Shown: positions 1 through 32,869 of the stretch, one piece after another | Position numbering within the stretch: position 1 is the first letter of the stretch | How the letters are laid out: each line of letters opens with the position of its first letter | Assembly (NCBI GenBank): GCA_040235515.1 | Contig: JBECKX010000174.1 | Span: 1 to 32,869 of the forward strand | Source: Candidatus Zixiibacteriota bacterium | Lineage (GTDB): Bacteria; Zixibacteria; MSB-5A5; CAIYYT01 | DNA: 32,869 bases | Direction of reading: 5' to 3' | Notes under the pieces: model-generated | Told to the model about the DNA's origin: nothing | The model's database searches: none | The model's input: the letters and a program-made list of their open reading frames with translations, nothing else | Translations under genes and position numbers: made by a program

Positions 1-548
1 GCATTAGTCGGCAGACCGGAAGCAGTGAGAGTAAGCGTTGTACCATCCGGGTCAGATGCTGTAACGACAAAGTTGAGGTTGCTGCCCTCATCGACTGACT
101 GGTCAGCGGTGGCCGTTATGGTTGGAGCCTGGTTGACGTTTATGACAGTAATCTGCACAATCGCGGTGTCGGCCTCGACTCCATCGGAGGCGATGAAGCT
201 GATGTTGTAGATACCCGCTTCGTCGAGACCGGGATCAAACTGAAAACTCCCGGTATTGTCACCGTTATCGGTGAGAGCGGCGTGGGCGGGTTCATTAGCG
301 AGCAATAGTGTCAGGGTATCGCCATCCGCGTCGGTCGCCGAGACATTGATGACCAGCGATTCGCCCTCGGCGATCGAAGTATCGGGGATAGCGTCCCAGA
401 CCGGCGGTGCTGCAACAGCCATTGATGTCAACAGCAGGCTGAAGAGCACGACAAGCTGCAGCGGCAGCTTCGCGCCGAACGGTCGTCGCAAAGCTGCGGG
501 CCTGTTACAGCTCGCCGGTGAAATTGTCTTAGAAACTGTTCTTACCAT
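1..548 (-). CDS. Secreted cadherin-like/Ig-like tandem repeat protein, N-terminal part only (runs off the window's left edge)
   Basis: Not in the ORF track. Hand translation from ATG at 548 is open to position 1: MVRTVSKTISPASCNRPAALRRPFGAKLPLQLVVLFSLLLTSMAVA-APPVWDAIPDTSIAEGESLVINVSATDADGDTLTL...FIASDGVEADTAIVQITVINVNQAPTITATADQSVDEGSNLNFVVTASDPDGTTLTLTASGLPTN. It has a signal peptide ending AVA, cadherin-like 'ATDADGD'/'VNQAP'/'ASDPDG' motifs and a GGAG about 10 nt upstream. Confidence 0.9.
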   Translation of the reverse strand, partial: MVRTVSKTISPASCNRPAALRRPFGAKLPLQLVVLFSLLLTSMAVAAPPVWDAIPDTSIAEGESLVINVSATDADGDTLTLLLANEPAHAALTDNGDNTGSFQFDPGLDEAGIYNISFIASDGVEADTAIVQITVINVNQAPTITATADQSVDEGSNLNFVVTASDPDGTTLTLTASGLPTN

Positions 549-648
549 AACCAAAGTTCTCCACGACTCTTTCGGACCGCGCCGTCGACTCTGCCTTGAG
601 CCGGCTTACAGCGCGGTTGAGGTTCACGCCTGGCCAGTTGCATCCGGC

Positions 649-2952
649 CTACTTCAACAGCACCATTTTGCGGGTTTTCGCCTGATCTCCGATAGTCAGG
701 CGATAGAAATAGACACCCGATGCCGCCGGTGTGCCGTTTTCCATACGGCCGTACCAAGTGTAGGAGTACTCTCCCGGAGCAAGCACATCATCGACCAGCG
801 TGTGCACATGCTGTCCGAGGAGGTTGTAGATCTTCAGGGACGCACGGCGCGCTGAGTTCGCTTCGATAGCGAAGTTGATAGTTGTTTCCGGGTTGAACGG
901 ATTGGGGAAGTTCTGCTGGAGGGTGAAATCCTCCGGCAACACGCCACCCTTGCGCGCGAGGTTCTTCACCTTGACTTCCACAGCATCCGGGTCAACCATC
1001 ACGGCGTAATTGATCTTAAGGTCGTCATTCGTGAGTTCGCCGATTGTATTCTTCTGCGTGCTGAAACTCAGCAGCGTTCCGGTACCGGCCTTCATATAGT
1101 TGTTGAGCCCTGCCGAACCGGGGTAGAGCAGCACGATCATCCTGCCGAGGCCATCATCCTTGTAGCGAAGCGCCAGATTGCTGGAGAGCGCGGTACGCTC
1201 AGGCTGCTGCAGCTGAACCTTCTCCGGGTTGTAGCTGATCTCAAACTGCACGCCCGCGACATCGGTCGGCAATTCGGCGTAGATATCGGTGACTCCCTGA
1301 CTGCCGGCTGCGGAGGGTTCATAGAGCTCGAGCACGGCTTCATCACCACCGAAGTCAACAAATGAGGGCGGTGTGCCGCCGAAGACCTGGTTGATAATCG
1401 CCTGCAGATCGATCACATCCACGAACCCGTTACGGTCCATGTCGGCAGCGCTGAACTGGCGGGCGTTGAGCTCGATATCTTCGATGATATAAGCGACCAC
1501 AACTACCATATCGGCGATATCGACGCGACCGTCACCGTTAACATCACCGCCGGCATCGACGACGAAGATACCGTTATCGTCGGTTTCCAGCTCGACGGAT
1601 GGCACGAAGGGATCGGGGCTGATCGATTCGTAAGCGTTTTCGAATCGGAGTTCGGACTCGCCGATCGGCGCGGAGCCTCTGACTGTCACCCAGAAGTTCA
1701 TGATTTCCGGCGTGGATGTGGTCTGAATCTCTTCGTTATTAAGTCCGAAGGCGACGACGCGCACCCTGCCGGAGATATCCCCGATATTTTCATAGACAGT
1801 GAAATTCTGCAATCGATCGGTCGGTACGAGCGAATCGACAATCAGGACATCTGAATTGTAAACGAAGTCGAACTGAACACCGAACACAGAGGATTCTGAA
1901 CTGAGGTTCACAGGAATACTGATGCCGGTTAGACCGGGAGTACCTCCCGAGACTGGCCCGATGCCGCGCTGCGAGACCGTGTAGATGACATCGCCCTCCG
2001 GTGGCGGCTGCTGGGTTACGGTGATATTGACCGAGCGCGGAGTCGCCGAGGCAGAGGAATCGTCCACGCAGGTAAAGGTGATCGAGTATGAATTGATCTG
2101 TGAAGCGTTGGGGGTCCAGCTGAAATTGCCGGTTACCGCTCCCGCTCCGGTGACACTGCCGCCCGAACCGAATGTCGCTCCCGAAGGTAGCCCGGAAGCA
2201 GAGAGAGTGATTGTCTGACCAGCATTCGGGTCGCTTGCGGAAACTGAGAAGTTGATTGGTGTACCGGGGGTGACGGCATAACTGGTTTGCGAGAGAGCGG
2301 CAATCGACGGCGGGGAATTGGTACCACCCGTCTGGCCTTCTCCCACTGTCAGAACACCGGAGACGATTCTTGGATAGACTGTCCGTAAGCCGAGATGATC
2401 GGAGTAGGAACAGCCACGGAAATCACCGGGGTCGTCATCGAACGGATTATAAATGCGAATTACGGTTTGATCGCCGATATTGAGGTTGTCCTTGATTCGC
2501 ACATAGAATTGCAGGACATTCCCTCGACCCTTCCTGATCCATAACTGGTCTCCCGGACTATCGCCTCCATCTCCGGCGCCGATGACACTCGCCCGTTTAC
2601 CGTTCGAGGTTGCCATTACAAGTGGCTGGAAGTTGAAAACGCACTGGCCCGCCGGCACACCCTCGAAGGCACGATCGATCGAGTCGACGTTCACGAAGAA
2701 CGTCCCCTGGTCGACGACACCGACGTACTCGACCTTGGTCGTATCGATGTCGAAGTACGCATTGATCGCCATCAAGGTGGTATCCGGATTGACCACGAAC
2801 AGCTTGATCGGTACGATATCGCCCGGCTGTCCGAATGCCGGCATTACCTTAAAGGTATCAGCCTCTGATATTAGCTGGCTATAGGCTTGCTTCTGGGGAA
2901 CCAGAGCCGCCACCACCGCTAATAACAATATTGGGATCAGTTTTCTGAGCAT
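649..2952 (-). CDS. Secreted cohesin / cadherin-like / cohesin / dockerin / cohesin-like protein with T9SS type-A (FlgD-Ig) C-terminal domain, about 767 aa
   Basis: The start MLRKLIP at 2952 has a GAGG RBS and a signal peptide. Cohesin-like motifs are GQPGDIVPIKLFV, VFGVQFDFVYNSDVL and VAGVQFEISYNPEKV. Ig repeat: NSPP...ASDPNAG. Dockerin pair: GDVNGDGRVDIAD / ADMDRNGFVDVID. CTD: LQQNFPNPFNPET...SGVYFYRL...RKMVLLK. Confidence 0.88.
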   Translation of the reverse strand: MLRKLIPILLLAVVAALVPQKQAYSQLISEADTFKVMPAFGQPGDIVPIKLFVVNPDTTLMAINAYFDIDTTKVEYVGVVDQGTFFVNVDSIDRAFEGVPAGQCVFNFQPLVMATSNGKRASVIGAGDGGDSPGDQLWIRKGRGNVLQFYVRIKDNLNIGDQTVIRIYNPFDDDPGDFRGCSYSDHLGLRTVYPRIVSGVLTVGEGQTGGTNSPPSIAALSQTSYAVTPGTPINFSVSASDPNAGQTITLSASGLPSGATFGSGGSVTGAGAVTGNFSWTPNASQINSYSITFTCVDDSSASATPRSVNITVTQQPPPEGDVIYTVSQRGIGPVSGGTPGLTGISIPVNLSSESSVFGVQFDFVYNSDVLIVDSLVPTDRLQNFTVYENIGDISGRVRVVAFGLNNEEIQTTSTPEIMNFWVTVRGSAPIGESELRFENAYESISPDPFVPSVELETDDNGIFVVDAGGDVNGDGRVDIADMVVVVAYIIEDIELNARQFSAADMDRNGFVDVIDLQAIINQVFGGTPPSFVDFGGDEAVLELYEPSAAGSQGVTDIYAELPTDVAGVQFEISYNPEKVQLQQPERTALSSNLALRYKDDGLGRMIVLLYPGSAGLNNYMKAGTGTLLSFSTQKNTIGELTNDDLKINYAVMVDPDAVEVKVKNLARKGGVLPEDFTLQQNFPNPFNPETTINFAIEANSARRASLKIYNLLGQHVHTLVDDVLAPGEYSYTWYGRMENGTPAASGVYFYRLTIGDQAKTRKMVLLK

Positions 2953-3116
2953 ATTGCTACCTCTTCTCTGAGTCAGACAGTTCACTTTATCGAATCCGCA
3001 CGGCGAGGGTACACCCTGCGGGAAAAATCGGTTTTGGCGCGGCGGTTTTGGCCGCTATTCAAAAATGCTTTGCAACTAATCGCTCAAAAAATAGCAGTAA
3101 ACGCGAGACGTTCTCC

Positions 3117-5576
3117 CTACTTGAGCAAGATCATTTTCCGTGTTGCCTCGAACGCGTCGGTTCGAAGACGGTAGAAGTAAATTCCGGACGGTAGTTCCTG
3201 GTCGAAATGGTTCCGACCGTTAAATATAACTTGATGCCTGCCCGCCGGAAGCACTTTATCGACTAATGTCGAGATTTTTTCTCCGAGTATGTTATAGACC
3301 TCCAGGGTCGCTGCAGCAGCGCCCGGAAGCTCAAATGAGATCGTAGTTTCGGGATTAAACGGATTGGGGTAATTCTGTTCGAGCTGGAATGATTCCGGCA
3401 GAATTCCCTTCTCCAGGCTCTGCGGGTAAATCAGCTCGCCGCGTTCGTCCACGAATTCCGCGGAGATAAGTTTTGAGTGTTCTGATGCAGTGATCGTGAG
3501 CAACTCTTCGGCCTGCCTGGCAATCGCCATATCACCGCGGCGCGAGTAGAGAAGGACCCCCGCGATATCACCCTCGCGAGCCGAGATCAACTCGAAGCTA
3601 GTTCCGTCTCCGGTCAGGGCGACGTCGAACTCGCTGCCGGCGTCAACGGAAAACTGGAACAGGGCTGCGGCAAACGCGGCATCCTCGCGGAAGCTGAGCG
3701 TGAATCGATCCCGCAGTTCTTCCCAGAGGTACTCGGCAGATGGTTTCAGTCCTGAGGTGGCGATTTTACCCGATCCGCCGCTGACGATTTGAATCATCTG
3801 GATCAGGTCGGCCAACTCCGCCGGTGTACCATTCTGATTGATGTCGCTGTTTTGCCAGCGAGCGCCGTCGAGCGGATACTCGAACGGATTTACGAAGTAG
3901 TTGGTGAAGTAGACGAGATCGGCGATTTCGAACGCAACGGCGTTGAGATTGATATCACCAACCAGTCCATCATATTTCTTGATCAGCACGCCACCTGTCG
4001 TGTACTCGATCGCCGAGCGCGGAATCAGCGTACCATCCGGCTCCCAACCGGCGTTCTCGGTCTGATCCTGCGGATCGAGGAACACGTACTCGAGGCGAGT
4101 ATGGAATCCGGCAAAGCTGGTGTTGGAGGAGATCAGGAAGCGAAGGTGCACCACCGGCCCTTCCCCCTCATCGAGATAACGGGTTGCCGGATTAGCGTTG
4201 TCGGCATCCGCGGTCACGAAGATCTTGCCATCGGAGGAGAGGGTATAGTTAAAGATCTGCCACTGGTCGAGACGTGTCCCGACGGTGTCGACCTTGTTGA
4301 GTGTCAGAATCGATTTATCGTATTCGATTTTCACATTGAAAGCAGCCACCGGCACGCGGTTGTGCATGGAGACGTAAACATCAACATACTCCGCCGGGAA
4401 GCCCTGCTCTTCGCCAATCGAGAGTTCGATCGGGGCTGAGGGCATCATCTGGAGCGTATGGAATTCCGTTGTACTGCCACCGAATTCATCGACGGCAGAG
4501 ATGGAGAAGTTGTAGTCGCCCGAGTCCTCGATCGCCGAGTTCCAGCGAATGAAACCGGGATTGGCGTCATTGATTTCGACCGCCGCCGGGAGACCATCGA
4601 CGATGAAATGAATCGCGTCGAAGTCAGGATCGTTGCCGGTCAAGGGAATCAACAACTCATCACCGGCGGAACCGGTAAGGGCCGAACCAATGGTGAAGCT
4701 GGGCGATCTATTGACGTTGACGACGTGGACCGGCACCGTCATGTGCGTGGCGACTTTGCCGTCGAAGGCGACGATATTGAGATCGTACGGTGATTGCGTG
4801 GCAGAGCCCGGTCCCACGTATGGCACCTTCCAGATGAAGGTGCTCTGGTTGCGCGAAGTATTTTCGAATACCGATCCGGGAGTCAGATTGGTGGCGAAGA
4901 CATCGAGATCGTCGTTGTCAGGATCGCTGGTTTCGATTGACAGGGTGACGGTTTCTCCCTCCATGACAGTGAGGGGTGCGATCGGTTTGATTTGTGGAGC
5001 GCGATTGGTGGCATCGATCGAGATTACACCGGCCACCACGACCGGCACGATGTTTTCGCTCTGTGGAGTGTTCAACTCCAGCGGACCGCCCGGCTTGGCT
5101 TTGATTTCACCGGCGGCACCATCGTTCAGTCCCGAATTGGCGGTGATGTGCAGGGTCGCGATGACTCCGGAGCCAGCCGGCAAAGCGGGTGAGCCGAGGG
5201 CCACACCATTTATCGTGATCGTTTTGGTAGCTTCATTGAGTGAGTAGTTGAGTAACGTCCAGTTCTTGGCTCGCGAATCGGCAAAGCTGACAGAATCGAC
5301 TGAGATCAACTCGTCAGGATAGGTAAGTGTAATCGTGAGCCCCGCCAGCGCTTCGTCGTTGAAGAGATGGATATCTACGTCACCTGAAGCATTGGGGCGG
5401 ATGGTCACGTCGGCAATGCTCACGGTGTCGATTTCGCCGAAGGGATCTGATTGCGCCCGGACTGGCGCCGGCAGCAACAGGAGTGAGACGACGGCGAGTA
5501 TCGGAGCGGCCAACCGGAGCCAGCCTGAGTAGATAGAGTGGTTTTGCCGGAGTTTCTGGAGTAGCCCGTTTAACAT
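3117..5576 (-). CDS. Secreted cohesin / 2x cadherin-like / cohesin / dockerin protein with T9SS type-A C-terminal domain, about 819 aa
   Basis: ATG at 5576 follows GGGGG; the signal peptide ends VRA. Cohesin-like segments are LAGLTITLTYPDELISVDSV and VAAFNVKIEYDKSIL. Ig repeats: NRAP..SDPDND and NRSP..NDPDFD. Dockerin: GDINLNAVAFEIADLVYF / SDINQNGTPAELADL. CTD: QNYPNPFNPET...RKMILLK. Confidence 0.88.
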   Translation of the reverse strand: MLNGLLQKLRQNHSIYSGWLRLAAPILAVVSLLLLPAPVRAQSDPFGEIDTVSIADVTIRPNASGDVDIHLFNDEALAGLTITLTYPDELISVDSVSFADSRAKNWTLLNYSLNEATKTITINGVALGSPALPAGSGVIATLHITANSGLNDGAAGEIKAKPGGPLELNTPQSENIVPVVVAGVISIDATNRAPQIKPIAPLTVMEGETVTLSIETSDPDNDDLDVFATNLTPGSVFENTSRNQSTFIWKVPYVGPGSATQSPYDLNIVAFDGKVATHMTVPVHVVNVNRSPSFTIGSALTGSAGDELLIPLTGNDPDFDAIHFIVDGLPAAVEINDANPGFIRWNSAIEDSGDYNFSISAVDEFGGSTTEFHTLQMMPSAPIELSIGEEQGFPAEYVDVYVSMHNRVPVAAFNVKIEYDKSILTLNKVDTVGTRLDQWQIFNYTLSSDGKIFVTADADNANPATRYLDEGEGPVVHLRFLISSNTSFAGFHTRLEYVFLDPQDQTENAGWEPDGTLIPRSAIEYTTGGVLIKKYDGLVGDINLNAVAFEIADLVYFTNYFVNPFEYPLDGARWQNSDINQNGTPAELADLIQMIQIVSGGSGKIATSGLKPSAEYLWEELRDRFTLSFREDAAFAAALFQFSVDAGSEFDVALTGDGTSFELISAREGDIAGVLLYSRRGDMAIARQAEELLTITASEHSKLISAEFVDERGELIYPQSLEKGILPESFQLEQNYPNPFNPETTISFELPGAAAATLEVYNILGEKISTLVDKVLPAGRHQVIFNGRNHFDQELPSGIYFYRLRTDAFEATRKMILLK

Positions 5577-5702
5577 ATTTCCCCCGAAGTACTTTTCAGG
5601 CAAGCGGATAGCTTGTTGAGCGGCACCATGTCAGGAGTAGTTTCGGCAGCGTGAGGGCTGCAGATATGGCTGTAACTGTCACACTTCATCACCATCAGTG
5701 GG

Positions 5703-5719
5703 TGCAACATATATGCCAA
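5703..5719 (-). promoter_or_regulatory. sigma54 (-24/-12) promoter upstream of the 819-aa gene
   Basis: The minus strand reads TTGGCATATATGTTGCA, with the exact GG-N10-GC spacing of the TGGCAC-N5-TTGC consensus, about 125 nt upstream of the start codon. Confidence 0.7.
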
Positions 5720-5792
5720 GAGGCGAGGAGTGGCGGGATCGTGTCCCTTTGGACAGTAATCTGATCTGTACATGGTGCTCGGTATATAAAGT

Positions 5793-5808
5793 GTTGCATT
5801 GTAGCAAC
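5793..5808. promoter_or_regulatory. Palindrome, candidate enhancer-binding-protein site
   Basis: GTTGC-ATTGTA-GCAAC lies about 80 bp upstream of the sigma54 element. A second dyad, TGCA-ATAGCT-TGCA, is at 5911-5924. Confidence 0.4.
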
Positions 5809-6011
5809 TTATTTTGGGACGCCTGCTGCCGTGTGCTTTCGGTCGGAAGGCAACCGGAATTCCCTCTCTCCTAAGTGTGGTACTGGTTTGCACAGGCTCT
5901 GAAAAATCCCTGCAATAGCTTGCAACTTCCCTATTACGGGGAGCTACAAAATTCTTTCGAGTAGCTTTTCTTACTTCTGTTTCAAACGGTTTCGACAAAA
6001 CGGCCTACAAA

Positions 6012-6180
6012 TAAAAAAATGGCTCAGCCCACGAACTTCGCATTGCGTGATGCTTGCCATAGCAGGTGAATCAATCCGGTTGGACAAAGCGTCAGTCATT
6101 TGATTCAAGTTCGCGGCCGTTAGATGTCTATGTCTTCACTCACCTCCTCCAGTTACACCGAGCAGCGTTGCGGCTGCTTT
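6012..6180 (-). ncRNA. Candidate structured RNA of unknown family
   Basis: Nested stems: 6029-6038/6107-6116 and 6068-6074/6100-6106. Small hairpins lie at 6051-6064, 6039-6047 and 6161-6178. It ends in a U7 tract on the minus strand. Confidence 0.45.
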
Positions 6181-6183
6181 GAT

Positions 6184-6215
6184 AAAATCTGGGGAGAGGA
6201 TTATCTCTCCCCAGA
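6184..6215 (-). terminator. Rho-independent terminator or processing hairpin after the 877-aa gene
   Basis: Perfect 11-bp stem TCTGGGGAGAG-N6-CTCTCCCCAGA, followed by TTTT on the minus strand, 25 nt after the stop codon. Confidence 0.8.
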
Positions 6216-6240
6216 CATCTATCAGACAATTCTGACGAAA

Positions 6241-8874
6241 TTACTTCATCAGGACCATCTTCTTGGTCTGCGTCCAGTCAGCCACGGTAGCCTTGTAGAA
6301 GTAGATACCGGAAGCGACGTTGGAAGCATCCCATTCAACGTTGACGGTACCTACGCCGTTACCGGAGAAGCTCTCGACGAGCTGGCCAGCGACGTTGTAG
6401 ATAGCGAGTGACCAATCAGAGGCGGTCGGCAGATCGAGACCGATCTTGGTGGTCGGGTTGAACGGGTTCGGGACGTTCTGATGCAGCGCGAACGAGGTCG
6501 GCAGCACGCTCTTTGAGACCTGGGTGTTCAGCATGTTACCGCTGTAGTCGGCAACTTCGACACTCACAAGCTCAACGTCACCGTTGATCGTGAACAGGTC
6601 GGCGGCGCCGGCTTCGATCGAGTTGGTCATGTTGCTGGTACCGGCATAAACCAGGACCTTCAACTGGCCATCGTTCTCAGCGCTGACAACTTCCATGTCA
6701 GTCTTGCTGACAAGGTCGTAGGCACCGTTGACTTCAAACGTAGCGTACACAGCACCGAGTTCAACCGATGCGTTGGTCGACAGGGTACCGTTGGCAAGCG
6801 TCACGTTAGCCGTGTTGGCAAACGGAGCAAGCTTCGGGAACGGAAGAGCATCACCCACGATGATACGAAGCTGGTAGACCAGGTCACCGACGGTAAGCGG
6901 AGTACCATCCGCGTTAACATCGGAAGCCGCGATCTGAGCTTCGCGGAACTGCGGGTTCGGATCGAGGGCGCTGAGACCATACAGGAAGTAGTTCGTGTAG
7001 AGTACGGCGTCCGCGATTTCGTTGTCGATACCGTTGAGGTTGATATCACCACGGCCGTCAATTGAGTCGGCGCAGATAATGTCAACACCACCGTTCCAGA
7101 AGATGATGAAACGAACCGGCTCATACTTATCGCTGACATCGCAGTCGGCGCAAGCACCACCGAAGCTCATTGCGAAGTAGCAGGAGAGGTCGGTGATTTC
7201 ATAATCCGGGACGTTGATCGGATCGGTGTTCTCGAAGTCGAAGACCTGAGAGCTGATCCAAAGGGTGTCACCACCGATGTTCGAGATGCTGTTGTCGCCG
7301 CAATCGATCCAGCAGAAGCGGATCGGCAGGTACTGGCACTCGTACGTACGGTCGTTAGTGACATAGAACTTCAGGCTGGCGAGTTCGCCACCATCCGGGA
7401 CATTGAAGCCGGCCGGATGATTGGCACCGTTGTTCTGATCGGCAATCGCGACCACGCGGAGCTTTCCGCTCGGGCACGGGCCAACGCAGTTACCAAAGGC
7501 ACCATAACGATAGGTGAAGTACTCCCATCCAAGACCGGCAGGACCGATAGCGGCGCCCGGCTCGGCCGAGATGAAGCTAAGACCAGAAGCATCGTAACCG
7601 ACGAGGAAGTCAAAACCGCCCATTTCGCCAGAACCCTGGACCTTGGTGATTGAGACATACTCGTAGTGACCCTGGAAGGTACCATGGGTCTTCTCGATCT
7701 TGATCACGAACGGCTGGGTGTTCAGAACTAAGATATCGAAGGTACATGAAGCAACGCCACCGCAAGGATCGGTCACGGAAACGGTGAAGCTCTTGGTCAG
7801 ACCGCCTTCGGAGTTATCCGAAAGCCAGGCGAAGTTACCAGTGCCATCGACTGTCGGAGCATTGACGACGGCATCGTTGGCCACGACTGACCAAACGAGA
7901 GCATCGCACGGATCCGCATCGGTAGCATTGAAGTCAACACCAACGGAGTTACCCTTACCAACTGACTTCGAAGCGATGCAGTTAGTAATGGTCGGGTTGT
8001 TGTTGGTCCAGTTGATCGTGAAGTCATGCTGGGCAGAGCTGCCGCAGTTGTTGGTCACGGTCACGCTGACGTCGGTTGAACCGCAGGTCGAAATCGGATT
8101 GACCGTAAGTTCGCCGGTGGCAGCGTTGATGGTACCAGCTGAGCTGGAGAAGCTGATCGGTGAACCGTTCGGATCGACCGGATCGGCATTGAAGTCAAAG
8201 CTGTAGGTCAAGCAGTGGCTGCGGTTGACGCTTGCACCAGGATCGCTGGTGAAGGCCGGGGCAACGCACGGACGAAGAATGACATCAAAGCAAACGGCCG
8301 GGGCATCCGGATTAAGCACGCCGGAGTTCGGCTGACCCTGGTAGGTCGGAACTTCGGTGCCACCGGTCTGCGGGTTCATCGACCAGTCGGCCTGACCGAC
8401 TGCATCGTTGTCGATGCAGAAGCCATTGGGGGTATCCACATTGGCATTGTCAGCATCGAACTGCATTGAATACAGCAGGGTTGAGGTCGCCTGGGCCGGC
8501 AGCGGAGCGCTGAGAGCGGCACCACCCCAGTTAATGGCGTTCGGCATAAGGGAACCGTCGGAGAGTGTACCACCGAGGTCGAAGGCACCAACGGCGCCAC
8601 CGTGTCTCAGGATGTAGACACCGCCGGTACCGCCGGCATCGCCATAACCGTTATCCCAAGTGTAAGTTCCACCAGCTGTCCAGCTGAAAACAAAACCGAC
8701 GGCCATACCGGTGAGCGGAGCATCGGTCTGGAAATAGTACCCAACCATATTGGTCTCGCCAATATAAGCTACAGAGTCAGGGCCGTTGACTTTGACGCTA
8801 ACGTCATAGCCAGCAAATGCGCTGACGCTCAGAAGAAGCATAAACGAAGTAACTAAGATTAGACAGCGTTTCAT
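6241..8874 (-). CDS. Secreted Cys-rich cohesin / Ig / cohesin / dockerin protein with T9SS type-A C-terminal domain, 877 aa; probable major surface protein
   Basis: AGGAG RBS and a signal peptide ending AFA. Ig repeats include NNNPTI..ATDADP. Cohesin: MGGFDFLVGYDASGLSF. Dockerin: RGDINLNGIDNEIADAV / SDVNADGTPLTVGDLV. CTD: QNVPNPFNPTT...SGIYFYK...KKMVLMK. Confidence 0.9.
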   Translation of the reverse strand: MKRCLILVTSFMLLLSVSAFAGYDVSVKVNGPDSVAYIGETNMVGYYFQTDAPLTGMAVGFVFSWTAGGTYTWDNGYGDAGGTGGVYILRHGGAVGAFDLGGTLSDGSLMPNAINWGGAALSAPLPAQATSTLLYSMQFDADNANVDTPNGFCIDNDAVGQADWSMNPQTGGTEVPTYQGQPNSGVLNPDAPAVCFDVILRPCVAPAFTSDPGASVNRSHCLTYSFDFNADPVDPNGSPISFSSSAGTINAATGELTVNPISTCGSTDVSVTVTNNCGSSAQHDFTINWTNNNPTITNCIASKSVGKGNSVGVDFNATDADPCDALVWSVVANDAVVNAPTVDGTGNFAWLSDNSEGGLTKSFTVSVTDPCGGVASCTFDILVLNTQPFVIKIEKTHGTFQGHYEYVSITKVQGSGEMGGFDFLVGYDASGLSFISAEPGAAIGPAGLGWEYFTYRYGAFGNCVGPCPSGKLRVVAIADQNNGANHPAGFNVPDGGELASLKFYVTNDRTYECQYLPIRFCWIDCGDNSISNIGGDTLWISSQVFDFENTDPINVPDYEITDLSCYFAMSFGGACADCDVSDKYEPVRFIIFWNGGVDIICADSIDGRGDINLNGIDNEIADAVLYTNYFLYGLSALDPNPQFREAQIAASDVNADGTPLTVGDLVYQLRIIVGDALPFPKLAPFANTANVTLANGTLSTNASVELGAVYATFEVNGAYDLVSKTDMEVVSAENDGQLKVLVYAGTSNMTNSIEAGAADLFTINGDVELVSVEVADYSGNMLNTQVSKSVLPTSFALHQNVPNPFNPTTKIGLDLPTASDWSLAIYNVAGQLVESFSGNGVGTVNVEWDASNVASGIYFYKATVADWTQTKKMVLMK

Positions 8875-9214
8875 TCTTTAGCTCCTAAACTAGTTGCTGG
8901 AAAAAGATTTGGTATCAGTTAACACTCACTTGATACCTCGTGCCCCCTATTAACTGATTCTACAAGTTTCCCGACTCATTGCGGGATTCTTCAAAACCAG
9001 ATTGAGCCTCAGGAGACTAAGCACACAATGGCATTATCTGCAAAAGGACTCGTGGTGGTTGAACGTTTAAGCCTCTTCTCCTAAACTCCTTCTCACCTCC
9101 TTTCACTCTTTCATTACTCTTCACAGTCATATTGAGTCAGAATTTTCATTTTTTCTATTATCTCAGTCTTAGGCTACGGTTAGATCGTCATTAGACCGAG
9201 CGACCCCCGCGAGC

Positions 9215-10240
9215 TCAGCAGCTCGACGGAGGGGGCGGTCCGCCACCAAAGATAAAGTTAATCAGATACACAGCATCGCCGATACTGATTGCGCCACTGC
9301 CGTCGGCATCACCGTTCGACAGCGGATTCGGCGGAGGTCCACCGCCAAAGATGTAGTTAATGATGAAGACAGCATCGCCGATCGACCAGGCGCCGCTGCC
9401 GTCGGCATCACCGCAAAGGCCGCAGCTCCAGGTTATCCGACCGTCGGTATAGAGAATCTTGGAAGAATCGTAGTTGCATTCGAAGACGGGCAGATAGGTT
9501 GTATCGAACCAGTTGATACACTGCGTGACGTAGGTTGTGTCCTCCCAGTTCACGCATTCACCCATTACCGAGTCGACGCAATTCTCAAACGTGGTGTCGA
9601 TTACGATGAATTCGGCACAGTTCGAGAAAAGAGTATCGTAGGAAAGCGGCAGACAGGTGTAACCGATCAGATTGTTATAGGGATCGGAGAATCTGGTTTC
9701 GATGTCGTTGATATAGATAGTTTCGTCGAGATCGAGACTGTCGATGCAGAGCGAGTCGCCGAGGTTGGGCTGAACTTCAAGAATCAGCTTGACCAGCGGC
9801 TTGACACCGGACTGCGGAGCGATTGGTGGAGTGGCGATGGGCGGAAAGCCATCGTCGTACGTTGCGGCGAGACTGAACAGTCCTCGATTCGCCCCATCGC
9901 GGATACGCGCGCTCACTGATTCGAAACCGCTCAGCAGGGTACCGGAAGTATCGAACTTCGGATACCAGGTCGTATCAACGACCGTATCGAGAGCGAATTT
10001 AACGAATTCCGGATCAGAGATATTGAACCAGAGCGTGACACCCGCAATTGAGTCTGAGAAGTTCTCTACCATAACATTCAAGACGAACTCTCCCGGCGAC
10101 GTTCCGATCGAGACAGAATCTATCTGGCAGACGATCTCCAACGCGTCGGGCGCGGACTCAGCCGGTTCCCCCGTGAAGACTATCGCGATCGGCAGCATAA
10201 AAATGACTGCGAACACGATGAAGCGCCAAACCTTGGCCAT
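9215..10240 (-). CDS. Secreted cohesin-like / Cys-rich / C-terminal dockerin protein, 341 aa
   Basis: AAGGAGG RBS and an N-terminal hydrophobic segment. Cohesin-like: VLNVMVENFSDSIAGVTLWF...PLVKLILEV. The C-terminus carries a duplicated GDADGSGxxSIGDAVxxINxIFGGGP flanked by Cys. Confidence 0.88.
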   Translation of the reverse strand: MAKVWRFIVFAVIFMLPIAIVFTGEPAESAPDALEIVCQIDSVSIGTSPGEFVLNVMVENFSDSIAGVTLWFNISDPEFVKFALDTVVDTTWYPKFDTSGTLLSGFESVSARIRDGANRGLFSLAATYDDGFPPIATPPIAPQSGVKPLVKLILEVQPNLGDSLCIDSLDLDETIYINDIETRFSDPYNNLIGYTCLPLSYDTLFSNCAEFIVIDTTFENCVDSVMGECVNWEDTTYVTQCINWFDTTYLPVFECNYDSSKILYTDGRITWSCGLCGDADGSGAWSIGDAVFIINYIFGGGPPPNPLSNGDADGSGAISIGDAVYLINFIFGGGPPPPSSC

Positions 10241-10386
10241 TAAGCAACCTCCTTGCCTGGTGAGAAGTGATAGCCGTTAATTCTCTAATCGGTAGCTATG
10301 TGGCCTCTTTACAGTCTCCGTCGCGCCACTAAGTGATAGTAGCAAGTATGATCTTTGTGTGATCTACTAACGCCGCAAATTAAACG

Positions 10387-10402
10387 TTCAACGATAGTGC
10401 CA
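10387..10402 (-). promoter_or_regulatory. sigma54-like promoter with variant -12
   Basis: The minus strand reads TGGCACTATCGTTGAA: a perfect -24 and correct spacing, but TTGA instead of TTGC. Confidence 0.45.
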
Positions 10403-10600
10403 CAGGAAGAGGACGTCGCAGAGTGACACCGTTGAGTTTTAGACGTTACTAAAAAAGAATTGGTAGTATGTGCAAATACTCGATTTAGTTCGCTGAGCAG
10501 GTCACAAGATTGCCGACCCGCAGATTAAAAAGTGCGCTAATTAAATCTTTAGTTGTGTCAGTTAAGTATTTGGTTAAGACCTTGTATTCACTTCGGCTTG

Positions 10601-10629
10601 AATATATCGGGAACCCGGCAGGTTGTCAA
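10601..10629 (-). promoter_or_regulatory. sigma70-type promoter facing the cohesin/dockerin cluster
   Basis: TTGACA-17nt-TATATT on the minus strand. Confidence 0.7.
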
Positions 10630-10845
10630 CACTATTTTCCCTAATAACGAGAACTTTTTTGGAACTCCTGCGTAGCTGAAATCTCCTATTTTCAAGGGTT
10701 TACGGCTACAACGCCAGCGACACCGCTTTCACTCGCCGGCAAAACAGCGGTTCGATGGGGTGAGAAACCGCAATTTCTGCGTCAAAAAGGAGGAGCCCGG
10801 AGCATCACATATATAGATGGATATGCATAAATTCAGGGGGGAAAT

Positions 10846-10935
10846 AAAAAAGGCCGAAGCTTGGATGCCAAATCTGAGAGGGGGGCAGGAAACTCAAATT
10901 TGGAACAACACCCTACTTCAGCCTCTGCTTATTCT
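10846..10935 (-). ncRNA. Candidate ~90-nt small RNA: a long hairpin with a C-rich loop and a U-tract
   Basis: Stems are 10851-10859/10916-10924 and 10868-10878/10893-10903. The loop is UUUCCUGCCCCCCU and there is a U6 tail. G-U pairs favour the minus strand, and a promoter-like TTGCAA..TTTAAT lies at 10971-10943. Confidence 0.55.
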
Positions 10936-11009
10936 AACACATATTAAACATAATCGTTCCACGATTTGCAAGAAAAATCTGCCTCAAGATATCGACATTC
11001 AATCCCCCT

Positions 11010-11036
11010 TAAGGCCAATCGCGATAGTTCCGATAA
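11010..11036 (+). promoter_or_regulatory. sigma28 (FliA)-like promoter upstream of the HDOD gene
   Basis: TAAG-15nt-TCCGATAA versus the consensus TAAA-N15-GCCGATAA. Confidence 0.5.
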
Positions 11037-11074
11037 ACTAAAGGAGATTAACCGATTATCATCGGACAAGTAAA

Positions 11075-11956
11075 ATGAGTGTAGTTAGAGAAGAGACAAC
11101 AGAACAGGACCTGCTGCAAAAAATATCGCAGTCGATTGGCGAGCTACCCCCTTCACCAGCCGTAGTGACCAAGGTGATGGGCCTGACGTCAGATCTTAAC
11201 TCCAATGTGGAGGATCTGGGGGAAGTCCTTGCTGCGGATGCCGCACTGACCGCCAAAGTGCTGCGCCTGTCTAATTCCTCGTTCTACGGCCGGTCGCGGA
11301 CAGTCAGTTCGCTTAAGGAGGCGATACTGATCCTGGGCTTTTTCACTCTCCGTTCTCTGGTGATGGCGTCGACGACGCATTCCCTTTACCGGAGCAAGGA
11401 GAATCCAGACGACGGGAAACAGTTGTGGGAGCATTCGCTGGCTTCCGCGCTGGGCGCCCGGTTGGTGGCCACCCGCATCGGTCACGCACAGGTGGAGGAG
11501 GTTTTCATAGCGGGGCTGCTGCACGACATCGGCAAATTGATCCTGCGGCAACGGCTCGGTACGCTTCTCGATGAGCTGGCGGACGAATCGAAGTCGCAGT
11601 CGCTGCCCTATCTGGAGCTGGAGCAGCGGCGGCTGGGTTTCACGCACGCCGACCTGGGTGCGGCGGTTCTCGACCGCTGGAGCTTGCCGCCCGACCTGGT
11701 CGAAGCGGTGCGGATGCATCACATCAACACGTTTGATGCAGAATGCGGAGAGGATGTGCCGATCTACGCCATCGTCAATTTCGGGAACGAGCTGGCGAAG
11801 ACAATTGGTGTCGGTTCGGGCGAACCGGAACAGATCGACCTGGCGCGCTTCCAACTGGCGGGGCTCTATGGATTCGGCGCCGACGAGTTGCGAAACATTG
11901 CGGCAGACCTGGAAGAGCATTTCGCCGAAGAAAAACGGCTTTACGAAGAAAACTAA
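11075..11956 (+). CDS. HDOD domain protein
   Basis: Hallmark HDOD motifs: LPPSP, D-ALTAKVLRLSNSSFYG, AILILG, WEHS, AGLLHDIGK, GFTHA, W-LP...HH. Confidence 0.93.
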   Translation: MSVVREETTEQDLLQKISQSIGELPPSPAVVTKVMGLTSDLNSNVEDLGEVLAADAALTAKVLRLSNSSFYGRSRTVSSLKEAILILGFFTLRSLVMASTTHSLYRSKENPDDGKQLWEHSLASALGARLVATRIGHAQVEEVFIAGLLHDIGKLILRQRLGTLLDELADESKSQSLPYLELEQRRLGFTHADLGAAVLDRWSLPPDLVEAVRMHHINTFDAECGEDVPIYAIVNFGNELAKTIGVGSGEPEQIDLARFQLAGLYGFGADELRNIAADLEEHFAEEKRLYEEN

Positions 11957-11992
11957 GCGAAAAGAACCAAGCGAAGAGAACCAAGCGAAAAG
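11944..11992 (+). repeat. Tandem repeat, about 3.5 copies of a 14-bp unit
   Basis: AACTAAGCGAAAAG / AACCAAGCGAAGAG / AACCAAGCGAAAAG at 11951-11992, plus a partial unit before it. The array overlaps the stop codon. Confidence 0.85.
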
Positions 11993-12060
11993 CACAGCCG
12001 GCGAGCCGAGAACCGCAGGCTGTCTGACAACCAGCTTGCAGAGCGAACACGAGGTGCCGA

Positions 12061-13575
12061 TTGCCACTGATTGGACGACATGAGACACTGAAGCGAATCA
12101 ACGCCTTTGAAGCGCTCCCCTCCGTACCGCAGATAATAGTACGGGTACGGGAGATATCGGAAGACCCGCAGTCCTCGGTCGCCGATCTGGCGAACATTAT
12201 CCTGTCGGATCATGCCCTGACGGCGCGCATACTGAAGATTGCCAATTCGGCCTTCTACGCTGAATTCGCCAACAAGGTTTCGACCGTTACGCAGGCGATT
12301 ACGCTGATGGGCTTTCGGACGGTACAGAATGTAATTATTTCGCTGGCGCTGTTCGACTCGATGCAGCACTCCGCACAGCATCACAAATTCGATTTCCGGC
12401 AATTCTGGACCAGGTCGCTCTCGACCGGGGTAATCGCCAAGATGCTGGCGAGCGCCGCGAAGTACAAGATTCCCGAGGAGGCGTTTATCGCCGGATTCAT
12501 GCACGACATCGGGATCGCTGTGCTGGCGATGATTTTTCCGGAAGAGTACGACGTCGTGCTGAAGCGGATCGAGCGTGGAGAGGAGTATCTTTCCGCGGAG
12601 AAGTCGATCTTTGGGATTGACCACACCGAGGTGGGGGGATGGTTGGCGCGGAAGTGGAATCTGCCGCCGCTGCTGCTTCGCCCGGTGACGGATCACCACC
12701 GACAGAGGATCCCTCCCCGCCAGAAGAGCAACAATCCGATCGTGGATATTGTCTACCTGTCGGAACTGACATACGATGCGATTTACTCACGGCGGGAGGA
12801 CGCCACCGAGGAGCTTGAACGTTCGTGTCGCGATCTGACCGGGATCGAGCCTGATGTGATCGCGAAGATCGTGGAGGCCGCGCCCGATCTGATCCGGGAA
12901 ATTGCCGGCGAACTGGATATTGCGTTGAAGGCGCCTGACGGACGCGAGCCGTCACCGGTGAAAGCCGCGCTCGATCGGGAGGCGATGGAGGTTGTGCAGC
13001 GGCTCAACGCGCGCAATCGTGAGATGGCGATTCTGCATGAGACGAGCGACGCAATCAGGCAGGCGACGAACGAGGATGAACTACTGCAGACGACGCTGGA
13101 AGAAGTGTTTCGGGGAATGGGCTTAGGCCGGGCTTTGTTACTGCAGATCGATGATGACGCCAAGGTTGCGCGCGGCATACTGGGGTTCGGTGTGAACTCA
13201 CAGCAGGCGGTCTATGAAATGGTCTTCCCTTTAGCCGATGGGGTAATCGGCCGCACCGCGACCGAGCGGGAGGTGCAGAATATCCTCGATGCCACTGCAG
13301 AGCTTTACAGCGATATGCTTACCAAGGAAGAGAAGGACCATATCGGCAGCTGCGCCTTTGCGACTCTGCCGATGGAAGTGGATGGTCGGGTGGAGTTCAT
13401 AATGGTGCTGAATAATCCTGACCCGAGCGATCCGATCGATGATGAGCGCCTGCGTTCAATCGCGAGTATTGTCTCGCAAGCTTCATTGGGAGTGGAGAAG
13501 GTCCGGCTCCGCAAACAGCTCGCCGAACTTCGTGGCGGCGAGGTGGACGGACTGGTCAACACGGCGATGAAATAG
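12061..13575 (+). CDS. HDOD domain protein with C-terminal GAF-like domain
   Basis: TTG start after GAGG. HDOD motifs: LPSVP, ALTARILKIANSAFY, AGFMHDIG, GIDHTEVG. A coiled coil and a GAF-like region follow (GVIGRTA, FATLPM). Confidence 0.88.
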   Translation: MPLIGRHETLKRINAFEALPSVPQIIVRVREISEDPQSSVADLANIILSDHALTARILKIANSAFYAEFANKVSTVTQAITLMGFRTVQNVIISLALFDSMQHSAQHHKFDFRQFWTRSLSTGVIAKMLASAAKYKIPEEAFIAGFMHDIGIAVLAMIFPEEYDVVLKRIERGEEYLSAEKSIFGIDHTEVGGWLARKWNLPPLLLRPVTDHHRQRIPPRQKSNNPIVDIVYLSELTYDAIYSRREDATEELERSCRDLTGIEPDVIAKIVEAAPDLIREIAGELDIALKAPDGREPSPVKAALDREAMEVVQRLNARNREMAILHETSDAIRQATNEDELLQTTLEEVFRGMGLGRALLLQIDDDAKVARGILGFGVNSQQAVYEMVFPLADGVIGRTATEREVQNILDATAELYSDMLTKEEKDHIGSCAFATLPMEVDGRVEFIMVLNNPDPSDPIDDERLRSIASIVSQASLGVEKVRLRKQLAELRGGEVDGLVNTAMK

Positions 13576-13616
13576 CGGGGCTGCGGCAAAGACTAAATTC
13601 CGATCCGGCCGAAATC

Positions 13617-14165
13617 ATGTTTAAGATCAGCTTCAAATCACCGCGATGCCCGAAGAATCTTGTCCCGCAGGGACGAGAGGCCATCCCCGGACTCCTGCCG
13701 CAAGAGCACGGTTTTACCCTGATTGAGATCGTAATTATTATCGTCGTGCTGGGTATTTTGGGCTCGGTGGCGATCGTACGCTACCGGGATATGTCGTGGG
13801 AGGCCAAGGAAGCCGCCTGCAAGGAATCACTCAAAGGACTGAGGGGCGCGATCAGTTTGTGGAACGTCAAGCAGATCGCCGTGACGGGCTCGGAGAATTT
13901 TCCTCCGATCGATAGTCTGCGCACGCAGGGGGTAGTGCTGGCATCCCCCGTTCCGCCGAACCCATATCAGTCTGCGGATAAGGCTCCCGATTCGATCGTT
14001 GTGGGTGTCACGCCCGGCGTGGTTGTCGGGGATCGAGGGGGTTGGGCCTACAAAGAATCTACCGGGGAGATCTGGGCGAACACCTCTTCGCTTGCCACAA
14101 GCAGTGGTGGCGGCGGATGTGATGGAGGCGGTGAGGAAGAATCTGTAGGGGAGAACGGCTGGTAG
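13617..14165 (+). CDS. Type IV pilin / pseudopilin-like protein (prepilin N-terminal cleavage/methylation motif)
   Basis: G|FTLIEIVIIIVVLGILGSVAI motif, followed by PPNPY and GGWAY...GEIWAN. Confidence 0.88.
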   Translation: MFKISFKSPRCPKNLVPQGREAIPGLLPQEHGFTLIEIVIIIVVLGILGSVAIVRYRDMSWEAKEAACKESLKGLRGAISLWNVKQIAVTGSENFPPIDSLRTQGVVLASPVPPNPYQSADKAPDSIVVGVTPGVVVGDRGGWAYKESTGEIWANTSSLATSSGGGGCDGGGEEESVGENGW

Positions 14166-14209
14166 CACGGGCTACTGCCGCCCGGGTTCAGACGAATCTG
14201 CAACTGACG

Positions 14210-14752
14210 TTAGCAACCGCCCGGAGCCGGCCCACCACCGAAGATGAAGTTGATGATATAGACGGCGTCGCCGATCGAGATGGAGCCGGAGCCGTCGGCA
14301 TCACCGAGGCACGCCGGACTGGGGCTTGGCCCTCCACCAAAGATGTAGTTGATGATGAACACGGCATCACCGATCGAGATGGCGCCGGAACCGTCAGCAT
14401 CACCACAATTGCACGATCCGGCGGCAGCGAAATTCTGCCAGAAGCCTTGTTCGAGATTGTAGCTGGCGGAGGATCCACCTCCGACGGCGGCCTGGCCGAC
14501 AGTGCCCTTGAGGCTATAGCTTGCAGATGATCCATCCGTAGCACCGTTTCCGATGACCTGCCATTTGATTTGCTCACCGGCCCGTTTCTCGGCTTTGTCG
14601 GGAGCGCCGGCATTCTGACTGCCTCCAGCTTTCTCGCTATTAGAAGATTCTTTAGCCGACTGGCCATCCTTCGCGCCGGCAGAAACCGCGCCACAAAGGA
14701 AGAGCGCGATAGCTAAGGTAAGAAACAGCCGCTTGGAAACAGAGATGTTCAT
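14210..14752 (-). CDS. Small secreted protein with C-terminal dockerin, about 180 aa
   Basis: ATG at 14752 follows GGAG. It has a signal peptide, a low-complexity linker, a short 'WQVI..G...YSL.GTVGQ...YNL.QGFW' module and a Cys-flanked dockerin repeat pair. Confidence 0.88.
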   Translation of the reverse strand: MNISVSKRLFLTLAIALFLCGAVSAGAKDGQSAKESSNSEKAGGSQNAGAPDKAEKRAGEQIKWQVIGNGATDGSSASYSLKGTVGQAAVGGGSSASYNLEQGFWQNFAAAGSCNCGDADGSGAISIGDAVFIINYIFGGGPSPSPACLGDADGSGSISIGDAVYIINFIFGGGPAPGGC

Positions 14753-14906
14753 TTGCCCGCTCCGTGGAAGGTAGATTAAGTTGACCCGTAATAGCCATTG
14801 TAGTAGCCGCAAGATAGGGACAATCGCCGTTTTCGCAAGCCAAATCTAATTATGGCTGCGGAACGGACTTCGGGCCGGGAGCCCCCCCAGGCTCTGTGCG
14901 GAGCGA

Positions 14907-15443
14907 TTATTTAGCGCGGGTATAGTGAATATGCCAGAGATCGACCCAGGTGTCGCCGCCGTCAGTTGATTTCTGCCAGTCCCAGTCGAAGGAATCGGAC
15001 TTGATGTTGGAGAATACCATGCGCTGCATGAAAGGCTCCTTGCCTTTCGGGTGGGCGGTGCGGCTGAGGATCATTTTGTCACCAACCATTCCGCCGGTAA
15101 AGTCGAGGTAGCCGCCACTGTTGTCGACCCAGGTTTGGTGCCACTGCTGCGTGTTGATGTTGTAAACGGAGTAGGATCGACCGACGAAGGGGACCGAATC
15201 AAGCGTGGCGAAGTGCTCGTGGATAACGCAGCCGTCCAGCTCCTTGGTGATATGGTTAGTGCCTTTGCCGGTATCATCCCAGGTGGCGTTCCACATGCCC
15301 ACCCAGAAATCGAACTGGGAGGCTTCGGGCGCGCTGCAGGGGGGAGGCTGTTGCGCGGTACCATCTGCGTTGAGTACCAGTGACAGGACTGAGACAAGGC
15401 CTGCTATGAGCAGTATCTGGGTTAAGATGTGGTTTGTAGACAT
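14907..15443 (-). CDS. Secreted beta-barrel protein, DUF1579-like
   Basis: AAGGAG RBS, signal peptide, and motifs C..PE..QFDFWVG.W, LDGCVI.E, W.QTWVDN.G, S.DGG.TW. Confidence 0.75.
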   Translation of the reverse strand: MSTNHILTQILLIAGLVSVLSLVLNADGTAQQPPPCSAPEASQFDFWVGMWNATWDDTGKGTNHITKELDGCVIHEHFATLDSVPFVGRSYSVYNINTQQWHQTWVDNSGGYLDFTGGMVGDKMILSRTAHPKGKEPFMQRMVFSNIKSDSFDWDWQKSTDGGDTWVDLWHIHYTRAK

Positions 15444-15586
15444 CACCGACTCCTTCAGCGGAACTGAGCATTTTTAATCTTCAGAGGGGAGTACGGCGCC
15501 AGCGGCGCATTCGTTCGGTCGCTTGACGAAGTATTGGTGTCGATTGGCGCTGCGGCCAGCCAGCAGGGTCGAGGCATCGTCCCCCG

Positions 15587-16303
15587 TTACTGCAGATAGG
15601 AATCGCGCGCCAGCAGCTCAAACTTATCCATGGCGGCGGTGGCGAGCAGATTCACCGCAGAGTCGGTCGACACGAACTCGTTGTTGATCATCAGGTCATA
15701 CCCGAGTGGATCGTCGATATCGTGACGCGTCAACTGCCGGACGAAATCGGCGCGCTCGCGGTCGAGCCTGTCCACGAGGGCATCCGCATCCTCCCGCAGG
15801 AGTTTGGCGCTGTCGGCGAGGGCTTCCACCCGGTGCTCCCGCGACGCCACAATCCGAGCATGGAATCCGCGGCTTTTGCCGATCAGGAAGTTGGATGCTC
15901 TGCCGACTACGACGACGCCGCCGAGGCGGGAAACGCTGTAGATCAACTGGAGCAGTTGCCTGATATAATCACTCTGATCGATTTGCATCCCGGTGAGGAT
16001 TGAATCGACCCAGATCTGCAGTTGCGACTTGGAGTGTTCATCGAGCGATTCGACGATCCGTTTCTTGTAGCCTGTTTCGGCGCAGATGCGGTCGACGATG
16101 TCGCGGTGAAGCAAAGTATAGTTGAAACGTTGAGCAAGCTTCTCGGCAACGGCGCTGCCACCGGTTCCATGCTGACGAGAGATCGTGATCAGCGGCTTGG
16201 GCATCTGACGCGCACCGGAGGAGCTACTGTGCGATTCTTCGAAAGACTTCTGCAGCTCCCAGCGGCGCACCTGTCTATCTATGATTTGCTCAATGGAAGT
16301 CAT
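15587..16303 (-). CDS. Cytidylate kinase-like family protein
   Basis: Motifs LITISRQHGTGG, VVVGRAS, D.ER..F and DP..YDLMIN. An AAGGAG RBS and an upstream TATAAT are present. Confidence 0.88.
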   Translation of the reverse strand: MTSIEQIIDRQVRRWELQKSFEESHSSSSGARQMPKPLITISRQHGTGGSAVAEKLAQRFNYTLLHRDIVDRICAETGYKKRIVESLDEHSKSQLQIWVDSILTGMQIDQSDYIRQLLQLIYSVSRLGGVVVVGRASNFLIGKSRGFHARIVASREHRVEALADSAKLLREDADALVDRLDRERADFVRQLTRHDIDDPLGYDLMINNEFVSTDSAVNLLATAAMDKFELLARDSYLQ

Positions 16304-16443
16304 TGAACTCGGACTCCTTAATCCCCTTTTTAATTATATACTAAACTCTCCAAAAAAAGAAGTGATTTTGTGTCGTGTGGTAGTCGTGTGGCTGTGCTGC
16401 GGAGTTCCAGCCGACCTGTCGAATGGAGCCGGAGAAAATAGAC

Positions 16444-16854
16444 TCAGAACTGCTTACGAAAATCGTCTTTGACTGCCGCCTCAGAGATCGATTCGAAGTA
16501 CGTGGTCTTGTCCGACGAGGGTTTCAATCGCAGTTCGTCGCGTCCGGAGATGCGGTAGAACAAGCCAATCGGGGTCAGGACCAGATAATAGATGATTCCG
16601 ATAACGACCGGTGAAACGATCCAGCCGAGGATGAAGGAGACCGCCATCCAGAGCAGATACACAGCTTTGCCGACCGGCATCAGGAGATAGCAGAGCGCCG
16701 CCAACGCCAGCCCGGCTCCGGTCACGATGGCTGCCTGCCTGAGCGTGGTACCGGCGAGTACGAACAAACCGAGCAACACTGCAACAATGGCCAGGGTCAC
16801 CGCGAAGTAGCGGATATCGCGTGGTTGTGGTTTCCAGTTAATCTTGCCGAGCAT
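16444..16854 (-). CDS. SxtJ family membrane protein
   Basis: WM.....LG...SPV..GIIYYLVLTPIGL..R..GRD.L...RKQF. Translationally coupled (TGATG) to the carbamoyltransferase. Confidence 0.85.
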   Translation of the reverse strand: MLGKINWKPQPRDIRYFAVTLAIVAVLLGLFVLAGTTLRQAAIVTGAGLALAALCYLLMPVGKAVYLLWMAVSFILGWIVSPVVIGIIYYLVLTPIGLFYRISGRDELRLKPSSDKTTYFESISEAAVKDDFRKQF

Positions 16855-18674
16855 CAATCGACTCCAAACTGCGCACGGTATGCGGCGGCGCCGGGGAACG
16901 CAGGTTGATCTTGTTTGCGAAGGACGAAGTTCTCCAGTACCAGCATATCGATATCGGTGAACATGAAGCAGCGGTAGGCTTCCTCAGGAGTGTTGACGAT
17001 CGGTTCGCCTCGGATATTAAAGCTGGTGTTGACAATCACGCCACATCCGGTACGCTGCTTGAATGCCTTGACGATATCGTAGAAGAGACCGTTGCGTTCG
17101 GCGGTGACGGTTTGCAGCCTGCCGGAGTAGTCGACGTGCGTCACGGCAGGGATAGATGACTTCGGCCATTTGAGGCGGTCGATGCCGGTGAGTTGTGCCT
17201 GCTCGGGCGAAGGAGAATTGCGAATAGTTTCCTTGATCGGTTCGACCAGCAGCATGTAAGGGCTGTCGCAATCGTGTTCGAAGTATTCAGCGACTTCTTC
17301 GCGCAGAACAGCTGGGGCGAAGGGACGGAACGACTCGCGAAACTTGATTTTCAGGTTCAGCCGCGATTGTGTCTCGGGAGAACGGGCATCGGCGAGGATG
17401 CTGCGTGCGCCGAGGGCGCGGGGACCGAACTCCATTCGTCCCTGTAACAGACCGACCACGTGTTGTTGATCGATTGCCTCGGCGACCAGCGCGGGGATCT
17501 GTGCCGGGTCGTGAGCCTCGAATTTTGCGCCGAGGCGATTCAGTGCTGACTCTATCTCCCCTGCCCTGTATGCAGGTCCCAGGTAGCTGCCTTGCTGGGA
17601 GTCGCCTGCGGAGGTGGTTCGATCATTCTGCAGGAAAACATGCCACGCTGCCAGAGCCGCACCGAGGGCACCGCCGGCATCCCCTGCGGCGGGCTGGATC
17701 CAGATATGCTTGAATATCTTTTCGCGTCTGATCAGACCGTTTGCAACTGAGTTGAGGGCGACGCCGCCTGCCATTACGAGATTTTCCGCACCGCTCATCT
17801 GCTGGAGATGGCGTGCCAGACGGAGCATCACGATATTTGTCACTTCCTGGATCGAAGCGGCGATGTCGAGTTGTTTTTGATTGAAGCGTGACTCGGGATC
17901 TTTCGGTTTCATGCCGAAAAGCTCGTGGAATCTGCCGGCGGTCATGGTGAGTCCCTGGCAGTAGTTGAAGTAGCGCATGTCGAGCCAGAAGGAGCCATCC
18001 TCCTTCAGATCAATCAGCTTGGCGAGGATCAAGTCAACGTACTTAGGTTCACCGTAGGGTGCCAGGCCCATTAGTTTGTATTCCCCCGAATTGACCTTGA
18101 ATCCGAGATAGTAGGTGAAGGCTGAATAGAGCAGGCCGAGCGAATGTGGGAAACGGATCTCCTTGTGGAGATCAATCCTGTTGCCTGATCCGGCACCGAG
18201 CGTGGTTGTGCTCCATTCGCCGACACCATCGATTGTCAGGATGGCTGCCTCGTCGAAGGGGGACGGGTAGAAAGCAGACGCGGCGTGAGAGAGGTGGTGT
18301 CGTGAGAAGAGGACTTTGCCTGCGAATCCCTCACCAAGCCCTTCGCGGATTGCCCGTCGAATGTGCAGTTTGTGGTGGAGCCAGAGCGGCAGTGCTTTGG
18401 CGAACGACCTGATTCCGCGTGGTGCAAACGCGAGGTAGGTTTCCATCAGGCGCTCGAAAGTGAGCATCGGTTTGTCGTAGTAGCAGACAAACTCGATGCC
18501 TGCAGCGTCGATTCCACCTTCGCGGAGACAATAGGCGATAGCGTTGTCGGGGAAGCGCGCATCATGCTTGACGCGGCTGAAGCGTTCTTCATGGGCGGCG
18601 GCCACGATTTTGCCGTCCTGCAGCAAGGCAGCGGCGCTGTCGTGATAGAAGGCGGAAATTCCGAGGATATTCAT
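16854..18674 (-). CDS. Carbamoyltransferase, NodU/CmcH (SxtI-like) family
   Basis: Motifs ILGISAFYHDSAAAL, EERFSR.KH, HHLSHAASAF, DGVGEW, EYKLMGLAPYG, GRMEFGPRALG.RS, RESFRPFAP, NTSFN.RGEPIV. Confidence 0.96.
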   Translation of the reverse strand: MNILGISAFYHDSAAALLQDGKIVAAAHEERFSRVKHDARFPDNAIAYCLREGGIDAAGIEFVCYYDKPMLTFERLMETYLAFAPRGIRSFAKALPLWLHHKLHIRRAIREGLGEGFAGKVLFSRHHLSHAASAFYPSPFDEAAILTIDGVGEWSTTTLGAGSGNRIDLHKEIRFPHSLGLLYSAFTYYLGFKVNSGEYKLMGLAPYGEPKYVDLILAKLIDLKEDGSFWLDMRYFNYCQGLTMTAGRFHELFGMKPKDPESRFNQKQLDIAASIQEVTNIVMLRLARHLQQMSGAENLVMAGGVALNSVANGLIRREKIFKHIWIQPAAGDAGGALGAALAAWHVFLQNDRTTSAGDSQQGSYLGPAYRAGEIESALNRLGAKFEAHDPAQIPALVAEAIDQQHVVGLLQGRMEFGPRALGARSILADARSPETQSRLNLKIKFRESFRPFAPAVLREEVAEYFEHDCDSPYMLLVEPIKETIRNSPSPEQAQLTGIDRLKWPKSSIPAVTHVDYSGRLQTVTAERNGLFYDIVKAFKQRTGCGVIVNTSFNIRGEPIVNTPEEAYRCFMFTDIDMLVLENFVLRKQDQPAFPGAAAYRAQFGVD

Positions 18675-18742
18675 TTCGGAGGTAATACGTGGAAGATTTT
18701 CGGAAAGAAGTCCAGAAAAAAGTGGGTGCAGGTGAAGTGTTT

Positions 18743-18785
18743 AAAAAAGCAGAGGGTGCCAAAGCACTGCTGCCGTGGCACCCTC
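18743..18785 (-). terminator. Rho-independent terminator after the HU gene
   Basis: 10-bp stem GAGGGTGCCA / TGGCACCCTC, followed by T6 on the minus strand. Confidence 0.75.
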
Positions 18786-18816
18786 ACGAGTCTTAAGATC
18801 GCTTGATCTTCAGAAC

Positions 18817-19116
18817 TTACTTCTTCGGCGGGACGATGGCGTCCTTGGTTGCCTTGGCAACGCGGAACTTCACCACTGTCTTGGCCGGGATCTTAATGGC
18901 TTCGCCGGTCTGCGGATTGCGACCCATGCGAGCCTTACGATTCGACTTAACCAGCTTGCCGAAACCAGGGAGGGTGAACTCGCCGGCTTTCTTCGTCTCT
19001 TTGATAGCGGTCTCATGAAGAGTCGCAAGGAACTTGTTGACGTCAACTTTGGTCATTCCGGTTTTGTCAGCCATCGCTGAGACGAGCTGAGCTTTTGTCA
19101 ACGGCTTACCTGCCAT
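18817..19116 (-). CDS. hup: HU family DNA-binding protein, 99 aa
   Basis: ATG at 19116 follows GGAGG. Motifs: LPGFGK, RKARMGRNPQTGEAIKIPAK..VKFR. Confidence 0.95.
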   Translation of the reverse strand: MAGKPLTKAQLVSAMADKTGMTKVDVNKFLATLHETAIKETKKAGEFTLPGFGKLVKSNRKARMGRNPQTGEAIKIPAKTVVKFRVAKATKDAIVPPKK

Positions 19117-19522
19117 TTTGGAACCTCCCACACATTGGGTTGAATTAGGTTGATTTCTCAGGCTTAAACGATGGCAACATCGATTTCGCCCTGTATTTAT
19201 CGTACCAACGGAGAATTTGATAATAGCTCTGAAAAAGTTACGCAATATAAAACTTCGCTTTTTACAACTTTTTTTCAGAAGCCCAATCGCGAATCAGCCG
19301 CTTAAATAGTGGTCGAAATCGGCCTTGAGGGCTGCGCCGAGAGGTGGGGGGATCGATGTTTGAAGTCCACGGGCGGCGCCCGGAGACAAACCTTGAGTTC
19401 TGTAACGCGTTGTATTGCAAGTGCTTGCGGGGATGGCCGTCGAAGCCCAGCCCTCGCCACGATCCGTGAGTGCGAATGAGCGCCGATCGTTTCAGCAGTT
19501 GGTAGGCGTCGCCGAAGCTGCT

Positions 19523-20656
19523 TCAGCCACGGTATTTCGGCATGATTTCATCGTCGAGAATTTTCCTGAGCCCGGGCGAAATGAAGCCGCGGCGGCCGCG
19601 AACCTGCGGTTGCCAGCCATACCAGACGTTTCCCTCGATCACGACCGGTCCGGCATTAGTGATTGCAATATCCCAGCCGATGGTGCGTAACTGCGGATAG
19701 CAGCGCTGAGCCTCGATGGCGAGTTGGTAAGCTTCATTGAAGAATGGCAGCTTGGTCCCGACCACCTGAACGCCGGTATCGGGATGGCGATCATAGCGTG
19801 TCATCTGTTCACTATCCACATAGATCAATGGTCCGATGGCGCCGTCGGATCCCACGAAGCTCGAGACCGCCCCCTGGCTGGTATTGTCCACCATGGAGCG
19901 CCCACGCCCGAACTTCAGCTGGCTCGCGAGCACTTCGATTTCGAAGTCGCTGTTGATCAGAGTGATCACGCGCAGGGTATTGGTGCAATGTGGATTGATT
20001 GCAGCCAGCGTGTCGTGCTGTTCGATGCGTTGTTGCAGGAGCACGCCATCACGTCGGTGCGGACGCCCCGCATCGAAGAGCTTGAGCATCAGGGCGTGAA
20101 TCTGTTCCACACTCATCCTCTCACCCGCAAGAGTGAGGTAGTCAGCACCGTCGCGACCACTGAACACCCAGACATCGAATCCCTTTTCACCATTGGCCGG
20201 TTTGATCACGAAGTCGGTGAGGTTGTTCTGATCCAGGATTCTGCCAATGTCGGCCGCGGTCCTGAAGCTGTGGCGCTCCGGGGTGTATCCGAAGTCAGGA
20301 TCGAAGAACCCATAGATGTATGGAGTGGGCAGCCTGGCTGCGGAGAGGACATGGAACAGGACCCATTTATTCAGGGATCCCCGTTCTCCACGCGGGTTAA
20401 GCTCGCGCTGGATCCAGCAGAGCTGGTTGTATGATGCGAAGCGTTCCTTCTCTTCCAGTGTCAGGTCGGGTGCGCTGAAGTGGTTATCAACGTACTCATA
20501 GGCTTCGAGATCGTTCAGTTGATGGAGGTGCCAGGCTTCACGGAATTGCTCCTCGAAGCTGACACCATACAATTTCCGGTGCTGTTCACCGAGCCGGCGC
20601 AGGTCGTGCTTGAATTTGAGTTTCTTGAAAAACTGAGGTGTCTTCATTGGGGTCAT
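19523..20656 (-). CDS. Sugar-transfer-associated ATP-grasp domain protein
   Basis: Motifs NKW, FVIKP..GEKG, QQRIEQH, NTLRVIT, DN.SQG, HPDTG, IGWDIAIT..GPVVIEGN. Confidence 0.88.
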   Translation of the reverse strand: MTPMKTPQFFKKLKFKHDLRRLGEQHRKLYGVSFEEQFREAWHLHQLNDLEAYEYVDNHFSAPDLTLEEKERFASYNQLCWIQRELNPRGERGSLNKWVLFHVLSAARLPTPYIYGFFDPDFGYTPERHSFRTAADIGRILDQNNLTDFVIKPANGEKGFDVWVFSGRDGADYLTLAGERMSVEQIHALMLKLFDAGRPHRRDGVLLQQRIEQHDTLAAINPHCTNTLRVITLINSDFEIEVLASQLKFGRGRSMVDNTSQGAVSSFVGSDGAIGPLIYVDSEQMTRYDRHPDTGVQVVGTKLPFFNEAYQLAIEAQRCYPQLRTIGWDIAITNAGPVVIEGNVWYGWQPQVRGRRGFISPGLRKILDDEIMPKYRG

Positions 20657-20825
20657 GGTTGCCGAAATGGATTCCTTGCGTTGTCAGGCGGCATCAATTT
20701 GCCGTCTATGGGTGGTTTCGGCAAGCATCGATATTCTCATGATCTCGAACTGCAATGGAGTTGCTTTTAGACAGGTGATATCTTAAAATTGCCTAAGCTT
20801 AAATCTAAGTAACTCAAGCAAGCAA

Positions 20826-22541
20826 ATGAAATATTTCTGGCCCTACCCGGTGCCGTTGACATTCTGGGTTCTTGGTGGAGTTTTGCTGGTTGTGGCGCTC
20901 ATACCGGGAGTGGTGGAGAAGCTAGCCCGTATTCGAGGCGTCTGGATCGGTACCGCTGCCGTTCTGCTGATCGGTTCACTTTTCCTTCCATCGCAGAATC
21001 ACATAATGGGTGATGGCATGTCGCATCTGGCCAACGTGTACCGCTACCTGGCCCGCACGGAGCCGCTGGATATCATACTTCACCAGCTGGTGCGTCTGGT
21101 CACGGGGGATATGTTGCTCAGCTACCGGATCATTTCGTTCGTAGCGCTGGGGGCATACTTGTGGGGCGCATATCTGATGAGCCGCTTTGGAGACAGCCCG
21201 GTCTCGCGGGCGGTCATTGCGCTGTGTTTTCTGTGTGTGGCGACGCTGCAATTCTATTTCGGCTACGTCGAGAGCTACACGCTGCGTGATCTTTTCATTC
21301 TCTACTTCCTCTATTTCGCCTGGAAGGAGATCAACTACCGGCGGGTTAGCTATCGGCCGCTGCTTTTCTTCGGACTGGCGACATTATCGCATTTTTCGGC
21401 TGCCGCGTTGTTGCCGGCGCTGATCTACACGTTCCGCAAACGACTCACGGTAAAGGTCTATGTGACCGCCATTGCGGTGGTGGTGCTGGGATTTCTGGTG
21501 GCAAGCAGCGTGGGATTGGGTCGGGTATTCGTGCCGCTGTTCACGTCAAGCGACAACCATTACACGCTTTTCAGCGGGCAGCATTTGCTCGACATGGTTA
21601 ACCTGGTGATCCTGATCACGCCTGCATTCTTCCTTGCCTGCTTCGGCCGTAAATCGGGTCCCCACCTGACACTTGGCTTGATCGCGCTGGCGGGAACGGC
21701 GTTGTTCACTTTCCTCGTAGATCCGAAGCTCGGAGCCTTTCGCGACTGGGACCTGCTGAGTATTTTTGCGGTTCCGATGGCGGTTATCGTTGCGATTCGG
21801 GCACCGCGAAAGAGCTGGGTTGCGGCGATATTGCTGGCATTGATCGCAGTGAGAGTACTCCCGTGGCTCTACTTCAACTCGGAACAGCAGGCGCAATTCG
21901 TCAAGGACCTGGTGTTTGATGATGTCCACTATACAGAGAAGTATTTTCAGGGGAATCAGCTTAAGAGTTTCGGGCTCCTGCTGGAGCGCATTGGCGAGAC
22001 CGAGCTGGCGTATGAGGTGCTGGGCCGCCGTCTTGAAGTCGTCCCCACCGATGACAAGACTCTGCGGATGATGGCGCCACTTACCTATCAAATGGGGAAG
22101 TTCGATGAATCATACGCCTATTACTTAAAACTGAACTATCTCGAGCCTGAGAACCCGGAATATTGGGTGCGGGCGGCATACCTGGGCTTTGTGACGCGAA
22201 ATGTCTCGCGTGCGCTGCAGTTGGTTCAGGACGCGCCGGAGGCTATTCGCAGCCGGCCCGACATACAACTCATCGCGGCCGGCCTGCTCAGTCTGGCGGG
22301 AAAGGATGCCGATGCAGTGCAGCTGGCGCTGAGGAGTGGTGGAGTCTTCTGGGAGGGACGACTTCCCTACCAGATTGCGCAGAGTTGTATTGTGATTGGA
22401 GATCTCCAGAATGCCCGGGTGGTGGCCAGCCAGGCAGTGGCGTTTGAGCCGACGAATGGTGAATACCAGAAACTGCTCAGCGAAATCAAGTCTCGGCTTG
22501 AGTCGGCTGAACCGGCTGTGACGGGAGCGCCGGAAAACTAG
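20826..22541 (+). CDS. Polytopic membrane protein with C-terminal TPR-like helical region (possible GT-C fold)
   Basis: Roughly 11-12 hydrophobic segments with loop motifs MGDG, FGYVESY and RDWDL. The soluble C-terminus has TPR-like 'LEPEN.EY' and 'FEPTN.EY' ends. Confidence 0.65.
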   Translation: MKYFWPYPVPLTFWVLGGVLLVVALIPGVVEKLARIRGVWIGTAAVLLIGSLFLPSQNHIMGDGMSHLANVYRYLARTEPLDIILHQLVRLVTGDMLLSYRIISFVALGAYLWGAYLMSRFGDSPVSRAVIALCFLCVATLQFYFGYVESYTLRDLFILYFLYFAWKEINYRRVSYRPLLFFGLATLSHFSAAALLPALIYTFRKRLTVKVYVTAIAVVVLGFLVASSVGLGRVFVPLFTSSDNHYTLFSGQHLLDMVNLVILITPAFFLACFGRKSGPHLTLGLIALAGTALFTFLVDPKLGAFRDWDLLSIFAVPMAVIVAIRAPRKSWVAAILLALIAVRVLPWLYFNSEQQAQFVKDLVFDDVHYTEKYFQGNQLKSFGLLLERIGETELAYEVLGRRLEVVPTDDKTLRMMAPLTYQMGKFDESYAYYLKLNYLEPENPEYWVRAAYLGFVTRNVSRALQLVQDAPEAIRSRPDIQLIAAGLLSLAGKDADAVQLALRSGGVFWEGRLPYQIAQSCIVIGDLQNARVVASQAVAFEPTNGEYQKLLSEIKSRLESAEPAVTGAPEN

Positions 22542-22571
22542 TCAGTTAGATCCGCGGTGCTGCGCAAATCG

Positions 22572-22600
22572 TTGACAGCGGACTCTCCGCTAGATATGAT
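22572..22600 (+). promoter_or_regulatory. sigma70 promoter of the GTPase gene, with a palindrome in the spacer
   Basis: TTGACA-17nt-TATGAT, with AGCGGA-CTC-TCCGCT at 22577-22591. Confidence 0.75.
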
Positions 22601-22609
22601 AGCAGAGCG

Positions 22610-23608
22610 ATGCCTGCAAACTTAACACCGCAATACAAGGACGCCGAACACCGCTATCGAACCGCCGGCGACGACAACGAGCGGATGACCGCGCTTCAGG
22701 AGATGTTGCGTGTCATTCCGAAGCACAAGGGCACCGAGAAGCTTCAGGCGGAGATCAAGGCGAAGATCGCCAAGCTGAAGAAGAGCGATTCAGCAAAGGG
22801 AGGGGCTGCCCGGCAGAAGAGCCTCGACAATATACCGAAAGAGGGAGCGGCGATGATCCCGCTGGTTGGAGCTCCCAACTGCGGCAAGTCGCAGTTTCTG
22901 GCCACCGTGACCAACGCCAAACCTGATGTGGCGGATTATCCGTTCACAACGCGTGCTCCGCTGGCAGGGATGATGCCGTGGGAGAATGTTCAGTTCCAGT
23001 TGGTGGACCTCCCTCCCGTGGCGCGGGAGTCGTATGAGGGGTGGATGACTTCGATCCTCTTCCGAGCCGATGCGGTGTTTCTCTTTGCCGACCTGGGGTC
23101 GGATGATTTGCTCGAGGATATTCGGAACGTGCTTGAGATACTGAGCGAGCACCGTATCAGTCTGCAGGGTCCGAAATTCGAGGTGGCAGACGAGGAATAT
23201 TCGCTTGATGAGGTTGTCAAGAAGACATTCCTGGTGGCGAACAAATATGATCGCGATGAGGACGATATACGCTTCAGCTTTCTCGTCGACGAATTCGGCG
23301 ACAGGTTTCCCTTCTACAAAGTCAATTCCATCACAGGTGAAGGGGCAAAGAAGCTGGAGACCGATTTGTTTCGCTCGCTCAATTTGCTGCGGGTTTACAC
23401 CAAACAGCCGGGTCATGAGGCGGATATGAGCGATCCGGTGGTGTTGACGCGGCCGGCAACCGTGCAGGATGCGGCGTACCAGATTCATAAGGACTTCGCG
23501 GAGAAGCTCGATTTTGCGCGGATCTGGGGAGAGGGAAAGCACGACGGGCAGCGGGTTAAGGGTGATTTTGAGGTCGCGGATGGCGATATCGTCGAGTTTC
23601 ACATTTGA
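22610..23608 (+). CDS. DRG/OBG-family GTPase with TGS domain
   Basis: MPANL N-terminus, PKHKGTE, G1 GAPNCGKS, G2 YPFTT, G3 DLPP, G4 NKYD, and a TGS region RVYTK...IHKDF...DGDIVE. Confidence 0.92.
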   Translation: MPANLTPQYKDAEHRYRTAGDDNERMTALQEMLRVIPKHKGTEKLQAEIKAKIAKLKKSDSAKGGAARQKSLDNIPKEGAAMIPLVGAPNCGKSQFLATVTNAKPDVADYPFTTRAPLAGMMPWENVQFQLVDLPPVARESYEGWMTSILFRADAVFLFADLGSDDLLEDIRNVLEILSEHRISLQGPKFEVADEEYSLDEVVKKTFLVANKYDRDEDDIRFSFLVDEFGDRFPFYKVNSITGEGAKKLETDLFRSLNLLRVYTKQPGHEADMSDPVVLTRPATVQDAAYQIHKDFAEKLDFARIWGEGKHDGQRVKGDFEVADGDIVEFHI

Positions 23609-23760
23609 AGCCTGTGATTAAACCGTCGAATTTTGTGGCGTTCGGCGCACGGAGTTGTATCTTCGCCGGTGTCCGAAAACGTGGATAGGATTGGTCCCAT
23701 AGTGAGGGGTCAGCGATAAGTCAGGAATCTGACGAGATTGTGACAAGAATGTGACGTGGA

Positions 23761-24900
23761 GTGAAAGGAGTCACTGTTTTGGATAGAATGCTGGATAAGG
23801 TAGTGGATAAGATATATGTCAGGGGCGTTATCGCGAGCTTTGCGGTTCTGCTCCTGATCGGCCTGATCGGCTGCAGCGGGAATGGCGAGGAAAAGCCAGC
23901 CACGGAGTCGCAGATGAAGGTTGATTCCACGGATGCGTGGCGCGCCAGCGAGAAGCATTTGGCGAACGTGAAGCAACTCACCTTTGGTGGACAGAATGCC
24001 GAGGCGTATTTCTCCTACGATGCGAGTTTGCTCAGCTTCCAGTCGACGCCGGAGGGGCGCGAGTGTGATCAGATTTACCTGATGAACACGGATGGCAGTA
24101 ACCGGCGGATGGTTTCGACCGGTAAGGGTGTGACGACCTGTTCGTTCCTGTCGCCGGATGGGCAGCGTATCATTTATGCTTCCACTCATGCTGCTGATTC
24201 GACCTGTCCACCCCGTCCCGACATGAGCAAGGGCTATGTCTGGAGTTTGCATCCGGAGTACGAGATCTATTCAGCCAAGCCGGACGGCAGTGACCTCAAG
24301 AATATCACCAACTCACCGCGCTATGATGCCGAGGGTGTCTACTCACCGGACGGATCGAAGATCGTGTTTACGTCGCTGCGCAGCGGGGACCTGGAGATTT
24401 ACACGATGAATCCGGATGGTTCTGATGTGAAGCAATTGACGCATGAGCTGGGTTATGACGGCGGACCGTTTTTCTCGTTCGATGGAAAGAAGATCATCTA
24501 CCGTGCTTCGCGGCCCAAGAATGCGGCGGACAGCGCTGACTATCTGTCGCTGCTTGAGGAGGACTTGATTCGACCAGCGGAGCTGGAAATCTGGATGATG
24601 GATGCGGACGGCAGCAACAAGCACCAGATTACACACCTCGGCGGGGCGAATTTCGCGCCTTACCTGCACCCGGACGGCACCAAGCTGGCCTTTTGCAGCA
24701 ATCACGAGTCGGGCGGGCGCGATTTTGATATCTACCTGATCAATGTCGACGGCACGGGCCTGGAGAGACTGACTTTCAATCCGACCTTCGATGGTTTCCC
24801 GATGTGGTCACATGACGGCAAGAAGTTTGTTTTCTGCTCCAATCGTGACAACAATATCGAGGGAGAGACCAACGTGTTCATAGCTGACTGGGTGAACTAG
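23761..24900 (+). CDS. TolB-like PD40 beta-propeller lipoprotein
   Basis: Lipobox LIGC and repeated SPDG..I.F.S / MN.DGS...QLT units. The true start may be TTG at 23779 (after AAGGAG) or ATG at 23788. Confidence 0.88.
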   Translation: MKGVTVLDRMLDKVVDKIYVRGVIASFAVLLLIGLIGCSGNGEEKPATESQMKVDSTDAWRASEKHLANVKQLTFGGQNAEAYFSYDASLLSFQSTPEGRECDQIYLMNTDGSNRRMVSTGKGVTTCSFLSPDGQRIIYASTHAADSTCPPRPDMSKGYVWSLHPEYEIYSAKPDGSDLKNITNSPRYDAEGVYSPDGSKIVFTSLRSGDLEIYTMNPDGSDVKQLTHELGYDGGPFFSFDGKKIIYRASRPKNAADSADYLSLLEEDLIRPAELEIWMMDADGSNKHQITHLGGANFAPYLHPDGTKLAFCSNHESGGRDFDIYLINVDGTGLERLTFNPTFDGFPMWSHDGKKFVFCSNRDNNIEGETNVFIADWVN

Positions 24901-24920
24901 CGAAAGAAAGATCGATGCTG

Positions 24921-24947
24921 GTGGGGCGTGTTGCAACATGCCCCGAC
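24921..24947. repeat. REP-like palindrome
   Basis: GGGGCGTGTTG-CAACATGCCCC, a near-perfect 22-bp palindrome downstream of a stop codon. Confidence 0.5.
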
Positions 24948-25014
24948 GATGCGACGCCTGTACGCAGCTTTTTGAGTAGACACCGGGCGTACGATCGACG
25001 TATAATTGAATGTC

Positions 25015-25194
25015 ATGAGCGTTAAACAAAACATAGAGGACAACCTCTCCCTGGTTGGAGAATTCTGGCAGTTTGTGCGGCACCGCAAGCGCTTCTGGCT
25101 AGTGCCGTTCTTCGTGATCATCGTGCTGTTGTCGGTATTTATCGTGCTGACCGAAAGCAGTGCGTTTACGCCATTCATCTATTCGCTTTTCTAG
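25015..25194 (+). CDS. DUF5989 / SxtK-like small membrane protein
   Basis: EFW.F...RKRFWLVP...SSAFTPFIYSLF matches the family pattern (RKK.WL.P ... APFIYTLF). Confidence 0.88.
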   Translation: MSVKQNIEDNLSLVGEFWQFVRHRKRFWLVPFFVIIVLLSVFIVLTESSAFTPFIYSLF

Positions 25195-25263
25195 GCCCTC
25201 CGAGCGGGCGATTCTTCCCTTGTGAGTCAGCCGTAACCGCGCTAATATCGTCGTTGAAGAATT

Positions 25264-26301
25264 ATGCGCGTCCTACGTTACCTGATATTTGCAGTTCTCC
25301 TGATACTGGTTCTGTTCGGGATCAGTGAGGTCGCCCTGCGGCTGCTGGGAGTCAACCCGCGTGTCGACAATCCCTTCTTCATGCTCGTGCGGGTGTTCGA
25401 GTATCCCGATTATTTCAAAAAAGACTCGCAGCTGATCTGGCGGCTGCGACCCAACCTTGAAGGGGACGATGAGTTTCTTGTCGAGGGCAACTACCGCACG
25501 AATTCACTGGGGTTGCGCGGACCGGAGCCGGAACTCTCTGCTCCAGCTACTCGGATAGCGTGTTTCGGCAATTCGTGCACATTCGGGTGGAGGCTGGCTG
25601 AGGATGAGACCTACCCGGGAAGGCTCGGCGCATTGTTAAGGGGAGGTGATGCGGGACGATTTGAGGTGATCAACTGCGGGGTACCGGGGTATTCATCGTA
25701 CCAGGGCAGATTGATGCTGGATCAGTATTTTCCCGTGCTCTCTCCGAACATCGTGACGATTTGCTATGGCTGGAATGATCACTGGGCGGCTGGATTTGAC
25801 TTGCCCGACAACGAGCAGAAGACTCCCCCGCAGCTCGTATTGGATCTGCAGAACTGCCTGTCGGGGAGCTACACCTACCGCGCGGTCAAGTACCTGCTGC
25901 TGTCACGTTCGGAGAAGTCGCGGGAGTACACCTACAATCGCAAGTCCCCTACCTATCGGGTATCGCTCGATGATTACGGAGAGAATCTTCAGGCGATGAT
26001 CGACTACTGTCGTGGGCAGGGAGCGAGGGTTATTTTGATTACCGCACCGATTGGGGATGCCGATCCCAATGAGGAGAGTTCGCTCGAGAACTACCACTAT
26101 CTCTATAATGAGATCGTGCGTTACATTGCCGAGGAAAACGGCGTCCCCCTGCTCGATGCGGCACGAATGTTCGAGGATCATCCGGAGTATTTTGACAATC
26201 CGCGTGAGGAGTTCATCCATTACAACGCAGAGGGTGCGGCGGCAATCGCAGAGAAGCTGGCGGAGATTATTAGGCCGATGCAGGCGGGAGTGCGCGAATG
26301 A
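25264..26301 (+). CDS. SGNH/GDSL hydrolase family protein, membrane anchored
   Basis: Motifs E..LR, TNSLGLRG, block I GNSCTFG, block II INCGVPGYSS, block III GWND, block V FIHYN..G. Confidence 0.9.
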   Translation: MRVLRYLIFAVLLILVLFGISEVALRLLGVNPRVDNPFFMLVRVFEYPDYFKKDSQLIWRLRPNLEGDDEFLVEGNYRTNSLGLRGPEPELSAPATRIACFGNSCTFGWRLAEDETYPGRLGALLRGGDAGRFEVINCGVPGYSSYQGRLMLDQYFPVLSPNIVTICYGWNDHWAAGFDLPDNEQKTPPQLVLDLQNCLSGSYTYRAVKYLLLSRSEKSREYTYNRKSPTYRVSLDDYGENLQAMIDYCRGQGARVILITAPIGDADPNEESSLENYHYLYNEIVRYIAEENGVPLLDAARMFEDHPEYFDNPREEFIHYNAEGAAAIAEKLAEIIRPMQAGVRE

Positions 26302-26378
26302 ATTCGCACCTACCCCGGGGCTGGAGCCTTATCGGTATGGGCTGTCGATGGGAATCTGCTGTGAGATTAGCCGTGCTC

Positions 26379-26642
26379 TCAGGCGGGATGGGTCACTCTC
26401 AAGACCAGCCAGATCACTAATCGAGAGACGAGGGCTGCTGCAAAGAGGGGCAGGACGAACTGGAAAGCTACTGCGGGACAGTAAGTCCAGAAGACAAAGA
26501 GGATGAGTGCGCCAACTCCGGCGAAGCCGACGCCACGATAGATATTGTTGTTCTTGACGGGGGCATACTCACCCACTGAGTAGATGACGACAAAGACCAT
26601 TCCGGCGGTTACCAGCAGCCAGGGGAATCCGAGGATACACAT
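26379..26642 (-). CDS. Small 3-TM membrane protein, paralogue of the adjacent gene
   Basis: 87 aa; aligns without gaps to 26661-26945. Confidence 0.75.
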   Translation of the reverse strand: MCILGFPWLLVTAGMVFVVIYSVGEYAPVKNNNIYRGVGFAGVGALILFVFWTYCPAVAFQFVLPLFAAALVSRLVIWLVLRVTHPA

Positions 26643-26660
26643 AGCGTTTCACCCGCTTTC

Positions 26661-26945
26661 TCAGAGTCTGCCGATTGTCTTGCGCTGCGGCTCTGTTTGG
26701 CGGCGCACCAGCCAGATGATTATGCGGGTCACGACAGCGACTACCAGGAGGGGGACGAAGAGTCGCACGGCTGAATCCGGGGCATACTGGCGGAAGGCGT
26801 AGTAGATCACTGCAGAGATTCCCAACCAGCCGATGCGACGGAAAATGGCGTTATAGAGCACGGGGCCGCGCTCCCCTACCGAGCCGACCACGATCAGGAT
26901 GATCGCCCCGATGAACAGTAATGCTGGAAAACCAAGAATATCCAT
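26661..26945 (-). CDS. Small 3-TM membrane protein, paralogue of the adjacent gene
   Basis: 94 aa; shares M.ILGFP.LL, SVGE..PV and R..IWLV.R.T.P with the downstream gene. Confidence 0.75.
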   Translation of the reverse strand: MDILGFPALLFIGAIILIVVGSVGERGPVLYNAIFRRIGWLGISAVIYYAFRQYAPDSAVRLFVPLLVVAVVTRIIIWLVRRQTEPQRKTIGRL

Positions 26946-27074
26946 GCCGAAACCCTTTGGCGGGAGGGATTGACGCGCGCCGGCAGACTCGCCCGCAGCT
27001 TTCCCGCCATATCGTTAGGATCGGCTGGTTTTGGAGGGATTCTTTAGTTCAGATTCTGAGCAGAGAAGCAGCGC

Positions 27075-28556
27075 CTAGTTGCTCTTCTTCAGGCCCGGGA
27101 CTGATGAGAAGCGTGACATCCGCTGGCGGAGGGCTTCACGGTCCTCCATCATGCGGGACACCGGTGTGGCATCAACGCTGTCAGTTTCAGATAAGCCGTC
27201 CAGAATCTGGGTGAAATCGAGGTTGCTGGCGCCGATGGTGACGCGCCGAGGTACCGTTTCGCCGTTCTCGATCACGAAAACCAGCTTGGTATCCTTCGAC
27301 ATTCCGCCGCCGCGACCACCCCATTGCCCCATACCGCCGGCTCCGCCGAACTGGCCGCCGCCGGGTCTTCCGGCCCAGTGTCCGCCGCCCGGACGACCAC
27401 CTGCACCAGCGGGACCGCCCGGCATGCCACCCGGCATTCCACCCGGTTTGCCGTTGGCATTGGGAGTTGCACTCGCCCTGGCGGTGCTGTCGCCTGCTTC
27501 ACCCTCGGCTGCTTGTTTCTGATTTTCGTCGATTTTGTCGCCGCCCGGCTTGCGTGTTTCAGGATTATCTTGTGCGGCATCCTGGCCGCCGGGACCGCCA
27601 CCCATCATTCCGGCCATCATGCCGAGCTTTCGGGGGTCACGGATAGCGGCGTTGGGCACCAATAGGGCATCGCGCGCAAAGGCGGTCACGATCTCCACAC
27701 TGGAGTTCATGCCGCTCTTGAGCTGGCGGTTCTGGTTGTCGACTTTGGTGGTCACCTCGAACACCGTCACGTTTTGCTCTTCGAGTGCGACGGGGGAGAT
27801 CCGTAGCACGGTGCCGCGAAAGACCTCGTCCGGATAGGCGTCCGCTTCCACCTCTACCGGTTGTCCAACCTGCACCTTGCCGATGTCGGTTTCATCCACC
27901 TGCGCGACGATGAAAACCGAATCAACCTGGGCGATTTCCATCAATGCGGTGCCCCCGGTCACCGTGGAGGTCCCGGAGGAGATGATGTTGCCGGTTTCGA
28001 TCGGGCAACGTAAGATCAAGCCGCTGATTGGGGCGCGAATAACGGTGTCATCCAGCCGCTTTCTGGCGTCAGACACCGAGGCTTCGGCGCGAACCAGTTG
28101 TGCTTTGGCCTGCTCGACGGCGAGCTTGGCTTGGTCGAGTTCAGCTTCCGAGAGAAGCTGGGCATCGAACAACTGTTGCTGACGCTGCAGCTCGCGCTGC
28201 TGTGTTTCGAGAGAGGCTTTGGCTACCTCGAGGTCTGCCCTGGCTTTGTCGTATTCGTACTGAACGGTTTCGGGATCGATCTTGCAGAGGAGTTGTCCCT
28301 TCTCGACATAATCACCGGCTTCGAAGTTTAATTCGATCACTTCGCCGGAAGCCTTGGATTTGACCTCAACAGTCTTGACCGGCTCCACTTTACCGGAGGA
28401 ATTGATCGTGACGCGGAGATTGCCTCGGGTCGGTGTAACGATTTGCTGAGACATGGCGGCCTGCTGTCCCTCTTGCGAGCTACCGAAGCCGAAGAGCAGA
28501 TACCATGCTCCTGCTGCAACAACGATTACGATTATGGCAATGATTAGCTTCTTCAT
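27075..28556 (-). CDS. Efflux periplasmic adaptor subunit (MacA/HlyD-like) with Gly-rich insertion
   Basis: Start MKKLII followed by a TM anchor. Motifs: VEVKSKASG, GDYVEKGQLL, IRAPISG, VDETDIGKV..GQ, LKSGM, LLVPNAA. Confidence 0.92.
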   Translation of the reverse strand: MKKLIIAIIVIVVAAGAWYLLFGFGSSQEGQQAAMSQQIVTPTRGNLRVTINSSGKVEPVKTVEVKSKASGEVIELNFEAGDYVEKGQLLCKIDPETVQYEYDKARADLEVAKASLETQQRELQRQQQLFDAQLLSEAELDQAKLAVEQAKAQLVRAEASVSDARKRLDDTVIRAPISGLILRCPIETGNIISSGTSTVTGGTALMEIAQVDSVFIVAQVDETDIGKVQVGQPVEVEADAYPDEVFRGTVLRISPVALEEQNVTVFEVTTKVDNQNRQLKSGMNSSVEIVTAFARDALLVPNAAIRDPRKLGMMAGMMGGGPGGQDAAQDNPETRKPGGDKIDENQKQAAEGEAGDSTARASATPNANGKPGGMPGGMPGGPAGAGGRPGGGHWAGRPGGGQFGGAGGMGQWGGRGGGMSKDTKLVFVIENGETVPRRVTIGASNLDFTQILDGLSETDSVDATPVSRMMEDREALRQRMSRFSSVPGLKKSN

Positions 28557-28712
28557 ACTCTTCTTATACGCTCCAGTGGCCGGGGCGGCCTTCCAAATCA
28601 AGGGTTTCGATTCGAGATGGTCGAGGAAGTGTCTGTTTCTACGACCGAGTCTCAAGCTGTCGATCAAGTTGTCAGGACACGGAGTGCCAGATTATCTAGA
28701 AATCGCGGTAGC

Positions 28713-28741
28713 ACAATACCACAATGCTTCGACACCGTCAA
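28713..28741 (-). promoter_or_regulatory. sigma70-like promoter for the adaptor gene
   Basis: TTGACG-17nt-TATTGT on the minus strand. Confidence 0.55.
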
Positions 28742-28917
28742 GCTGCGAGAACTTGCGTATATTCAATTGAATTGCGCAGGATTGGGTTGGTATCAGATCA
28801 GGCAGAGGTTTCGCCACCAGATAAGGCAGGCACAAAGGTATCGGGCCGGAACTGCCGATAAAGATATACTGAGTTCGCCTTCTCAGGGGCATTCTGATAA
28901 GCCATGAGGTCTGACTG

Positions 28918-30219
28918 TTGAAATCACGCATCACTACAGATTTTCCGCTGCGGAAGCCGGCCGGTATGGCGCTGGCGGCGGCGCTGAAGTTGGCGCTGTC
29001 GGCGGCATTGGCAGCAATCGTGCTCGTAATCGGCTGCAGCTTTCAATCGACCGATGAGCTTAAGGCGTTGGCGGTAGAATCGATCGAACGTGTCGACTCG
29101 CTGGCCGAACTCAGCTACCAATCGGCCAACGTCGAGATGCAGCGCTTCACCGGCTTCATACATCAGTTGCGGAAACGGGATAGCAAGACCGACTGGGTAC
29201 AGGCCGTGCTGGGCGAGGCGCGGGTATACCCCGAAGTGATCAATCCGTTGCGTTATAACATCGATCCAGCGCGGCAGTATGCGATGCTCGCGAAGGCTGA
29301 GACGAGCCTGTTCCACTTGACCGCGCTCTGGAACCTGGCGCGAGTTCCTCTCTGGGAGACCGACAGGACGAATCACTACCTGATGGAGGGAATGCTTGCG
29401 GCAGGCAAGCCGGATCTTGCGATCGAGGTGCTGGCGATGATTCCTCCGGACCAGCAGCGGAGTGCTGCGATCGATGCGATCTCGCTCTGGTACACTCAAC
29501 ACACCGGCGATACGGCAGCCGTGAGGCCGACCGAATCGGCGATCGCGCTGCTCGTGGAACTGACATTGGAGATTCGTCCCCTTTCGCAGCGGACGCTCGC
29601 GATACTGAACACCGGGGCTTTGCTTGAAGATCTTGGCTATGATGCTGAGGCGGAGGCGCTGGCAAACAAAGGTTTGAACGTGAGCGTGGATGATCAGGGC
29701 AATCCGTTCGTGGCATCCGCCGCTTTCAATAATATCGGCCGGGCAATCGGGACAGAGAAAAACCCGCAACTGGTTCAGCCCGACCCGCAGGATCATCCCG
29801 CCTGGAACAGATTGAGTGAGGCCAACGAGATGCTGCGGACGTGCCAGTCAGACAGTCAGCGAGTCTCACTTTTGATCGAGCTAGCCACCGGGAATATCGA
29901 GACGGGGAATCGGGAGCTGGGATTGCAGCAACTGGATGTCGCGCAGATGTTCCTGCAGTTACTTGATAGCGAACGGCAGGGGGACTTTATCAAAGAGAAG
30001 TTGCTGCTGGCAGCCAGAACGTACGCCCGCGCAGGTTATCTTAATTCTGCACTGCGGGTACTTTCAGATCGTCGGCTCGAGTTATCCGATACCTGGGTCT
30101 CACTGACGCTGACCGATATCTCGGTCGAGTTGGCGCAGCGGGAGAGTCCACTCGACGGCGAGTCGAGATTGGCGCTGCATCAATTCATTCAGGATCAGAT
30201 TCTGCAGTTCGGGATTTAG
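28918..30219 (+). CDS. Hypothetical alpha-helical (TPR-like) lipoprotein
   Basis: Long ORF with a hydrophobic stretch ending VIGC (lipobox) and Ala/Leu-rich helical repeats. The start may be ATG at 28966. Confidence 0.65.
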   Translation: MKSRITTDFPLRKPAGMALAAALKLALSAALAAIVLVIGCSFQSTDELKALAVESIERVDSLAELSYQSANVEMQRFTGFIHQLRKRDSKTDWVQAVLGEARVYPEVINPLRYNIDPARQYAMLAKAETSLFHLTALWNLARVPLWETDRTNHYLMEGMLAAGKPDLAIEVLAMIPPDQQRSAAIDAISLWYTQHTGDTAAVRPTESAIALLVELTLEIRPLSQRTLAILNTGALLEDLGYDAEAEALANKGLNVSVDDQGNPFVASAAFNNIGRAIGTEKNPQLVQPDPQDHPAWNRLSEANEMLRTCQSDSQRVSLLIELATGNIETGNRELGLQQLDVAQMFLQLLDSERQGDFIKEKLLLAARTYARAGYLNSALRVLSDRRLELSDTWVSLTLTDISVELAQRESPLDGESRLALHQFIQDQILQFGI

Positions 30220-30259
30220 TCAGTCAGCCAGCCATCCGTCGATCAGCCGTTTGCGCAGG

Positions 30260-31048
30260 CTACATCTTCATTCCACGCACATATTGACCATCGGCGTAAC
30301 CCCAGTCGACGACACTCAGCCACGCATTGATGTAATCACTGCGACGGTTCTGGTACTTGAGGTAGTAGGCGTGCTCCCAGACGTCGATTCCCACCACCGG
30401 GACCTGACCTGCACTCCAGGGGCTGTCCTGGTTTGAGGTCTTGGTAATCTTCAGTTTGCCGTTCTCGATGACGAGCCAGGCCCAGCCTGAGCCGAAGACA
30501 GATCCGGCGGCAGCGGCGAATTCATCCTTGAAGCTCTTGAAATCTCCCCAGTCTGAGCGAATCTGATCACCAAGGGATCCGCGCGGGTCGCCACCACCTT
30601 TGGGGGCCATGCAGTTCCAGAAGAGGGTATGGTTTACATGCCCACCACACATGTTGCGCACGGAGGTTTTGATTTCAGCGGGCACCTGATCGAGGTTCTT
30701 GACCAACTCGATCGGAGTCATGCTCTGCAGTTCCTTGTGGCCCTCGAGGGCTTTGTTGAGACCGTTGACATATCCCTGGTGGTGTTTGTCATGGTGGATT
30801 GTCATCGTTTCTTCGTCGATGTAGGGCATCAATGCGTTCTTGGCGTAGTTGAGCGGCGGGAGTTTATAGGGGTATTGGTCGAGCACAGTTGCGCCCTGCT
30901 GGGCATTTGCCAGTGAAGCGCCGAGGATCGACGGTGCTGCTATGGCCGCTGCTCCCAGCATGGCGGTTTTCTTGACGAAATCTCTCCGCGAGATCGCTTC
31001 GCTGGTTCCTTGCTCGTTTTCCTGATTTGCCTGATTCAATTCTGCCAT
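30260..31048 (-). CDS. Mn/Fe superoxide dismutase with twin-arginine signal
   Basis: Motifs [29 protein letters not shown] and [13 protein letters not shown]. The Tat motif is SRRDFVK, and there is a strong AGGAGG RBS. Confidence 0.96.
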
Positions 31049-31124
31049 TTACTCCTCCTCCTTGTGGACCCGACCTGCAGTGGACATTGATAACTCCCGC
31101 GAGAGTGCAGCGTTGTTTTCAATC

Positions 31125-31150
31125 TTACGCTGAGACCCGCTGAGGGTTCC
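31125..31150 (-). promoter_or_regulatory. ECF-sigma-like promoter upstream of the SOD gene
   Basis: GGAAC-16nt-CGTAA on the minus strand. Confidence 0.45.
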
Positions 31151-31322
31151 TTACCACGAAGTTCACTTCCTGAAAATCGAAGTGGTTGCTCTGCTCCCAG
31201 GTTATTTGTTAAACGCTGAGTCTGGTATAGGTATTGGTAGCGGTCTTGGGGAGGAAGCAGGATCAGGTTGAGGATATCAGCATAACTGAGTCGCTGTTTA
31301 CTTCTGTTGTTGAGCGCTTCGA

Positions 31323-31364
31323 TTTTATACAACTTTTCTTTTATATAAAATGTATATTGTAAAA
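31323..31364. promoter_or_regulatory. AT-rich promoter/operator of the ArsR-like gene
   Basis: Perfect palindrome TTTTATATAAAA at 31339-31350, and a -10-like TATATT at 31353-31358 just before the ATG. Confidence 0.5.
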
Positions 31365-31963
31365 TGATGAAAGAAGTCCACCTGATAGAAAAACTTCCCG
31401 AGGCGCTCGAGCTACTCAAGCCATTGCGGGTCAATATCTTAAGAGAGGTGGCGGAGCCGAACACGTGCACGGAGATCGCCGAGAGGCTGGGGCTGACGCC
31501 GCAGAAGGTCAATTATCATATCAAGGTGATGCTGAAGGCGGGGCTGGTGGAACAGGTCCGCGAGAGGCAGGTGCGGGGAACGTTGGAGAAGACCTACCAG
31601 GCGGTAGCCAACTCATTCTGGCTGGCGCCGGGGCTGGTTAGCCAACTGGGCGGCAAGCAGCGGGGGCGCAACAAGGTCAGCTTCGACTACCTGGTGCAAC
31701 TGGCGCAGGGTTTCCAGCTGCAGCTGGCGCGGCTGGCCGCACGCGAGGATGACCCTCCCACTGTCGGACTGGAGGCCAATATCTATCTGCGCAGCCAGCA
31801 GGAACGGCAGGAGTTCCTGCATGATGTCAATATCGCGATCCGGCGACTGGCGGAGAAATATGGGAAACGTGACGATGAGCCGGAGTTTGCCGATCAGCTC
31901 GATCGCGACTTCAAGCTGGTGCTCGGCTGCTATCCCGATCCTGACAGAGAGCAAAATAAGTAA
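31364..31963 (+). CDS. ArsR-like winged helix-turn-helix regulator
   Basis: PLRVNIL...T..EIAERLGLTPQKVNYHIK.M..AGLVE....R..RG..EK.Y. Confidence 0.9.
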   Translation: MMKEVHLIEKLPEALELLKPLRVNILREVAEPNTCTEIAERLGLTPQKVNYHIKVMLKAGLVEQVRERQVRGTLEKTYQAVANSFWLAPGLVSQLGGKQRGRNKVSFDYLVQLAQGFQLQLARLAAREDDPPTVGLEANIYLRSQQERQEFLHDVNIAIRRLAEKYGKRDDEPEFADQLDRDFKLVLGCYPDPDREQNK

Positions 31964-31988
31964 ATCACGATAGAGATTGGAGTTCGCT

Positions 31989-32867
31989 ATGAGTGAGAAG
32001 CACACTCAGATACTGCGCGTGCGGATCAGAAAACCGGCCGCCGCTGTTTTTGCGGCGATGACAGACTCGGCGCAGTTGACAAAGTGGTTTGCCGAGCATG
32101 CGCTGTTCGATGCAGGGAAGAAGGAGTTTCGGTTCTGGGGGAGGTATACTCCGGAAACACCATCCGAGGCGGATAGCGCCTGTCCCATCAGTCGTCTTGA
32201 GGAAGCAAAGCTCCTGGAGTTTAAGTGGAACCTGCGTGGCGCCACCACAACCGCAACGCTTGAGTTGGAGCAGTCCGAGAACGGTACATTGGTGACAATG
32301 GTGCATTCCGACATTCCCTCCAGGCCCGATACGCACTATTCCCTTACCGACTTCTGGTATGGTGCGCTCGAGAACCTGCGGGGCTGGGTGGAACGGCAGG
32401 CAACAGGGCTGTTTGCGGACTACAGTCGCATCCCCAAGAGCAAAGTGGAATTGGCCGCTGAGATTGATGCCGCTCCTGAGCAGGTGTTTGATGCTTTGAT
32501 GAACCCGAGCAAGGTCGACAGGGTTTTCATGGGGAAATCGGAGATCGAGCCGCGCGAGGGTGGCAAGTACACTTACGGCTGGCCGGAGGATGGCCCGCTG
32601 AAGATTCTGGAGTTGAAGCCGAACGAGAAGTTGACCCTCGAATGGCATTACAAGGATGAAGAGCGCACCGTTCTTACCTGGGAATTGAAGGGTTCAGGGG
32701 GGCGGACGCATCTGACGCTGGTGCATTCCGGATTCGCTGCGGATCGCGATATGGGCGACTACAACGCGGGTTGGATCTCATTCCTGGGCATGATCAAGGG
32801 AATGATCGAGACCGGCGATGCCTGGAAGGCACCGGAGAAACTTGGTGTAGGGCATGGGGTGGTGTAG
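31989..32867 (+). CDS. Tandem SRPBCC/AHSA1-like domain protein
   Basis: Two repeats: P...VF.A.TD...L.KW and APEQVFDAL.NP...; each ends T.(V/L)T.VHS...W...L. ATG at 31989 follows GGAG. Confidence 0.9.
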   Translation: MSEKHTQILRVRIRKPAAAVFAAMTDSAQLTKWFAEHALFDAGKKEFRFWGRYTPETPSEADSACPISRLEEAKLLEFKWNLRGATTTATLELEQSENGTLVTMVHSDIPSRPDTHYSLTDFWYGALENLRGWVERQATGLFADYSRIPKSKVELAAEIDAAPEQVFDALMNPSKVDRVFMGKSEIEPREGGKYTYGWPEDGPLKILELKPNEKLTLEWHYKDEERTVLTWELKGSGGRTHLTLVHSGFAADRDMGDYNAGWISFLGMIKGMIETGDAWKAPEKLGVGHGVV

Positions 32868-32869
32868 GG

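Follow-up and report, generated by a model that had tools for sequence, protein, structure and literature searches.

The grouping of cohesin and dockerin modules in a cluster of genes for secreted proteins raises the question of what such a cluster builds on the surface of a bacterium of Candidatus Zixiibacteriota. The window is the whole contig (32,869 nucleotides) and holds five co-oriented ORFs on the minus strand, in the order E-D-C-B-A (from A to E: 3-554, 649-2985, 3117-5603, 6241-8874, and 9215-10240, the one at 3-554 being open at the contig end), whose modules are cohesin, dockerin, and cadherin/Ig. All five pass a signal-peptide heuristic, a crude one that is also positive in 197 of 400 control ORFs, in line with the five secreted-protein genes that the sequence-only reading had described. 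The answer that we favour, with modest confidence, is that the operon is the core of an outer-surface cohesin-dockerin scaffold: its cassettes would link to each other, N-terminal cohesins and single-cohesin anchors would hold around 100 tagged proteins, and the tag would replace a secretion tail. The features used in the argument are as follows.

3..554, minus strand: gene A, a 5' fragment truncated by the contig end, with a signal peptide and cadherin-like/Big_9 repeats (Pfam Big_9, Cadherin_4/5).
649..2952, minus strand: gene B, 767 aa from the ATG at 2952 (the ORF reaches a GTG at 2985), analysed with Pfam/NCBIfam, AlphaFold, and fold searches.
2341..2874, minus strand: N-terminal cohesin of B (aa 27-204, and aa 25-206 in the fold search; Z 16.9, rmsd 2.5 Å over 142 residues to 5nrk_A).
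1552..1998, minus strand: inner cohesin of B (aa 319-467; Z 17.9, rmsd 1.8 Å over 135 residues to 6kgc_A).
1372..1551, minus strand: internal dockerin of B (aa 468-527; PF00404 40.8 bits; Z 12.0, rmsd 1.4 Å to 2ccl_B).
949..1350, minus strand: X domain of B, cohesin-like, after the dockerin (hhalign 90-95% to the inner cohesins of B and C).
3117..5603, minus strand: gene C, 828 aa, probable start at ATG 5576 (two Pfam Cohesin stretches; TIGR04183 37.7 bits).
Modules of C, minus strand: signal, cohesin (5016-5450), two Ig, cohesin (3969-4442), internal dockerin (3762-3959), X, and CTD.
6170..6240, minus strand: strong hairpin directly 3' of the D stop codon (-30.5 kcal/mol, z -5.5, 0/200 shuffles).
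6241..8874, minus strand: gene D, 877 aa, with signal, variable cohesin-like N-domain, two Ig, conserved cohesin-dockerin-X cassette, and CTD.
8272..8811, minus strand: variable, cohesin-like N-domain of D (hhalign 96% to the first cohesin of C).
6499..7716, minus strand: cassette of D, made of a cohesin (7063-7716), an internal dockerin (6847-7050), and X (6505-6825).
9215..10240, minus strand: gene E, 341 aa, with signal, a cohesin-like domain with a Cys-rich insert (9425-10147), and a C-terminal tag dockerin (9218-9415; PF00404 24.4 bits).
10601..10629, minus strand: sigma-70-like promoter match upstream of E (11/12, best of 11 regional sites; a consensus match only).
14210..14812, minus strand, outside 1..10240: 200-aa secreted protein with a C-terminal tag dockerin (PF00404 31.4 bits), an example of cargo.

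Both cohesins of B, the inner cohesin of D, and the dockerins of these two proteins have the folds that their names imply and are not unrelated beta-sandwiches. AlphaFold models of B (pLDDT 83.9) and D (pLDDT 88.4) match solved cohesins at Z 16.2-17.9 (rmsd 1.8-2.5 Å) and dockerins at Z 12.0 and 10.8; the D cohesin (aa 385-602) matches 5nrk_A (Z 16.2) and the D dockerin 4fl4_A (Z 10.8). The nine-stranded jelly-roll sandwich of cohesins is found in both B cohesins and in the inner cohesin of D, and C is assigned through its two Pfam stretches. The duplicated Ca2+-loop-helix of the dockerin fold was identified by Pfam in B and E, by fold in B and D, and in C by similarity to the D dockerin (E 6.6e-7). 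In the Pfam scan of the five genes, Cohesin exceeds the curated cut-off in B (40.3 bits, three stretches) and C (40.9 bits), is below it in D (18.2 bits), and gives no match in E; Dockerin exceeds it in B and E, is weak in D (13.3 bits), and gives none in C. The N-domains of D and E and the X domains are cohesin-like by profile-profile comparison (hhalign 90-98%, with 98% for E against the inner cohesin of C) and by Atlas leads of 0.89-0.90; fold searches with the whole models give no separate entry for them. The lead for the D N-domain (0.89) is to a cluster with 16% PF00963, the fold search of the B model likewise gave no separate match for its X domain, and Foldseek with the whole B model returned only multi-Ig chains (TM 0.1).

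These assignments agree with the layout proposed earlier for three genes: B, C, and D combine cohesin-like, Ig, and dockerin modules with a T9SS-type CTD (TIGR04183 above cut-off, 35-38 bits), B in the order signal, cohesin, Ig, cohesin, dockerin, cohesin-like X, and CTD. With two to three cohesin-like domains each, they are built as non-catalytic scaffoldins. The two other genes had also been described correctly, E as a cohesin-like domain plus a dockerin and A as beginning with cadherin repeats. The tails of the B and D models match the CTDs of PorU/PorZ and mirolase (Z 9-11), and the genome encodes SprA (474.9 bits), PorU (601.9 bits), and seven PorV-family matches above cut-off. B, C, and D hence have the signal and type-A CTD of T9SS cargo in a genome with the SprA, PorV, and PorU genes, which bears out the T9SS-type tails proposed before. 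The genome also encodes a PorZ-like propeller with a tail (protein 48). The GldL/M/N models (TIGR03513, TIGR03517, TIGR03523) gave no match, and their controls were silent too. B, C, and D would cross the inner membrane by Sec and, by analogy with Bacteroidota, would be exported by the T9SS via their type-A tails and anchored by the PorU sortase.

The cluster is part of a much larger set of genes. Pfam finds 93 PF00404 matches and 5 PF00963 matches in the genome. Our own profiles give 110 dockerin ORFs, mostly with a single, C-terminal dockerin, and 26 ORFs that hold about 35 cohesin-like domains between them; the spare cohesins and the dockerin-tagged pool that the sequence-only reading had supposed do exist. 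That reading had also called the system enzyme-free. For the cluster this stands: none of the five genes has a catalytic family at E<=1 (Pfam, NCBIfam), the Pfam scan shows no GH or CBM family in them, and rows for M36, M6, and PorU were rejected as catalytic domains, being far under cut-off and restricted to Ig or CTD parts. For the system it fails, since 22 of the 105 scanned dockerin ORFs encode peptidases, and further, unrecognised enzymes are possible because 42 of the 105 have no family other than dockerin. No GH or CBM is among the families listed for the 105 ORFs at E<=1e-4, where two of the lists end at the fifth family. We rejected the identity of a cellulosome, as neither dockerin-bearing cellulases/GH nor a cellulose-binding module was recognised in these ORFs and the five genes. 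The tag is also carried by adhesin-like proteins with propellers or repeats, by a single multiheme cytochrome, and, among relatives, by a second giant cadherin-repeat protein; together with the peptidases, these would be the docked cargo.

Dockerin and tail-like domain occur together in only 8 ORFs, six of which encode cassette proteins. Five proteins have an N-type cohesin and a tail without a dockerin, and their partner must therefore be another protein. The N-terminal cohesins of the scaffold genes belong to the same profile class as these single-cohesin anchors, and both may serve as sockets for the approximately 100 proteins whose C-terminus is a uniform tag dockerin. E carries such a cargo-type tag (79% identical to the dockerin of the protein at 14210..14812) and is probably an adaptor. 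The domains could instead have kept their folds without pairing, the cohesin-like sandwiches serving for adhesion or as spacers and the dockerins giving stability by binding Ca2+. A common fold by itself shows no function, and five PF00963 matches are few for 93 dockerins. We nevertheless find this barely plausible given the cohesin-like domains recovered with our own profiles, the conservation of cohesin binding-face and dockerin recognition residues, and the fact that families f2 and f3 lack the cassette and the dockerins together.

In dockerin-rich lineages, the tag appears to have supplanted the T9SS tail as the signal for surface retention. Tails number 68 to at least 150 in 11 of the 13 genomes with at most 16 dockerin matches, and 28-60 in all 41 genomes with at least 20; one genome (G037) has few of both. 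A graded correlation was not found across 12 families (Spearman -0.25, p=0.43; G039, 52% complete, left out). The swap is seen within one enzyme, an M14 carboxypeptidase that ends in a dockerin here and in a relative (G011); all 12 of its matches in four genomes poor in dockerins end in a T9SS tail. This alternation of tag and tail at the same position of orthologous enzymes would also be expected if cohesin-plus-tail proteins were export carriers, which bind tagged cargo in the periplasm and take it through the T9SS, display following from co-export. The tagged proteins do lack tails of their own, and small cohesin-plus-tail proteins exist. We know of no non-covalent complex that passes SprA, however, and a second secretin locus (C157), with GspE/GspF-like genes and pseudopilins that are all under curated cut-offs, could export tagged cargo instead; co-export by carriers seems to us very unlikely. 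With regard to lipoprotein or Tat export of the cargo, a crude heuristic gave one lipobox-like and no Tat motif in 97 ORFs.

The operon is widespread among relatives, as the proposed check of synteny indicated: the five genes are in order in 15 of the 25 relatives examined, are cut by contig ends in 5, and form variants in 5 (a related-locus search returned only two loci). B was matched in 28 of 40 relatives, mostly once per genome, with an internal dockerin 83-90% identical in relatives of genera g3 and g1. The D cassette was found in 1,653 representative proteins (E<=0.001) and in 142 of 151 genomes of the phylum. Cassette and dockerin expansion are both absent from the same 6 of 40 relatives. 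The expectation that genomes without the D cassette have no dockerins held for families f2 and f3 and failed for G121, G150, G109, and G117, of which G109 and G117 keep C- or B-like genes and the other two none. These two (G150 a single contig) form genus g76, with 22-27 dockerins, in which these queries recover neither B nor the D cassette and, of C, no more than an Ig stretch; the tags are therefore not strictly dependent on the operon. Conversely, lineages with no more than 5-10 dockerins keep the operon, as would suit a structural role.

Such a role might be all there is: a purely structural, enzyme-free S-layer or sheath, mainly rooting giant cadherin-repeat adhesins, with the tagged enzymes docking elsewhere. 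Besides the operon's retention in dockerin-poor lineages and its absence from dockerin-bearing g76, this would explain why it is tied to giant cadherin-repeat genes. B is followed by a cadherin-repeat gene in all 24 relatives with that side in view, and A, of which the first ~180 residues are present here, has orthologues of 3,082-5,422 aa in five relatives (one with 42 Big_9 stretches) and a 7,588-aa frame as counterpart in G097. The assembly gave no match to the C-terminal domain that the giant A gene has in relatives. D also resembles a major surface-layer protein, with a variable distal domain (28-41% identity within the family) on a conserved base, ribosomal-like codon use (rank 11 of 2,201), and its own 3' hairpin, probably a terminator or an mRNA-stabilising stem. 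The hairpin is absent from the terminator-scan list; hairpins 3' of E, C, and B are no better than shuffles (z -0.7, 0.8, and -1.6), and Rfam has no match within the window. By its codon bias, an indirect proxy, D is probably the major, abundant structural subunit, a role that it would also have in the display scaffold. The purely structural sheath is improbable in our view, because the N-terminal cohesins fall in the class of the single-cohesin anchors, E bears a cargo-type tag, and cassette and dockerin expansion are missing from the same relatives.

Whether the scaffold links to itself is a question for the coevolution of residues within the D cassette. The residue sets were placed by C. 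thermocellum numbering and were picked post hoc, with the top-400 coupling list already in view. The face of the inner cohesin is coupled to helix 1 of the dockerin (p=0.001 against entropy-matched positions), also in each of two tree-split halves (p=0.0125 and 0.0025). It is a small effect (mean z 0.24, with single pairs at z 3-5, inside the noisy range), and moving the helix set by one residue retains more than half of it. The couplings between the X face and helix 3 (G707-V662, A708-V666, and M781-T661) have p<0.001 in the whole set and held in only one of the two halves. The inner cohesin lies against the rear of the dockerin in its own chain, and its binding face would therefore probably receive helix 1 from the dockerin of an adjacent molecule. 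The cohesin-helix 1 coupling thus probably acts between molecules and modestly supports self-assembly, in which the conserved cassettes would join scaffold molecules together. A recognition code shared within each genome, or phylogeny, could give the same signal without a polymer.

The same couplings can be read as a display platform without polymer. Each T9SS-anchored protein would be a separate anchor in which X locks the internal dockerin in cis, as a rigid stalk, leaving the other two cohesins free for cargo, as in clostridial anchoring scaffoldins. The X-helix 3 couplings and a linker of about 12 residues permit such a cis complex, anchoring by PorU would make self-assembly unnecessary, and the resemblance of internal dockerin helix 1 to the tag means that a shared code could explain the cohesin coupling. 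We rate the platform as rather unlikely: the inner-cohesin coupling is the one replicated in both halves, B-type genes persist where dockerins are so few, and no domain of B or C is better conserved than the internal dockerin, which also ranks among the best-conserved domains of D. The self-linking scaffold has a bolder form, which we hold to be equally doubtful. It would be a new kind of surface layer, of T9SS-anchored subunits that polymerise via a two-faced internal dockerin (helix 1 to one cohesin, helix 3 to another), with distal cohesins as a general docking, possibly co-export, system and a C-terminal dockerin that replaces the tail in directing about 100 proteins to the surface, with peptidases, cytochromes, and giant adhesins among them.

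If the favoured scaffold is real, an uncultured phylum devotes about 100 genes per genome to cellulosome-style display on the outer membrane, for proteins and surfaces and not for cellulose, and a self-linking cohesin-dockerin-cohesin cassette would be a new way of building a surface layer, besides offering protein engineers a large supply of docking pairs that lack annotation. The swap of tag and tail raises the testable question of how proteins without a tail get to the cell surface in a T9SS organism and are retained there. All parts are small soluble domains, so that no culture is needed for in vitro tests of the main claims.

Cellulosomes, such as those of C. thermocellum (CipA, OlpA, SdbA) and A. 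cellulolyticus (ScaA-C), include single-cohesin anchors and adaptors. The Zixibacteria system shares with clostridial and ruminococcal cellulosomes the type I-like cohesin and dockerin folds, the many proteins with one near-symmetric C-terminal dockerin (enzymes in cellulosomes), a second, divergent dockerin class on scaffolds, and the anchors and adaptors. It differs in having no cellulases or CBM3, a T9SS tail in place of an SLH or sortase motif, a diderm envelope, and a scaffold dockerin that is internal, between two cohesin folds, with 2-3 cohesins per subunit. For the S-layer of Tannerella forsythia (TfsA/TfsB), we know of no cohesin-dockerin assembly. It is an abundant, T9SS-dependent surface layer (PMC4175972), as the Zixibacteria scaffold may be, and its lattice has been shown, whereas a lattice of the scaffold would be a prediction. 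The parts of the report on Candidatus Stygibacter (Cloacimonadota) on which we draw propose, in silico only, a cellulosome-like complex, also in a diderm candidate phylum, with a non-catalytic cohesin protein bearing a T9SS-type C-terminal domain and with dockerin-tagged peptidases (S8 and C25), common to both systems (PMC8542988). Its scaffoldin is a single protein of 3,755 aa that has cohesins in tandem and CBM2/3, and its cargo is a few proteins that include GH18 and GH57 (PMC8542988), whereas Zixibacteria have several subunits of 770-880 aa with an internal cohesin-dockerin-cohesin cassette and no CBM detected, about 100 tagged proteins without recognised GH, an operon that extends across the phylum, and giant partners with cadherin repeats. 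The 'Planctosome' of freshwater Nemodlikiaceae, proposed as a non-cellulosomal cohesin-dockerin system, would also display peptidases (M12B and M14) through anchor and adaptor proteins; it differs in its proposed lamin-tail anchor and single cohesins, and the sections used here describe no T9SS tail or repeated cassette (PMC6461901). ANME archaea similarly have many dockerin-tagged non-cellulolytic proteins, and proteins with one dockerin and several cohesins, in an archaeal envelope, with ABC substrate-binding proteins as the commonest cargo named and no T9SS in the material cited (PMC9012536). Cohesin-dockerin display has hence already been proposed for Candidatus Stygibacter, planctomycetes, and ANME archaea, and, set against those parts of the three reports, the variant described here is new.

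The 3.59-Mb genome is assembled in 218 contigs, and the window is the entire contig C24. Its five-gene cluster (positions 1-10240, minus strand) reads as follows in transcription order:

9215-10240, minus strand: gene E (341 aa)
6241-8874, minus strand: gene D (877 aa)
3117-5603, minus strand: gene C (828 aa)
649-2952, minus strand: gene B (767 aa from the ATG)
3-554, minus strand: gene A (truncated at the contig end)

In the Pfam scan, B and C have cohesins that pass the cut-off and D one that falls short; dockerins pass it in B and E, with a weak match in D. Gene A carries cadherin/Big_9 repeats, and B, C, and D carry a T9SS type-A C-terminal domain above the cut-off (TIGR04183, hereafter the tail). 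The AlphaFold model of B (pLDDT 83.9, 35 sequences), searched against 48,161 chains, has predicted cohesin folds at residues 25-206 (5nrk_A, Z 16.9, rmsd 2.5 Å) and 319-467 (6kgc_A, Z 17.9, rmsd 1.8 Å) and a predicted dockerin fold at 466-527 (Z 12.0); a second structure search agrees. The model of D (pLDDT 88.4, 107 sequences) matches cohesins at 385-602 (Z 16.2), dockerin at 607-680 (Z 10.8), and the mirolase CTD at 795-876 (Z 10.1). The other sandwich domains (the N-domains of D and E, and X, the cohesin-like domain after the dockerin) were assigned by profile comparison: D N-domain with the first cohesin of C (96%), E N-domain with the inner cohesin of C (98%), X of B with inner cohesins (90-95%), and X of C and D with X of B (91-94%). 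The sequence-only reading had described five co-oriented secreted-type genes, three of them combining cohesin-like, dockerin, and cadherin/Ig modules with a T9SS-type CTD. ORFs, Pfam, TIGR04183, and synteny show this cluster to be real and conserved, and the segments matched in the models of B and D are cohesin folds rather than unrelated beta-sandwiches, the others being cohesin-like by profile.

Of 40 relatives, 28 have a match to B, nearly always in single copy. The five-gene series is complete in 15 of 25 relatives; in five the locus runs off its contig, and in five it varies, C being missing or replaced or a gene being added. A cadherin-repeat gene follows B in all 24 relatives with that side visible. 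At full length, in five relatives, gene A encodes 3,082-5,422 aa (42 Big_9 stretches in one relative), with neither tail nor dockerin in the relatives. Where the region beyond A is visible, the next gene encodes a second repeat protein (~2,240 aa, C-terminal dockerin); after it come a dockerin protein of 1,019 aa, a dockerin-bearing S8 peptidase, and a single-cohesin protein with tail. The giant repeat genes are unassembled in the present genome, and contigs C44 and C210 carry the orthologues of the last three. At its C-terminus, the giant A protein of one relative (G007, L055:230-14002) has an FN3-like domain and a duplicated domain of ~85 residues, kept in six relatives, with no tail or dockerin there. 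On the other side, two genes that we take to be HDOD-like from their sequence (window:11075-13575) are divergent from E, which has the same two neighbours in 10 relatives.

Representative proteins that match the cassette of D (inner cohesin, internal dockerin, X) number 1,653 at E<=0.001, and 142 of 151 genomes of the phylum have a match; named-taxon homologues of B and D are mostly labelled Zixibacteria, and our assignment of the genome to this phylum relies on them. Identity within the family is 28-41% for the D N-domain; in two genera (g1 and g3), it is 77-81% for the inner cohesin, 76-88% for the dockerin, and 63-73% for X. Many D homologues (P0093-P0212) lie on contigs hardly exceeding the gene (about 2.7-3.5 kb), as single-gene transcript assemblies would be.

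PF00404 has 93 matches in the genome, and our own profiles identified 110 dockerin ORFs. There are two main classes: a majority of near-symmetric C-terminal tags sharing one consensus (in 59 of 92, cysteines flank the tag at both ends) and 11 divergent internal dockerins resembling those of C and D; the dockerin of B is a third variant. The five PF00963 cohesins became 35 cohesin-like domains in 26 ORFs with our own profiles. Of 13 inner-type cohesins, 12 precede a dockerin, and five proteins combine an N-type cohesin with a tail and no dockerin. We scanned the 105 dockerin ORFs of at least 100 aa outside the window for cargo families. Peptidases were above the cut-off in 22 (7 S8, 4 M43, 3 M1, 2 M14, and one each of M4, M12B, M23, M28, trypsin, and C39); other cargo includes a lipase, a peptidyl-arginine deiminase, beta-helices, propellers, and TSP3 repeats, and the dockerin is the sole recognised family in 42. 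Hence, the term "enzyme-free" holds for the cluster, where profile scans put no catalytic family near its cut-off and catalytic domains do not fill the proteins, and fails for the system, because 22 of these 105 ORFs are peptidases. A purely structural layer seems improbable. The families listed for the 105 ORFs include no glycoside hydrolase or CBM, and a cellulosome was rejected on this membership.

Several of these proteins stand out. One secreted protein (G000:C10:15140-16495; L080:15139-16494) combines five CxxCH motifs with a C-terminal tag dockerin and reads as a cytochrome c that may dock on the surface scaffold. Two dockerin proteins of ~1,100 aa with no other Pfam family (L139:1-3321 on G000:C197; L124:1-3165 on G000:C44) rank 2 and 6 of 2,201 in codon bias and are probably major cargo of no recognised family; the orthologue of the C44 protein lies in the distal part of the cluster operon in relatives. 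Three tandem ~520-aa proteins (L078:1-4589, G000:C16), in which a tag dockerin replaces the tail after cohesin, internal dockerin, and X-like stretch, look like adaptor-like versions of the cassette.

A profile search of the genome found SprA, PorU, and seven PorV-family matches above the cut-off, so that these three components of the T9SS route proposed earlier are present. GldL/M/N searches gave no match, and their controls were silent too. The genome also has a locus of secretin, GspE/GspF-like, and pseudopilin genes, all scoring below cut-off, through which tagged proteins could cross the outer membrane. One PorV-family gene directly after porU (G000:C82:2721-5768), cut at the contig end, has a ~750-residue insertion between model positions 40 and 44; several others adjoin large tail-bearing genes (G000:C17, C75, C171, C183, C48, C74), and two of these PorV-family genes carry long C-terminal extensions.

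Tag and tail rarely occur together: eight ORFs carry both, six of them cassette proteins. Among 54 genomes, all 41 with at least 20 dockerin matches have 28-60 tails, and 11 of the 13 with at most 16 have 68 to at least 150, the exceptions being G037 and G039 (52% complete). The tail-rich, dockerin-poor genomes are confined to four families and thus not independent; the relation is a switch rather than a gradient (Spearman -0.25 over 12 families, p=0.43). An M14 carboxypeptidase has a C-terminal dockerin in this genome and in genome G011; in four dockerin-poor genomes, all 12 of its matches end in a tail instead, the two best being 43-45% identical and of similar length. Genus g76 (G150, G121) has 22-27 dockerin matches, and neither B, the D cassette, nor the C cohesins found a match there; tags therefore need not depend on the cluster operon, which was possibly lost or replaced there. 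We give little credence to co-export carriers.

D ranks 11 of 2,201 for ribosomal-like codon bias (z 2.8; GroEL 4, EF-G 90, DnaK 948; B, C, and E about 280-330), and a strong hairpin lies 3' of it (z -5.5). Mean-field coevolution analysis of 305 cassettes (effective number 254) recovered credible pairs within domains, together with a patch linking the first cohesin loop to the dockerin linker helix (H403-E645, z 9.2), which suggests rigid packing in cis at a site away from the binding faces. Residues of the presumed binding face of the cohesin are coupled to the recognition residues of dockerin helix 1 (p=0.001 against entropy-matched positions); for the X face, the coupling is with helix 3 (0/1,000). 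In tree-split halves, the first coupling held in both (p=0.0125 and 0.0025) and the second in one of two, signals that are small and come from residue sets chosen after the top pairs were seen. The coupled cohesin residues presumably lie at the end far from the dockerin attachment, so we infer an intermolecular contact; a shared recognition code could also produce the coupling. Modules without cohesin–dockerin pairing are very hard to credit. Even genomes with as few as 5-10 dockerins keep B-type genes, a sign that these do more than display cargo. Display without polymerisation is unlikely, if the most serious competitor. E has 11 D-[ST]-[AILVMT] motifs (window:9215-10240; 1.7 expected, at most 7 in 300 shuffles) and four orthologues have 8-12, with no enrichment in B, C, or D. 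This is the O-glycosylation motif given in PMC8550257, which would make E a possible heavily glycosylated adaptor. The analysis shows the folds and architecture, the synteny, the machinery genes, the classes of cargo, and the exchange of tag and tail. The joint model that we find rather probable builds on them: B, C, and D would be exported by the T9SS and anchored by PorU, with D as the major subunit, cassette-to-cassette links would join scaffold molecules, N-type cohesins would be sockets for tag dockerins, and E would act as adaptor.

The system matters for its large scale, its tag–tail switch, and a testable self-assembly signal. In mostly open papers, taken as main texts, we found none joining Zixibacteria with dockerin or type IX secretion, and among the matches listed for Zixibacteria, by title none of those with cohesin is on these bacteria and none of those with cellulosome is on this system. 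The terms "T9SS" and "Gram-negative" did not turn up in PMC11557425. Similar systems have already been proposed in silico. Ca. Stygibacter has a scaffoldin with CTD and dockerin-bearing peptidases (PMC8542988), the planctosome is an earlier cohesin–dockerin proposal (PMC6461901), ANME have dockerin/cohesin proteins (PMC9012536), and the T. forsythia S-layer is T9SS dependent (PMC4175972); related architectures could also appear in the supplements to PMC8542988 and PMC9012536. The cluster probably works like a cellulosome-type docking scaffold transferred to a T9SS-bearing outer membrane.
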